The position numbers and the translations under genes are program-made. From the NCBI GenBank assembly GCA_965205955.1, contig OZ242192.1, positions 1,477,118-1,541,117 of the forward strand: DNA of 64,000 bases, read 5' to 3'. Of this stretch, positions 1 to 64,000 are shown piece after piece. The notes beneath the pieces are model-generated. The model was given only the letters and a program-made list of their open reading frames with translations, had not been told where the DNA came from and did no database searches. How positions within the stretch are numbered: the first letter of the stretch is position 1; the number at the start of each line of letters is the position of its first letter. This DNA is from Gammaproteobacteria bacterium. GTDB lineage: Bacteria; Pseudomonadota; Gammaproteobacteria; Eutrophobiales; Eutrophobiaceae.

Positions 1-14
1 CGGCGGGGGCTGCG

Positions 15-3000
15 GTGATGGAGGGGACAACCGCCACCTTCACGGTGACGGCGACCTCGGCTCCGGCGGCAGATCTGACCGTGACGGTTACGGTAGACGA
101 CGGGGCAGGCAACTTCATTGCCGGTGTAGCGCCGACGACGGTAACGATTACCGCCAGCGCCACGGAGGCCACGCTGATGGTGGCGACCATGGCCGACTCT
201 ATTGACGAGGCGAACGGCACGATAACGGCGACGGTGACCATAGGCGCCGGCTACACCGTGGATGGGACCAACAACACAGCCAGTGTCACCGTCAATGACG
301 ACGACGCTGAGCCGACGCTGGCGATTAGCTCGCCGAGCGTACCCGAGGGCAACAGCGGCTCGGTGATGTTGCGTTACACGGTGACGCTGACCGGGGCGAC
401 GGAGCGGGAAGTGACGGTGGACTACGCGGATGCGGGCACCGGCACGGCGACCTCGGGCACCGACTACGAAACGATTACTGCTGGCACACTGACCTTTACG
501 CCGGGCGATGCGACCACACAGGACATAGACGTAACGGTGACGGGAGACGCGATTGACGAGGGGGACGGGGAGACGGTCATCGTCACTCTGTCGGGCGCGG
601 TCAACGCGATGATTACAACCCCCGACGGCACTGGCACGATTACCGATGACGACGCCGAGCCGACGCTGACGATTAACTCGCCGAGTGTGGCAGAGGGCGA
701 CGCCGGCGAGACACCGACACTGACCTACACGGTGACACTGAACGGGGCGACGGAGCAGACGGTGACGGTGGACTATGCGGATGCGGGCGCTGGGGGCAGC
801 GGCACGGCGACCTCGGGCACCGACTACGACGCGATTACCCCTGACACGCTGACCTTTGTGCCGGGCACGACCACACAGACCATCACCGTAATGGTGACGG
901 GAGACACGGATGAAGAGGGGGACGAGACGGTCATCGTCACCCTGTCGAACCCGGACAACGCAACGATTGCAACCGCCGACGGCACCGGCACGATTCGCGG
1001 TGACGACGCCCCGGTATTGCCGACCATCTCAATCGCCGCTGGGCCTTCCCCGGTCACCGAGGCGGACAATGCCACCTTCACGCTGACGGCGGACCCGGCT
1101 CCGGGGACGGAGCTGATTGTGACGGTTACGGTGGACGACGGTTCGGGCAACTTCATTGCCAGCCCAGCGCCGACGATGGTAACGATTACCGCCAGCACCA
1201 CGACGGCCACGCTGATGGTGTCGACCGACGACGACTCTGTCGACGAGGCGGAGGGCATGATCACGGCGACGGTGACGGCCGGCGCAGGCTACACGATAGC
1301 TCTGTCGCCGGACAACAGCGCCACGGTCACGGTCGCAGATAACGACCCTGCGCCGACGCTGGCGATTAACTCGCCGACTGTGCTTGAAGGCGACAGCGGC
1401 AGCACGGCGATGCTGCGCTACACGGTGACGTTGAGCGGGGAGACGGAGCAGGAAGTCACGGTGGCCTACGCGGATGCGGCGGGCACGGCAACTCCGGACA
1501 CCGACTACGAAACGCTCACCGCCGGCACACTGACCTTTACGTCGGGCGGTGCGACCGCACAGAACATCGACGTAATAGTGACGGGGGACGCAATTGACGA
1601 GGAGGACGAGACCGTCGTCCTCAGACTGTCGGGCGCGGTCAACGCGGAGATTACAACTCCCGACGGTACTGGCACGATTACCGATGACGACGCTGCGCCG
1701 ACGCTGGCGATTGACTCGCTGAGTGTGGCAGAGGGCACCACCGGTGAGACACCGACACTGACCTACACGGTGACACTGACCGGGAATACAGAGCAGGAAG
1801 TCACGGTGGCCTATGCGGATGCGGGTGCTACGGGCGGCGGCACGGCGACATCGGGAACCGACTACGAAACGATTGCCGGCGGCACCCTGACCTTTGCGCC
1901 GGGCACGACCACACAGACCATCACCGTAACGGTGACGGGGGACACGGAGGACGAGGGGGACGGGGAGACGGTCATCGTCAGACTGTCGAACCCGAACCCG
2001 GTCGGAGTTATAATTACAACCCCCGACGGCACCGGCACGATTACCGATGACGACGACCCGACCTTGCCGGCTATCTCGATTGCCGCCGGGCCTTCCCCGG
2101 TGACCGAGGGGGACGATGCCACCTTTACGTTGACGGTGGCCCCGGCTCCGATGACGGATCTGACCGTGACGGTTACGGTAGACGACGGGGCCGGTGACTT
2201 CATTGCCAGTCCAGCGCCGACAATGGTAACGATTACCGCCAGCAACACCACGGTCACACTGACGGTGATGACCGAAGACGACACTACAGACGAGGCGGCA
2301 GGCATGATCACGGCGACGGTGACGATAGGCGCCGGCTATACGGTCAGCAGCCCATCCACAGCCCGTGTCACGGTCCAGGATAATGACATAGTCATCACCG
2401 GCACACCTACCGGCGCAGTGACGGAAGACGCGCCCACCGAAACCGCTACCGACACCCTGGTCGTGGAGGGCGGCTTTGTGGAACAGGACGGCACCACCGA
2501 CCGTGCGCGCGGGCTGGGCGCTTACGGCTCCTTTGTGCTGGATGCTACGTCCGGCGTCTGGATCTATACACTGAATAACGACCCCACCACCACTCAGGGC
2601 GCCGCCACCAACGCGCTGGCGGAAGGCGACGTGGTCACCGAGGTCTTCACTGCGGTGTCTGCCGCAGACCCCAGCGTGGAACAAGAAGTCACCATCACCA
2701 TTACCGGCGCCAATGACGCACCCACCGCCGATGCCGGTCTGATGCAAACCGTGACTCAGGGCATCACCGTCACCCTGGACGGCAGCGGCTCCAGCGACCC
2801 GGATACCGGAGATATGATTGATGCTTATGCCTGGACGCAAAGCAGTACACCGACCGTGACCCTGGATGCCACAATAGAGATGCCGACCTTCACAGCGCCG
2901 GCCGTAACTTCCCCCACCGACTTGGGCTTTAGTCTGGTAGTCAACGACGGCGACACCGATTCAGCCCCTGACCCTGTCACCATCACCGTCAATCCGGCCT

Positions 3001-6000
3001 CCGCCGCACCGGTCGTGAGTACGGTAGAGATTAGCAGTACCGGCCCCTATGCCGCCGGCGATGACATTGAGGTGACGGTGACCTTCAGCGAGATGGTCAA
3101 TGTGACAGACACCCCTCAGATTGCTCTGATGGTAGACGCCACCACCCGCCAGGCGACCTACGATAGCGGCACCGGCACCACGGCTTTGGTGTTCCTCTAC
3201 ACGGTGGTAGACGGGGAGAACGATGCGGACGGCGTGAGCATCCCCGCCAATTCCCTGGCCCAGGTCGCTGGCAGCACCATTCAGGACACCGACGGCACCG
3301 ATGATGCGACACTCACGCATCCTGCCGTGGACGCAGACCCCGCCCAGACCGTGGACACGACCGCGCCGACCGTGAGCGAGGTGGAGCTTAGCAGCGACGG
3401 CCCCTATGCCCTCGATGAGGACATTGAGGTTACGGTGACCTTCAGCGAGGCGGTCACTGTATCCGGCGCCCCGGAGATTACCCTGACGGTAGGTGCGAAC
3501 GAGCGCCAGGCGACCTTCAGTAGCGGCTCCGACACCGTTGCCCTGGTATTCACCTACACGGTGGCAGCCACGGAGACCGATGATAATGGGGTGAGCATCC
3601 CCGAAGACACGCTGGCCCAGGCCAGTGGCAGCGCCATTCAAGACACCGCCGGCAACGATGCGGTACTTGACCATGATGCCGTGGACGCAGATCCCGCCCA
3701 TGCGGTGGACACGACGGCCCCGGCCTTTGACAGCGCCACCGTCGACGCCGACGTGCTGGTACTGACGTACAGTGAAAACCTGGACGAAAGCTCTGCCCCG
3801 GACAATGGAGACTACACGATAGGGGTGACCCCCGGCACGGCCCCGACGGTCACCGGGGTGACCCTCAGCGGCACGGATGTGACTCTGATGCTGAGCACGC
3901 CCGTCACCAGCGACCAGACGGTCACGGTGAGCTACACGGTCGGCTCCACCCCGTTGCAGGACCTTGCCGGCAACGATGCCATCGAGCTGAGCGACGCGAC
4001 GGTAACCAACAACACGCCCATGGTGTTGCCGACCATCTCTATAGCTGCCGGGTCTTCCCCGGTGACCGAGGTGGACAATGCCACCTTCACGCTGACGGCG
4101 ACCCCGGCTCCGGGGACGGATCTGACCGTGACGGTGACGGTTACCGAGACGGGCACATTCCTTGGCAGTCCAGTGCCGACGACGGTAATGATTACCGCCA
4201 GCACCACCACGGCCACGCTGACGGTGCCGATCGACGACGACTCTATCGACGAGGCGCCGGGCATGATAACGGCGACGGTGACGGCCGGCACAGGCTACAT
4301 GGTAGACGGGGCAGGCAACACAGCCAGTGTCACGGTGAATGATAACGACGCTGCGCCGGCGCTGGCGATTGACTCGCCGCCGATGGTGACCGAGGGCGAT
4401 GACGGCGACACGGCAACGCTGAGCTACACGGTGACGCTGAGCGGGGATACGACGCAGGAAGTGACGGTGGACTACGCGGATGCCGGCCTTGTCGGCGGCG
4501 GCACGGCGACCTCGGGCGCCGACTACGAACCGATTACCGGCGGCACACTGACCTTTGCGCCGGGCACGACCACACAGACCATCGACGTAACGGTGAGGGG
4601 TGACGCAATTGACGAGCCGGACGAGGAGACGATCATCGTCATGCTGTCGAACCCGGACAACGCGACGATTGCAACAGACACGGGCACCGGCACGATTACC
4701 GATAACGACCCTGAGCCGACGCTGGCGATTGACTCGCCGAACATGTTCGAGGGTGACGACGGCGACACGGCGACGCTGCGCTACACGGTGACATTGAGCG
4801 GGGATACGGAGCGGGAAGTAACAGTGGGTTATGCGGATGCGGGCACCGGCACGGCGGCATCAGGAACCGACTACGAAGCGCTTACCGCCGGCACACTGAC
4901 CTTTGCGCCGGGCGGTGCGACCACACAGAACATAGACGTAACGGTGATGGGAGACGTGGATGATGAGGGGGACGAGGAGACGGTTGTCGTCAGACTGTCG
5001 GGCGCGGTCAACGCAACGATTACAACCCCCGACGGCACCGGCACGATTACCGATGACGACGACCCGCCGGCGCTGGCGATTAACGCACCGAGCGTAGACG
5101 AAGGCGACAGCGGTTCGGTGACGCTGAGCTACACGGTGACGCTGACCGGGACGACGGCACAGACGGTGATGGTGGACTACGCGGATGCCGGCAGCGGCAC
5201 GGCGACCTCAGGCACCGACTACGAAACGATTACCGGCGGCACACTGACCTTTACGCCGGGCGGTGCGACCACACAGACCATTGCCGTAACGGTGACGGGA
5301 GACACGATTGACGAGGAGGACGAGACCGTCATCCTCAGACTATCGGGAGCGGTCAACGCGGAGATTACAACCCCCGACGGCACCGGCACGATTGACGACG
5401 ACGACGACCCGCCGATGCTGGCGATTAGCTCGCCGACCATGAACGAGGGCAACAGCGGCAGGGCGATGCTGCGCTATGTGGTGACACTGACCGGGAATAC
5501 GGAGCGGGAAGTGACGGTGGACTATGCGGATACGAGCGGCGGCACGGCAACCTCGGGCACCGACTACGACCCGATTACCGCCGGCACACTGACCTTTGCG
5601 CCGGGCGGTGCGGCCACACAGAACATCGACCTAATGGTGGTGGGAGACACGATTGACGAGGAGGACGAGACGGTCATCCTCAGACTGTCGGGCGCGGTCA
5701 ACGCGACGATTTCAACCGCCGACGGCACCGGCACGATTACCGACGACGACGACGAGCCGACGCTGGCGATTAACTCGCTGACCGTGCCCGAGGGCGACAG
5801 CGGCTCGGTGATGCTGCGTTACACGGTGACACTGAACGGGGCGACGGCACGGACGGTGACGGTGCAGTATGCGGATGCGGGCACTACGGGCGGCGGCACG
5901 GCGACTTCGGGCGCCGACTACGACGCGATTACCGCCGGCACGCTGACCTTTACGCCGGGCGGTGCGGCCACACAGACCATCGACGTAATGGTGAGGGGCG

Positions 6001-9000
6001 ACACGATTGACGAGGAGGACCAGACGGTCATCCTCAGACTGTCGGGCGCGACCAACGCGACGATTACCACTCCCGACGGCACCGGCACGATTACCGACGA
6101 CGACGCTGAGCCGGGGCTGGCGATTAACTCGCCGAGCGTGGGCGAGGGCGACAGCATGCCGCTGCGCTACACGGTGAGGCTGATCGGGGCGACGGAGAAG
6201 GAAGTGACGGTGCAGTACGAGGATTCGAGAGCCGGTTCGGCAACCTCGGGCGCCGACTACGACGCGCTCACCGCTGCCACTTTGACCTTTGCGCCGGGCA
6301 CGACCACACAGAACATCGACGTAACGGTGACGGACGACACGATGAACGAGCTGACCGAGACCGTCCTCATCACCCTGTCGAACAACCCGGTCAACGCGAG
6401 GATTACAACGGGCACGGGCACCGGCAGGATTACCGATGACGACGTGCCGGTCATCTCTATAGCCGCCGGGCCTGCCGTGAACGAGGGGACGGCGGCTACC
6501 TTCACGCTGACGGCGAACCCTGCTCCGGCGGCGGACCTGACGGTCATGGTTACGGTGGACGACGGGGCGGGTGACTTCATTGACGGCGCGGCGCCGACGA
6601 TGGTAACGATTACCGCCGGCAACAGGGAAGCCACGCTGGATGTGAGGACCGATGACGACAGTACCGACGAGGTGGACGGCATGATAACGGTGACGGTGAC
6701 GGCTGGCGCCGGCTACATGGTAGCCGGAGGGGGAGACAGCACAGACAGTGTCACGGTCCGGGATGACGACGACCCGGTCATCTCGATTGCCGCGGGGGCT
6801 CCGGTGACCGAGGGGACGCCGGCAACCTTCACGGTGACGGCGAGCTCCGCTCCGATGACGAACCTGACCGTGACGGTTACGGTGGACGACGGGGCGGGCA
6901 ACTTCATTGCCAGTCCAGCACCGACGACGGTAACGATTCTCGCCAGCGCCATGATGGCCACGCTGACGGTGCCGACCACCGACGACACTACCGACGAGGC
7001 GAACGGCATGATAACGGCGACGGTGACGGACGGTGCAGGCTATACGGTGGACGGGGCCAACAACACAGACAGTGTCGCGGTCAATGACGACGACGACCCG
7101 CCGACGTTGGCGATTAACTCGCCGAGCGTAGACGAGGGCGACACCGGCGATATGCCGACACTGACCTACACAGTGACGCTGACCGGGGAGACGGAGCAGG
7201 AAGTGACGGTGGACTATGCGGATACGACTAGCGGCACCGCAGCCTCGGGCACCGACTACACCGCGATTACCGCCAGCACGCTGACCTTTGCGCCGGGCAT
7301 GACCACACAGCCCATCAACGTAACGGTGAGGGGGGACACGATAGACGAGCCGAACGAGACGGTCATCGTCATGCTGTCGAACCCGGACAACGCAACGATT
7401 ACCGCCGGCAGTGGTGTCGGTACCGGCACGATTACCGACGATGACGACCCGGTCATCTCGATTGTCGCGGCGGATCCCACGGTGATCGAGGGGGCGTCGG
7501 CGACCTTCACGGTGAGGGCGACCTCCGCTCCGGCGGCGAACCTGAGCGTGATGGTTGCCGTCACCGACGGGGCGGGCACGTTCATTACCGGCATGCCACC
7601 GACGACGGTAACGATTCCCGCCAGCGCCATGATGGCCACGCTGACGGTGCCGACCACCGACGACAATACCGACGAGGCGCCCGGCATGATAACGGCGACG
7701 GTGGAGACCGGCACAGGCTACAGGGTAGCCCCGCCGCCAGGCGACACAGCCCGTGTCACGGTCAATGATAACGACGCTCTGCCGAGGCTGGCGATTGACT
7801 CGCCGAGCGTGGGAGAGGGCAACACCGGCACGGCGACACTGAGTTACACAGTGACGCTGATCGGGGCGACGGCACGGACGGTGATGGTGGACTACGCGGA
7901 TGCGGGCGGCGGCACGGCGACCTCGGGCACCGACTACACCGCGATTACCGCCGGTACTACGCTGACCTTTGCGCCGGGCACGACCACACAGCCCATCAAC
8001 GTAACGGTGACGGGGGACACGACGGACGAGCCGAACGAGACGGTCTTCGTCATGCTGTCGAACCCGGTCAACGCAACGATTACCGCCGGCAGAGGCACGG
8101 GCACGATTACCGATGACGACGACCCGGAAATCTCGATTGTTGCCGGGGCTGCGGTGACCGAGGGGACGGCGGCAACCTTCACGCTGACGGCGAGCTCCGC
8201 TCCGGGGACAAACCTGACCGTGACGGTTACGGTGGATGACGGGGCCGGCAACTTCATTGCCGGTTCAGCGCCGACGACGGTAACGATTACCGGCGGCGAG
8301 AGGACGGCCATGCTGATGGTGCCGACCATGGCCGACTCTATTGACGAGGCGAACGGTATGATAACGGCGACGGTGGAGGACGGCACAGGCTATACGGTAG
8401 CCGGAGGGGGAGCCAACACAGCCAGTGTCGCGGTCAATGATAACGACCCCCCGCCGACGTTGGCGATTGACTCCCCGAGTGTGGCAGAGGGCGACGACGG
8501 TGATGCGCCGACACTGAGTTACACAGTGACGCTGACCGGGGATACCGAGCAGGAAGTGACGGTGGGCTACGCGGATGCGGACAGCGGCACCGCAACTTCG
8601 GGCACCGACTACGAAGCGGTTACCGCCGGCACACTGACCTTTGCGCCGGGCACAACCACACAGCCCATCGAGGTAACGGTGACGGGAGACGCGACTGATG
8701 TGGAGGACGAGACGGTCATCCTCACCCTGTCGGGCGCGGTCAACGCGACGATTACCACCGCCGACGGCACCGGCACGATTACCGATGACGATAGGGTGCC
8801 GGTAATCTCTATAGTTCCCTTCGGGCCGGAGACCGTGATCGAGGGGACGCCCCCTACGGCTGTCCGCTTCACTCTGATGGCGGACCCGGCTCCGATGGCG
8901 AATCTGACCGTGACCGTTACGGTGGACCCAGGCACGTACGCTGACGGTATCCCGCCGACGACGGTAACGATTACCGGCGGCGAGACGATGGCCATGCTGC

Positions 9001-12000
9001 CGGTACCGATCGAGAACGACGAGAGAGACGAGGCGAACGGCATGATAACCGCGACGGTGGAGACCGGCACAGGTTACACGGTAGCCTCGCCGCCAGGCAA
9101 CACAGCCAGTGTCGCGGTCGAGGATGACGACGACGAGCCGACGCTGGCGATTAACTCGCCGAGCGTGACCGAGGGCAACAGTGGCACGGCGACGCTGCGC
9201 TACGTGGTGACGCTGACCGGGATGACGGAGCGGGAAGTGACGGTGCGGTATGCGGAGGGCTCGGGCGGCACGGCGACTTCGGGCACCGACTACAACAGGA
9301 TTACCGGCGGCATGCTGACCTTTGCGTCGGGCACGACCACACAGAACATCGACGTAACGGTGAGGGGGGACACGACGGACGAGCCGAACGAGACGGTCAT
9401 CGTCACCCTGTCGAACCCGGACAACGCAACGATTATGACCGCCGACGGCACCGGCACGATTACCGACGACGACGACCCGGAAATCTCTATAGCTGCCGGG
9501 GCTGCGGTGACCGAGGGGACGGCGGCGACCTTCACGCTGACGGCGACCTCCGCTCCGGGGACAAACCTGACCGTGACGGTTACGGTGGACGACGGGAGCG
9601 GCAACTTCATTGCCGGTGTAGCGCCGACGACGGTAACGATTACCGGCACGACGGCCACGCTGAGGGTGCCGACCATGGGCGACTCTATTGACGAGGCCAA
9701 CGGCATGATAACGGCGACGGTGGAGACCGGCACCGGCTATACGGTAGACGGGACGAACAACAGCGCCAGTGTCGCCGTCAATGACGACGACGCTGCGCCG
9801 ACGCTGGCGATTGACTCCCCGAGTGTGGCAGAGGGCGACAGCGGCACGGCGACACTCAGCTACGAGGTGACGCTGACCGGGGCGACGGAGCGGGAAGTGA
9901 TGGTGCAGTATGCGGGCACAGGCGGCACGGCGACCTCGGGCACCGACTACACCGCGATTACTGCCGGCACGCTGACCTTTGCGCCGAGTGTGACCACACA
10001 GAACATCAACGTAACGGTGAGGGGGGACACGGTGGAGGAGATGAACGAGACGGTCTTCGTCACCCTGTCGAGCCCGGTCAACGCGACGATCGTCGGCAAT
10101 GGCAGAGGCACCGGCACGATTACCGATGACGATGGGGTGGTGGCACTGCCGGTAATCTCTATAAGGGCCGTCGGGTCTTTCGTGAACGAGGGAGTGCCGG
10201 CTATCTTCACGCTGACGGCGACCCCTGCTCCGATGGCGGATCTGACCGTGACCGTTACGGTGGATCCAGGCACGTACGCTGACGGTATCCCGCCGACGAC
10301 GGTAACGATTACCGGTGGCGAGACGACGGCCATGCTGACGGTACTGACCGAGAACGACATGAGACAGGAGCAGCCGTCGGGGATTATTTCTGGCCCGATA
10401 ACGGCGACGGTGGAGGACGGCGCAGGCTATACGGTAGGCTCGCCCAACACAGCCACTCTCTCTGTGATTGATGCCGACTCTCCGCCGTCTCTGAGCATTG
10501 ACTCGCCGAGCGTAGCCGAGGGCAACGCCGGGATGACGAGGTTGCGCTACACGGTGACACTGACTAACGAGTCGGAACTGATGGTGACGGTGGACTACGC
10601 GGATGAGACGGGCACTGCGGCCGGCGACACGGCGACCTCGGGCACCGACTACACCCCGCTCCCCTCTGGTACGTTGACCTTTGCGCCGCGCACGACCACA
10701 CAGAACATTGACGTAATGGTGATAGGGGACACGGATGTCGAGCCGGACGAGACGGTCATCGTCAGACTGTCGAATCCGGTGAACGCGAGGACTGGTTCCT
10801 CTTTAGACCGCACCGGCACCGGCACGATTACCGATGATGACCTGCCGGTCATCTCTATAGCCGCCGGGCCTTCCCCGGTGATCGAGGGGGCGCCGGCTAC
10901 CTTCAGGCTGACGGCGAACCCTGCTCCGGCGGCGAATCTGACCGTGACGGTTGCCGTGAGCGACGGGGCGGGCGACTTCATTGGCAGTCCGCCACCGCCG
11001 CCGACGGTGGTAATTCCCTCAGGAGGTTCGGTGACGCTGTCGGTGCCGACCAACGACGACACTGCCGACGAACCGAACGGCATGATCACGGCGACGGTGG
11101 GGAGCGGTACGGGCTACACGGTGGACGGGACGAACAACACAGCCAGTGTCACAGTCAATGATAACGACACGGCGGTGGTGCCGGTCATTTCTATAGCCGC
11201 CGGGACTTCCTCGGTGATCGAGGGGGCGCCGGCGACCTTCACGCTGAGGGCGAACGTTCCTCCGCCGGCGACTCTGACCGTGATGGTTACCGTTACCGCC
11301 TCGGGCGACTTCATTGGCAGTCCGTTGCCGACGACAGTGATGATTACCACGTCAGGTTTGGTGACGCTGACGGTACCGACCATGGACGACTCTATCAACG
11401 AACCGGATGGCATAATAACGGTGACGGTGACGGCCGGTACGGGCTACACGGTAGCCACAGGGGGAGGCAACACGGCCAGTGTCACGGTCCAGGATAACGA
11501 CGTGCCGGCCATCTCCATAGCCGCCGGGCCCCCGGTGACCGAGGGGGCGCTGGTTACCTTCACGCTGACGGCGAACCCTACTCCGGCGGCGGATCTGACC
11601 GTGACGGTTACCGTCACCGACTCGGGCGACTTCATTACCGGTGCGCCGCCGGCGACGGTAACGATTACCGGCAGTGCCACGACGGCTACGCTGGAGGTGC
11701 CGACCACCGACGACACTACCCCCGAGACGCTCGGAATGATAACGGCGATGGTAACGGCGGGCGACGGCTACACAGTCGGTACCCCGGCCATGGCCACGGT
11801 CGATGTACGGGATGACGATACAGGGATAGTTATCTCTATAGTCGCCGGGACTTCCCCGGTGCCCGAGGGGATGGCGGCGACCTTCACGCTGACGGCGGAC
11901 CCTGCTCCGTTGGCGAACCTGACCGTGACGGTTACCGTTACCGACTCGGGCGACTTCATTACCAGTGCGCCGATGCCGACGGTGGTAATTCCCCCGGCAG

Positions 12001-15000
12001 GTTCGGTGACGCTGACGGTGCCGACCACCGACGACACTACCCCCGAGCCGAACGGCGTGATAACGGCGACGGTGACGTCCGGCGCCGGCTACATGCCAGC
12101 CGGAGGGGGAGCCGACAGCGCCAGTGTCACGGTGAATAATGACGACCGCGAGGCACCGACAGAACCGGGTGTCTTCGTCTCCCAGACGGAACTCAGTATT
12201 GAAGAAGGTAGCGAGGCCATCTACACCGTGGTACTCGACACCGCGCCGACGGACGATGTCACGATTACCCCGATGGTCGCTCCTGCCTCGGATGTACTCA
12301 GCGAGACTTTCTCTTCGGGCGACGAAGTGCCGGCAACGGTATCCGAGGCGCTGACCTTCACCCCGGCCAACTGGAACGTGCCACAGCCCGTCACTGTAAC
12401 CGGCGTGGACAACAACAGAACAGGAGCCCTCTTCCTGCAGGTGAGAGTGCGCCATATGGCCTCGAGCTCGGACGGCGACTATGACAGTGTGGGCATCGCG
12501 AGCGTGAGAGTCGACGTGTTCGATGACGATCCTTTGCTCATCATCTCCCATACGGAACGCACGGTGGCTGAAGCTGGCGGCATGGCCGAATACACCGTAG
12601 TGATGGGCTTCAGGCTGAGCGTAGATTTACCTGTTAGCCTGGTGAGCGATGCCCCCACGGTGGCGACGGTATCGCCGCCGGATCTGACCTTCACCCCGTC
12701 CAACTGGGATACGCCGCGGACCGTGACCGTGACCGGCGTGAACGACCCCTTCGACAATCCCGATGACCGCACTGCGACCATCAGCCATACGCATATGGTT
12801 GACGGTCGCGACTTTGGATCGCCTTCTCTTACGGAGGATATTCGCAACTTTGTATCGAGATCTGTGGTCGTCACCGCGACCGATGATGAGACCGCCGGCG
12901 TCACCATCTCCCCAGCCCCAGGGATGCCCATGGTTTCTTTAGGGGACGAAGCGACCTACACTGTGGTGCTGGATACCCCTCCGACCGACGGGGTATTAAT
13001 AATCCTTAGGGAAGAATTCTTTCAAGACGGGTCGGCGATGGTGGTTGATGTATCGCCGTTTGATGAGAGGACTCTGATTCCTCTGCCTCTGAGGTTTACC
13101 CCGTCCGCTTGGAACGTGCCACAGACCGTGACCGTGTTTGGCCGTGAAGTCGGCACTGCGAGCCTCATGTATAGTGCCGGGAGTAGAGACGACAGCTATC
13201 ATGAGATAGACATTGCGCCTCTGGTCATCACCGTGGCTGATAACGGTCCCGTCGCCCGCGTCCGCGTTTCGCCGGCGATGGTTCAGGTGGGCGAGGATAG
13301 CGGCACGACGGAGTACACCGTAGTGCTGGACAACCGGCCGCCGACGGCCGATGTCACCATCACTCCGGCGAGTGGTGACACTGCGATAGCGACGGTATCG
13401 CCGACGGAGCTGACCTTCACCCCGGACAACTGGAACATAGCGCAGCCCGTCACCGTCACCGGTGTGGACGACCCCGACTATAACCCCCCCTTCGGCAACC
13501 GCGCTGTGGCCGTAAGCCATACGGCTGCGAGCTCGGACGTCAACTATAACGGAAGAAGCATAGATCCTGTGACCGTCACCGTAGTAGATGACGAAATACG
13601 GCCAGCAGGAGTCATCGTTACAGATATAATCGGCGGTTTGATCATCGTGGGCGAACTGGACGACTTCGACACCGAACTGGGCATGGGCCGCACCAACACC
13701 TACGCCCTGGTGCTCAACAGACAGCCGACGGACAATGTCACCGTCACTCCGAGGAGTGGCGACACTGCGATAGCGAGGGTGAGCGGGGCGCTGACCTTCA
13801 CCCCGGACAACTGGAACACAGCGCAGACCGTCACCGTGACCGGCGTGAATGACGACGTTGATAATAGCGGCGACACCCGCACTGTGACCATAACCCATAC
13901 GGCTGTGAGCATGGAGGACGCCTATGACGGGATAACCATAGATACTGTGACCGTCACCGTAGAAGATGACGACACCCCCGGCGCCATCGTCTCCCCGACG
14001 GAACTCAGTATTGAAGAAAATGGCGATGGCATCTACACCGTGGTACTCGGCACCGTGCCGACGGCCCCTGTCATGATTACCCCGATGGTCGCTCCTAACT
14101 CGGATGTACTCAGCGAGACTTTCTCTCCAGGCGACGAAGTGCCGGCAACGGTATCCGGGGTGGCACTGACCTTCACCACGACCAACTGGAACGTGCCACA
14201 GACCGTCACCGTAACCGGCGTGGACAACAACAGAACAGGAACCCTCTTCCTGCGGGTGAGAGTGCGCCATATGGCCGAGAGCTTGGACAGCGACTATAAC
14301 GGGGTGGGCATCGCGAGCGTGAGAGTCGACGTGTTTGATGACGATCCTTTGCTCATCATCTCCGAATCGGCACTCACGGTTGCAGAAAATGGCGGCATGG
14401 CCACATACACCGTAGTGATGGGCGTCAGGCTGAGCGTAGATTTACCTGTTAGCCTGGCGAGCGACACGACCTCGGTGGCGACGGTATCGTCGACGGGGCT
14501 GACCTTCACCCCGGACAACTGGGATACGCCGCAGACCGTGACCGTGACCGGCGTGAACGACCCCTTCGACAATCCCGATGACCGCACTGCGACCATCAGC
14601 CATACGCATATGGTTGATGGTCGCGACTTTGGATCGAGTTCGGAGGAGGAGGATATTCGCGAACTTGTATCGAGATCTGTGGTCGTCACCGCGATCGATG
14701 ATGAGACCGCCGGCGTCACCATCTCCCCAGATATGCACATGGTTTCTGTAAGGAGCAGAGCGACCTACACTGTGGTGCTGGACACCCCTCCGACCGACGG
14801 GGTATTAATAATCCTTAGGGAAGAATTCTTTCAAGACGGGGCGGCGATGGTGGTTGATGTATCGCCGTTTGATGCGAGGACTCTGATTCCTCTGCCTCTG
14901 AGGTTTACCCCGTCCACCTGGAACGTGCCACAGACCGTGACCGTGTTTGGCCGTGAAGCCGGCACTGCGAGCCTCATGTATAGGGCCAGGAGTAGAGACG

Positions 15001-15053
15001 ACAGCTATCATGATATAGACATTGCACCTCTGGTCATCACCGTGGTTGAGTAG
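15..15053 (+). CDS. Giant repeat adhesin-like protein, 5'-partial. More than 5,000 aa lie in the window and the ORF runs off the window start. About 40 alternating Calx-beta-type repeats, a VCBS-like segment, a PKD-like segment, Ig-like domains, and a C-terminal cadherin/Ig-like repeat block.
   Basis: A single uninterrupted frame. The Calx-beta signature recurs every ~100 aa (DYADAG...TATSGTDYE...LTF.PG.TTQ.I.V.V.GD..DE.DETV...LS...NA.I....GTGTI.DDD). A VCBS-like stretch is present (YGSFVLDATSGVWIYTLNN ... ITGANDAP). The composition is T/V/D/G/A-rich. Confidence 0.9.
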   Translation: MMEGTTATFTVTATSAPAADLTVTVTVDDGAGNFIAGVAPTTVTITASATEATLMVATMADSIDEANGTITATVTIGAGYTVDGTNNTASVTVNDDDAEPTLAISSPSVPEGNSGSVMLRYTVTLTGATEREVTVDYADAGTGTATSGTDYETITAGTLTFTPGDATTQDIDVTVTGDAIDEGDGETVIVTLSGAVNAMITTPDGTGTITDDDAEPTLTINSPSVAEGDAGETPTLTYTVTLNGATEQTVTVDYADAGAGGSGTATSGTDYDAITPDTLTFVPGTTTQTITVMVTGDTDEEGDETVIVTLSNPDNATIATADGTGTIRGDDAPVLPTISIAAGPSPVTEADNATFTLTADPAPGTELIVTVTVDDGSGNFIASPAPTMVTITASTTTATLMVSTDDDSVDEAEGMITATVTAGAGYTIALSPDNSATVTVADNDPAPTLAINSPTVLEGDSGSTAMLRYTVTLSGETEQEVTVAYADAAGTATPDTDYETLTAGTLTFTSGGATAQNIDVIVTGDAIDEEDETVVLRLSGAVNAEITTPDGTGTITDDDAAPTLAIDSLSVAEGTTGETPTLTYTVTLTGNTEQEVTVAYADAGATGGGTATSGTDYETIAGGTLTFAPGTTTQTITVTVTGDTEDEGDGETVIVRLSNPNPVGVIITTPDGTGTITDDDDPTLPAISIAAGPSPVTEGDDATFTLTVAPAPMTDLTVTVTVDDGAGDFIASPAPTMVTITASNTTVTLTVMTEDDTTDEAAGMITATVTIGAGYTVSSPSTARVTVQDNDIVITGTPTGAVTEDAPTETATDTLVVEGGFVEQDGTTDRARGLGAYGSFVLDATSGVWIYTLNNDPTTTQGAATNALAEGDVVTEVFTAVSAADPSVEQEVTITITGANDAPTADAGLMQTVTQGITVTLDGSGSSDPDTGDMIDAYAWTQSSTPTVTLDATIEMPTFTAPAVTSPTDLGFSLVVNDGDTDSAPDPVTITVNPASAAPVVSTVEISSTGPYAAGDDIEVTVTFSEMVNVTDTPQIALMVDATTRQATYDSGTGTTALVFLYTVVDGENDADGVSIPANSLAQVAGSTIQDTDGTDDATLTHPAVDADPAQTVDTTAPTVSEVELSSDGPYALDEDIEVTVTFSEAVTVSGAPEITLTVGANERQATFSSGSDTVALVFTYTVAATETDDNGVSIPEDTLAQASGSAIQDTAGNDAVLDHDAVDADPAHAVDTTAPAFDSATVDADVLVLTYSENLDESSAPDNGDYTIGVTPGTAPTVTGVTLSGTDVTLMLSTPVTSDQTVTVSYTVGSTPLQDLAGNDAIELSDATVTNNTPMVLPTISIAAGSSPVTEVDNATFTLTATPAPGTDLTVTVTVTETGTFLGSPVPTTVMITASTTTATLTVPIDDDSIDEAPGMITATVTAGTGYMVDGAGNTASVTVNDNDAAPALAIDSPPMVTEGDDGDTATLSYTVTLSGDTTQEVTVDYADAGLVGGGTATSGADYEPITGGTLTFAPGTTTQTIDVTVRGDAIDEPDEETIIVMLSNPDNATIATDTGTGTITDNDPEPTLAIDSPNMFEGDDGDTATLRYTVTLSGDTEREVTVGYADAGTGTAASGTDYEALTAGTLTFAPGGATTQNIDVTVMGDVDDEGDEETVVVRLSGAVNATITTPDGTGTITDDDDPPALAINAPSVDEGDSGSVTLSYTVTLTGTTAQTVMVDYADAGSGTATSGTDYETITGGTLTFTPGGATTQTIAVTVTGDTIDEEDETVILRLSGAVNAEITTPDGTGTIDDDDDPPMLAISSPTMNEGNSGRAMLRYVVTLTGNTEREVTVDYADTSGGTATSGTDYDPITAGTLTFAPGGAATQNIDLMVVGDTIDEEDETVILRLSGAVNATISTADGTGTITDDDDEPTLAINSLTVPEGDSGSVMLRYTVTLNGATARTVTVQYADAGTTGGGTATSGADYDAITAGTLTFTPGGAATQTIDVMVRGDTIDEEDQTVILRLSGATNATITTPDGTGTITDDDAEPGLAINSPSVGEGDSMPLRYTVRLIGATEKEVTVQYEDSRAGSATSGADYDALTAATLTFAPGTTTQNIDVTVTDDTMNELTETVLITLSNNPVNARITTGTGTGRITDDDVPVISIAAGPAVNEGTAATFTLTANPAPAADLTVMVTVDDGAGDFIDGAAPTMVTITAGNREATLDVRTDDDSTDEVDGMITVTVTAGAGYMVAGGGDSTDSVTVRDDDDPVISIAAGAPVTEGTPATFTVTASSAPMTNLTVTVTVDDGAGNFIASPAPTTVTILASAMMATLTVPTTDDTTDEANGMITATVTDGAGYTVDGANNTDSVAVNDDDDPPTLAINSPSVDEGDTGDMPTLTYTVTLTGETEQEVTVDYADTTSGTAASGTDYTAITASTLTFAPGMTTQPINVTVRGDTIDEPNETVIVMLSNPDNATITAGSGVGTGTITDDDDPVISIVAADPTVIEGASATFTVRATSAPAANLSVMVAVTDGAGTFITGMPPTTVTIPASAMMATLTVPTTDDNTDEAPGMITATVETGTGYRVAPPPGDTARVTVNDNDALPRLAIDSPSVGEGNTGTATLSYTVTLIGATARTVMVDYADAGGGTATSGTDYTAITAGTTLTFAPGTTTQPINVTVTGDTTDEPNETVFVMLSNPVNATITAGRGTGTITDDDDPEISIVAGAAVTEGTAATFTLTASSAPGTNLTVTVTVDDGAGNFIAGSAPTTVTITGGERTAMLMVPTMADSIDEANGMITATVEDGTGYTVAGGGANTASVAVNDNDPPPTLAIDSPSVAEGDDGDAPTLSYTVTLTGDTEQEVTVGYADADSGTATSGTDYEAVTAGTLTFAPGTTTQPIEVTVTGDATDVEDETVILTLSGAVNATITTADGTGTITDDDRVPVISIVPFGPETVIEGTPPTAVRFTLMADPAPMANLTVTVTVDPGTYADGIPPTTVTITGGETMAMLPVPIENDERDEANGMITATVETGTGYTVASPPGNTASVAVEDDDDEPTLAINSPSVTEGNSGTATLRYVVTLTGMTEREVTVRYAEGSGGTATSGTDYNRITGGMLTFASGTTTQNIDVTVRGDTTDEPNETVIVTLSNPDNATIMTADGTGTITDDDDPEISIAAGAAVTEGTAATFTLTATSAPGTNLTVTVTVDDGSGNFIAGVAPTTVTITGTTATLRVPTMGDSIDEANGMITATVETGTGYTVDGTNNSASVAVNDDDAAPTLAIDSPSVAEGDSGTATLSYEVTLTGATEREVMVQYAGTGGTATSGTDYTAITAGTLTFAPSVTTQNINVTVRGDTVEEMNETVFVTLSSPVNATIVGNGRGTGTITDDDGVVALPVISIRAVGSFVNEGVPAIFTLTATPAPMADLTVTVTVDPGTYADGIPPTTVTITGGETTAMLTVLTENDMRQEQPSGIISGPITATVEDGAGYTVGSPNTATLSVIDADSPPSLSIDSPSVAEGNAGMTRLRYTVTLTNESELMVTVDYADETGTAAGDTATSGTDYTPLPSGTLTFAPRTTTQNIDVMVIGDTDVEPDETVIVRLSNPVNARTGSSLDRTGTGTITDDDLPVISIAAGPSPVIEGAPATFRLTANPAPAANLTVTVAVSDGAGDFIGSPPPPPTVVIPSGGSVTLSVPTNDDTADEPNGMITATVGSGTGYTVDGTNNTASVTVNDNDTAVVPVISIAAGTSSVIEGAPATFTLRANVPPPATLTVMVTVTASGDFIGSPLPTTVMITTSGLVTLTVPTMDDSINEPDGIITVTVTAGTGYTVATGGGNTASVTVQDNDVPAISIAAGPPVTEGALVTFTLTANPTPAADLTVTVTVTDSGDFITGAPPATVTITGSATTATLEVPTTDDTTPETLGMITAMVTAGDGYTVGTPAMATVDVRDDDTGIVISIVAGTSPVPEGMAATFTLTADPAPLANLTVTVTVTDSGDFITSAPMPTVVIPPAGSVTLTVPTTDDTTPEPNGVITATVTSGAGYMPAGGGADSASVTVNNDDREAPTEPGVFVSQTELSIEEGSEAIYTVVLDTAPTDDVTITPMVAPASDVLSETFSSGDEVPATVSEALTFTPANWNVPQPVTVTGVDNNRTGALFLQVRVRHMASSSDGDYDSVGIASVRVDVFDDDPLLIISHTERTVAEAGGMAEYTVVMGFRLSVDLPVSLVSDAPTVATVSPPDLTFTPSNWDTPRTVTVTGVNDPFDNPDDRTATISHTHMVDGRDFGSPSLTEDIRNFVSRSVVVTATDDETAGVTISPAPGMPMVSLGDEATYTVVLDTPPTDGVLIILREEFFQDGSAMVVDVSPFDERTLIPLPLRFTPSAWNVPQTVTVFGREVGTASLMYSAGSRDDSYHEIDIAPLVITVADNGPVARVRVSPAMVQVGEDSGTTEYTVVLDNRPPTADVTITPASGDTAIATVSPTELTFTPDNWNIAQPVTVTGVDDPDYNPPFGNRAVAVSHTAASSDVNYNGRSIDPVTVTVVDDEIRPAGVIVTDIIGGLIIVGELDDFDTELGMGRTNTYALVLNRQPTDNVTVTPRSGDTAIARVSGALTFTPDNWNTAQTVTVTGVNDDVDNSGDTRTVTITHTAVSMEDAYDGITIDTVTVTVEDDDTPGAIVSPTELSIEENGDGIYTVVLGTVPTAPVMITPMVAPNSDVLSETFSPGDEVPATVSGVALTFTTTNWNVPQTVTVTGVDNNRTGTLFLRVRVRHMAESLDSDYNGVGIASVRVDVFDDDPLLIISESALTVAENGGMATYTVVMGVRLSVDLPVSLASDTTSVATVSSTGLTFTPDNWDTPQTVTVTGVNDPFDNPDDRTATISHTHMVDGRDFGSSSEEEDIRELVSRSVVVTAIDDETAGVTISPDMHMVSVRSRATYTVVLDTPPTDGVLIILREEFFQDGAAMVVDVSPFDARTLIPLPLRFTPSTWNVPQTVTVFGREAGTASLMYRARSRDDSYHDIDIAPLVITVVE
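12170..15053 (+). repeat. Large intragenic direct duplication. Copy A (~12170-13250) and copy A' (~13985-15053) are about 90% identical at nucleotide level, with a ~1.8 kb period. The gene terminates immediately after copy A'.
   Basis: Long identical nucleotide runs were compared by eye, e.g. ccgacggaactcagtattgaagaa...gtgagagtgcgccatatggcc...gatgacgatcctttgctcatcatctcc in both copies. The protein blocks TELSIEEG...LIISHTERT and ...REEFFQDG...LVITV are repeated. Confidence 0.8.
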
Positions 15054-15369
15054 GCCAGATGATTAAGAGGACCCGGCAAGAAGGGCTACAGTGGACGGCG
15101 ACAGGCTGACGCTGACTTATGATGTTGTAATGCTGATTTCAAGTAGTATCCCGGTTCGCGACGCCTACACGGTGAGGGTGGATTCTGTCCCGGTGACCGT
15201 CAACCAGGTGGAAATCAGAGGCAAGGCCGTGGATATTGACCCTCACCCCGGCCCTCTCCCAGAGGGAGAGGGAGATGGTGCAGCAGAAATCTGGCCGTCC
15301 TGAACTACTTTAAAGAATGGATTCCGCTTGCACAGGAATGGCAGAGATAGTTCAGCCGGCGAAGTCAGA

Positions 15370-15459
15370 TGGCGGAGAGGGTGGGATTTGAACCCACGAA
15401 TCCTGTGAGGGATTGCCGGTTTTCAAGACCGGTGCATTCGACCACTCTGCCACCTCTCC
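15370..15459 (-). tRNA. tRNA-Ser (anticodon TGA), ~90 nt with a long variable arm.
   Basis: The reverse complement reads GGAGAGGTGGCAGAGTGGTCGAATGCACCGGTCTTGAAAACCGGCAATCCCTCACAGGATTCGTGGGTTCAAATCCCACCCTCTCCGCCA. The anticodon loop is CTTGAAA, with a T-loop GGTTCAAATCC and a terminal CCA. Confidence 0.9.
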
Positions 15460-15541
15460 AGATAATTTAATGGATAAAACTTTAAAATTTATTGTCTGAA
15501 TGATATATTATTGTGTATTCGGTCACAAAAGTTTAGGAGGA

Positions 15542-16222
15542 ATGAAACATATGAAGAATGAATTTGTAGTTTCTCGTTCATCGGATTTGCCGGTATTGAC
15601 GACGAACAGGCTTATTCGTAATACGTATATACTGTTGTCTATGACGCTGCTTTTCAGCGCCGCGACCGCCGGTATTTCTATGGCGATGAACATGCCATAT
15701 ATGGGGCCGCTGGTTACGCTGGGGGGATATTTCGGTCTGCTGTTCCTGACTACCCGCCTGCGCAACAGCGCATGGGGGCTGGCGGCGATCTTCGGGTTGA
15801 CGGGTTTTATGGGGTTGACGCTCGGCCCCCTGATCAATGCGTACATCACTATTTATTCAAATGGTTCGCAATTGGTGATGACCGCACTCGGAGGCACCGG
15901 GGCTATTTTCCTGGGACTTTCGGGTTATGCCCTGAGCACGCGCAAGGATTTCAACTTTATGGGCGGCTTCCTTATGACGGGCATACTGGTTGCTTTTCTG
16001 GCGGGCCTGGGCGCCCTGATATTCAATATCCCGGCGCTGGCGCTGGCAGTTTCAGGCATGTTCATCCTGCTGATGTCGGGTCTGATCCTGTATCAGACGA
16101 GTCGGATGGTCCACGGCGGTGAAACGAATTATATAATGGCCACTATCACGCTATATGTGTCCCTGTATAATCTGTTTACCAGCCTGTTGCATCTGCTGGG
16201 CGCATTTTCAGGCAGGGAATAA
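15542..16222 (+). CDS. Bax inhibitor-1/YccA family inner-membrane protein.
   Basis: Seven predicted transmembrane segments and a sequence typical of the BI-1/YccA family (MKNEFVVSRSS...NTYILLSMTLLFSA...). A GGAGG ribosome-binding site lies 2 nt upstream of the ATG at 15542. Confidence 0.75.
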   Translation: MKHMKNEFVVSRSSDLPVLTTNRLIRNTYILLSMTLLFSAATAGISMAMNMPYMGPLVTLGGYFGLLFLTTRLRNSAWGLAAIFGLTGFMGLTLGPLINAYITIYSNGSQLVMTALGGTGAIFLGLSGYALSTRKDFNFMGGFLMTGILVAFLAGLGALIFNIPALALAVSGMFILLMSGLILYQTSRMVHGGETNYIMATITLYVSLYNLFTSLLHLLGAFSGRE

Positions 16223-16241
16223 GTTATCACGACAGTATTGA

Positions 16242-16272
16242 AGCCCGGCGCCTTGCCGGGCTTTTTTATGTA
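16242..16272 (+). terminator. Rho-independent terminator after the BI-1 gene.
   Basis: aagcccggcgccttgccgggctt followed by ttttat. It forms a 9-bp GC-rich stem, a 5-nt loop and a T-run. Confidence 0.7.
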
Positions 16273-16310
16273 AGCGGGCAAACCCGCGTATGGTTTCTTG
16301 AGGAGAAATA

Positions 16311-17843
16311 GTGAAAATAGGGGTACCTAAAGAGAGTTATCCGGGTGAGCGCCGGGTTGCAACGACACCCGAGGTGGTGAAACGGCTGAAAAAGCTGGGA
16401 TATTCGATCGCCGTTGAATCCGGAGCCGGGACGGAGGCCGGTTTTTTGGATGATGCCTATGACAAGGCCGGGGCGGACGTGGTCGGCGACACCGGGGGCT
16501 TGTATGATGCGGCAGATATTGTGTTTAAGGTGCGCGCCCCGGAGGATGAGGAAATCAAGCTGCTGCGCGAAGGGCAAACCCTGATCAGTTTTATCTGGCC
16601 GGCACAGAACGAGCCGCTGATGCAGCGGCTTTGTGAAAGAAATATCAATGCGTTGGCGATGGACAGCATACCCCGTATTTCACGGGCACAGAAGATGGAT
16701 GCGCTCAGCTCGATGGCGAATATCGCCGGCTACCGGGCGATTATCGAGGCATCGCACCATTTCGGACGTTTTCTTACCGGACAGATAACGGCCGCCGGCA
16801 AGATCCCCCCGGCCAAGGTGCTGATCATAGGCGCGGGAGTTGCGGGACTGGCGGCTATCGGCACGGCGAACAGTATGGGCGCGATCGTCCGCGCCTTCGA
16901 TACCCGCCTCGAGGCGAAGGAGCAGGTGGAAAGTATGGGCGCGGAGTTTCTATTGCTGGATTTCGCGGAGGATGGCGCCGGCGTTGGGGGGTACGCGAAG
17001 ACGATGAGCGATGAGTTCATCGCCGCGGAGATGGCGTTGTTCGCCGAGCAGGCAAGGGAAGTGGATATCATCGTTACCACCGCTCTTATTCCGGGAAAGC
17101 CGGCGCCTGAATTGCTGACGGCCGCGATGGTGCAGTTGATGAAGGCCGGCAGCGTGATTGTCGATCTGGCAGCCGAGCAGGGTGGGAACTGCGAGTTGAC
17201 CGTGCCGCATGAGGTGACGAAAAGCGATAACGGCGTGACTATCATCGGCTATAGTGATTTACCCAGCCGGTTGCCGACCCAGGCGAGCCAGTTGTATGGG
17301 AACAATCTGTATCACCTGCTCAGCGACATGACTCCGGAAAAGGATGGGGAAATGGTCATCGATATGGAGGATGAGGCAATACGCGGGGCCACGGTGATCA
17401 ATCAGGGCAAGATCACCTGGCCGCCGCCGGCGCCGAAGATTTCGGCAACGCCGCCGCCGGAACCGGCCAAGGCGCCGGAGCCGGTGGAGCGGAAGCAACC
17501 CGGTTTGCTCAGCCGGATATGGCCGGTCGCTGCAGGGGCGCTGCTCCTGTACGGAGTAGGGTCGTTCGCCCCGCCTTCTTTCATGCCCCATTTTACCGTC
17601 TTCGTTCTGGCCTGTTTCATCGGTTATATGGTGATCTGGAATGTGACGCCTTCGTTGCATACGCCGCTTATGAGCGTTACCAATGCGGTCAGCAGCATTA
17701 TCGTTATCGGCGCGCTGATCCAGATCTCATCTGCCAGCGCCCTGCTGGTGGCAATGGCCGCGTTCGGGGTCCTGATCACCAGCATCAATATCGCCGGCGG
17801 TTTTGCGGTGACGCAGCGGATGCTGCGAATGTTCAGGAAATAG
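16311..17843 (+). CDS. pntA: NAD(P) transhydrogenase subunit alpha.
   Basis: GTG start after an AGGAG ribosome-binding site. The 510 aa include an N-terminal Ala-dehydrogenase-like NAD domain ([21 protein letters not shown]...) and C-terminal transmembrane helices. Confidence 0.9.
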
Positions 17844-17850
17844 GGCGGTC

Positions 17851-19254
17851 ATGTCACCAGGACTGGTCACGGTCTCTTATATCGGCGCCATGGTTTTATT
17901 CATCCTGACGCTGGGTGGATTGAGCCATCAGGAAAGCGCAGGCAAGGGCAATCTGTACGGCATGCTCGGCATGGCCATCGCCGTGCTGGCGACGGTGTTC
18001 GGGCCGGAGGTAGATCGCAAATTTTATCTGATCATCATCGCGATGTTGATCGGCGGCACCATCGGCATCCTGCTGGCGAAAAAAGTCGAGATGACTCAGA
18101 TGCCGGAGCTGGTGGCAATTCTGCACAGCCTGGTGGGACTGGCGGCGGTATTGGTCGGCTACGTGAACTTCATGGATGAAACGGTGGTGTTCCCGACGCA
18201 TGCGGAGAAGGTCATCCATGAAATCGAGATTTATATCGGGGTATTGATCGGCGCGGTCACCTTTTCCGGCTCGGTGATCGCCTTCGGCAAATTGAGCAGC
18301 CGGATCAGCGGCAATCCGCTGCTGCTGCCGGCGCGCCATTGGTTCAATCTGGGGTTGCTGCTGGCCTCTATCTGGCTGGGATATGAGTTTGTCCAGCAGG
18401 CGGAAACGGGCGCGGGAATGCTGCCGCTGATGTTTATGACGGCGATCGCGCTGGCCTTCGGTGTGCATATGGTAATGGCGATCGGTGGGGCGGATATGCC
18501 GGTGGTGGTCTCGATGCTGAACAGTTATTCGGGCTGGGCGGCCTCGGCCACCGGCTTTATGCTGTCGAATGATCTGCTGATTGTGGTCGGCGCGCTGGTG
18601 GGCAGCAGCGGCGCGATCCTGAGCTATATCATGTGCCGGGCGATGAACCGCAATTTCCTGTCGGTGATTGCCGGCGGTTTCGGCACGGATAGCGGCCGTT
18701 CGAGTGCGGGAGCAGACGAGGAGCAGGGCGAGGTGGTGCGGATCGAAACGGATGAAGTCGCCGGCCTGCTGCTGAGTGCGAAAGAGATTATGATCATTCC
18801 GGGCTACGGCATGGCGGTGGCACAGGCACAGCATACGGTGAACGAGATCACGCAGGCGTTGCGGGAAAAGAAGATCAACGTGCGTTTCGGCATTCACCCG
18901 GTTGCCGGCCGGATGCCCGGCCATATGAATGTGCTGCTGGCAGAGGCAAGGGTGCCTTACGATATAGTGTTTGAAATGGATGAAATCAACGAGGATTTTC
19001 CGAATGTGGACGTTTCCATTGTCATCGGGGCGAACGACATCGTCAACCCTTCGGCACAGGAGGACCCGGACAGTCCGATCAGCGGGATGCCGGTGCTGGA
19101 ATGCTGGAAGGGAAATACGACGATCGTGCTGAAACGCAGTATGGCAACCGGCTATGCCGGGGTACAGAATCCGCTGTTCTTCAAGGAAAATACCCGCATG
19201 TATTTCGGCGACGCGAAGGAAAGCCTGGATGCGGTGCTGAAGGAGATCTTATAA
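17851..19254 (+). CDS. pntB: NAD(P) transhydrogenase subunit beta.
   Basis: 467 aa with a multi-transmembrane N-terminus and a C-terminal NADP(H) domain. It lies immediately downstream of pntA. Confidence 0.9.
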
Positions 19255-19260
19255 GCAGGG

Positions 19261-20538
19261 TCATTGCCCGCCAATAAGCGCCTGATTGTTCATATAGGGG
19301 CGCAGCGCCTGCGGGATGACTATATTTCCGTCTTTGTCCTGATAGTTCTCAATGACTGCAATCAGGGTTCTGCCCACGGCCAGGCCGGAGCCGTTGAGCG
19401 TGTGCAGCAATCCGGTTTTTTTGGTCTGCGGATCGCGCCAGCGCGCCTGCATGCGCCTCGCCTGAAAGTCCTCGAAATTGCTGCATGAGGATATTTCCCG
19501 GTATTTATTCGATCCGGGCAGCCAGACTTCAATATCATAGGTTTTGGCGGCGGAAAATCCGAGATCTCCGCCGCACAGCGCCACTACCCTGTAGGGAATA
19601 TTCAGTTTCTGCAGAATGGCCTCCGCATGGCCGGTCAATTGTTCGAGCGCGTTATAGGAGCCGCCGGGCTGCACCAACTGCACCAGCTCGACCTTCTCGA
19701 ACTGGTGCTGGCGTATCATGCCCCGGGTGTCTTTGCCATAGGAACCGGCCTCGCTGCGAAAACAGGGGGAATGACAGACATATTTTGCCGGCAATACACC
19801 GATATTCAGTATTGCGTCGCGGGCTATATTGGTGACCGGGACTTCGGCCGTCGGGATGAGATACAAGTCCCGTTCTTCGATCTGAAAGAGATCCTGCTTG
19901 AATTTGGGCAACTGGCCGGTGCCGTAACAACTGTCGGAATTGACCAGATACGGAACATTGATTTCGCGGTAGCCGTGCTCGCTTATATGGGTATCCAGCA
20001 TGAATTGGATCAGTGCGCGGTGCAGGTGCGCAACGTCTCTATGCAATATGACAAAGCGGGCGCCGGCTATTTTTGCGGCCGTTTCAAAGTCGAGCAGTCC
20101 GAGAGCCTCGCCTAAACTAACGTGGTCTTTGGCTTCAAAATCAAACCCCGCCGGTTCACCCCATTTTCTTATCTCTACACTATCTTCTTCGCTGGTACCT
20201 TCAGGCACGGATTCATGCGGAATGTTTGGTATGCCGGTAACAATCTCGTTGAGTTTTGCCCGAATATCATCAAGCTCCGCCGCGCTTTTATCGAGTTGCT
20301 GCTTAATATCAGCGACCTCATCCATGATAGCCTGCGCATCCTTTCCTTCGGCTTTTAACCGGCCAATCTTTTTTGATTTGGAATTCCGCAGGGCTTGCAG
20401 TTCTTCGGTCTCGATCTGGATTGCCTTGCGTCTTTCTTCTATTTTTTTTATTGCAGTGGTATCAAGCCTCATGTTGCGCCTGGTCAAGGCAGCAGCAACG
20501 GCATCGAGATCATGTCGTAATAACTGGGGGTCTAGCAC
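19261..20538 (-). CDS. serS: Seryl-tRNA synthetase.
   Basis: 425 aa with an N-terminal coiled-coil ([18 protein letters not shown]...) and class II aminoacyl-tRNA synthetase motifs. Confidence 0.95.
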
Positions 20539-21419
20539 TTCTTGTCGCGGGGATGTTTTGTGCTTGTTTCTTTCTCTGTACGTTCGGCTGCCCGTATCGT
20601 ATTGACAAGAAGCATGGTAATGGTCATTGGACCTACCCCGCCGGGAACCGGTGTGATCAGGCTTGCTTTTTCATACACCGAGTCAAAGTCTATATCACCA
20701 ACCAGACGGCCATCGTCAAGGTAATTGATCCCCACGTCGATAACCACAACTCCCTCCTTGACCATATCACCGGTGATCATTTTTGGCTTTCCGGTGGCGA
20801 CAACCAGGATATCGGCCTGGCGCGTGATCTCCGCGAGGTTCTGTGTTTTCGAGGTACAGATACTCACCGTTGCGTTCATGTGTAACAGCAACATGGCCAT
20901 CGGTTTGCCAACGATATTACTCCGGCCTACGACAACGGCATGTTTCCCCTCTACAGAAACTTTCAGGTTTTCAAGCAAAGATTTAACACCATAAGGGGTG
21001 CAGGGGGGAAATATGGTGTTACCGGTAACCAGGGCGCCCACGTTATACAAATGAAAACCATCGACATCCTTATCGACCGAGATCGTTTCCAGTACTTTAT
21101 TCTGATCGATATGGGCGGGTAATGGCAACTGAACCAGGATACCATGGATACGATTATCGTCATTTACTTCTCGTATCTTTTTTAACAGCTCGCCTTCGCT
21201 TATACCGGCATCGAGTCTATATACTTCCGAATATAAGCCTATACCTTCAGATGCCTTGATTTTGTTATTGACATACGTCTGGGACGCCGAATCGTTTCCG
21301 ACAATAATGACGGCAAGTCCGGGACACACATTTTTTCGCTTCAACTCATCAACCCGTGATCTCCATTGATCGCGAACCTGTTTGGCTATTTTTTTTCCGT
21401 CGATGATCTTTTCTTTCAT
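20532..21419 (-). CDS. folD: Bifunctional methylene-THF dehydrogenase/methenyl-THF cyclohydrolase.
   Basis: Start taken at the internal [16 protein letters not shown].... The methylene-THF dehydrogenase/cyclohydrolase family is well conserved. Confidence 0.9.
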
Positions 21420-21462
21420 TGTTATTATTTCTGTCAACCAGCTGTTATCATTTCGGTTCCGT

Positions 21463-21837
21463 TCATATTTGCCTCCCCAGCGCCATACCCGACCAGCATA
21501 CCAACACACATAAACCGACGCTTACAATCATATTGAGACCCGCCTTGGTGAGGTCACCTGCTTCAATCAGATTCATGGTGTCGATTGAAAAGGTGGAAAA
21601 GGTGGTAAATGCGCCCAATAGACCAACCATCAATACGGCGCGCCATTCGGCACTGATTTCCATCCTCTCCAGCATAAGCACGTACAGCAGACCCATCGCA
21701 AACGAGCCGATCACATTTACCGCCAATGTGCCATAGGGGAAACCACGACCGAGCAATAGATAAATACCATTAGAAACCCAGAAACGCAATAGTGCGCCTA
21801 TGGCGCCGCCAATAGCAATTGAAGCGATCTGAAACAA
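21463..21837 (-). CDS. crcB: Fluoride ion channel CrcB/FluC.
   Basis: 124 aa with 4 transmembrane segments, ...GTLAVNVIGSFAMGLL...GLLGAFTTFSTF.... A TTG or nearby start is likely. Confidence 0.85.
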   Translation of the reverse strand: MFQIASIAIGGAIGALLRFWVSNGIYLLLGRGFPYGTLAVNVIGSFAMGLLYVLMLERMEISAEWRAVLMVGLLGAFTTFSTFSIDTMNLIEAGDLTKAGLNMIVSVGLCVLVCWSGMALGRQI

Positions 21838-22041
21838 AATGTGCTCTCTTTGAGTTACTATCCCGCAGCTTGCTGCGGAGATGATTTATTCGAACTGTGG
21901 TCGCTATTCTATATGAGTGGACCACTTGTGCGCTCTACGCCTATCGGTATAGCAACCGCTGCACATTCATGCAGCGGTTCCCTGATGTTCAGATCCCATG
22001 CCGGACTAAGCCCGATCTCTATAAAAATACCGTGCTGCGCT

Positions 22042-23484
22042 TCAGTACTGAAGTTGCAAACCGACCTGAAATTGATCGACATCGGCGCCACGCAGACCTG
22101 TAATGTTTGCATCACCCGTCTGCCAGTTGGCATTGAGTCTGGCGTTATGTCCGGAAATTATATAGTTCACCCCCAATTCCAGCAAATCGCTATCTGGAGA
22201 CGAGTCCGGCATGTTTTCATTATAACGGACATAGGGCTGGAGCTTGCCGATGCCTACGTCTTGTGGAAAGAGATAGCCGGCCGTAATAAAATAGGATTCA
22301 CCATCGAATAAACAGAAGCAATTCCTAACCTGAGCAGCAGGAGCAACGGCAGCAGCATTAGCATCATCAAGGGCATCAATAAGGGCCTGATTACCAGCAG
22401 GAGTAGTAAGGGCAGTCCTAGCATCAAGAGCAGCCATAAGGTTCGTAGCAGTAGGAGCAGCAGCAACGGCAGCATTAGCCTGATCAAGGGCAGCAACAAG
22501 GGCCGCATTACCAGCAGGATCAGTAAGGTTAGTCCTAGCAGTATTAACAGCGGCGGTAGCACGACGGTTCGCAGCAGTAATCGTTTCTGGAATGTCATCG
22601 GAATCAAATACCTTGTATTCCCCCTCAATAGTAACTACCCCCTGGTTGGTCAGTGGTTTTTCGAACAGGAAATCAAAAATATAGGCCTCGAAGTCACCCG
22701 GTGTAGCCTCGGTACCCACGCCATCGCTCTGCTGGTTGAATGAAAACCCGAGGGTAAAAACATCACCGGCCGCGCCGTAATAGGTGCTGCTGGTATAATA
22801 GGCCGGGTTACCTTCCGGGTTCAGAAAATTGTAGGCGAAGCGACCCGCATACAGCAGGTTGTCATCCACATTGGCCCCGTTGTCAGTGCCCCCTGATACG
22901 GCGCCACTTAAACCATCAAAGACACCCAGCGCATATTGAAACTTGCTTTGTGTGCCCCAAACAGTGACCCCTTCGTCACGCCCCCATTCCCCTGCCGGTC
23001 CGCCACTATCGGAAGGCAGCAACGGCACGGTGTATTGATTCCATGACAGGGCATAGTAAGGGCCATTCATTTCAATACGGTCCGCCGGCACCAGCATACG
23101 CCCGGCCCAGACGTTGAATTGCGGGTTGAATTCAAACCGGGCAATCGCATCCAGTAATTCCATATCAGGATCTTCCGAACAGCCGCGCGGGCCTGCAGTC
23201 GCACACTCCGTGTTGACGGTAAACTTGATATTTTCATGGATCTGTCCATTGAAATACAAACGCACACTATCTATATTAAAATCATTGGAATAGTCATCCC
23301 CATTGCCCGCCGCATCTTCCCTGGCTTGAAACAGTGTCCTTACCCCACCGCCAATACTGATCCATTTCGTATCGTCAATCTCGATTTTGGCGCCTGCCGA
23401 AACCAATGAAGAAAACAACAAACAACTACTGACAAGCCCAACGGACAGACTTGTCTTGATCCTGTTTTTAGTCTTGTTACACAT
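22042..23484 (-). CDS. Outer-membrane porin, possibly an FmdC-like short-chain amide/urea porin. It carries an internal Ala-rich triple repeat.
   Basis: Signal peptide MCNKTKNRIKTSLSVGLVSSCLLFSSLVSAGA, predicted beta-strand-rich, with a C-terminal ...FQVGLQLQY aromatic terminus. It lies directly downstream of fmdB on the same strand. A GGGAGG ribosome-binding site is present. Confidence 0.65.
   Translation of the reverse strand: MCNKTKNRIKTSLSVGLVSSCLLFSSLVSAGAKIEIDDTKWISIGGGVRTLFQAREDAAGNGDDYSNDFNIDSVRLYFNGQIHENIKFTVNTECATAGPRGCSEDPDMELLDAIARFEFNPQFNVWAGRMLVPADRIEMNGPYYALSWNQYTVPLLPSDSGGPAGEWGRDEGVTVWGTQSKFQYALGVFDGLSGAVSGGTDNGANVDDNLLYAGRFAYNFLNPEGNPAYYTSSTYYGAAGDVFTLGFSFNQQSDGVGTEATPGDFEAYIFDFLFEKPLTNQGVVTIEGEYKVFDSDDIPETITAANRRATAAVNTARTNLTDPAGNAALVAALDQANAAVAAAPTATNLMAALDARTALTTPAGNQALIDALDDANAAAVAPAAQVRNCFCLFDGESYFITAGYLFPQDVGIGKLQPYVRYNENMPDSSPDSDLLELGVNYIISGHNARLNANWQTGDANITGLRGADVDQFQVGLQLQY
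22350..22600 (-). repeat. Three imperfect ~66-nt in-frame tandem repeats inside the porin gene, encoding (T)DPAGN.AL[VI].ALD.ANAA units.
   Basis: Nucleotide repeats gcattagc(a/c)tgatcaagggcagcaacaagggc...attaccagcagga are visible on the plus strand. The protein segment reads NLTDPAGNAALVAALDQANAAVAAAPTATNLMAALDARTALTTPAGNQALIDALDDANAAAVAP. Confidence 0.7.
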
Positions 23485-23637
23485 AAATCGTACCTCCCAC
23501 CCGCTACGGGGTGATTACTTTATTTGTTTTGCTTGGATATTCTTTAAAAGATTGGAGTAGTGTTTCCTGAGCCGGGAGACCGGGTTAAAACATCTTGTCG
23601 ATTTGCCATCTCCCAATGCAACAAACGGGAAACAGTG

Positions 23638-23937
23638 TCAATGCCCGAGCATCCATGGCCGGGATGGGCCGTGCTTATGCCTGACATTGCTACGCTTAGG
23701 CCCACTGTGCGACTCTTTTTCATCCTTACGCACCAGCCTTGGCTCATGGGCACTACGCTCATTATGTTGATGAGCAATACGCTGAGTATTTTCCATGGTA
23801 TTGAGCGAGGGCGCTTTGATGATACGTGGCGCCATTTGACCACAAGATGGACAAGTTGCGGGGAGCTTGCATGCGCTGATCTTACGCACATTGCTAAACT
23901 CCCCACACTCATCACAGTCGTAATGATAAACAGGCAT
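23638..23937 (-). CDS. fmdB: FmdB-family zinc-ribbon putative regulatory protein.
   Basis: MPVYHYDCDECGEF...CPSCG has a CxxC...CxxC zinc ribbon at the N-terminus. Its position downstream of a formamidase matches the fmdA-fmdB arrangement. Confidence 0.7.
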   Translation of the reverse strand: MPVYHYDCDECGEFSNVRKISACKLPATCPSCGQMAPRIIKAPSLNTMENTQRIAHQHNERSAHEPRLVRKDEKESHSGPKRSNVRHKHGPSRPWMLGH

Positions 23938-23960
23938 TACTGCCTCCGCTCACTATTGCT

Positions 23961-24482
23961 TCAGGACAATGCGCCCGTCAGCAATAAATATCCCGGGATC
24001 CAGCCTGTATAAATGCCCTGAACCGCACATACCATTCCGGTCACCTTTGCGATTGGTTTTTGCAAGGCCAGCAAGGCCCAAAACATCAGCCATAACACAG
24101 CCCACGATGCCCAACACAAGGCAAACCAGGTACCCCAGGTGCTGTTGGCGTCGCCAAAGGCATCCAGCGTAATCGGGATAACGGTTATACCGACAAAGAA
24201 GCAAAACCAGCCCAGGCCACGACCGTCCGCGCCGTTCCATCTGTTCCACGCCACCCAGAAATAGGTAAACGTAAACAGAAGGGTAAACGCAGCCGCCCTG
24301 ACGGAGGATAAATCTCCGGCACTTGCTCCACTAAAAGCCAGGTATAGGGCAACCAACAAGGTCAATGTACCGACAAAAATATTAATAACAGATATTTCGC
24401 GGTCTTCAATATAGCCCATGACCCAGATGCCGTTCAGAAAAAGAACGGCCCCGACAAACAATAACACTAGTCCAAGTAACAT
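23961..24482 (-). CDS. amiS: AmiS/UreI-family urea/short-chain-amide channel.
   Basis: 173 aa with 6 transmembrane segments. It is closely similar along its length to H. pylori UreI (MLLGLVLLFVGAVLFLNGI...WAVLWL...). Confidence 0.8.
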   Translation of the reverse strand: MLLGLVLLFVGAVLFLNGIWVMGYIEDREISVINIFVGTLTLLVALYLAFSGASAGDLSSVRAAAFTLLFTFTYFWVAWNRWNGADGRGLGWFCFFVGITVIPITLDAFGDANSTWGTWFALCWASWAVLWLMFWALLALQKPIAKVTGMVCAVQGIYTGWIPGYLLLTGALS

Positions 24483-24494
24483 AATATCCCTCTC

Positions 24495-25739
24495 CTAATC
24501 CGAATCTGCTACGTTAGTTCCCGCAACATGAGATTGACGAGAAGGACCGTCCTTATTTACTCGCATATCGAAATCGAATATCTCGGTCGGTAATGCCAGA
24601 GTACAACAGGCATTCGGGATATCAACGATACCGCTGATCCGCCCTTCTACGGGTGCAGTACCCAGAATCATATAGGCCTGTTCACCGCTGTAACCAAACT
24701 TCTTCATGTACTCAACCGCATTCAGACAAGCACGACGGTAAGCAATGGTCGCATCCAGATAATGTTGTTCCCCGGTATGCTCACAAACCGAAACCCCTTC
24801 GAATATCAGGTATTCCGTGAAGCGTGGTTCAATCCGACTCGGCTTGAATATAGGATTAATAACCCCATATTTCTCCATGCCGCCTTTAATCAGGTCTACC
24901 CCGATATCAATCCAACCGGCCATCTCAATGGCGCCGCAAAACGTGATTTCACCATCGCCCTGGGACCAGTGTATATCGCCCATGGAGAGACCGCCCCCAT
25001 CAACGTAAACCGGAAAATAGATCTGCGATCCACGCGACAGGTTTTTAATATCGCAATTGCCGCCATGCTCGCGTCCCGGCACCGTGCGGGCAGCGACTGC
25101 GCCAGCGTCCTTCGCCGCTGAGCCCCCCATTTGCCCCATCAGGGCGGTGGTTGTGCCTGCCATGCCATCCGGTAGCGTACACAAGGGTGGCACTCGATCC
25201 GGATCGGTTTTAAACAGCTTGGATTCCCGATCATTCCAGGTTGCCAGTAATTCGGCAGAAGGCAAACAACCAATCAGTCCCGGATGGATCATGCCGGGCC
25301 AACGTACGCCCGGTATATGCCGTGAAGAAGTGTGAATACCGTGAAAATCCCAACATGCCTTCCTCGCCTTGGGATAATGTCTATCCAGAAAGCCGCCACC
25401 ATTTTCATATGCGAAAATGCCGGTGAACCCCCACTGGGATGAGTCCAGCGCTCCAATATCATTGATATCCACCACCATCAGGTCACCCGGTTTCGCGCCT
25501 TCCACGCCGAACGGGCCGCTGAGATAGTGTACCTTGGAAAGATCGACATCACGGATATCGTTGGCACTCTCGTCGTTGTTGATTTGACCGCCGGTCCAAT
25601 CGTAACACTCTACCCGGAATTCATCGCCGGGCTTGAACATTTCCACCATGGGAATATCCGGATGCCACCGATTGTGCGGTTTGATATCCAGTTGTTCAGG
25701 AACTTTATTCGTATCAATACTAAATGCAGTTTTTGCCAT
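24495..25739 (-). CDS. fmdA: Formamidase (acetamidase/formamidase family).
   Basis: Start at MAKTAFSIDTNK, preceded by a GGAGGG ribosome-binding site. The FmdA_AmdA family is well conserved. Confidence 0.85.
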   Translation of the reverse strand: MAKTAFSIDTNKVPEQLDIKPHNRWHPDIPMVEMFKPGDEFRVECYDWTGGQINNDESANDIRDVDLSKVHYLSGPFGVEGAKPGDLMVVDINDIGALDSSQWGFTGIFAYENGGGFLDRHYPKARKACWDFHGIHTSSRHIPGVRWPGMIHPGLIGCLPSAELLATWNDRESKLFKTDPDRVPPLCTLPDGMAGTTTALMGQMGGSAAKDAGAVAARTVPGREHGGNCDIKNLSRGSQIYFPVYVDGGGLSMGDIHWSQGDGEITFCGAIEMAGWIDIGVDLIKGGMEKYGVINPIFKPSRIEPRFTEYLIFEGVSVCEHTGEQHYLDATIAYRRACLNAVEYMKKFGYSGEQAYMILGTAPVEGRISGIVDIPNACCTLALPTEIFDFDMRVNKDGPSRQSHVAGTNVADSD

Positions 25740-26073
25740 TTTGGAACTCCCTCCTTTGACCATATAGTTTATACTTATATTAGCTATCAACCTTCAGCAC
25801 ATTACTCAGAATAAGAAACTGTGCAAGTAAAATTGATAGTGAAACTTAAATACTACACTTTAATTATTATTAAACACACTAACATCATAAAGCATATTAT
25901 TATTTATTAGTTATAGCACATACCATGGAAAAAGCAAGAAAAATATATAAATAATATGAGGCCAGGAAGCCGAACAACGAGCGCCTGTTTCATTTAATGT
26001 TTATATTCAAATGACTTACAAGATAAATCAGACAAATTACTGAATATAATTCAGCCCACTTTTTTTTACATAA

Positions 26074-29000
26074 ATGACGCAAAAAATTACAGGTTGCCAG
26101 CACACAGACCGGGAGCAATGGGAATTCTGGATCGATCGCGGCGGCACGTTTACCGACGTGGTGGCCCGTCGGCCCAACGGCGAGGTGCTCACCCATAAAC
26201 TGCTGTCGGAAAACCCCCGGCAGTACCGGGATGCAGCGATTCAGGGCATCAAGGATATACTCAATCAATCCGGGTTTGCCATCGGCGGCGATCAAAGCCT
26301 GCCGAGCGAGCACATTCGGGCGGTCAAGATGGGGACCACTGTAGCCACCAATGCCCTGCTGGAACGCCGAGGCGAGCGCACCCTTCTGGTAATCACGCGC
26401 GGGTTTGCGGATGCCCTCAGAATCGGCTATCAGGCGCGCCCCGAGCTGTTCGCGTTGCACATCAAACTGCCGCAGATGCTGTACGAGGCGGCGCTTGAGA
26501 TCGAAGAACGCATCAATGCCGCCGGCGAAGTCCTGATTCCGCTGGATGTGGCCGGCGCGCAACGGGGGTTCGAGCGGTTTTTTGCCGCCGGCTACCGCTC
26601 CGCCGCCATCGTTTTGATGCACGGCTACCGCCATCACGATCACGAAAACCGGCTTGCCGAAATCGCCCGGGCTGCCGGGTTCGAGCAGGTGTCGGTGAGC
26701 CACGTGGTCAGCCCGTTGGTGAAACTGGTTTCCCGGGGGGATACCACCGTGGTGGATGCGTACCTCTCGCCGATCCTGCGCCGCTATGTCGATCAGGTGG
26801 CGTCGCAAATGCCGGGGCTCAGGGAGCTGGGCGGCAAGCTGATGTTCATGCGCTCCAATGGTGGATTGACCGACGCCGGTTTTTTTCAGGGCAAGGACGC
26901 AGTGCTTTCCGGCCCCGCCGGCGGCGTGGTGGGAATGGCGCGGGTGTCGGAACCGGCGGGCTTCAACCGGGTCATCGGTTTTGACATGGGCGGCACTTCC
27001 ACCGATGTCAGCCACTACAATGGCGAGTCCGGCCACGGCGAATTTGAACGGACTTTTGAAACCGAAGTGGCCGGGGTGAGGCTGCGCGCGCCAATGATGC
27101 TGATTCACACCGTGGCCGCCGGTGGCGGGTCGATCCTGCATTTTGATGGCGCGCGTTATCGCGTCGGCCCGGATTCCGCCGGCGCCTGTCCGGGCCCGGT
27201 GTGTTATCGCAACGGCGGACCGCTGACGATCACCGATTGCAATGTCATGGTAGGTAAACTCCAGCCTGATCTGTTCCCCCGGGTGTTCGGCGCCAGCGCC
27301 GATGAGGCGCTGGATGCGCGCGTGGTGGCGCAAAAATTTTCCGAACTGGCAACGCAGATCCAGTCCGAAACCGGCGACCAGCCCCCCCCGGAATCGGTGG
27401 CGGCGGGATTCCTCGCCATCGCCGTGGAAAATATGGCCAACGCCATCAAAAAGATTTCTGTGCAGCGTGGCTATGATGTCTCTGAATATACCCTGTGCTG
27501 TTTCGGCGGCGCCGGCGGGCAGCACGCCTGCCTGGTGGCCGATTCGCTGGCGATGAAGCGCATCCTGATTCATCCCTGCGCGGGGGTGCTGTCGGCCTAC
27601 GGCATGGGGCTGGCCGATACCGTGGTGGAACTCCAACAGGCGGTGGAAGCCGCTCTCGATCGCAAGCTGCTGGATGTGCTCGCTGGTGAACTGGACAGGC
27701 TACAGCGGGAAGGAATGGATGAATTGAAGGCCCGGGGCGAAGACTGCGCGGAAGGTAGCAGCCTGCGCTTTCGGCGAGCGCTGCACATCCGCTATCACGG
27801 CTCCGATACGGCCCTGGTGGTGGACCACGGCGGGCTGGAACAAGTGGTGTCGGCGTTTGAAGCGCTGCACCGCATGCGCTTTGGTTTCATCTCCCCGGAG
27901 AATGGCCTGGTGGTGGAATCGATCGAGGTGGAAGTGATCAAAACCGCCCGCCCGTCCACCATCGTCAACCGAGTCAACACCGACAGCCCGGCGGCTCGTC
28001 CCGACGCGCTAAGAAAGTGTTATATGGATGGCCGTTGGCAATCTTGCCCCTTTTATCATCGCAGTACCCTCAGTGCCGATGAGTTTGTGGAGGGTCCGGC
28101 GGTGATTCTCGACCCCACCAGCGCTATCGTGGTGGAGCCCGGATGGGGCGCGTTATTGACCGCCGATAACAATCTGGTGCTGGAACGCCGCCGGAAGCGC
28201 AGGCGGGAACGCGCGGTGGGAACCGGGGTTGATCCGGTTATGCTCGAGATCTTCAATAATCTTTTCATGTCCATCGCCGAGCAGATGGGCTCGGTGCTGG
28301 AGAACACCGCGGCGTCGGTCAACATCAAGGAGCGGCTGGATTTTTCCTGCGCAATTTTTGACCTCGGCGGCGCGCTGGTGGCGAATGCGCCGCACATGCC
28401 GGTGCATCTCGGCTCTATGAGCGAGAGCATCAAGACCGTGATCCGCGAGCGTGGCGCTAACATTGACCCCGGCGATGCCTATATTCTCAACGCGCCGTAC
28501 AACGGCGGCACCCACCTCCCGGACGTCACTATCATCAAGCCGGTGTTCGCAACTGGCAAACTTTTGTTTTATGTCGCCTCGCGCGGTCACCACGCCGACA
28601 TTGGCGGTAAAACTCCGGGCTCGGCGCCGGCGGATTCCACCAGCATTGAGGAAGAGGGGGTGGTCATCGACAACTTCAAACTGGTGCAGAACGACTGCTT
28701 CCGTGAACGGGAAGTTTATCAGCTGTTGACCGCCGGCAAGTGGCCGGCGCGCAATCCGCGGATGAACATCGCCGACTTCAAGGCGCAACTGGCCGCGTGC
28801 GAAAAGGGCGCACACGAGTTGATCGACATGGCGGAGCATTATGGCCTCGACACCGTGTACGCCTACATGCGGCACGTGCAGGACAACGCCGAAGAATCCG
28901 TGCGCCGCGTGCTCGGTGTGCTCGAGGACGGCAGTTTCACCTACGCCATGGACGACGGCAGTTGCATTGCGGTGGCAGTGCGGGTCGACCGTAAAAACCG

Positions 29001-29754
29001 CCGCACGGTGGTGGATTTTGCCGGCACCAGCGGGCAACATCCGGGTAACTTCAATGCGCCGTCGGCGGTGGTGCGCGCGGCGGTACTGTATGTGTTTCGC
29101 TGCCTGGTGGACGACGATATTCCATTAAATGAAGGCTGCCTGAAGCCGATGGAAATCATCATCCCCGAAGGTTCGATGATCAGTCCGCGTTATCCGGCGG
29201 CGGTCATCGCCGGCAACGTGGAGACTTCCCAGTATCTGGTTGACACCCTGTTCGGCGCTCTGCAAACCGTTGCCGCCTCCCAGGGTACGATGAACAACTT
29301 CATCTGGGGCAACGATGAATTTCAATACTATGAAACCATCTGCGGCGGCACCGGCGCAACGCCGGATGCGCACGGCACCGACGCGGTGCATTCGCACATG
29401 ACCAATTCGCGCCTGACCGACCCGGAAGTGCTCGAATGGCGGTTTCCGGTGGTGTTGGAATCCTTTGCCATCCGCACCGGATCCGGCGGCGCCGGCCGCC
29501 GTCACGGCGGGGATGGCGCCGTTCGCCGGGTAAGATTTCTCGCGCCGATGACCGCCAATATCATATCCGGCCACCGCAAGGTGCCCCCCTACGGCCTCGC
29601 CGGCGGGCAAAGCGGCGCTACCGGTAGAAACCGGGTTGAACACCCCGACGGAAGCGTAACGGAACTGGCCGGCGTCGCCCGGATTGAATTGAAGGCGGGG
29701 GACGTGTTCGTGATTGAAACCCCCGGAGGGGGCGGGTATGGTGCGGCGGAGTAG
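26074..29754 (+). CDS. Fused hydantoinase A/B-type ATP-dependent 5-oxoprolinase (OPLAH-like; it could instead be an N-methylhydantoinase).
   Basis: 1,226 aa. The N-terminal half is HyuA-like ([16 protein letters not shown]...) and the C-terminal half HyuB-like. GC is about 62%, higher than the flanking genes. Confidence 0.8.
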
Positions 29755-29806
29755 CATTGCCGAGGCCGTAACTGGATCAGCAAAAATCTGCGGACTGTAT
29801 TATTAA

Positions 29807-30616
29807 TTACTTTGAATACTGGCTATTATCTGTTTTTTTATAAATATAAATTACATTCATTTTAAATCCGGTAAAATGTTTTTCAATTAGTTCAAGGTGT
29901 CCGGCTGATACAAAGTCATTATCGATAAAATCTTCCAATTCACGATAATCGAATCCCAGGTGAGGGTCATAGCCGGTGTGTTTCGATTCTCTAAAGGAGC
30001 TTATCTCTCGTTTTTTTAGCAGATGTGCCAAATACTTCGAAAAACTATGTCTTTCAAAGAAATCTCCATAAGGATTGGGTCTAAGTAAATAACGACCTAA
30101 TAATTTAATTAATCCAACTATATAAATTTCATTAGGTATTGTTAGAATAATAATTCCCCCGGCATTTAAATGATTATAAATATTACTAAATGCATTATTA
30201 AAATTTCCAACATGCTCCAGGGTTTCAAAGCAGGTAACCAAATCAAAAGTCTTTTTCGTATCATTTATGGTATTCATATCAAAGAATTTGAATTGAGCAT
30301 CTGGAATCATCCTTTTTCGGGCTAAATCCAATAATTCTTCCGAACAGTCATAGCCCACTACAGTCGAAAATCGGAATTGAATATTCTTGATTATCTGTTC
30401 GATAATGAATCCATTCGAACATCCGAAATCCGCCCACTTGATTGTTTTTGATGGGAGGTATTTTCGAAACATCCTGAGAATTGCACGGAACCTGTTCCGA
30501 TGCACCAACGAGGCCGGATACCTGCTGGTATAATTTTTTTCATGCAATGATAAGTCTTGACTCATTTTGCGGAATAGTTTGATAAATATAGTAATCAACA
30601 GCCGAATAACAGCCAA
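29807..30616 (-). CDS. Class I SAM-dependent methyltransferase, orphan, in an AT-rich islet.
   Basis: Motif I ADFGCSNGFII and post-I VTCFETLEHV are present. The gene is about 30% GC, against about 55% for the surrounding DNA. Confidence 0.7.
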   Translation of the reverse strand: MAVIRLLITIFIKLFRKMSQDLSLHEKNYTSRYPASLVHRNRFRAILRMFRKYLPSKTIKWADFGCSNGFIIEQIIKNIQFRFSTVVGYDCSEELLDLARKRMIPDAQFKFFDMNTINDTKKTFDLVTCFETLEHVGNFNNAFSNIYNHLNAGGIIILTIPNEIYIVGLIKLLGRYLLRPNPYGDFFERHSFSKYLAHLLKKREISSFRESKHTGYDPHLGFDYRELEDFIDNDFVSAGHLELIEKHFTGFKMNVIYIYKKTDNSQYSK

Positions 30617-30915
30617 TTATATTATACAAATAGACTATTTCACAATCTATTCATCGACCCGTGCCGGGGGTACCACCCGCAACAGCCGTGCCGCCGATAC
30701 CCGGTAGCGCCTGTAGCAACTGATTCCGATTGCCTGCCTTGAGCAATTTGAGAAATGAGGTTTTGTGAACTGCAAGTATATAATCAATTATTTTATTCGC
30801 GTTTGTCGGACGGGATAAATTCGGTGCGTAGGGTAATTAAGGAGTATTTATTTTTATAGTTTTAACTTGGAAAGTTAAAGTTATTTATTAGCTATGAGAA
30901 TAAAACATTTGTTAC

Positions 30916-30944
30916 TTGACAAGTTGTGCGATGCAGCATATAAA
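30916..30944 (+). promoter_or_regulatory. Candidate sigma70 promoter for aceA.
   Basis: TTGACA (30916-30921), a 17-nt spacer, then TATAAA (30939-30944), lying ~100 nt upstream of the aceA GTG start. Confidence 0.5.
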
Positions 30945-31043
30945 GTATGTTTACACAAAAAAATTATGGTGGAAATGTGCAAGGGACCGGAGGCAAGACC
31001 ATGCACCTTCCTTTTGTTAATCATCAGTCATGGGGGATAGTTC

Positions 31044-32339
31044 GTGTTGAGAGAAGAGCAAATACAACAAATTCAGAGAGACTGGGATGAAAATCCGCGC
31101 TGGAAGGACGTAAAGCGTGGTTATACCGCGGAGGATGTTATGCGTCTGCGGGGGTCAATGCAGGAAGAATATACCCTTGCGCACAACGGAGCCGAAAAGT
31201 TATGGGATCTGCTCCATGAAGATGACCGTGTGATCTGCATGGGCGCGATCACCGCCGGCCAGGCAATGCAACAGGTCAAGGCCGGTATCAAGGCGATCTA
31301 TCTTTCGGGTTGGCAGGTTGCCGCCGATGGAAACACCTCGGAGACGATGTATCCCGATCAGTCTCTCTACGCATATAACTCGGTGCCAACCATGGTACGG
31401 CGCATTAATAATACCTTTAGGCGTGCCGATGAAATTCAGTGGGCACGAGGCGGGAATGATATTGATTATTTTGTGCCGATTGTTGCTGATGCCGAAGCCG
31501 GTTTTGGCGGGGTATTGAATGCCTTTGAATTAATGAAAAACATGGTTGAAGCCGGCGCTGCCGGGGTCCACTTTGAAGATCAGCTGGCGGCTGCGAAGAA
31601 ATGCGGCCATATGGGCGGAAAAGTGCTGGTTCCCACCCAGGAAGCCGTTCAAAAATTAATTGCGGCGCGTCTGGCAGCCGACATCATGGGTGTGTCCACG
31701 CTTGTAATCGCGCGCACCGACGCAAATGCGGCTAATCTGTTGACTTCCGATATAGATGAACGGGACAAACCGTTTGTTACCGGCGAGCGCACCAACGAGG
31801 GATTCTACAGAACCAATGCCGGTATGGATCAGGTGATTGCTCGCGGTGTTGCCTATGCCCCGTATGCCGATTTACTTTGGTTTGAAACCGCGGTTCCGGA
31901 TCTGGATGAAGCAAAACACTTTGCCGAAGCGATACACCGGGAATACCCGCAGCAGTTGCTTGCCTATAATTGTTCACCGTCTTTCAATTGGAAGCGGCAC
32001 CTCGATGATGCCACCCTGGCCAAATTCCAGAAAGAACTGGCTGCAATGGGCTATAAATATCAATTCATTACTTTGGCCGGTATTCACAGCATGTGGTACA
32101 ACATGTTCGATCTGACACGGGAATATGTGAAGCATGGCATACCCGCCTATGTTGAGAAGGTGCAGGAGCCAGAGTTTGCCGCGGCGGAAAAGGGGTACAC
32201 CTTTGCCAGCCATCAGCAGGAAGTGGGCGCCGGGTACTTCGATGATGTTACCACGGTGATACAGGGCGGCCAGTCTTCCGTTACTGCATTGACTGGTTCG
32301 ACCGAGGAGTTGCAGTTTGATGATGTGGTCTCGAAATGA
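31044..32339 (+). CDS. aceA: Isocitrate lyase.
   Basis: GTG start. The 431 aa carry the ICL signature region ...[15 protein letters not shown]... and a KKCGHMGGK catalytic loop. Confidence 0.9.
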
Positions 32340-32479
32340 GGGGGTAGATTCAGGTTCGGGACAAATTAAAGGCGCTAGTGGTACACTGGCTATAGTTGCT
32401 ATCGTCAAGATATTTTTGTAATTCTGTCAGCCAAAGCCGCTGATGTTGTATTTATAAATGTCAGTGCATTTATACGGAT

Positions 32480-32896
32480 ATGGTAGTAAAAAATTCTGAT
32501 ATGATCGTCAGTGAGTCAATTCGTGTAAGAGGGGTTGTACAAGGCGTGGGTTTTCGCCCCACTGTTTGGCGAATTGCCAATGATTGTGGCCTCATGGGCG
32601 ATGTCATAAACGATGCCGATGGCGTGCTCATTATGGCAAAGGGTCAGAGAAAATGCCTGGACGAATTTGTGAAACGCCTGGAAGATGAAGCGCCGCCATT
32701 AGCTCGTATTGATTTAATTGAACGGCAATCTGTCGATGTATTGCCTACACAGGATCAATTTCATATAAAACCCAGTAACGTGGGGGATCCGCGCACCGGT
32801 ATAGCCCCTGACTCGGCTATTTGCAGTCATTGCATCATCGTAAAATCATCTAATCGAAAATTCAGAGTTAATCATGCACCCAAAGTTAAGAATTAA
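32480..32896 (+). pseudogene. hypF: Truncated N-terminal remnant of the [NiFe]-hydrogenase maturation factor HypF: the acylphosphatase domain plus the start of the first zinc finger only.
   Basis: IRVRGVVQGVGFRPTVWRIA...PPLARID...IAPDSAICSHC is colinear with the E. coli HypF N-terminus (GKVQGVGFRPFVW...PPLARID...VPDAATCPAC). The ORF ends 20 aa later with no further Cys motifs. Intact HypF is about 750 aa. Confidence 0.7.
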
Positions 32897-33683
32897 ACCA
32901 AAGTTGCACCGCAAACCAAAGTGGTACCGCACACTTGCTCACAAGTTCGGCTACGACATTGTAAAGTTAGGAAAGCAGTTGTTGCTGGAATCTTACACCT
33001 TTCCCTTGGAATTTCATTTAAGAAATCTCTTTCCCATGCTCTCCGTTGATCTGGTGATTGATGTCGGCGCACACAAGGGCGAGTTTGCCCGGATGTTGCG
33101 ACACACGGGGTATCATGGCGAAATCATTTCATTTGAACCTGCCGAAAGCTCATTTGTCGAGCTGAGCCGGGAGACAAAAGACGATGTCAAATGGTCCGCG
33201 CACCGGTTGGCTTTGAGTGACCATGCGGGGGAAGCGGAACTTCACTTGTTAGGCAAGCCTGACAGCGATTTGAATTCGCTGCACTCGTTCAGTTCGTTTG
33301 GCGAGCATAAGTATCGGCACCGTAGTGGGTATCGTCGCCGTGTCGTCAGCACCGAAACGGTGTCTTTGGGCCGGCTGGATGAATTTCTCGCCCGGCATGT
33401 GCCGGATTTTGCCCGGCGCCGGGTCTTTCTCAAGATGGATACTCAGGGCCATAATCTTCGCGTATTTGCCGGTGCTGGCGACTACACCGGGTGTTTTTGC
33501 GGACTCGTGTCCGAAGTGTCGGTGATGCCGATATACAACGACATTCCCACCTACATGGAGAGCCTTGAGATCTACCGGCAGCACGGTTATGAAGTAACCG
33601 GGCTATACACGATTAGCCGAAACAGAAAGACCGGGCACATCGTTGAATTCGATTGTGTCATGGTGCCTAAGGTTGATGGGTGA
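32874..33683 (+). CDS. FkbM-family SAM-dependent methyltransferase.
   Basis: LVIDVGAHKGEFARML...SFEPAESSF...ALSDHAGEAELHL is typical of the FkbM family. It overlaps the 3' end of the hypF remnant ORF. Confidence 0.7.
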   Translation: MHPKLRIKPKLHRKPKWYRTLAHKFGYDIVKLGKQLLLESYTFPLEFHLRNLFPMLSVDLVIDVGAHKGEFARMLRHTGYHGEIISFEPAESSFVELSRETKDDVKWSAHRLALSDHAGEAELHLLGKPDSDLNSLHSFSSFGEHKYRHRSGYRRRVVSTETVSLGRLDEFLARHVPDFARRRVFLKMDTQGHNLRVFAGAGDYTGCFCGLVSEVSVMPIYNDIPTYMESLEIYRQHGYEVTGLYTISRNRKTGHIVEFDCVMVPKVDG

Positions 33684-33838
33684 GCGGGTTTCCCGCTCCA
33701 TTTACGCCTCGCGTGGGATCTTTTTGATTTGTTCAGGCCATAATAACTATAACTCATTGTAAATATTATGAAAAATCGAAGGAGATTGCTGTGGTTTCTC
33801 CTTGCTTGGCCGCAAGATGACGCCCAGCCCCCGCCGTA

Positions 33839-34342
33839 TTAATGACTCCGATGTTGTGAAAAAGCTATTTTATCGATCACCGCCAGCAATAATGCCGATA
33901 GTACAAAGGTGAGGTGGATAATCACGTACCATGTCAGTTGAGCGACGCTGTAATCGGGAACCCTCATAAAGACTTTCAACAGATGGATGGATGAGATCGC
34001 GATAATCGAGGCGGCCACCTTCAGCTTCAGGGTGTTCGCATCCAGTTTGCCCAGCCAGTCGAGATTGGTATCGTTTTCATCAATATCAATCCTGGAAACG
34101 AAATTTTCATAACTGCTGAACATCACCATCACGATCAGACTGCCTACCAGTACCATATCCACCAGCGACAGAATCGAAAGGATCAGGCTTGATTCGCCTA
34201 TTGCCATAATGGTGCTGAATACATGCCAGACTTCCTGGAAAAATTTAATGACGAGGGCGAACAGCATCAATGACAGGCCGAGATAGAGCGGCGCCAGCAG
34301 CCAGCGGCTTGCAAAAAGTGTTTTTTCGATAATGTGTCTCAT
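33839..34342 (-). CDS. yqhA: UPF0114/YqhA-family inner-membrane protein.
   Basis: 167 aa with 4 transmembrane segments and an [23 protein letters not shown]... N-terminus characteristic of YqhA. Confidence 0.65.
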
Positions 34343-34343
34343 T

Positions 34344-35474
34344 TCAGGCTACCAGCAGTTTTTCCAGCACGGTTTGATAAATTTTTGTCAGGGTTTGCAG
34401 TTCATCGATACTCGTGTACTCATTCGTTTTATGGATGGTGGCATTCACCGGGCCAAGCTCGATGACTTCGGCGCCGACAGGCGCGATGAATCGACCGTCG
34501 GATGTGCCGCCGCCGGTTGACTGTGCCGGTTCAAGATCGGCAACGGAGCGTATCGCGGAGCAGACTGCGCCGGTTAATTTGCCCGGTTTCGTCAGGAACG
34601 GACGGCCGGAAAGTTGCCAATCCAGTTCAAAGTTGAGCTTGTGCTCATGCAGAATGGCGGTTACTCGTTCCTGCAGGGTTTTTTCGGTTGATTCCGTACA
34701 ATAGCGGAAATTGAAAATCACATTCATTGTGCCGGGAATAATATTTTCCACGCCGGCTCCGGCATGGATATTGGAGATCTGGAATGAGGTGGGGGGGTAG
34801 TCGTGATTGCCTTCGTCCCAGTGTGTAGCGCAGAGCGCTTCAATAGCCGCACTCGCGCCATGAACAGGATTATTCGCAGTTTCAGGATAGGCAACATGGC
34901 CCTGTTTTCCAATAATAGTCAGTCTGCCCGTTAATGAGCCTCTTCTGCCGATTCGAATCTGGTCGCCGATCGTTTTATTGCTTGAGGGTTCGCCAACAAT
35001 GCACCAATCTATTTTGGTATTATGTTGCGTCAGATATTCAAGGACTCTTCTGGTGCCATGGACTGCCGCCCCTTCTTCATCGCTGGTCAGCAGGAATGCA
35101 ATCGATCCTTTGTGTTCCGGATATTGAGCTACAAATTTTTCAACGGCAACAATCATTGCGGCGATTCCGCCTTTCATGTCCGCGGCACCGCGGCCGTACA
35201 GCCTGTTATTTGCAATCCTGGCAATGAACGGGTCAGAACTCCAGGCTTGCAGCGGTCCGGGCGGAACAACGTCGGTATGCCCGGCAAAAACGAAAAGAGG
35301 GGCGTCATTTCCGCGTCTTGACCAGAGATTGTCGACATTATCATAGCGCAGGTGCTCGGAAGTAAAACCGGTATTGTTCAGGCGATTGGCAATCAGCGGT
35401 TGGCAGCCTCCGTCGCTGGGGGTGACGGATTCACGCTCAATCAATTCTGCCGCCAATTCGATTGTGCCGTTCAC
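34344..35474 (-). CDS. dapE: Succinyl-diaminopimelate desuccinylase.
   Basis: 376 aa in the M20 peptidase family, with [19 protein letters not shown]... and [16 protein letters not shown] motifs. Confidence 0.85.
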
Positions 35475-35556
35475 TGGTAGTTACCGATGATGGTTTTCGG
35501 GGTTTGACCTTGCCGAATGATCAACTGTGGTTTTAATTCAGAGGCGCTACTGTTTT

Positions 35557-36384
35557 TCAGGAGAGTCGAAACAGGATAAAAGACAGGTCATCCGGTTTAT
35601 GCGGCTGTTCCGGGAACCTGTTGTACATGCGCAGTTTCGCCTTTTCTACAAGCCGGTAGGCACAATTGGCTAAATTTCCATGCCGGATTATCCCGATAAT
35701 TTCCTTTTTGAACAGGTTATCGAACAGACCGTCACTACCGAGCAGCAAGGTATCATACCGGGCCAGATAATAAGGCCGCCCTAATTGCAGATTCATATCT
35801 GTAAGCCCTACCGCATTGGAGATGAGATGGCGCTTGCTATGAAACATCGCCATGTTTTCGTCAATCAGTCCGCGTTCCAATGCATCGCCTATCGGAGAAT
35901 GTACCGCGGTGCGCAATTTCATTTTTCCACGCTGACCGGTTACTATAATTTCGGAATCGCCGGCATGATAAGTCTTTACTTTTTGCCCCTCCAGTTCCAC
36001 TACCGCAATAGTGGTTGCGGCATTATTGTACTCAGTCATTATTCTATCATGTGCAATTGAGATGCCTTCCATAATGCCGTTGATTACCAATTCATTATTT
36101 TCTATGCTGTTTCTGGTATTTCTCGCGATTTCATTCACCGTGATTGATGCGGCTTCTTTGCCATTCGTATGTCCGCCCAGTCCATCTGCAACAACCAGCA
36201 CGGCTTGCGTATCACTAATCGGGATAATCGCCGCGGCATCTTCATTATCGGTATTTTTTATCGGTGATTTTGCTGAATAGATAATGCAACAACCGTTGGC
36301 CAGAGTTTTTTCAATACATTCTCCAGAGTTATGCCGGGTCAATATGATGGGCTGGTTATTTTGAGCATGGGTAGCCGTATGCAT
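35557..36384 (-). CDS. PP2C-family Ser/Thr protein phosphatase.
   Basis: ADGLGGHTNGKEAASITV and DSEIIVTGQ...LGSDGLFD metal-binding motifs are present. Confidence 0.8.
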   Translation of the reverse strand: MHTATHAQNNQPIILTRHNSGECIEKTLANGCCIIYSAKSPIKNTDNEDAAAIIPISDTQAVLVVADGLGGHTNGKEAASITVNEIARNTRNSIENNELVINGIMEGISIAHDRIMTEYNNAATTIAVVELEGQKVKTYHAGDSEIIVTGQRGKMKLRTAVHSPIGDALERGLIDENMAMFHSKRHLISNAVGLTDMNLQLGRPYYLARYDTLLLGSDGLFDNLFKKEIIGIIRHGNLANCAYRLVEKAKLRMYNRFPEQPHKPDDLSFILFRLS

Positions 36385-36572
36385 AGTGTAAGTATAGTAC
36401 TAATACACGCGCGGTTCAAAATAAACGGGTGAAAACATTACCAGCACTTCTCCCACTTTCCGGCGGTTGTTGGCAGTACAGCTAATGGTTCTGCCAGGCG
36501 TCGGCCTTTGCCCAGTCTCCTGAATATCCGTTCAACCAGCTTATATTTGCCGCCCGGCCATTTCAAAAGGGT

Positions 36573-36845
36573 CTATGAGCCTTCATCCGGACTCCTGGCA
36601 TCGATCTTCAACGCATGTATATCGGATTTCAGTAAATCATCTACCGCTTTATAAACCATGCGATGTCTTTCTATCAATGATTTATCGATAAACTCTTTTG
36701 AAATGATAGCAATGCTGAAATGACCGCCGCCGCTTTCGGCGCCCGGGTGGCCAATATGGCGCTCGGATTCGTCGATAATATCGAGCCTGGACGGGTGCAG
36801 GGCCTGTTCAAGCTGCCGGCGAATACGCTCAATCCGTTCGGCCAC
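36573..36845 (-). CDS. BolA-family protein.
   Basis: ...[32 protein letters not shown]...[10 protein letters not shown] matches the BolA fold motif. A GTG start at 36845 overlaps yciI's last codons. The longer ORF to 36950 has an N-terminus unlike BolA. Confidence 0.55.
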
Positions 36846-37143
36846 TGGGCAATACCCTTTTAAAGGGTTTGACGGTGATGTTTTTATAAACGCCGGCGCT
36901 ACGATAAGGATCAGCATCGGCCCATTCCTGCGCAGCCTCCAATGATGCAAATTCAGCCACGATTAAACTGCCGGTGAACCCCGCCGGGCCCGGATCTTCG
37001 CTGTCAATTTTTGGATGAGGGCCGGCCAATAGCAGCCTGCCTTCATCCTGCAAGGCTTCCAGCCGCATAACATGTTGGTCTCTGGCACTTTTCCTCTTCT
37101 CCAGACTGTCTTCGACATCCTCTCCGATTATTGCATAAAACAT
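36829..37143 (-). CDS. yciI: YciI-like protein.
   Basis: 104 aa, [42 protein letters not shown]... Its position next to yciB is conserved. Confidence 0.7.
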
Positions 37144-37171
37144 TACTTTACTCCCCGCTCTTTAATTACTA

Positions 37172-37732
37172 TTATCTTTCTTCCAGTTCGCTGATGTATC
37201 TGGACAGATAAACCGCTTGTATAATTCCAAACAACAAAGTCAGTCCCAGCATACCGAATAATTTAAAATTCACCCAGACATGTTCGGCAAAGTTGAATGC
37301 GACATATAAATTCGCCCCTCCCATGGATAAAAAAAACAGTATCCAGCCCCGGTTCAAATTCACCCAGGCCTGCGCCGGTATTTTGATGGCGTGTTCCATA
37401 ATGCGCTGCACCAGATTTTTGTTGCCAATAAATTCACTGGCCAGGAAGGCAAGGGCGAATAGCCAGTTTACGACAGTGGGCTTCCACATGAAAAAACGCT
37501 TATCCTGAGTGAAGAGCGTGATTCCGCCAAGAATGAGAATAATGACCAATGTGGCAAGATGCATTTTTTCGACACGGCGATAAAGCAGCCAATATGCCGA
37601 TACCTGTATGATGACCGCTATGATGGTGACAGCCGTCGCGAAAAACATGCGCTGCGCCAAATCGTCCGGGATATAATAGGCAACGAAAAAAGCAACCACC
37701 GGGAAGAAATCAAATAAAAATTTCATTAGCAT
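37172..37732 (-). CDS. yciB: Intracellular septation protein A.
   Basis: 186 aa with 5 transmembrane segments, (ML)MKFLFDFFPVVAFFVAYY... The start may be 6 nt downstream, at 37726. Confidence 0.8.
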   Translation of the reverse strand: MLMKFLFDFFPVVAFFVAYYIPDDLAQRMFFATAVTIIAVIIQVSAYWLLYRRVEKMHLATLVIILILGGITLFTQDKRFFMWKPTVVNWLFALAFLASEFIGNKNLVQRIMEHAIKIPAQAWVNLNRGWILFFLSMGGANLYVAFNFAEHVWVNFKLFGMLGLTLLFGIIQAVYLSRYISELEER

Positions 37733-37988
37733 TCAAATTTTAGATGGAATGTTATTATAGCTAAAGTAAGGATGAACTCACAACCCGGCCTGGCGGCATC
37801 CATCCCGGCAATTTTCAGCCGCCGCATTGGATGTGTCCAGGCTTGAGAGCTATGCCGGGCACTGTCAAGATTGGGTTATTCCTGTTCTGGTCAAGCGTAT
37901 CACAAGAGTATAGTACGCAATTTAAATGGAGGTATGTATAATATATATGCTAAATAGTACCACTCAGCTTCTTCTGGAGGATTGATGA

Positions 37989-39206
37989 TTGCCTGCTTCC
38001 GGTAATCGGCGAGTACTGTCCGGCATGCGGCCGACAGGTGAACTCCATCTTGGTCATTATCATGGGGTTCTTAAAAACTGGCTTGATTTGCAACATGAAT
38101 ATGAGTGCTTCTTTTTCGTGGCCGATTGGCATGCATTGACCACCGAATATGAAGATACTTCGATTATTTCCGACAGTGTCTGGAAAATGATAATCAATTG
38201 GCTTGCAGTGGGAATCGATCCGGGTTCCGCCAAGTTGTTTATTCAATCCAGAGTGCCGGAGCACGCTGAATTGTATTTGTTGCTGTCAATGTGCACCCCG
38301 TTAAGCTGGCTGGAGCGGGTCCCCAGCTACAAGGAGCAGCAGGAAAATCTGAATCACAAGGACCTCGCCACTCATGGGTTTCTCGGCTATCCCTTGCTGC
38401 AAACCGCTGATATTATCATCTATAAGGCGGGTTTTGTTCCGGTTGGGGATGACCAGGTTGCTCATGTCGAACTTGCCCGCGAAGTTGCCCGGCGTTTCAA
38501 TTACATCTACGGACGCGAAGCCGGATTTGAAGAAAAGGCGGAGTCGGCGGCGAAAAAGATGGGCAAAAAAAATAACAGGATTTACCATGAATTGCGCCGC
38601 AGCTTCCAGGAACAAGGCGATGCTCAGGCATTGGAAAAGGCCCGCGCCTTGCTGGAATCCCAGAAAAACATCAGTATCGGCGACCGTGAGCGTTTATATG
38701 GCTATCTTGAAGGCGGCGGTAAAGTCATATTTCCCGAACCGCAGGCATTATTGACCTCTGCCTCTAAAATGACCGGACTAGACGGACAGAAGATGTCAAA
38801 ATCCTATAACAACACGATTTCGCTGTGCGAAAATCCCGGTGTTATCGAACAAAAATTAAAAACCATGCCCACCGACCCGGCTCGGATCCATCTCACCGAT
38901 CCCGGCGACCCGGATAAATGTCCGGTTTGGAGCCTGCATCAGATTTATTCCAATGATGAGGTGAAATCTCACGTGCGCGAGGGCTGCACTTCCGCGAAGA
39001 TTGGCTGCCTGGATTGTAAAGGGCATATTGTCGATGCAGTGTTGAAGGAACAGGGGGAAATTCGGGCGAGGGCCAAAGACTATCAGGACGATCCGGAGAC
39101 GGTAAAAGGGATTATCGATGAAGGCTGTGAGGTAGCCCGGGAGGTTGCCCGAGAAACGCTGGAAGAGGTGAGACGGGTAATGGGACTGGAATACCGTTAT
39201 AAATAG
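37989..39206 (+). CDS. trpS: Tryptophanyl-tRNA synthetase.
   Basis: TTG start 9 nt after GGAGG, immediately after an in-frame TGA. Motifs ...VLSGMRPTGELHLGHYHGV... and KMSKS are present. Confidence 0.9.
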   Translation: MPASGNRRVLSGMRPTGELHLGHYHGVLKNWLDLQHEYECFFFVADWHALTTEYEDTSIISDSVWKMIINWLAVGIDPGSAKLFIQSRVPEHAELYLLLSMCTPLSWLERVPSYKEQQENLNHKDLATHGFLGYPLLQTADIIIYKAGFVPVGDDQVAHVELAREVARRFNYIYGREAGFEEKAESAAKKMGKKNNRIYHELRRSFQEQGDAQALEKARALLESQKNISIGDRERLYGYLEGGGKVIFPEPQALLTSASKMTGLDGQKMSKSYNNTISLCENPGVIEQKLKTMPTDPARIHLTDPGDPDKCPVWSLHQIYSNDEVKSHVREGCTSAKIGCLDCKGHIVDAVLKEQGEIRARAKDYQDDPETVKGIIDEGCEVAREVARETLEEVRRVMGLEYRYK

Positions 39207-39207
39207 A

Positions 39208-40041
39208 TTGCCACCGGTAATGAATACACCCGTTTCGGAAAATACGCCAGCCTTGGGCCAATCTGAGCAAGGCGCGATGCCTGTTGCCTTGGTCCAGGGC
39301 ACCCCATTGACGCAAGCGCCGAGAGATCTCTACATCCCCCCCGATGCCTTGAATGTGTTTCTGGAAGAATTTGAAGGGCCGCTCGATCTGCTGCTGTATT
39401 TAGTCAAGCGGGCGAATATTGATATTTTGAATATCCCGGTTGCTCATATTACCGCGCAGTACATGAGGTATATTGAATTGATGGAAGAGTTGCAGATTGA
39501 ACTGGCGGGTGAATATCTGGTAATGGCGGCGATGTTGACCGAGATAAAGTCCAGAATGCTGCTTCCCAATTTGGAAGAAAGCGGCGACGAAGAGGACCCT
39601 CGCGCCGAGTTAGTCAGACGGATACAGGAATATGAGCGCTATAAACAGGTTACGGAGGATCTGGATGCATTGCCGCGCTGTGAACGCGATATTTTCGCGG
39701 CGGTAATCGAATTTCCGAATAAAAAGCCGCCGCAAAAAATGCCGGACGTTTCACTCGATGCGCTTTTGTGCGCCTATGCCGGGGTTTTGAATCGGGCGGA
39801 GATGTATGCGCACCATCACATACAAAGAGAGCCACTTTCGGTGCGGGAGCGAATGACACATATTCTGGAAAAGATCGATACCGCGTCTTTCGTGGATTTT
39901 AAATACTGCTTCGAAGCAAAAGAGGGGCGGGCGGGTGTGATCGTTGCGTTTCTGGCGATTCTGGAATTGCTGAGAGACCGCCTGATCGAAATGGCACAGA
40001 ATGAAAGCAATGGCCCCATCTATATCAAGGCGGCGGGATGA
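39208..40041 (+). CDS. scpA: Segregation and condensation protein A.
   Basis: ...FEGPLDLLLYLVKRANIDILNIPVAHITAQY... is conserved ScpA. The true start may be internal. Confidence 0.8.
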   Translation: MPPVMNTPVSENTPALGQSEQGAMPVALVQGTPLTQAPRDLYIPPDALNVFLEEFEGPLDLLLYLVKRANIDILNIPVAHITAQYMRYIELMEELQIELAGEYLVMAAMLTEIKSRMLLPNLEESGDEEDPRAELVRRIQEYERYKQVTEDLDALPRCERDIFAAVIEFPNKKPPQKMPDVSLDALLCAYAGVLNRAEMYAHHHIQREPLSVRERMTHILEKIDTASFVDFKYCFEAKEGRAGVIVAFLAILELLRDRLIEMAQNESNGPIYIKAAG

Positions 40042-40736
40042 ACCGGGAAAAATTGAAAAATATTATCGAGGCGGCACTGATGGTAGCGCATCAGCCACTG
40101 AATTTGCATCGAATACAGGAACTGTTTGAAAATGAGCAGGAAAGGCCGGGGAGTTCCGATATACGCGCTGCGATAGAGCAACTGCAACAGGAATACGACG
40201 GGCGCGGCATTGAATTGAAAGAGATCGCCAGCGGGTTCCGCATCCAGGCAAAGGTCGAATATTGTGGATGGCTTAACAGGCTGTTCGAGGAAAAGTCGCC
40301 GCGCTATTCCAGAGCGCTGATTGAAACGCTCGCGATTATTGTCTATCGCCAACCCATTACGCGCGGTGAGATAGAAAATATACGCGGAGTCGGTGTCAGC
40401 TCCGCCATTATAAAAACACTGCATGAAAGAAAATGGATCAAGGTGGTCGGTCATCGGGATATTCCCGGAAAACCCGAATTACTGGCCACTACCAGGCAAT
40501 TTCTGGATTATTTCAATCTTAAAAAACTGACTGAATTGCCGGTTTTGGCTGAAAGCAAGGATGCCAGCAATATCGATGCAGATCTGTTTGAATATCCTCC
40601 AGAGGAGGCGGCAGATAAAACCGGGCTGCCAAACCCGGAAGAAAATAAAAAAGTTTTAACCAGCGATGATTCCGCCGGAAACGGCGAACCGTTACAGCCC
40701 TCCGCTGAGGTCAAAACTATCCCGTTGGCCAATTAG
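40038..40736 (+). CDS. scpB: Segregation and condensation protein B.
   Basis: MNREKLKNIIEAALMVAHQPL... An ATGA overlap with scpA is present. Confidence 0.8.
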   Translation: MNREKLKNIIEAALMVAHQPLNLHRIQELFENEQERPGSSDIRAAIEQLQQEYDGRGIELKEIASGFRIQAKVEYCGWLNRLFEEKSPRYSRALIETLAIIVYRQPITRGEIENIRGVGVSSAIIKTLHERKWIKVVGHRDIPGKPELLATTRQFLDYFNLKKLTELPVLAESKDASNIDADLFEYPPEEAADKTGLPNPEENKKVLTSDDSAGNGEPLQPSAEVKTIPLAN

Positions 40737-40766
40737 ACTAGCTCTGTTTTTGAGCGTCACGCAATA

Positions 40767-41507
40767 ATGCCCCAAAGAATTCAAAAGCTGCTGGCGCAAA
40801 TGGGCTGTGGTTCCAGACGGGAAATCGAAACATGGATCCGTGCCGGCAGGATCCAGGTCAATGGCCGGCCTGCCAAAATTGGCGAGCGGATCGATGCAGA
40901 TGACCGCATAAGCCTGGATAAAAAGCCGGTTCACCTCAATAACGGCAGCAAGGTAAAAAATCGTATCCTGGCCTATTACAAACCGGGGGGCCTGATATGT
41001 ACCTCCCGTGACCCTGAGGGCCGGGAGACGGTGTTTGAGCATTTGCCCGCCTTGAAAAAACAGCGCTGGATCAGCGTGGGCCGGCTGGATATCAATACCA
41101 GTGGCTTGATGCTGTTTAGCAATAATGGCGATTGGGCGCATTATTTAATGCATCCTTCCAGCAATATTGAGAGAGAATATGCGGTGCGCGTCCTGGGCGA
41201 AGTGGGAGAAAAACACCTGAGCAATCTCCGTGCCGGGATCATGCTGGACGGCAGATTGACGCGCTGTACAGATATTGTAGATTCAGAAGGAAAGGCGGCC
41301 AATCGATGGTTCCATATGACCATAACCGAGGGCCGCAACCGGGAAGTGCGGCGGATGTGGCAGTCGCAGGGCTTCAAAGTAAGCCGGTTGATCCGGGTGC
41401 GCTATGGCAGTTATATCCTGCCCAGAAACAAAAAACCGGGTGATTACTGGGATCTGACGGATAAGGAAATCGATCAATTGACAGCTTTCGTCAAAGCGAG
41501 CGTATAA
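40767..41507 (+). CDS. rluB: 23S rRNA pseudouridine synthase RluB.
   Basis: S4 domain followed by an RsuA-family catalytic domain (RLDINTSGLMLFSNNGDWA). Confidence 0.85.
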   Translation: MPQRIQKLLAQMGCGSRREIETWIRAGRIQVNGRPAKIGERIDADDRISLDKKPVHLNNGSKVKNRILAYYKPGGLICTSRDPEGRETVFEHLPALKKQRWISVGRLDINTSGLMLFSNNGDWAHYLMHPSSNIEREYAVRVLGEVGEKHLSNLRAGIMLDGRLTRCTDIVDSEGKAANRWFHMTITEGRNREVRRMWQSQGFKVSRLIRVRYGSYILPRNKKPGDYWDLTDKEIDQLTAFVKASV

Positions 41508-41508
41508 C

Positions 41509-42174
41509 ATGCCGGAGCTCTCATCGAGAAATTTATTGCTGCTGTACAACCGGCTATACAGCGCCTATGGCCCGCAGCATTGGTGGCCGGCCGAGTCCGG
41601 ATTCGAGGTAATGATCGGATCGATCCTGGTTCAAAACACAGCCTGGAAAAACGTTGAACAGGCGATCCAAAATCTCAAACAAGCTGAATGTCTCTCTGAA
41701 AAAAGGCTGGCCGAATTACCCGATACCGAATTAGCCGAATTGATCCGGCCATCCGGTCACTTCAACATCAAGACAAAACGCCTGAAAAATTTTCTTCACA
41801 CCTACCGACTTATGGGAGGGTTTGAAGGATTGCAATCCTTTGGCACCAATAAATTAAGGCAGATCCTGCTGGATATAAACGGAATTGGGCCGGAAACCGC
41901 CGACGATATACTGCTGTACTCCTTCAACAGGCCAGTATTTGTGATCGATGCCTGTACCCGCAGATTATTCAGCCGCCTCGATTTAATTGCCGGAGACGAA
42001 CCGTATGAGACATTGCGGGCATCGGTGGAGCAGGCATTGGGGGCGGACACAGAGGTATATAATGAATACCATGCCCTGGTAGTCAGACATGCCAAGGAAA
42101 AATGCGCACTCGGAGCGGATTGCCAGCATTGCCGCATTGAAATGCCGCTGATTGAACTACGGCAAACGGGCTGA
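41509..42174 (+). CDS. Endonuclease III-related HhH-GPD base-excision repair protein.
   Basis: HhH-GPD fold motifs are present (...LDINGIGPETADDILLYSF..VFVIDACTRR...). Confidence 0.7.
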   Translation: MPELSSRNLLLLYNRLYSAYGPQHWWPAESGFEVMIGSILVQNTAWKNVEQAIQNLKQAECLSEKRLAELPDTELAELIRPSGHFNIKTKRLKNFLHTYRLMGGFEGLQSFGTNKLRQILLDINGIGPETADDILLYSFNRPVFVIDACTRRLFSRLDLIAGDEPYETLRASVEQALGADTEVYNEYHALVVRHAKEKCALGADCQHCRIEMPLIELRQTG

Positions 42175-42286
42175 TCGAGCGAGCATATTCATGCAGGGTT
42201 ACAGGTTAATTTTACTGTATTGACTTGATTTCAAGTCTGTTATCCTTAGCCTATACAAGACTTTTTATAGAGCAGGTTCCGATTAG

Positions 42287-43051
42287 ATGTCCCCACGACA
42301 AGCACTGGTAGCCGCAAACTGGAAGATGCATGGCTCACTGGAAACCATACGGCCATTGGTAAATGGCATTGTTCGAGGTTGGAACGATGCGACAAAGGCG
42401 CAAGTCGTCCTCTGTCCGCCATTTCCCTATTTGCAGGAGGTATCGGACTGCCTGACCGGTAGCAGTATATCTCTGGGGGCACAGGATATATCGGCGCATA
42501 GTGAAGGAGCTTATACCGGCGATGTGGCCGGCTCGATGCTCCGGGACTATCGATGTGAAATGGTCATAGTCGGGCATTCGGAACGGAGAAGAGATAACGC
42601 CGATACCGATGAGCGTGTTGCGCAAAAATTCGCCTCGGCGGTTACATCGGCATTGACGCCGGTACTGTGCGTCGGTGAATCCCTGGAGGAAAGGCAGGCA
42701 GGCGATACCGAGCAGGTGATTGCCCGCCAACTCGATGCGGTCTTGAATGCAAACCGGATCAACGCCTTCGAAAATGCCGTGATCGCCTATGAACCCGTGT
42801 GGGCCATAGGCACAGGCGCCACGGCAGCGCCCGAGCAGGCGCAGGAAGCGCATGCCTTCATTCGCTTATGCCTGGCAAGGCACGATAATACTATTGCAAA
42901 TAAAATCCGCATTCTTTATGGTGGTAGTGTAAAGGCGGACAACGCTGCGGAATTATTTAAAATGGCGGATATAGACGGTGGTTTGATTGGCGGCGCATCA
43001 TTGCTGATCGATGACTTCCTGAGCATCTGTCATTCAATACAGGGCAAATAA
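42287..43051 (+). CDS. tpiA: Triosephosphate isomerase.
   Basis: ...ALVAANWKMHGS...VIVGHSERR...AYEPVWAIGTG... Confidence 0.9.
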   Translation: MSPRQALVAANWKMHGSLETIRPLVNGIVRGWNDATKAQVVLCPPFPYLQEVSDCLTGSSISLGAQDISAHSEGAYTGDVAGSMLRDYRCEMVIVGHSERRRDNADTDERVAQKFASAVTSALTPVLCVGESLEERQAGDTEQVIARQLDAVLNANRINAFENAVIAYEPVWAIGTGATAAPEQAQEAHAFIRLCLARHDNTIANKIRILYGGSVKADNAAELFKMADIDGGLIGGASLLIDDFLSICHSIQGK

Positions 43052-43079
43052 AATAGACACATTTCAGACAGTATTATTT

Positions 43080-43478
43080 TTGATACAGGTGGTGGTTGCC
43101 ATTCTCTTGGTTGGATTTATCCTGATTCAGCATGGCAAAGGCGCGGATGCCGGCGCTGCATTCGGCAGCGGCGCCTCCTCCACCATGTTTGGCAGCAGGG
43201 GCTCCAGTAAGTTTCTGGTTAAATTTACCACTTTTCTGGTAGTTATATTTTTGGGCAATAGTCTTTTTTTGGCATATCTGGCCGCGCAAAACGTGCGCCA
43301 GCCACCACCGAGCGTGATGGATCAGACGCTTGTTCCGGTGGAAGAAACGATGACAGTGATCAATGAAACAGACAGCCAGGAGGAAACAGACAGCCAGGAT
43401 GAAACAGACAGCCAGGAGGACGAGGCTGTTTCGGATATTGATGCTGTTCCCTCTGATCTGCCGACTATTCCCGAATAA
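43080..43478 (+). CDS. secG: Preprotein translocase subunit SecG, with an unusual acidic C-terminal ETDSQ repeat extension.
   Basis: MIQVVVAILLVGFILIQHGKGADAGAAFGSGASSTMFGS... followed by a second transmembrane segment, then ETDSQEETDSQDETDSQEDEA. Confidence 0.85.
   Translation: MIQVVVAILLVGFILIQHGKGADAGAAFGSGASSTMFGSRGSSKFLVKFTTFLVVIFLGNSLFLAYLAAQNVRQPPPSVMDQTLVPVEETMTVINETDSQEETDSQDETDSQEDEAVSDIDAVPSDLPTIPE
43365..43418 (+). repeat. Three tandem copies of an 18-nt unit, gaaacagacagccagga(g/t), encoding ETDSQE/D.
   Basis: Read directly from the sequence: 43365-43382, 43383-43400 and 43401-43418. Confidence 0.85.
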
Positions 43479-43490
43479 ACTGATTGTAAT

Positions 43491-43575
43491 GCCGATGTGG
43501 TGGAATTGGTAGACACGCTATCTTGAGGGGGTAGTGCCTTTTGGCGTGCCGGTTCGACTCCGGCCATCGGCACCA
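43491..43575 (+). tRNA. tRNA-Leu (anticodon GAG), 85 nt with CCA.
   Basis: GCCGATGTGGTGGAATTGGTAGACACGCTATCTTGAGGGGGTAGTGCC...GGTTCGACTCCGGCCATCGGCACCA. The anticodon loop is TTGAGGG, with a long variable arm. Confidence 0.9.
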
Positions 43576-43659
43576 TTGTATTTTTTATGCGGCGACATGC
43601 GGCAGGGAATTTAGGGTATAACTACACCCGATAACAATTATTTTTGATAAACCAAATCA

Positions 43660-46407
43660 ATGCCCCTCAGCTGGAATGAAATCCGCGATCGTGCGTTGGC
43701 GTTTTCCAATGATTGGAGCGGGGAGTCTTCCGAACGCGCCGAAGCGCAGACTTTCTGGAACGCCTTTTTTAACCTCTTCGGCGTCTCCCGCCGCCGGATC
43801 GCCTCCTTTGAAAAGCGCGTCAAGGAAGTTGACGGCAAGGGCGGCTACATCGATTTGCTGTGGAAAGGCGTGCTGTTGATCGAGCACAAGTCACGCGGTG
43901 AAAATCTCGACCGCGCTTACCAGCAGGCGCTGGATTATTTCCCCGGATTGGAAGACCGCGACCTGCCGCGTTTTGTGCTGGTGTCCGATTTCGCCCGTTT
44001 TCGGCTATACGACCTGGACGAAGGCGAGCAGCACGAGTTTGCCGTGCAAGACCTGCACAAGCACGTCAACCGTTTTGCCTTCATCGCCGGTTATCAAACC
44101 CACAAAATAAAAGAGCAGGACCCGGTCAACATCAAAGCCGCCGAGTTGATGGGCAAACTGCACGATCGGCTACGGGCAGTCGGCTACACCGGCCACGATC
44201 TGGAGGTGTATCTGGTGCGTCTGTTGTTTTGCATGTTTGCCGAAGACACCGGAATTTTTGAGCGGCAGCAGTTTCAGGAGTACATTGAAATCCGCACCGC
44301 GCAGGACGGCACCGACCTCGGGGCGCAACTCGATACCTTGTTTTATGTATTGAACGCACCGGAACCCAACCGCCTCGACAACCGCGACGAACAACTCAAC
44401 GGATTCCCGTTTGTCAACGGCAAACTGTTCGAGGAGCGCCTGCGCCCAGCGGCATTTGACTGCGCCATGCGCGAATCGCTGCTGCATTGCTGCTCGCTCG
44501 ACTGGAGCCGTATCTCCCCGGCGATTTTCGGCTCGCTGTTTCAGTCCATCATGGACAAAGACGCACGGCGCAACCTCGGCGCGCACTACACCTCGGAGGA
44601 GAACATCCTCAAACTCATCAATCCGCTTTTCATGGACGACCTGCGGGCCGAGTTTAAAAAAGTCAAAAACAACAAAAACAGGCTGTTCGAGTTCCACAAA
44701 AAACTCCGCACCCTGACGTTCCTTGACCCCGCCTGCGGCTGCGGCAATTTCCTCGTCATCGCCTACCGTGAATTGCGCCTGCTGGAGCTGGAAATTCTGC
44801 GCGCGACGTACCGGCAGGGCAGGCAGATGTTACAAATCCAAACCATGATCCAACTAGACGTGGACCAGTTCTACGGCATAGAAATCGAAGAGTTCCCGGC
44901 GCAAATCGCACAGGTGGCAATGTGGCTGGTTGACCATCAGATGAACACGCGGGTGTCGCAGGAGTTCGGTATGTACTTTGCGCGCATTCCGCTGACATCG
45001 AGCGCGAATATCGTTCACGGCAATGCCTTGCAGATGGACTGGCGGGATTTGGTTGTGCCGGAGCGGTTGAATTACATTATGGGGAATCCGCCGTTTATTG
45101 GTAAAAACTTTCAGAACAGCGAACAAAAGCAGGACATGAAGCGCATTTATGGGGAATCCAGATACAGCGCGGGATTGGATTATGTGACCGCCTGGTATAA
45201 ACAGGCTTTGCGCTATATGAAAGACAACGATGAGATTACATGCGCGTTTGTTTCCACCAACTCTATCACGCAAGGCGAGCAGGTCTATATGTTTTGGCCG
45301 GCTTTGCTGGGAGACGGCATCCAGATTCATTTTGCGCACCGGACTTTTCAATGGGCGAATGAAGCCAGAGGCAAGGCCGCCGTGCATTGCGTGATCATCG
45401 GCTTTGGCTTGAAACCGGCGAAGAAAAAGCGATTGTTTGAATACGAGGATATTCAAAGCAAGCCGCATGAAATTCGCGCCAACAATATCAACCCGTATCT
45501 TGTGGATGCTGGCAATATCGTCATTCCTGCGGCGACCAGCGCTTTGTGTGATTGCCCGAAAATGATCAACGGAAACAAGCCGACTGACGGCGGGAATCTG
45601 TTGCTGAATGAAAAGGAAAAGAATGAGTTATTAGCATTGCAACCCGAAGCAGCCGAATGGGTTAAGCCGTATTCAATGGGCAACGAGTTTATTAACGGCA
45701 TTCCCCGTTTTTGTTTGTGGTTGAAACATTGTCCCCCGGAAAAATTACGCAAGATGCCGCATGTCATAAAGCGCATAGAAGCGGTAAAAGAGATGCGCAG
45801 TAAAAGCGCGGATAAGAACACGCGGAAATTTGCCGAAAAGCCGACGGTTTTTATGGCTGATAGACAATCTGAAAGTGCGTATCTGGCGATTCCCAGGATA
45901 TCCTCTGAAAGAAGAATTTATATTCCGATAGGCTTTTTGCAACCCGACCATATTGCAGGCGAAACATTGCACACGGTGCCGAATGCAACTCTCTATCATT
46001 TTGGCGTGGTCACATCGCTTATGCACATGGCATGGATGCGGGTCGTGGGCGGCAGGCTCAAGAGCGACTATCGTTATCTAGCGAACATCGTCTACAACAA
46101 CTACCCTTGGCCTAAAACCCCAACCGAAAAACAAACCGCCGACATCGAAACCAAAGCCCAGGCAGTCCTTGACGCCCGTGCGCAATTCCCCGACTCCACC
46201 CTCGCCGATCTCTACGACCCGTTGACCATGCCGCCGCCGCTCCTCAAAGCCCATCAGGCATTGGACAAAGCGGTAGATCGCACTTACCGCAAAACCCCGT
46301 TCAACAACGAAGCCGAGCGGGTTGCCTTCCTGTTCGATCTCTACCAACAATACACCGCCCCGCTCCTGCCGAAGAAAAAAACACAGCGGCGGAAGAGGGC
46401 GATCTAA
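43660..46407 (+). CDS. MmeI-family Type IIL restriction-modification enzyme, with fused PD-(D/E)xK endonuclease, helical, gamma-class N6-adenine methyltransferase and target-recognition domains.
   Basis: At 915 aa it matches the family size. The N-terminus reads MPLSWNEIRDRALAFSNDW...AEAQTFWNAFFNLFGV...IDLLWKGVLLIEHKSRG (D...E.K nuclease core). Motif I is LDPACGCGNFLV and motif IV YIMGNPPFIGKN. Confidence 0.8.
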   Translation: MPLSWNEIRDRALAFSNDWSGESSERAEAQTFWNAFFNLFGVSRRRIASFEKRVKEVDGKGGYIDLLWKGVLLIEHKSRGENLDRAYQQALDYFPGLEDRDLPRFVLVSDFARFRLYDLDEGEQHEFAVQDLHKHVNRFAFIAGYQTHKIKEQDPVNIKAAELMGKLHDRLRAVGYTGHDLEVYLVRLLFCMFAEDTGIFERQQFQEYIEIRTAQDGTDLGAQLDTLFYVLNAPEPNRLDNRDEQLNGFPFVNGKLFEERLRPAAFDCAMRESLLHCCSLDWSRISPAIFGSLFQSIMDKDARRNLGAHYTSEENILKLINPLFMDDLRAEFKKVKNNKNRLFEFHKKLRTLTFLDPACGCGNFLVIAYRELRLLELEILRATYRQGRQMLQIQTMIQLDVDQFYGIEIEEFPAQIAQVAMWLVDHQMNTRVSQEFGMYFARIPLTSSANIVHGNALQMDWRDLVVPERLNYIMGNPPFIGKNFQNSEQKQDMKRIYGESRYSAGLDYVTAWYKQALRYMKDNDEITCAFVSTNSITQGEQVYMFWPALLGDGIQIHFAHRTFQWANEARGKAAVHCVIIGFGLKPAKKKRLFEYEDIQSKPHEIRANNINPYLVDAGNIVIPAATSALCDCPKMINGNKPTDGGNLLLNEKEKNELLALQPEAAEWVKPYSMGNEFINGIPRFCLWLKHCPPEKLRKMPHVIKRIEAVKEMRSKSADKNTRKFAEKPTVFMADRQSESAYLAIPRISSERRIYIPIGFLQPDHIAGETLHTVPNATLYHFGVVTSLMHMAWMRVVGGRLKSDYRYLANIVYNNYPWPKTPTEKQTADIETKAQAVLDARAQFPDSTLADLYDPLTMPPPLLKAHQALDKAVDRTYRKTPFNNEAERVAFLFDLYQQYTAPLLPKKKTQRRKRAI

Positions 46408-46755
46408 AGAATTGCGCTAAAATGGCTATTCTTTCAATGCCCCATCTTACTGCACATCGGCTGTATATTATAAGTACTACGATAAACCTGTTATAACTGG
46501 GATATCTATATTGTCACCAAGCATGCCAATGTGTCAGTGATATTTAATCTTTGAATAGACAATTTCTACTTTCCAGTTATTGCGGACAAGTTGTCGATAA
46601 ATATAATTCTTTCCTGCTGCCAAATCTTCAGTGGAAACTCATGGGCCGCTAGTAATCTTGCTATCTGCTTTATCAAGGTGATTTCCTGCTTAGTGTAACT
46701 CTAGGAATCTAATATTAGTTTTAGGAGTTTGAAATAGAGTTTTCAGGGTATTTTT

Positions 46756-47532
46756 TTAATCCTTATGTTTATCATTATTTTTCGATTGACGTTTGATTTT
46801 ATTGAGATCGACCAGCTCATTTCTTATTTGGTTAATTTTTATTTTATGAGGCTCATGTTTGGAGAGACAGCATTTTTTATATTTTTTACCACTTCCGCAT
46901 AAGCATAGATCATTCCTTCCGGTTTTGCCGGTTTTGCTTATTATTTCCGATTTGCAAAATTCAAGTCTCTTCTCACGATCTTCTATCTCCTCTTCAAGAG
47001 CTTCTTTTGTGGAATGTGGAGATTCTCCACATGGTGGAATTTTTCTATATTTGTAATAGTAAGACTGCCACACAAAGTATGGATAAACATCATGATGAAT
47101 GAAATCACTCAGTGAAGCTCTGGTAGATAAGCTTTTTGTCGATATGATGTTTAGGCAGCATCTGTGATCTTGAGGGAATAAATGCAAGTCAATAACTTTT
47201 TTTGTTAACTTATTTGCTAGACTCTCAATCTTCTCTCCAACTTCGTATACTTTAGGATATCTATTTTTTTGATTTAGGTCAATTTCAATTAGGTATTCGC
47301 CTGTTATACATCCATTTTGGTCATCTCTACATTGCTCTATCTCCCAATAGGTAAAATTATGCATTTTTCTCTGCTTGTAGCAACAAGCAGGAATATCCAA
47401 TATGCCGCGTATTTTGTTATCTTCTGAGCAATAGTAGAGACGAGGAAACCATTTTTTTACTTTTTCAAATTCTACCTGTGAATGTTTAATCAATTGCGAA
47501 TGGTTTTTTTGCATGCGTTGTGGGAATAACAA
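46756..47532 (-). CDS. SEC-C-motif (CxC..GSGxKYKxCC) metal-binding protein of unknown function, last gene of the AT-rich CBASS-like operon.
   Basis: The C-terminus reads ...DLCLCGSGKKYKKCCL. The N-terminal ~200 aa are Cys-rich with no domain I recognise. The gene is ~30% GC. Its 5' end overlaps the 3' end of the upstream SMODS gene by 29-47 nt, depending on which Met is used. Confidence 0.6.
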   Translation of the reverse strand: MLFPQRMQKNHSQLIKHSQVEFEKVKKWFPRLYYCSEDNKIRGILDIPACCYKQRKMHNFTYWEIEQCRDDQNGCITGEYLIEIDLNQKNRYPKVYEVGEKIESLANKLTKKVIDLHLFPQDHRCCLNIISTKSLSTRASLSDFIHHDVYPYFVWQSYYYKYRKIPPCGESPHSTKEALEEEIEDREKRLEFCKSEIISKTGKTGRNDLCLCGSGKKYKKCCLSKHEPHKIKINQIRNELVDLNKIKRQSKNNDKHKD

Positions 47533-48478
47533 CAGCTGGAGCTACGCCAATACTACTGGAGGTATTTGACGATTTTTTTGTCAATTTCCCAAAATCATCA
47601 CCAAACAATTTACGCCACTTCTTGATACTTTCATCGTGGTCTTTCTCCTCAAAAGCCTCATCAATTCTTTTATTATATATACTGAACTTGTCTCTAAAGT
47701 TATCATATTTTTTCTGATTCCAGTGTCTATTGAAATCTTCTTCAGACATGACAGGGTTTTCAATGATTGGCATGGTTATATGCATTTGGAGAAAGTCATT
47801 CAATCTATTAGAAAGAGTCTTTAATGTTGTTGGTACATCTGAAAAGTCTCTAGAGTTTCCATCTCCATCTTTGACTTCATTCCCCAACAAGGTTGTCAGT
47901 AATATAGATTTTACTGAGAAATTGTCCTTATGATCGCGCAAGAACTTCAGTAGCCTAGTTGTCTTTCTGAAATTGTTGTTTCTTACAATCTGATTTTTGT
48001 TTATCAGCCAGGTCTTATATCCATCACCGTCAGTCTTTTCATATTTTTCTTCTGTTCTGTTGCATATGTAGTTTGTTCCGTTGTGCTCTACACAAGGAAC
48101 TATGTCCAAATCAAAATCACCAGCGTAATCGATAGTTACACACCGTGTGCCTATTTCAATTTTGTCTTTGTAGTTGTCATTGTTCTTGAACACATCATAG
48201 ACTGTCTTCACATAGTCCGTTTCGAATTTGTTCGGATCAAAATTATTATCTCGAATCAAGGTTAATATATCTGCATCAAATTGATCGTTAGCTTGTACTG
48301 GCTTGATTATGGTCTTGTGGGCATATGATCCCTGCTCGCTGTATTTTCTATAGTTTGCAAGCTTTTCTTTGAGAATATCTGTGATGGTTTTTACACGTTT
48401 CTTTAGTGCTTCCAATCTCGTTGGATTCAGATTGACATGCTTATTCAGAAAATCGTCAAAATCTAGTAGGTGCTTCAT
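47486..48478 (-). CDS. SMODS-domain cGAS/DncV-like nucleotidyltransferase (CD-NTase), the cyclic-oligonucleotide synthase of a CBASS-like system.
   Basis: GS...h[DE]h[DE]h is matched by EQGSYAHKTIIKPVQANDQFDADILTLI, and the third acidic residue lies in YAGDFDLDIVPCVEH. The protein is 330 aa. A GGAGG ribosome-binding site lies 11 nt after the patatin stop. Confidence 0.7.
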   Translation of the reverse strand: MKHLLDFDDFLNKHVNLNPTRLEALKKRVKTITDILKEKLANYRKYSEQGSYAHKTIIKPVQANDQFDADILTLIRDNNFDPNKFETDYVKTVYDVFKNNDNYKDKIEIGTRCVTIDYAGDFDLDIVPCVEHNGTNYICNRTEEKYEKTDGDGYKTWLINKNQIVRNNNFRKTTRLLKFLRDHKDNFSVKSILLTTLLGNEVKDGDGNSRDFSDVPTTLKTLSNRLNDFLQMHITMPIIENPVMSEEDFNRHWNQKKYDNFRDKFSIYNKRIDEAFEEKDHDESIKKWRKLFGDDFGKLTKKSSNTSSSIGVAPAVVIPTTHAKKPFAID

Positions 48479-48489
48479 TTTTTTTCCTC

Positions 48490-49443
48490 CTATTGCTTCC
48501 GTCCGTTTAGAAAATCTGAAATGCCGGTGTTGTCTTTTGTGAACATTTCTTTAGCTCTCTCCACTAAGATGGGGATGTTTTGATAATTATCAAGTGGATA
48601 TTTATCGATAGGGGGGTTGATCCTGAAAATCCCATCTGGATCAATCAGTTGCAAGACATTTTGAGGAAACTTTGTTTGGCATGACATCATAAAATCGACC
48701 AATTGGGTATGTTTCCACCCCGTCAAAAAACCCCACCCCCATCTTTGAGGCTTTTTGTAATTGTGCTGAGCCTGCCCAGTTCCTAAAGATAAAATTTTGA
48801 TGTTATCTCGTTGTTCTGAGAAATTTCTAATGGCATCAGTATAGCCAACCAAAGAGGGATTATTTGCCCAGATGCCCCCATCACAAATAAGAGTGCCGTT
48901 TATATCTACCGGATCAAAATAAATTGGTGCTGAGCACGAGGCCAAAACTGCTTTGTATAAAGGTACTTCTCTATCACGCACATAATCGCCTTTTCGCTGA
49001 ACCTTTTGATACGATGATTTAAAGACATAGACTTCTCCAAGAGAGACGTTTGTTGCATTCAATATGAGAGGTTTTTCTATTTCTCCTAACTTCCTCTTGC
49101 CTAGTTTTTCCTGAAGAAAGCTTTCCAGAAAGGAGGAATCGTATTTGGAGCTTAAATGAATGCCTGCAAGCTTTTTCTTCCTAAATATTTTTGGGGCATT
49201 TTCGTCGTAATCCTTTACTAGCTGAGTTAAATCATACTTTGTAATGATAGCTGCAGCTATAATACTGCCGGTACTAGTTCCTACGATGAGATCGAAGGTT
49301 TTATATATATCTATATTGAGCTTGGTTTCCATAAGCTCTAGAATCTTTGCAGCGAAGATGCCTCGTACTCCACCACCATCAATGCTCAATACTCGAAATG
49401 GTCTGCTATTCATTAAATTTTCCTCTATTTCTCTGTAAACCAA
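48490..49443 (-). CDS. Patatin-like phospholipase (CapV-like CBASS effector).
   Basis: Oxyanion motif LSIDGGGVRG, nucleophile motif VGTSTGS (GxSxG) and catalytic Asp motif ICDGGIWANNP are present. Confidence 0.85.
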   Translation of the reverse strand: MVYREIEENLMNSRPFRVLSIDGGGVRGIFAAKILELMETKLNIDIYKTFDLIVGTSTGSIIAAAIITKYDLTQLVKDYDENAPKIFRKKKLAGIHLSSKYDSSFLESFLQEKLGKRKLGEIEKPLILNATNVSLGEVYVFKSSYQKVQRKGDYVRDREVPLYKAVLASCSAPIYFDPVDINGTLICDGGIWANNPSLVGYTDAIRNFSEQRDNIKILSLGTGQAQHNYKKPQRWGWGFLTGWKHTQLVDFMMSCQTKFPQNVLQLIDPDGIFRINPPIDKYPLDNYQNIPILVERAKEMFTKDNTGISDFLNGRKQ

Positions 49444-49499
49444 TTCTGCATTAGCACATACTTCATTTGTATGAGCATTATCCCGCCCTTGCTACATTC

Positions 49500-49634
49500 T
49501 TCCGCCATTCCTACCGGAGCAGAAACCCATAGATTGATTGCTGCCAATGAACAGTCCTGTTCCACAGCGGTTTGCAGGGCGAGGTACTGGCGGAGCTGCT
49601 GATGGTCATTGATATCCTCGTAGCCCAGCACCAT
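49500..49634 (-). pseudogene. IS4/IS5-superfamily DDE transposase N-terminal remnant.
   Basis: MVLGYEDINDHQQLRQYLAL...DCSLA resembles the conserved ..LGYEDLNDHD.LR.D.L.. N-terminus of IS4-like transposases and breaks off after ~40 aa. An adjacent out-of-frame Sel1-like fragment is present (MPNKDIKRFQKLLNQAEAGDPEAMFNLATAYINGAG, 49625-49738). Confidence 0.45.
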
Positions 49635-49897
49635 TTATATAGGCGGTAGCAAGATTGAACATTGCTTCTGGATCTCCAGCCTCCGCTTGATTTAGTAATT
49701 TCTGGAATCTTTTAATATCTTTGTTAGGCATTATCTCCGAACCTCGTTATTAAGCAGCGTGAGTTTGCCATCTATGCTATGGCATATAAAAACGGAATTT
49801 CCTTTTTTCTGGCTTATTTAACACTTTAAACCAGGAAATTCCGTAAAATAAACTTATGAATTATCAATGCGCCGCAAAGACAAGAATAATCCACCCG

Positions 49898-50632
49898 CTA
49901 ATACTGATCGATGAAATCCTCCAGCAGGGTTACCACCCGCCCCATACCCTGCTCAAGATTATATTGGATCATCTCCATGGTTACCGGTTGGTCTGATTTA
50001 CCGGCCGCCCGGTTCACGACCAGCGCACAGCAGGCATAGTTGATCGACTGTTCACGGGCAAGGGCGGCTTCCGGCATGCTGGTCATCCCGACAATATCGC
50101 AACCGTCCCGTTCCATTCGGGCGATCTCGGCGGCGGTTTCCAGACGCGGCCCCTGGGTTGTGCCGTATGTGCCTTGTATTGCGGCATCAAGGTTTTCGGC
50201 GGCACTGATGAGCCGCTGTCGTACCGATTCCGAGTAGGGTTGGGTGAAGTCGATATGCGTGACCTGTTTCAGGTTTTCTTCATGGAAGGTTGAGGCGCGA
50301 CCGTGGCTGTAATCTATGAGTTGGTCCGGGATCACGATGCGCTGCGGAGACATGCCGGGAGTGATTCCTCCGACTGTGTTGACTGCGATAATGTCGGTAA
50401 CCTCTATTTGTTTTAAGGCCCAGATGTTTGCCCGGTAATTTATCCTGTGCGGCGGGATGGTGTGGGGATCGCCGTGTCTGGGCAGAAACACGATTTTTTT
50501 CCCGGCGTATTCGGCGATGAGGAGCGCCGAGGATGGTTCGCCCCATGGTGCAGCTATGTTTTTATGTTCTTTTTCCCGTGCGTTGAATCGGTTGGCTATT
50601 CCCGTACCGCCGATGATTGCAAGCCGGGTCAT
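49898..50632 (-). CDS. mtnP: S-methyl-5'-thioadenosine phosphorylase (MTAP/PNP family).
   Basis: MTRLAIIGGTGI...KIVFLPRHG..HTIPPHRINYRANIWALK... Confidence 0.75.
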   Translation of the reverse strand: MTRLAIIGGTGIANRFNAREKEHKNIAAPWGEPSSALLIAEYAGKKIVFLPRHGDPHTIPPHRINYRANIWALKQIEVTDIIAVNTVGGITPGMSPQRIVIPDQLIDYSHGRASTFHEENLKQVTHIDFTQPYSESVRQRLISAAENLDAAIQGTYGTTQGPRLETAAEIARMERDGCDIVGMTSMPEAALAREQSINYACCALVVNRAAGKSDQPVTMEMIQYNLEQGMGRVVTLLEDFIDQY

Positions 50633-51186
50633 GACTCCCTCAGTGCGTAGATGCCGTTACAATTACGATGATATTCATGGTAATCCATGCCGTAGCCGAA
50701 TACATATCGGTCCGGCACGGTCAATTCACAGAAATCGGCTTTTACCCGTTTCTCATTACCGGATAACTCTTTTTCCACCAGCACGGCGGTGTAAGTTTCC
50801 TTTGCCCCGTTCCGTCGGCAATATTCACTGATTTGCGCCAGGGTGGTGCCTTGATCCAGGATGTCATCAATGATCAGCAGAGTCTTTCCCTCCAGCGATT
50901 TTTCCGGCTTTCTCAACCAGTGCAATGTGCCGCCCGCTGTTTTGCCGTGATAGCGGGTCGCATGGATATAGTCGATTTGCAGTGCAAAGGATAATCTGGG
51001 GAGCAGCATTCCGCTTGGAATGATGCCTCCGATCATCACGCACAGAATCAGCGGGTCTTTGCCGGCCAACTGCATGGTTATTTTTTCCGCCATAGTGGTT
51101 ATCGCATCTTCCACCACGCCTGCATCATGGATCAGTTCGGCATTATCGGGTGCAGAGTGTACGCTATTCAATTCTGCCCCTGTCAT
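50629..51186 (-). CDS. hpt: Hypoxanthine-guanine phosphoribosyltransferase.
   Basis: The PRPP-binding motif LLIIDDILDQGTTL is present. The protein is 185 aa. Confidence 0.8.
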   Translation of the reverse strand: MTGAELNSVHSAPDNAELIHDAGVVEDAITTMAEKITMQLAGKDPLILCVMIGGIIPSGMLLPRLSFALQIDYIHATRYHGKTAGGTLHWLRKPEKSLEGKTLLIIDDILDQGTTLAQISEYCRRNGAKETYTAVLVEKELSGNEKRVKADFCELTVPDRYVFGYGMDYHEYHRNCNGIYALRES

Positions 51187-52058
51187 GAGTCATCAGCGTC
51201 CAACTGTTGCTGTCCCACCCAGTTACGTGCGAATTGCCACGCACTCCTGCCGCTGCGCGAGCCGCGCTCCAAAGCCCATTTCAATGCGGCCATGCGCACT
51301 GTTTCATCATATTGCGCCGCTCCGAGTTTGTTTTGCCAGTATTTGACCGTGACAAGATATTGTTCCTGGGTAAAGGGATGAAATGCCAGCCATAGGCCAA
51401 AACGCTCGGATAGAGATATTTTTTCCTCTATTGCCTCACTGAAATGAAGCTCTTCCCCGATATATTTGCTTTGCAGGTTATTGTCCATGTATTCCGGCAT
51501 CAGGTGGCGCCGATTCGACGTGGCATAGAGCAAGATATTTTCAGGTATGCCTTGAATCGAGCCGTCAAGTACCGCTTTCATTTGCTTGTAGCTGGTATCC
51601 ACTGCTTCAAACGACAGGTCGTCACAAAACAGTACAAAATGCGCATCCTGTCCGTCGAGCTGGTCAATGATATCCGGCAAGTCGGTTACATATTGTTTTT
51701 TGACTTCGATTACTTTAAGCCCCTGCGATTGATAATCATTCATAACCGCCTTGATTAACGATGATTTACCCGTCCCCCTTGGCCCCCATAGCAGCACGTT
51801 GTTCGCCGGATACCCGCGTAAAAATTGTCTTGTGTTGCGAATGATCTCCCGTTTTTGATGAGCTATACATTGCAGGTCGCCGAGATTGATGGCAGCAGGG
51901 TGGTTTACCGCCTGGATGTAGCCGCCATGTTGCGATTTTCGCCAGCGATACGCAAAGGCATTGAATTCTGAAGCCGTTTCCGCTTTCTGCGGGAGCAGTC
52001 TGTCGAGATGCTCATTCAAGCGCTCAAGTTGTGTTATTATTTTCTTGTTATCGGACAC
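51183..52058 (-). CDS. DUF815-family AAA+ ATPase.
   Basis: Walker A motif LLWGPRGTGKSS and Walker B motif FVLFCDDLSF are present. The family is a conserved hypothetical. Confidence 0.65.
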   Translation of the reverse strand: MSDNKKIITQLERLNEHLDRLLPQKAETASEFNAFAYRWRKSQHGGYIQAVNHPAAINLGDLQCIAHQKREIIRNTRQFLRGYPANNVLLWGPRGTGKSSLIKAVMNDYQSQGLKVIEVKKQYVTDLPDIIDQLDGQDAHFVLFCDDLSFEAVDTSYKQMKAVLDGSIQGIPENILLYATSNRRHLMPEYMDNNLQSKYIGEELHFSEAIEEKISLSERFGLWLAFHPFTQEQYLVTVKYWQNKLGAAQYDETVRMAALKWALERGSRSGRSAWQFARNWVGQQQLDADDS

Positions 52059-52225
52059 AGATAAGGCCGCCCATGCTGTTAAAGTGATGATTATACTTTA
52101 AATGTATGCAGATATTCCTGATCCGGCTGGAATGTTTTGCGGTAGCCGTCTTATTCTAAGGTAATAGAATGGTATTTTTGCTACTATGCGTCTACAGGGC
52201 TAAACGTCATTGGGAGGAGAGTGTA

Positions 52226-53485
52226 ATGTTTACTAAAGATATGAAGGTTGAAGGTTTCGATGATGAACTTCATCGGGCAATGGATTCGGAGCGAACCAGG
52301 CAGGAGCAGCACATTGAGCTAATCGCTTCGGAAAATATGACGAGTCCCCGCGTTCTGGAATGCCAGGGTTCGGTGTTGACCAATAAATATGCGGAGGGCT
52401 ATCCCGGCAAACGCTATTATGGCGGTTGTGAGTACGTTGATATCGCTGAGCAATTGGCCATTGATCGCGCCAAGGAATTGTTTGGCGCCGATTGGGTGAA
52501 TGTGCAGGCTCATTCCGGCTCGCAGGCAAACGGCGCCGTTTATCTGGCGTTGATTGATCCGGGCGATACGATAATGGGCATGAGTCTGGCGCATGGCGGT
52601 CATCTGACGCACGGCGCATCGGTTAATGTTTCCGGTCGGATCTATAATGCGGTGCAGTACGGGTTGGATCTGGATACCGGAGAAATTGATTACGACCAGG
52701 TCGAACAGCTTGCCCTTGAGCATAAACCAAAATTAATTATGACCGGGTTTTCCGCGTATTCCCGGATTGTGGACTGGCAGCGGTTTCGGGATATTTCCGA
52801 TCAGGTCGGCGCCTTGATGGTTGCGGACATTGCGCATGTTGCCGGTCTGATCGCCGTGGACGAATATCCCAGCCCGGTTCAGATCGCAGACGTTACTACC
52901 ACCACGACTCACAAGACCCTGCGCGGACCGCGTGCGGGGCTGATCATGGGCAAGGCGAATGAGGATATTCAGAAGAAGGTGAACTTTACGGTTTTTCCAT
53001 CTTATCAGGGCGGCCCGTTTATGCATGTTATTGCGGCCAAGGCGGTTGCCTTCAAAGAAGCCATGGAACCTGAATTCAAAACGTATATTCAGCAGGTGAA
53101 GAAGAACGCGAAAGCCATGGCGGAGGCCTTTATCGAACGCGGTTTACGGATAGTTTCCGGCGGCACGGACAACCATTTGTTTCTGGTCGATATGATTGAA
53201 AAAGGTCTGACCGGAAAAGAAGTCGATGCCGCACTGGGGCGCGCCAATATAACCGTCAACAAGAATGCGGTTCCCAATGATCCTCAATCTCCTTTTGTGA
53301 CCAGCGGTATTCGCATCGGTACGCCGGCTGTTACTACCCGGGGCTTTGATGAAAATGATTGCCGGAATGTTGCTGGCTGGATCTGCGATATTATGGATGA
53401 TATAGGCAATGATGCAGTGATTGAGCGCGTCAGGAATGATGTGCTGGCACTGTGTGCAAGCAGGCCTTTATACGATTGGTCCTGA
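52226..53485 (+). CDS. glyA: Serine hydroxymethyltransferase.
   Basis: Start at [15 protein letters not shown] after GGAGG. The PLP-binding region ...[12 protein letters not shown]... is present. Confidence 0.95.
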
Positions 53486-53545
53486 GCGGTATTCTTGCGG
53501 CGAAATGCCCCCTTCCATTTAAATAAAAGCTGACAGGCACTTTGT

Positions 53546-54061
53546 ATGCAATGTCCGTTTTGTTTGCAATTAGATACGCGCGTAATTGATTCACGGCTGG
53601 CCGGTGAAGGCCAGCAGATACGCAGACGCCGTGAATGTATTGCTTGCAAGGAGCGTTTCACCTCGTATGAAAAAGCGGAACTGCATTTCCCTCATATCGT
53701 GAAGTCCGATGGACGCCGGGAGCCGTTCAAGGAAGATAAATTAAAGGGCGGAATATTGCGGGCGATAGAAAAGCGCCCGGTAGAAATGGAAAGCGTTGAG
53801 AGTGCCGTCTCTCACATTAAGCACAAGTTGCGGACACAGGGAGACAGGGAGGTGCCATCCCGCCAGCTTGGGGACTGGGTGATGGAACAGTTGCATGGCA
53901 TGGATCAGGTGGCTTATGTGCGATTTGCCTCGGTCTATAAAAGATTTGAAGACACCGATGCCTTTGTGGAAGAAATAGAACAGCTTCGGGACACATTGCC
54001 ACCGAAACTGAAGAAAGATCAGTTCGATTTGTTGCGGGAATCAGATGGTAAAGAGAATTGA
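53546..54061 (+). CDS. nrdR: Transcriptional repressor NrdR.
   Basis: [18 protein letters not shown] zinc ribbon followed by an ATP-cone domain. Confidence 0.9.
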
Positions 54062-55158
54062 CGTGGACACAGTCGGACTATGCCTGTATGTCGAGAGCCA
54101 TCCGTTTGGCCGAGAGAGGGCACTATACGACTGATCCCAATCCCCGGGTAGGTTGTGTGGTGGTAAAGAACGATGCGATCATTGCAGAAGGCTGGCATGC
54201 AACTGCCGGCGGTCCTCATGCTGAGGTTGCCGCCCTTGCCCGGGCCGCTAATGCCAACGGCGCAACATGCTATGTTACACTTGAACCCTGCGGTCATCAG
54301 GGGCGCACTCCTCCCTGTTCGGAAGCATTGATCAATGCGGGGGTAAGGAAGGTGATCGTCGGGATGATCGATCCCAATCCTGAAGTCTCCGGCAAAGGCA
54401 TACAGCAATTAAACAATGCCGGGATTAAAACCGCATCCGGTCTGATGGAGCGGCAAGCGGCGTTATTGAACCCGGGGTTCATCCGTAGAATGAAAACCGG
54501 ACGCCCGCATATTTGCTGTAAACTGGCAATGAGTATGGACGCAAGAACAGCGCTTGCCAATGGAGAGAGCCAGTGGATTACCTCAGAGCGCTCCCGGCGT
54601 GATGCGCATGGTTTGCGTGCGGCAAGTTCCGCATTGATTACCGGAATCGGCACCGTTCTCGCTGATGATCCCTTGATGACGGTGCGTGACTTTAACCGGC
54701 CCTTCCTGCCACCCATTAAGGTAATTATCGATGCAGGATTGCAGACGCCGATTGATGCCAGAATACTTTCTCCCGGATCCAGGACGCTGATATTCACATT
54801 GGCGGATGATCATCACAGGAAGCAGAGGCTGGCAAAAAGCGGGGCAGAGATCATTAGACTTGACGATGACGGTAAACGTCACTGGTTAAAAAACATAGTG
54901 CGCTACCTTGCGGAGAAGGAAGCAGTGAATGAAGTACTGCTCGAAGCCGGCGCATCATTGAGCGGCAGTTTCATCGAGAACGAATTGGTTGATGAGCTGA
55001 TTATATATATGGCCCCGAAATTAATGGGGGATGCTGCAAAGCCATTATTCAAATTGCCTCAGTTTGAGCAGTTATCGGATTGCCCGCAATTATCCATGAT
55101 CGATGTGCGTACTATAGGCAGTGATATTCGTATTCGTGCCATCGTGAATAAAAAATAA
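54058..55158 (+). CDS. ribD: Bifunctional riboflavin biosynthesis deaminase/reductase.
   Basis: CMP/dCMP deaminase motifs HAEVAAL...[14 protein letters not shown] plus a C-terminal reductase domain. Confidence 0.9.
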
Positions 55159-55192
55159 GTGCCGGGCCGAAGCACGGGTATACTTGGCATAT

Positions 55193-55792
55193 ATGTTTAC
55201 CGGGATTATCGAAGCAATGGGGGAGGTCATGGCAGTTGATGATCATGATGTCGATGTTCGGGTTACAATTCGTGCCGACGGCCTGGATTTCACCGGCATG
55301 AAATCCGGCAACAGCATTGCCGTGAATGGGGTGTGTCTTACCGTGGTCGATATCAGCAATGACCATTGCTTTTCCGCTGATATTTCCGGTGAAACCTTGT
55401 CATGCGCCACTTTCGGCACACTGCACCGGCATCAGCGGGTAAATCTGGAAAGAGCCCTTGCATCGCCGTTCCGGCTGGATGGGCATTTTGTCAGCGGTCA
55501 TGTTGACGGCATTGGTGAGATTAAGGGCATACGGGATGAGGGCCGTTCCTTGCGCATTCAGATGGAACTTCCATCCGGATTGTCGAAATACATTGCAAGA
55601 AAGGGATCGATCTGCGTTGATGGCGTCAGTTTGACCGTGAATGATCGTAGTGACAGTGGTTGTGAGAGTAATATTATTCCACATACTTTGGAAAAAACCA
55701 TAATTTCCGAGTACGAAATCGGCACCAGGGTGAATATAGAAGTAGATCTGATTGCCCGCTATCTGGAAGGCTTGATCAACAGCGGCGAATAG
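55193..55792 (+). CDS. ribE: Riboflavin synthase (alpha subunit).
   Basis: MFTGIIEAMGEV... with two lumazine-binding repeats (NGVCLTV / DGVSLTV). Confidence 0.85.
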   Translation: MFTGIIEAMGEVMAVDDHDVDVRVTIRADGLDFTGMKSGNSIAVNGVCLTVVDISNDHCFSADISGETLSCATFGTLHRHQRVNLERALASPFRLDGHFVSGHVDGIGEIKGIRDEGRSLRIQMELPSGLSKYIARKGSICVDGVSLTVNDRSDSGCESNIIPHTLEKTIISEYEIGTRVNIEVDLIARYLEGLINSGE

Positions 55793-55825
55793 GGGCTGGT
55801 TTATTATATTGGCAGATTTTGATTT

Positions 55826-56932
55826 ATGGCACTAAATACCACAGAAGAATTAATTGAACAAATCCGTCAGGGGCGGATGGTGATCCTGATGGATGATGAA
55901 GATCGTGAAAACGAGGGTGATCTGGTGCTCGCGGCGGCTTGTGTCAAAGCGGAAGATATAAATTTTATGGCGCGTTTTGGCAGAGGTCTGATCTGCCTTA
56001 CCCTGGCTGAGGAACATTGCCGACGTTTGAATCTGTCATTAATGACGAATTATACCTATTCGACGCATTCCACCAGTTTTATGGTTTCAATTGAAGCCGC
56101 CGAGGGTGTAACCACAGGGATCTCGGCAGCCGATCGTGCCAGAACCATACAAGCCGCCGTGCATGAAGGAGCCAAACCCTCGGATTTGGTCCAACCCGGA
56201 CATGTATTTCCATTGATGGCGCAGCCCGGGGGAGTTCTGTCACGTGCCGGTCATACTGAAGCAGGCTGTGATCTGGCTCGACTGGCAGGGTTTCAGTCTT
56301 CGGCGGTAATCGTGGAGATCCTTAAGGATGACGGTACCATGGCAAGACGTCCGGATTTGGAGCAATTTGCCGGGCAGCATGATCTAAAGATCGGGACTAT
56401 TGCTGATTTAATCCGGTTTAGAATTGAAAATGAAAAGACCGTCCGTTGCATCAATAGATGTGCGTTTCCAACAGAGCATGGAGATTTTACCCTGCTGACT
56501 TACGAAGATACGCTGAAAAAGAATCTGCACTTTGCCATGGTCAAAGGCAAGATCGATGGTGCGCGCCCCGTTTTTGTCAGGGTACAACTGGAAAACCCGA
56601 TATTGGAGCTGGCGGGCAGCAATAACCGGAGTCTTGGCTGGTCGGTACATGACGTATTGCAGCGGATCAGCTGCGAAGAGGCAGGCGTTATCGTTCTTTT
56701 GTGCAACCAGATCGAGCCGGGTGAACTGATCAATCAGATAGAAAATCTTGAACCCAATCAGAAACAGGCGGCTATCCATCCAAGACAGGAAGCAAGGGAT
56801 TTGAGAACCATAGGGCTTGGCGCACAGATCCTTTTAGATATAGGCGTTAAAAAGATGCGGGTTTTAAGCGCCCCCAAACGCATTCATGCCTTGTCGGGTT
56901 TCGGGCTGGAAGTTGTAGAATATATTTCATGA
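55826..56932 (+). CDS. ribBA: Bifunctional 3,4-dihydroxy-2-butanone-4-phosphate synthase / GTP cyclohydrolase II.
   Basis: DHBP synthase N-terminus (MVILMDDEDRENEGDLV) and a C-terminal GCHII-like domain. Confidence 0.85.
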   Translation: MALNTTEELIEQIRQGRMVILMDDEDRENEGDLVLAAACVKAEDINFMARFGRGLICLTLAEEHCRRLNLSLMTNYTYSTHSTSFMVSIEAAEGVTTGISAADRARTIQAAVHEGAKPSDLVQPGHVFPLMAQPGGVLSRAGHTEAGCDLARLAGFQSSAVIVEILKDDGTMARRPDLEQFAGQHDLKIGTIADLIRFRIENEKTVRCINRCAFPTEHGDFTLLTYEDTLKKNLHFAMVKGKIDGARPVFVRVQLENPILELAGSNNRSLGWSVHDVLQRISCEEAGVIVLLCNQIEPGELINQIENLEPNQKQAAIHPRQEARDLRTIGLGAQILLDIGVKKMRVLSAPKRIHALSGFGLEVVEYIS

Positions 56933-57426
56933 CTAGCAGAGCAGCACTACCACCGCAAATCAACATAATTGACGGCAGCGGCGCCGAGGTCGATGAAATT
57001 ATGGTGGGCATTATTGCGAGTCGGTTTAATGATTCAATTGTCGAACGCTTGCTGGAAGGATGTATCTCGACGCTAAACCGGGGCGGTGTAGATGCCGATG
57101 CAATTACCCTGGTGCGTGTTCCCGGCGCCTTTGAAATACCGGTCGCCGTTAAATCATTGATTGATAATTCCGATGTGGATGTCGTTATCACACTGGGTGC
57201 AATCATCAGAGGCGAAACCTCCCATTTTGATTTTATTGCAGCGGAATGTGTGCAGGGTATTTCTGCCGTCGCACTCCAGACCGGTGTGCCGGTTATCTTT
57301 GGTGTGCTGACTGTCGATACGGTTGAACAGGCGCTGGCGCGTTCCGGGCAGGGGGAGGGCAGCAAGGGCGTCGAGTTCGCTCTTGCAGCCGTTGAAATGA
57401 TCAAAGTGCTCAGACAAATCCGCTAA
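56929..57426 (+). CDS. ribH: 6,7-dimethyl-8-ribityllumazine synthase.
   Basis: ...IIDGSGAEVDEIMVGIIASRFND... and ...GETSHFDFIAAECVQG... are present. An ATGA overlap with ribBA is present. Confidence 0.85.
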   Translation: MTSRAALPPQINIIDGSGAEVDEIMVGIIASRFNDSIVERLLEGCISTLNRGGVDADAITLVRVPGAFEIPVAVKSLIDNSDVDVVITLGAIIRGETSHFDFIAAECVQGISAVALQTGVPVIFGVLTVDTVEQALARSGQGEGSKGVEFALAAVEMIKVLRQIR

Positions 57427-57446
57427 ATGTAAATGATGAAACGGTA

Positions 57447-57851
57447 ATGCGGATCATATCCAGAAGAAATGCGGTGCAGGCTTTGTATCAATACCATATG
57501 ACGGGCAAAAGCGTTGATGAGATACTGGCCGAGTTCGAAGAAAATGATCGCCGCATGAAAAATAGTGATAGAGATTTTTTCATAGCGCTGGTGACCGGGG
57601 TTATTACTCTGCAATCCGAGCTCGACAAACATCTGCGCCCGCACTCGAATCGTCCATTGAATGAACTGGACCCGATAGAACTAGCAATACTTCATCTGGG
57701 CTGTTATGAGCTCGAATACCGGCCTGAAGTGCCATGGAAGGTAGTCGTAAATGAAGCCGTTGAATTGGCAAAATTATTCGGCGCCGAACAATCGTACAAA
57801 TATATAAACGGTGTACTGGATAAACTGGCGCATGATCTGCGTCCGGCATAA
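57447..57851 (+). CDS. nusB: Transcription antitermination factor NusB.
   Basis: MRIISRRNAVQALYQYHMTG... Confidence 0.9.
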   Translation: MRIISRRNAVQALYQYHMTGKSVDEILAEFEENDRRMKNSDRDFFIALVTGVITLQSELDKHLRPHSNRPLNELDPIELAILHLGCYELEYRPEVPWKVVVNEAVELAKLFGAEQSYKYINGVLDKLAHDLRPA

Positions 57852-57878
57852 ATCGAAAAACTCCAGTGAGACGAGTTC

Positions 57879-58829
57879 TTGTTAGAATCGGACCTGATTG
57901 ACCGTTATTTCAAGCCTGCTGCAACCTCGCCTGCGGTGATACTGGGCATAGGTGATGATGCCGCGATTATCGATGTTCCCGCGGATGCGCAGTTGGCGCT
58001 GACCGTAGATACCTTGGTGCAGGGCGTGCATTTTTTCCCGGATACCGATCCCTGCAGCATCGGGTATAAAGCCGTTGCGGTCAATCTCAGCGATCTGGCG
58101 GCAATGGGGGCCAGACCGCACTGGCTGACCCTGTCGTTGACGCTGCCGGAGATCGACCACGATTGGCTGCGGCATTTTTCCAGCGGCTTTCACGAGCTTG
58201 GCCGTGAATTCAGCCTTGATTTAATCGGAGGGGATCTCAGCAGGGGGCCGCTTTCGATTACGGTGCAGGCATGTGGCCTGGTACCGAGGGGGCGGGTGCC
58301 GACCAGGAGAAATGCCGCCCCCGGTGATTTGATCTATATAACCGGCCAGGTAGGCGCCGCCGGCCTCGCGCTCAAACTAAAAAAAAAAGAACTACCCGAC
58401 AACGGCCAGTACACCCTTGAACACACCTGCCTGAACCGCCCATACCCCAGGATTGAAGCCGGATTACTCCTGCGCGAGCATGCCACCAGCATGATCGACA
58501 TATCCGACGGCCTGATCGCCGATCTCGGCCATATCATGCGGCAAAGCCGGGTAGGCGCAGAGATAAATCTGGACAAATTACCGCTAACGCCCAACCTGCG
58601 CAAACTGGGAGAAGAAACCGCATGGAACATCGCACTCAGCTCCGGTGATGATTACGAATTGTGTTTTAGCTTGGTTGGCAAGGATAACGCGAATCTGTTG
58701 CAAGAGATCAGAAATCATTGCCCCGTTACTCAGATAGGCCGCATTACCGATAGTAATACACTGACTTTATTGAAACCTGATGGTAAAGAAATGATAGCGA
58801 ATGAATCCGGTTACCAACACTTTGCATAG
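57879..58829 (+). CDS. thiL: Thiamine-monophosphate kinase.
   Basis: AIR-synthase-like fold motifs: ...ILGIGDDAAII...DTLVQGVHF... Confidence 0.85.
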   Translation: MLESDLIDRYFKPAATSPAVILGIGDDAAIIDVPADAQLALTVDTLVQGVHFFPDTDPCSIGYKAVAVNLSDLAAMGARPHWLTLSLTLPEIDHDWLRHFSSGFHELGREFSLDLIGGDLSRGPLSITVQACGLVPRGRVPTRRNAAPGDLIYITGQVGAAGLALKLKKKELPDNGQYTLEHTCLNRPYPRIEAGLLLREHATSMIDISDGLIADLGHIMRQSRVGAEINLDKLPLTPNLRKLGEETAWNIALSSGDDYELCFSLVGKDNANLLQEIRNHCPVTQIGRITDSNTLTLLKPDGKEMIANESGYQHFA

Positions 58830-59046
58830 TGGACTCGTATACTGGTCGCGAAAAAATATCACCAGATGCCCCACCAACGCCCGGTAGATTTCCTCAACTA
58901 CCGAAGAATCAAGCGGCGCGGAAAGAGCTACACCGTTACTCTCGGCGCCGATGGCTGGGGGTAGGGGGTATTTCGAGGTTCATTTCGGCATCTTTTTCAG
59001 ATTGTGGGCGGTGGATCAAACCCTTATATGAATGGAGCCAGGCTGA

Positions 59047-59985
59047 CTAGCAACACCTGGAAAGAGCATATTCTTTGTGCCAGGCTAAGGCGGAATCGTG
59101 GGGGGCTAAATTAGAATCACGGGAGTACTGAATCAAAGATCCATCATAATCCCCAAGAGAAGCATTTTCATTGATGGCTAAAATTTGCTTCGGCACCACC
59201 ACACGATACTTTTCATTAATCCAGAACATCCCTCTGTCAAACGACCAATGATGTTTGCGACACAATGCCATGCCGTTTCTTATGTCATCGGCACCGGCAA
59301 GGCGTTTCGGAACAATGTGCGCAGCCTCGGTTTCATAAACGCCGGTCAAGTCAACCAAAGAACCGGCACATATACAGCACTGATGGTTGTATGCCCGCAG
59401 AACATGGTGGCGAAATGCAGCAGAGCGCCCCGCACGTACTGAGTGAACTAAATTTATTGCCTCTTCGTCATAAAGGGAAAAATCATTTTGAGGGGTACCA
59501 TCAACAGCAGAAAACCCCTCTGAAAATTTGTCCGATCTCAATACTGCTTGATCAGAAAATGCAGCAGTGTAGCCAAACTCAAAATTAATCAAACAGGAAG
59601 GGTCGATACGAGAAATTATTCTGCTTCTGGAAGGTGGAGCACCGAGAAGAAAACCGCTTCGGAACATTTTTAAAAGCAATTCTTTATTGCTGATACGTTT
59701 TCTAACAGTTGTTCCCGGCGTGGGTTTGGAAATAGACTGCAAACAGGGGGGAACATTTCTGATCGGTAAGTAGGAGATACGATACTGAACAGCGCGTTTA
59801 TCAACATTTCCCCCCAGAACAGAATAGCCGCCAAAGCCTGGAGAGCACGGGGCAACACCGGTTAAATTCCTGTAGTCTGATTCAAATTCGGTCTGTTTTT
59901 TGGGAGGAACCTGCACGTCGTATTTCAGGGCAACATCGGGGTTGGATAAGTACCCCATAGCCTCGCATAGTTCTTTTGGTGTCAT
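59047..59985 (-). CDS. HNH-family endonuclease, the putative restriction endonuclease of a restriction-modification module.
   Basis: C-terminal HNH core ...YNHQCCICAGS...AAHIVPKRLAGADDIRNGMALCRKHHWSFDRGMF. The ATG at 59985 lies 1 nt from the upstream methyltransferase stop (59987). The longer ORF to 60111 would overlap the methyltransferase by 125 nt. Confidence 0.7.
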   Translation of the reverse strand: MTPKELCEAMGYLSNPDVALKYDVQVPPKKQTEFESDYRNLTGVAPCSPGFGGYSVLGGNVDKRAVQYRISYLPIRNVPPCLQSISKPTPGTTVRKRISNKELLLKMFRSGFLLGAPPSRSRIISRIDPSCLINFEFGYTAAFSDQAVLRSDKFSEGFSAVDGTPQNDFSLYDEEAINLVHSVRAGRSAAFRHHVLRAYNHQCCICAGSLVDLTGVYETEAAHIVPKRLAGADDIRNGMALCRKHHWSFDRGMFWINEKYRVVVPKQILAINENASLGDYDGSLIQYSRDSNLAPHDSALAWHKEYALSRCC

Positions 59986-59986
59986 T

Positions 59987-60799
59987 TCACTCGCCCTCTT
60001 TTCTGAATACGAGAAGGTATTCATGTACTTTATTGATAATGAACTTGTGCGGGTACCCAAGGGGGCGCATTTGGTTGTAGTCTTTTTGCCTGTCCCAAAC
60101 GATAATGTCATTTAAAACAAGATTGCTGCGCTGTTTGACAACTGCTACGGAATCCTGGTGCAGAGGGTAAAATCGACTTCCCTTGCGCAAATCCATCACG
60201 TTTAATATCAGATAACGACGGTCTTTTAACGCAATATCGATATTTTCAATCACGTCACCCAAAGCAGCCAGGAACTCGTCATAAGAAGATATGTTGCCAA
60301 TATCTGAATCCGAATCCGAATAGGAAATCGCCGCCTTTCCATCGCTGGACCGTCGCCTGTTCAAAATATCCCAGTATGGAGGCGAAGTAATACATACATC
60401 AACCGACTCTTCCGGCACTACATTAAGGAATGCGGAACGCTCTCTCGCGTCGCAAATCTCATAACGCCAGATCGGGTTATCTTCATTATTTTCGGCAAGA
60501 TCAAACAGACCAATGCGGTTAAGAAATAGATTCTTGTATTTTTCATTAATATCCAGCCCCACTGAAGGCATACCGGAACGAGTGGCGGCAACCAAGGTGG
60601 AACCTGAGCCTGCAAAGGGATCGAGGATAAAATCGCTTGGCCCCTGGGCATAGCAACTCAATATTTTCTGGACCAGTGAAACGGGGAAAGATGCGGGGTG
60701 AGATTTGCGATCTCCATCCCTGGCAAGATCTCTCCAAATGCTGAAAGAATTTTGCAACCAATCACGCCCACTTAACGCATTAGCGCGAGTAGCCATCAC
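59987..60799 (-). CDS. N6-adenine/N4-cytosine DNA methyltransferase (N6_N4 methylase family).
   Basis: Motif I is FILDPFAGSGSTLVAA and motif IV VCITSPPYWD. A 4-nt ATGA overlap with the upstream MT-A70 gene is present. Confidence 0.75.
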   Translation of the reverse strand: MMATRANALSGRDWLQNSFSIWRDLARDGDRKSHPASFPVSLVQKILSCYAQGPSDFILDPFAGSGSTLVAATRSGMPSVGLDINEKYKNLFLNRIGLFDLAENNEDNPIWRYEICDARERSAFLNVVPEESVDVCITSPPYWDILNRRRSSDGKAAISYSDSDSDIGNISSYDEFLAALGDVIENIDIALKDRRYLILNVMDLRKGSRFYPLHQDSVAVVKQRSNLVLNDIIVWDRQKDYNQMRPLGYPHKFIINKVHEYLLVFRKEGE

Positions 60800-61374
60800 A
60801 AAACTCCCTCCGCTTCATTCCCCCAGCTATCAAATCCTTCGTGGGAGCGGCGGGAAAAAACATCCAGGCGATGGGGGGGGAAATAACGCCGGATATCTTC
60901 GTACAGGATCGTTGGTTTTTCGCTATGTCTTTTTGCACTGGATTCAAATATCGTTTTCATCTTGCCGAGCGAGCTTTTAGAAAATTTACACTTCCCGCGA
61001 TAACCAAAAAGACAATGCTCCGTTGTAATTTGGTAGGGGCCAAATGGGCAGGGGCCGGTTCCCTTGTCCCAGGTCAACATCGTGTAATACCGAAAACCCC
61101 ATAAATCCATCAACTCAAATGCCTGTTGCAAAATAGGTTTGCCGCTGGAGCGGGAACGGCTGTTGGTAGCCCAAAGCCAAATAAACGCATCTTCGGCGGC
61201 CCATTTGGAAAGAGAAACACAACGGAATATCTCATCCTGCGTCATAGTCGGATAATCCAGTAACTTTCCTTGGTTGGGACGAACGCTGCGCCACCCTGTT
61301 TTACCCTGATCCCACGGTGGATCAACCACAATAGAACGATAAGAACCGGTAAATGGAGGATGAACCAGCTTCAT
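60796..61374 (-). CDS. MT-A70-family DNA N6-adenine methyltransferase.
   Basis: SIVVDPPW (DPPW motif) near the N-terminus. Start is taken at MKLVHPPF (61374). The ORF extension to 61449 is the translated terminator palindrome. Confidence 0.65.
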   Translation of the reverse strand: MKLVHPPFTGSYRSIVVDPPWDQGKTGWRSVRPNQGKLLDYPTMTQDEIFRCVSLSKWAAEDAFIWLWATNSRSRSSGKPILQQAFELMDLWGFRYYTMLTWDKGTGPCPFGPYQITTEHCLFGYRGKCKFSKSSLGKMKTIFESSAKRHSEKPTILYEDIRRYFPPHRLDVFSRRSHEGFDSWGNEAEGVL

Positions 61375-61417
61375 GATTTTAGAAAATCTATATGGTATGT
61401 TGATATGGTACCAAAAC

Positions 61418-61447
61418 CCACTAGTAGCCGCGGCTACTAGTGGCGAC
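61418..61447 (-). terminator. Perfect 26-nt palindrome followed by a T-run, probably the rho-independent terminator of fumA (minus strand).
   Basis: CCACTAGTAGCCG|CGGCTACTAGTGG forms a 13-bp perfect stem. On the minus strand it is followed by GTTTTGG, 30 nt after the fumA stop. Confidence 0.6.
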
Positions 61448-61476
61448 ACTTACGGAACGGCAAAAATGCATGATTC

Positions 61477-62994
61477 CTATGTCTCCGTCAATCTTTTATC
61501 CATGATGATCTCCTGCCATTTCTGCGGTCCGGTTTGATGAACAGAGTTGCCGCTTGTATCGACTGCAACGGTGACGGGCATATCTTTGACTTCGAATTCA
61601 TGGATCGCCTCCATCCCCAGCTCCTCAAAGGCGAGGACCTTCGCATTGGTGATTGCCTTGGAGACGAGATAGGCCGCGCCGCCGATTGCGATAAGGTAGA
61701 CGGCCTGATGTTTTTTTATTGCCTCGATTGCAACCGGGCCTCGTTCGGCCTTGCCAATCATGCCGATTAATCCGGTTTTATCCAGCATCATTTCAGTGAA
61801 GCTATCCATACGCGTTGCCGTTGTTGGTCCGGCAGGGCCAACAATCTCCTTTCCTACCGGATCGACCGGGCCCACATAATAGATGAATCTGTTGTTGAAA
61901 TCGACCGGCAAGGACTCGTTCCTGTCCAGCATTTCCTTAATGCGCCTGTGCGCCGCATCACGGCCGGTCAGCATCCGGCCGGATAGCAGCAGCGTTTCAC
62001 CGGGTTTCCATGTCTTGATATCCTCCCGGGTAACCGTATCCAGATTTATCCTGCGAGTTGATGGGCCGGTTTCCCAGGGAATATCCGGCCAGTCCTCCAG
62101 GCTGGGAGGGGTTTGAAATGCCGGACCATTGCCTTCCAGCACAAAATGGGTGTGGCGGGTAGCGGCGCAATTCGGGATCATTGCGACCGGCTTGTTTGCG
62201 GCATGGGTGGGATAGTCTTTTATTTTCACGTCCAATACCGTAGTGAGGCCGCCCAGTCCCTGTGCGCCGATGCCGAGTTGATTTACTCTTTCAAAAATTT
62301 CCAGACGCAGTTCATCAATGACATTTTTCGGCCCGTTGGCCTGTAATTCATGAATATCAATGGGCGCCATCAGTGATTCCTTGGCCATGACCATGGCCTT
62401 TTCGGCCGTGCCGCCTATCCCTATCCCCAGCATCCCCGGCGGACACCAGCCGGCGCCCATTGTGGGCACAGTGTTCACCACCCACTCGGCAATATCATCC
62501 GACGGATTCAGCATTACGAATTTCGATTTTGCCTCCGAGCCGCCCCCTTTGGCAGCAACCTGTATTTCTACCGTTGCGCCGGGCACGAGCTCCATATGAA
62601 TGACTGCCGGTGTGTTATCACCGGTGTTTTTTCTGGCGCCGGCGGGATCAGCCAGTATGGAAGCGCGCAACTTATTGTCCGGGTGATGGTAGGCCCTGCG
62701 CACACCTTCATTGATCATATCGGTGAGTGATAACTCGGCATCCCAGCGCACGTCCATGCCGGTTTTGACGAACACCGTGACAATGCCTGTGTCCTGGCAG
62801 ACGGGGCGGTGTCCCTCGGCGCACATTCGCGAATTGATCAGTATTTGCGCCATGGCCTCTTTTGCAGCCGTTGATTCCTCTTTTTCATAGGCGTCGTTCA
62901 GCGCCCGAATGAAATCGGGCGGATGATAATAAGAGATAAACTGCAATGCGTCGGCAATGCTGTCAATCACGTCGTCTTGTTTGATTGTTGTCAT
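61477..62994 (-). CDS. fumA: Class I (Fe-S) fumarate hydratase.
   Basis: Start at MTTIKQDDVIDSIA.... The N-terminal catalytic alpha domain ...CQDTGIVTVF... and the C-terminal beta domain are both present. Confidence 0.9.
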   Translation of the reverse strand: MTTIKQDDVIDSIADALQFISYYHPPDFIRALNDAYEKEESTAAKEAMAQILINSRMCAEGHRPVCQDTGIVTVFVKTGMDVRWDAELSLTDMINEGVRRAYHHPDNKLRASILADPAGARKNTGDNTPAVIHMELVPGATVEIQVAAKGGGSEAKSKFVMLNPSDDIAEWVVNTVPTMGAGWCPPGMLGIGIGGTAEKAMVMAKESLMAPIDIHELQANGPKNVIDELRLEIFERVNQLGIGAQGLGGLTTVLDVKIKDYPTHAANKPVAMIPNCAATRHTHFVLEGNGPAFQTPPSLEDWPDIPWETGPSTRRINLDTVTREDIKTWKPGETLLLSGRMLTGRDAAHRRIKEMLDRNESLPVDFNNRFIYYVGPVDPVGKEIVGPAGPTTATRMDSFTEMMLDKTGLIGMIGKAERGPVAIEAIKKHQAVYLIAIGGAAYLVSKAITNAKVLAFEELGMEAIHEFEVKDMPVTVAVDTSGNSVHQTGPQKWQEIIMDKRLTET

Positions 62995-63284
62995 AATAAA
63001 ATGAGCCCTGTACCATGTAATATGTTTATTATAGCATTTTACCATGTTAGAGTAGCTTGAATAATTCTACAAATCGGAGCCGATTGCAGTATTTGAAAAA
63101 ATGCTTGATTTTCTGCTGAATTTTTTTGAAAATACATGCAATTAGAAATGTTATGTATAGTGATAATACACTTGCAAAGTTAAATAACGATAATTTCTCG
63201 AAAGCGGCGGCTATCTGGATGACCGGGTGCAGACAACAATGCGGCCAGTCAAGCTGAAAAATCATCAAATAAACAGGGTAAAGT

Positions 63285-64000
63285 ATGGAAAAGAATAAAT
63301 GTATTGAATTGATCCAGTCTCTTTTGAAGCGGCGCAATAGATGGCATACCTGCCAGTTGACCGCCCTGCTGTTGTTTCTTACGGTACCCGTGCTCGTTCA
63401 CAGCCAGTCGTACAGTGAAGGCAAGGAGGCCTACCTGGCCGGAGATTATGCTCGAACGGTTGAAATCATACGTCCTCTGGCAGAACAGGGTGAGGGTGAG
63501 GCAATGGCCTTGCTTTCGCTGATGTATGAGAAGGGTGAGGGAGTGCCGCAAGATCCCGACAGGGCCTTCAAGTGGTTGCAAAGGGCTGCAACGCAGGGCA
63601 TGCCTGATGCACAGCACGATCTGGGTTTACGCTATTATGAAGGGAAAGGCGTGGCAAAAGACTATATAAAAGCTGGAGAATGGTGGGAAAAAGCGGCTCA
63701 GTCCGATGTGCTGGACTCGCAGTTCAATCTTGGGCTTATGTACCACCGTGGTCAGGGTTTCGAAAGGGACTATGTCCGTGCCAGGGAACTGCTGTTCAGT
63801 GCCGCCAATAAAGGGCACGTGCGCGCTCAGTACAGCCTGGCGGTCATATACGCCTTCGGTCAGGGGGTGAAGAGGAACTATGACCAGGCCCTGGAACTCT
63901 TCCAGAAAGCGGCAGATCAGGGGGTAGCCCAGGCTCAGTACAATCTGGGTGTGCTTTACGAGAATGGGTATGGAGTCAGCCAGGATCAGGAGCAAGCGAA
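63285..64000 (+). CDS. Secreted Sel1-repeat (TPR-like) protein, 3'-partial; it runs off the window end.
   Basis: ATG at 63285. Signal peptide ...CQLTALLLFLTVPVLVHS. It has at least 6 Sel1 repeats (AQ..LG..Y..G.GV..D...A..W..KAA). It is not in the ORF track because no stop is reached. Confidence 0.7.
   Translation, partial: MEKNKCIELIQSLLKRRNRWHTCQLTALLLFLTVPVLVHSQSYSEGKEAYLAGDYARTVEIIRPLAEQGEGEAMALLSLMYEKGEGVPQDPDRAFKWLQRAATQGMPDAQHDLGLRYYEGKGVAKDYIKAGEWWEKAAQSDVLDSQFNLGLMYHRGQGFERDYVRARELLFSAANKGHVRAQYSLAVIYAFGQGVKRNYDQALELFQKAADQGVAQAQYNLGVLYENGYGVSQDQEQA

What the first reader, a model, noticed from the sequence alone, without database searches (positions are those of the whole stretch)
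59047..61374. Second, compact restriction-modification-like module inserted between thiL and fumA: MT-A70 methyltransferase, N6/N4 methyltransferase, HNH endonuclease
Three minus-strand genes are translationally coupled. There is an ATGA overlap between the two methyltransferase genes, and a 1-nt gap between the second methyltransferase stop and the HNH ATG. They encode a DPPW-type MT-A70 adenine methyltransferase, an SPPY/FxGxG N6_N4 methyltransferase and a 313-aa HNH nuclease. Two methyltransferases plus one nuclease is the pattern of Type IIS systems recognising asymmetric sites. The module interrupts an otherwise syntenic housekeeping run (the rib operon, nusB, thiL, then fumA), and its GC is slightly below host. 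Sequence specificity is unknown, and this combination of methyltransferase classes with an HNH enzyme is uncommon.
Basis: partly seen in the sequence, partly recalled or inferred. Interest (0 to 1): 0.65.

Follow-up and report, generated by a model that had tools for sequence, protein, structure and literature searches.

The report
Mobile two-methylase, HNH-nuclease restriction cassette
The three genes are real and almost certainly form a horizontally acquired restriction-modification cassette of a known general type; the only new element is the nuclease's unannotated front domain, which in other microbes is attached to other kinds of nuclease.

Summary
Three intact, tightly packed minus-strand genes at 59047-61374 encode a bare MT-A70 adenine methyltransferase (DPPW, 192 aa), a circularly permuted N6_N4 methyltransferase (FAGSG before SPPY, 269 aa, probably N4-cytosine) and a 312-aa HNH_2 nuclease. 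The M1/M2 junction is TGATG/GTGA, not ATGA.

The same cassette, at about 73% nucleotide identity across the ORFs only, sits in at least three unrelated chromosomal contexts elsewhere. Its GC is 46.5% against 53.2% for the window. The nearest thiL relative lacks it. It is therefore a mobile unit, not a core gene set.

The nuclease has a confidently modelled N-terminal domain of about 150 aa with no Pfam, PDB-sequence or significant fold match. Its C-terminal HNH domain is closest to McrA/TagI/ScoMcrA-type restriction nucleases.

The N-domain forms a small family of 138 clusters. It occurs alone or fused to HNH_2, HNH or GIY-YIG/T5orf172 domains, with a weak match to a restriction-endonuclease-fold domain. 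In all ten contexts read, it directly follows a methyltransferase gene.

The closest characterised analogue is HpyAII: m6A methylase, m4C methylase and a Type IIS HNH enzyme. The Type IIS reading is plausible but unproven. I file it as a new member of a known kind, of moderate interest.

The parts
60796..61374 (-). M1: MT-A70-family methyltransferase, 192 aa, essentially a bare catalytic domain. DPPW (motif IV) at residue 18, so predicted to methylate N6-adenine. No Shine-Dalgarno sequence upstream.
   Evidence: PF05063 at E 3e-20, covering 172/172 profile positions. PADLOC MTase_II PDLC03262 at E 1e-33. The PDB best hits are ciliate MTA1-type MT-A70 DNA m6A methyltransferases, E 3e-11. It is 59-88% identical to the M1 of every related cassette, and DPPW is conserved in all of them.
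59987..60796 (-). M2: circularly permuted N6_N4-family methyltransferase, 269 aa. Motifs X and I (FAGSG, residue 61) precede motif IV (SPPY, residue 138), and there is no large target-recognition domain. Predicted to methylate N4-cytosine.
   Evidence: PF01555 at E 3e-27, matched in two pieces in swapped order. PDB hits to TTHA0409 and to N4-cytosine methyltransferases likewise come in two swapped pieces. PADLOC PDLC03363 aligns colinearly over the full length. SPPY is conserved in all eight M2 homologues read, including the C-terminal half of the fused L104 methylase. Serine at the first position of motif IV marks N4C enzymes (PMC4738411).
59536..59985 (-). R, N-terminal domain (residues 1-150). 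An undescribed alpha/beta domain and the presumed DNA-recognition module.
   Evidence: The AlphaFold2 domain model has mean pLDDT 92.9 and pTM 0.87. There is no Pfam hit even at E<=10 and no PDB sequence hit for the profile. The Foldseek best is E 0.26, TM 0.33 in PDB and E 0.17, TM 0.40 in BFVD. A profile search finds 138 clusters. K63, R69 and G111 are invariant, and GYL11-13, F34, Y38 and R97 nearly invariant, across 42 diverse members.
59071..59445 (-). R, C-terminal HNH_2 nuclease domain (residues about 181-305), with an intact Cys/His metal and catalytic set.
   Evidence: PF13391 at E 3e-11. NCBIfam PT-DNA_restrict at 82 bits over residues 181-305, below that family's cutoff. PDB TagI HNH domain at E 3e-4. 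C203, C204, C206, H223, D233, D234, N237, C242, H245, H246 and D250 are invariant in 27 homologues.
59047..59985 (-). R: complete 312-aa nuclease gene. An AGAGGG Shine-Dalgarno-like sequence lies inside the M2 3' end, and a 1-nt gap follows the M2 stop.
   Evidence: One search finds 28 full-length homologues at 38-99% identity.
61418..61443 (-). Perfect 26-bp palindrome CCACTAGTAGCCGCGGCTACTAGTGG followed by GTTTTGG, lying between the fumA stop and M1. Most likely the fumA terminator and the upstream boundary of the insert; not part of the mobile unit.
   Evidence: Terminator-like scan and repeat I3. It is present in the same-species contig L001 but absent from the cassettes in L002, L003 and L005.
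58836..58970 (-). Remnant of the N-terminus (about 45 codons) of a TauD/TfdA-family dioxygenase gene. It lies between the R stop and the thiL 3' end and is a decay scar at the downstream boundary.
   Evidence: Six-frame translation. PF02668 at E 7e-6, 26.5 bits against a cutoff of 27, profile positions 3-47.

Best explanation
This is a self-contained, horizontally acquired Type II restriction-modification cassette.

M1 (MT-A70, DPPW) is predicted to methylate N6 of an adenine. M2 (permuted N6_N4, SPPY) is predicted to methylate N4 of a cytosine in the same target. Together they would protect host DNA.

R is a two-domain enzyme. Its N-terminal domain of about 150 aa binds the unmethylated target. 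Its C-terminal HNH_2 domain cuts nearby, probably a few bases outside the site, as other reader-HNH_2 enzymes do.

The adenine-plus-cytosine methylase pair points to an asymmetric site with no adenine on one strand, that is Type IIS behaviour like HpyAII (GAAGA/TCTTC).

Shown: gene integrity, family assignments, catalytic motifs, operon packing, mobility, and conserved linkage of the N-domain to methyltransferases. Inferred: base specificity of each methylase, DNA binding by the N-domain, cleavage geometry, site asymmetry, and protection by methylation.
For: -
- Tight coupling is shown: a 1-nt overlap, a 1-nt gap, and Shine-Dalgarno-like sequences inside the upstream genes.
- The three-gene cassette recurs in unrelated contexts. 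DNA similarity of about 73% is limited to window 61359-59065, the ORFs.
- GC is about 7 points below the window.
- HNH catalytic and zinc residues are invariant across 27 homologues.
- The N-domain is confidently folded. It is found alone or fused to HNH_2, HNH or GIY-YIG/T5orf172 domains, with a weak match to a REase-fold domain.
- In all ten contexts read, the N-domain gene comes directly after a methyltransferase gene. Eight of them carry an m6A-type enzyme plus an SPPY N6_N4 enzyme, fused in one case. Two carry MT-A70 alone.
- M1 and M2 are far more conserved than R: 59-88% and 50-79% against 37-69%. This is the usual R-M pattern.
- Precedents exist. HpyAII has an m6A M1, an m4C M2 and a Type IIS enzyme with HNH residues H328-H359 (PMC7494987). 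Hin4II/HpyAV have the gene order M1-M2-R with a C-terminal HNH (PMC2816704). SBD-HNH enzymes cut 4-10 nt outside their site (PMC7461809).
Against: - There is no biochemical or methylome evidence, and the recognition sequence is unknown.
- The 39%-identity clade has only MT-A70 plus R. A single methylase can therefore suffice for a related nuclease, which weakens the argument for an asymmetric site.
- Both methylases lack an obvious target-recognition domain.
- The nearest relatives of the HNH domain are modification-dependent enzymes: TagI, and the ScoMcrA-type NCBIfam model.
- DNA binding by the N-domain rests only on domain architecture and on conserved basic residues K63, R69 and R97.
- No k-mer avoidance signal points to a site.
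Confidence: 0.7

Rival explanations
1. It is a Type II system with a symmetric (Type IIP-like) site and two methylases, as in DpnII (dpnM-dpnA-dpnB). One methylase would be the main double-strand enzyme. The other would be auxiliary, for example acting on single-stranded or incoming DNA, or giving redundant protection on another base.
For: - The gene order M-M-R in one direction matches the DpnII layout. That layout is from established knowledge and was not tested here.
- A sister clade functions with MT-A70 alone.
- In L104 the adenine methylase is a D12 Dam-like domain fused to the M2-type domain.
- The weak, recurrent fold hits of the N-domain are to LAGLIDADG/DOD domains, which bind DNA as symmetric dimers.
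Against: - M2 carries SPPY in every homologue. This marks N4-cytosine enzymes (PMC4738411), unlike the DPPY adenine enzyme DpnA, which is only a distant hit.
- Adenine-plus-cytosine pairs are the documented solution for asymmetric sites (PMC2816704, PMC7494987).
- The LAGLIDADG similarity is below any accepted threshold, with TM 0.33-0.41.
Confidence: 0.15
2. The N-domain is a shared specificity or reader module for the whole system. The two methylases lack target-recognition domains and would depend on it, or on each other as a heterodimer like METTL3-METTL14 or MTA1-MTA9, for target choice. The nuclease domain would be an exchangeable effector. This would be a Type I/III-like logic in a compact Type II-sized cassette.
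For: - M1 is a bare MT-A70 domain, with 172 of 172 profile positions inside 192 aa. M2 has no insert of target-recognition-domain size.
- The closest solved relatives of M1 work in multi-subunit complexes (their biology is from established knowledge).
- The N-domain exists as a stand-alone 145-aa protein immediately after the methylase pair.
- Candidate contact residues are conserved family-wide, and M1 identity is very high across systems with different nucleases.
Against: - No interaction evidence of any kind exists.
- Small beta-class methylases such as M.MboIIA recognise DNA without separate subunits (established knowledge).
- A PADLOC Type II methylase model of about 200 positions shows that such short MT-A70 enzymes are an existing class.
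- A stand-alone DNA-binding subunit with a separate nuclease subunit explains the architectures equally well.
Confidence: 0.08
3. R is a modification-dependent (Type IV-like) nuclease. Its N-domain would read a foreign base modification, and the adjacent methylases would serve an unrelated or self-marking role.
For: - The nearest relatives of the HNH domain are TagI and the ScoMcrA/SprMcrA-type NCBIfam model.
- The fusion repertoire of the N-domain resembles that of RAMA and HARE-HTH, which are predicted m6A discriminators (PMC4738411).
Against: - R is translationally packed behind two active-looking methylases in every context read. A nuclease attacking their product would be suicidal.
- There is no hit to the SRA, EVE, YTH, ASCH, SBD, RAMA or HARE-HTH models, even at E<=10.
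- No fold match to PUA-like readers was found.
Confidence: 0.04
4. The genes are phage-type orphan methyltransferases next to a homing or selfish HNH endonuclease, with no restriction function.
For: Both methylases have phage relatives: phrog_359 at E 3e-36 and phrog_498 at E 1e-27. One related locus, L104, has a CI-like repressor nearby.
Against: - The N-domain was not found in 50,697 phage records, in IMG/VR or in PHROGs.
- No phage genes flank the cassette.
- The linkage of methylase and N-domain-nuclease is conserved across chromosomal contexts.
- The HNH domain scores above threshold for HNH_2 but below threshold for classical HNH PF01844.
Confidence: 0.03

Closest known systems
HpyAII (and its isoschizomer MboII) Type IIS R-M system, GAAGA 8/7
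   Same: Both have two exocyclic methyltransferases, one m6A and one m4C, plus one nuclease. The nuclease has its HNH catalytic motif in the C-terminal part (PMC7494987). The nuclease fold is exchangeable within one specificity family: HpyAII is HNH and MboII is PD-(D/E)XK. This parallels the N-domain family here, which is joined to HNH_2, HNH or GIY-YIG, with a weak match to a REase fold.
   Different: - The adenine methylase here is MT-A70 class, not the beta-class N6_N4 enzyme M.MboIIA. M.MboIIA matches only M2, weakly, at E 9e-6.
- M2 here is circularly permuted.
- R is 312 aa, whereas the HNH residues of HpyAII lie near position 330-360.
- No sequence similarity of the N-domain to any PADLOC, NCBIfam or Pfam restriction model was found.
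Hin4II / HpyAV Type IIS R-M systems, CCTTC 6/5
   Same: The gene order is M1, M2, R on one strand. There is one cytosine methylase and one adenine methylase because one strand lacks adenine. R has a C-terminal HNH motif (PMC2816704).
   Different: Their cytosine methylase is C5, not N4. Their methylases are 387-445 aa, or fused into 823 aa, and R is about 418 aa. No sequence similarity was detected.
Reader-HNH modification-dependent endonucleases (TagI, ScoMcrA/SprMcrA, EcoWI, VcaM4I)
   Same: They share the same HNH_2/McrA-like catalytic domain at the C-terminus, behind an N-terminal reader domain. TagI gives E 3e-4, NCBIfam NF045808 gives 82 bits, and Foldseek's top hits are VcaM4I and TagI. 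These enzymes cut a few nucleotides outside the element they read (PMC7461809).
   Different: Those enzymes lack a cognate methylase and read modified DNA through SRA, EVE or SBD domains.
RAMA and HARE-HTH domains (Iyer, Zhang and Aravind 2016)
   Same: These domains are fused to restriction nucleases of several unrelated folds (REase, HNH, URI/GIY-YIG, T5orf172) in adenine-methylating R-M systems (PMC4738411). The N-domain family shows the same architectural pattern.
   Different: No hit to any Pfam model was found for six family members at E<=10, so the N-domain is not a detectable RAMA or HARE-HTH member. No fusions to methylases were seen among the members examined.

Membership tests
Type II restriction-modification system | A DNA methyltransferase with intact SAM-binding and catalytic motifs | tested here: met
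   M1 has DPPW and matches full-length MT-A70. M2 has FAGSG plus SPPY and matches full-length N6_N4.
Type II restriction-modification system | A separate nuclease gene with an intact active site, adjacent to and co-transcribed with the methylase | tested here: met
   The HNH_2 domain has invariant Cys/His/Asn residues. Junctions are a 1-nt overlap and a 1-nt gap. The linkage is conserved in ten contexts.
Type II restriction-modification system | Sequence-specific cleavage that is blocked by the cognate methylation | not testable with these tools
   This needs a methylome and in vitro cleavage. The k-mer avoidance analysis in the 64-kb window was uninformative.
Type IIS subtype | Asymmetric recognition sequence, normally served by two strand-specific methylases | tested here: inconclusive
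   Two methylases with adenine-type (DPPW) and cytosine-type (SPPY) motifs are present in eight of the ten contexts read. However, a related clade has only one methylase and another has three. The site itself is unknown.
Type IIS subtype | Separate recognition and cleavage domains, with cleavage at a fixed distance outside the site | tested here: inconclusive
   The two-domain architecture is shown: a confident N-domain, a low-confidence linker at 160-190, then the HNH domain. Cleavage position is not testable here.
Type IV / modification-dependent reader-HNH endonucleases (TagI, ScoMcrA, EcoWI) | HNH_2/McrA-type catalytic domain | tested here: met
Type IV / modification-dependent reader-HNH endonucleases (TagI, ScoMcrA, EcoWI) | A modified-base reader domain (SRA, EVE, YTH, ASCH or SBD) | tested here: not met
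   No Pfam hit at E<=10 for the N-domain or for five relatives. No fold match to PUA-like or SBD structures.
Type IV / modification-dependent reader-HNH endonucleases (TagI, ScoMcrA, EcoWI) | No cognate methyltransferase in the operon | tested here: not met
   One to three methylase genes precede or flank R in every context.
RAMA domain family (PF18755) | Match to the RAMA profile | tested here: not met
   hmmscan against Pfam-A at E<=10 returned nothing relevant for six members. Whether this Pfam copy holds the RAMA model under that accession rests on my memory.
LAGLIDADG / DOD homing-endonuclease fold (for the N-domain) | Structural match at fold level (TM>=0.5 or a significant E-value) and the alpha-beta-beta-alpha-beta-beta-alpha topology | tested here: not met
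   PF01844 scores below threshold (18.6 against 21.4 bits) while HNH_2 scores above. Phage HNH-endonuclease PHROGs score weaker than two unannotated PHROGs. No intron, intein or immunity gene is nearby.
DpnII-like two-methylase Type IIP system | Second methylase is an adenine (DPPY) enzyme acting on the same palindromic site | tested here: not met
   M2 has SPPY in all homologues. DpnA is only a distant partial hit at E 3e-6. Site symmetry is not testable.

The most novel reading that the evidence does not exclude
The N-terminal domain of R (about 150 aa) would define an undescribed family of DNA-target or methylation-state reader modules. It is confidently folded, has no Pfam, PDB-sequence or significant fold match, and spans 138 clusters at 50% identity. 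It is dedicated to one conserved pair of methylases that lack target-recognition domains: MT-A70 or Dam-type m6A plus a permuted SPPY N4C type. It would work as an exchangeable targeting unit, either fused to nucleases of several unrelated folds or acting alone with a nuclease supplied in trans. It might also supply specificity to the methylases themselves.
Probability: 0.15. Interest if true: 0.6.

Novelty: new member of a known kind. Interest (0 to 1): 0.35.

Why it matters
As a restriction-modification cassette it is ordinary: one more acquired defence or selfish module in an uncultured gammaproteobacterium.

Two points give it some value.

First, it defines a coherent, previously unannotated restriction-enzyme family. 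A conserved recognition-type domain travels with a highly conserved m6A plus probable m4C methylase pair, while the catalytic nuclease domain is swapped between HNH_2, HNH and GIY-YIG, possibly also a REase fold. This is a clean natural example of nuclease-domain shuffling on a fixed targeting scaffold. It is also a possible source of a new specificity for enzyme discovery.

Second, M1 is a minimal bacterial MT-A70 DNA methylase. It is close in size to the catalytic cores of the eukaryotic METTL3 and MTA1 enzymes, and could serve as a simple model for how that fold selects DNA targets.

Tried and rejected
- **Empty-site test.** ThiL scans of GTDB species genomes (best 48% identity) and of JGI metagenomes (best 51% over the full length, 57% for fragments) found no close relative. 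The large protein search gave one relative at 69%. Its locus lacks both the cassette and fumA after thiL. No true empty site was obtained. The look-up of the 100%-identical ThiL returned nothing.
- **RAMA, HARE-HTH or PUA-like reader identity.** Rejected: no Pfam hit at E<=10.
- **Search for the N-domain in annotated records.** No match in plasmids, phages or IMG/VR. P0084 matched only through its HNH part.
- **Recognition site from k-mer avoidance in the window.** Only generic palindrome depletion (GGCC, CGCG, CTAG) appeared, so this was uninformative.
- **Flanking repeats or target duplications.** Only short, chance-level repeats were found. The 26-bp palindrome is local and not part of the cassette.
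- **Link between the TauD remnant and the TauD genes near the cassettes in L003 and L005.** No similarity, so rejected.
- **Apparent M1 truncation in L005.** This was a gene-call artefact. The ORF with DPPW is intact.
- **The longer 354-aa and 217-aa ORFs from the mechanical ORF list.** Rejected as starts. They overlap the upstream gene or the terminator palindrome, and homologues begin at the internal ATGs.
Full report
**1. Observation**

The mechanical ORF list and the sequence confirm three co-oriented minus-strand genes between thiL (57879-58829, + strand) and a class I fumarate hydratase gene (61477-63045, - strand). With the internal ATG starts that homologues and an independent gene caller use, they are as follows.

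| Gene | Coordinates | Length |
|---|---|---|
| M1 | 61374-60796 | 192 aa |
| M2 | 60796-59987 | 269 aa |
| R | 59985-59047 | 312 aa |

- Pfam assigns M1 to MT-A70 (E 3e-20, whole profile), M2 to N6_N4_Mtase (E 3e-27) and R to HNH_2 (E 3e-11).
- The M1/M2 junction is GTGATG. It gives a 1-nt TGATG overlap, or a 4-nt GTGA overlap, but not ATGA.
- Shine-Dalgarno-like GGAGG/AGAGGG sequences lie inside the 3' ends of M1 and M2.
- Cassette GC is 46.5%, against 53.2% for the window and 50.6-53.1% for the flanking genes.

**2. The methyltransferases**

M1 is little more than an MT-A70 catalytic domain.
- DPPW sits at residue 18.
- Its closest solved relatives are ciliate MTA1-type DNA m6A methyltransferases and METTL3.
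- It matches a PADLOC Type II methylase model of about 200 positions at E 1e-33.

M2 belongs to the N6_N4 family but is circularly permuted.
- The SAM-binding FAGSG (residue 61) comes before SPPY (residue 138).
- As a result, Pfam and PDB relatives align in two swapped pieces.
- One PADLOC Type II model aligns colinearly over the full length.
- Serine at the first position of motif IV is the mark of N4-cytosine enzymes (PMC4738411). The best PDB hits include N4-cytosine methyltransferases.

I therefore predict that M1 makes m6A and M2 makes m4C. Neither protein has an insert the size of a target-recognition domain.

**3. The nuclease**

The C-terminal part of R (about residues 181-305) is an HNH_2/McrA-like domain.
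- Its best matches are the NCBIfam model for phosphorothioate-dependent restriction enzymes (82 bits, below that family's cutoff), the TagI HNH domain in PDB (E 3e-4) and PADLOC HNH models, including one labelled Type II.
- Classical HNH PF01844 scores below threshold.
- In 27 homologues the Cys, His, Asp and Asn residues of the metal and catalytic sites are invariant. The nuclease is therefore under selection.

The N-terminal 150 residues have no hit in Pfam even at E<=10. They have none in NCBIfam, PADLOC or PHROGs, and none in PDB sequences with a profile.
- AlphaFold2 models this domain with mean pLDDT 92.9 and pTM 0.87. The full-length model is confident only in this part.
- Foldseek finds nothing significant in PDB or BFVD.
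- The recurrent top hits are LAGLIDADG/DOD homing-endonuclease domains, but at TM 0.33-0.41 and with a different order of secondary-structure elements. I do not assign that fold.

**4. Relatives and context**

A word-indexed search found 28 full-length R homologues at 38-99% identity, nearly all from metagenomes. Their loci show the cassette behaving as a unit.

| Locus | Context or composition |
|---|---|
| L001 | Same species; identical layout at 99.2% nucleotide identity |
| L002 (GCA_002453935.1) | Cassette between clpB and trpF |
| L003, L005 | Cassette between an S-methyltransferase gene and an acyltransferase gene |
| L053, L054 | Cassette plus a further N6_N4 methylase after R |
| L004, L050-L052 (39%-identity clade) | MT-A70 plus R only |

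Nucleotide similarity between the window and L002, L003 and L005 is about 73%. It runs only from 61359 to about 59065-59155, that is, the ORFs. There are no shared ends or repeats.

The nearest thiL relative recovered is 69% identical. It keeps glyA-nrdR-rib-nusB-thiL, then continues with H4MPT-pathway genes. It has neither fumA nor the cassette there.

A remnant of about 45 codons of a TauD-family gene lies between R and thiL. A perfect 26-bp palindromic terminator lies between fumA and M1.

Together these results show a mobile cassette at a rearranged junction. They do not show an insertion into a demonstrably ancestral thiL-fumA pair.

**5. The N-domain family**

A profile of the N-domain, searched against 1.84 billion cluster representatives, gave 138 hits.
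- Most are stand-alone proteins of about 145 aa.
- Others carry the domain in front of HNH_2 (P0072, P0079), classical HNH (P0084, P0095, P0099) or T5orf172/GIY-YIG (P0066).
- One (P0104) carries it in front of a domain with a weak restriction-endonuclease-fold match at E 0.008.
- Some members have N-terminal extensions.

Three of these distant members were looked up, and each sits directly after methylases.

| Locus | Gene order |
|---|---|
| L099 | MT-A70, SPPY N6_N4, stand-alone N-domain, DUF5131 |
| L103 | MT-A70, SPPY N6_N4, N-domain-GIY-YIG fusion |
| L104 | Fused Dam-like D12 plus SPPY N6_N4 methylase, stand-alone N-domain, then an ORF with a weak LAGLIDADG-type hit |

- The window's M1 is 74%, 68% and 59% identical to the M1 of L099, L103 and L004.
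- The window's M2 is 58%, 51% and 50% identical to the M2 of L099 and L103 and to the C-terminal half of the L104 fusion.
- The N-domains themselves are only about 25-40% identical.
- Across 42 diverse members K63, R69 and G111 are invariant. GYL11-13, F34, Y38 and R97 are nearly invariant.
- The domain was not found in plasmid or phage records or in IMG/VR.

**6. Mechanism**

The simplest reading is a Type II R-M cassette. M1 and M2 mark the target. R binds the unmarked target through its N-domain and cuts with its HNH domain.
- The adenine-plus-cytosine methylase pair is the documented solution for asymmetric sites that lack adenine on one strand (PMC2816704).
- The characterised HpyAII system has exactly this composition: an m6A M1, an m4C M2 and a Type IIS nuclease with C-terminal HNH residues. 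Its isoschizomer MboII uses a PD-(D/E)XK nuclease instead (PMC7494987).
- Reader-HNH_2 enzymes cut 4-10 nt outside the element they read (PMC7461809).

I therefore favour Type IIS-like behaviour, at perhaps 0.6. I put R-M function as such at about 0.85.

The single-methylase clade and the three-methylase clade show that the number of methylases is not fixed. This keeps a symmetric-site reading alive.

A modification-dependent reading is unlikely, because R is always packed behind methylases and has no known reader domain.

**7. Comparison with known systems, and novelty**

In function and layout the cassette resembles HpyAII/MboII and Hin4II/HpyAV. In its catalytic domain it resembles TagI and ScoMcrA-type enzymes. 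In the behaviour of its N-domain it resembles the RAMA and HARE-HTH pattern described by Iyer et al., without being a detectable member of those families.

It differs from the characterised systems in three ways:
- the MT-A70 class of the adenine methylase;
- the permuted N4C-type methylase;
- the unannotated N-domain.

Restriction nucleases are notoriously diverse, so an unannotated recognition domain is expected rather than surprising. I classify the finding as a new member of a known kind, with interest 0.35.

The more novel reading is that the N-domain is a dedicated, exchangeable targeting or reader module that may also guide the two methylases, which lack target-recognition domains. This is not excluded, but nothing beyond architecture supports it (probability about 0.15).

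**8. Limits**

- There is no access to REBASE, no methylome and no biochemistry.
- Only ten genomic contexts of the 138-cluster family could be read.
- The source organism has no close sequenced relative in the collections searched.

Noticed in passing
window 58836-58970 (- strand): A remnant of about 45 codons of the N-terminus of a TauD/TfdA-family dioxygenase (PF02668 at E 7e-6, just under the cutoff). It is wedged between the R stop and the thiL 3' end. It is a gene-decay scar at the cassette's downstream boundary. It is unrelated to the TauD-family genes near the cassettes in L003 and L005.
   Followed up: yes
window 61418-61443: A perfect 26-bp palindrome, CCACTAGTAGCCGCGGCTACTAGTGG, followed by GTTTTGG. 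It lies 34 nt after the fumA stop and 44 nt before the M1 ATG. It looks like a terminator, is conserved in L001 and is absent from the other cassettes. It contains SpeI-like ACTAGT and SacII-like CCGCGG sites.
   Followed up: partly
window 61375-61403: M1 has no Shine-Dalgarno sequence. The only promoter-like match, TCAACA-16-TAAAAT, ends 2 nt before the ATG. How M1 is transcribed and initiated is unclear; it could be read-through from fumA past the palindrome, or a leaderless or short-leader mRNA.
   Followed up: no
L004 7346-8948; L050-L052: A sister clade at about 39% R identity carries only MT-A70 (225 aa, 23-nt overlap with R) plus R, with no N6_N4 methylase. It is inserted beside an ABC-transporter, peptidase C39 and YcaO peptide-maturation cluster.
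   Followed up: partly
L053 3124-3858; L054 3097-3858: In this clade a further N6_N4 methyltransferase (244-253 aa, conventional motif order) follows R. This makes a four-gene M-M-R-M unit.
   Followed up: no
L099 3456-8122: A stand-alone N-domain protein (147 aa) follows MT-A70 plus an SPPY N6_N4 methylase, and is itself followed by a DUF5131 (Gp37/Gp68, radical-SAM-superfamily) gene. Next come an AAA_15/AAA_21 ATPase plus DUF4276 pair, and an anti-Pycsar-like metallo-beta-lactamase-fold gene lies upstream. This is a defence-island-like setting.
   Followed up: no
L104 510-4126: A fused Dam-like (MethyltransfD12, DPPY) plus SPPY N6_N4 methylase of 610 aa is followed by a stand-alone N-domain. 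After that comes a truncated ORF with an 'AYLLGLIVGRG' motif and a weak PF05204 homing-endonuclease hit (E 0.004). A CI-like HTH/peptidase S24 repressor lies upstream, so this may be a prophage.
   Followed up: partly
L105 9001-19401: In the nearest relative, nusB and thiL are called as one 466-aa product. They are followed by mch, RimK-like, CitG and fae (H4MPT C1-transfer genes). This suggests the lineage is methylotrophic.
   Followed up: no
L106 2980-6675 (Helicobacter sp. plasmid NZ_AP024817.1): A colinear (permuted) M2-like methylase at 27% identity is followed by a second DNA methyltransferase and a 586-aa hypothetical protein. This is another unannotated two-methylase-plus-one arrangement.
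   Followed up: no
window, whole 64 kb: The tetranucleotides GGCC, CGCG, ACGT and CTAG, and the hexamer ACGCGT (2 observed against 16 expected), are markedly under-represented relative to a maximal-order Markov expectation.
   Followed up: no
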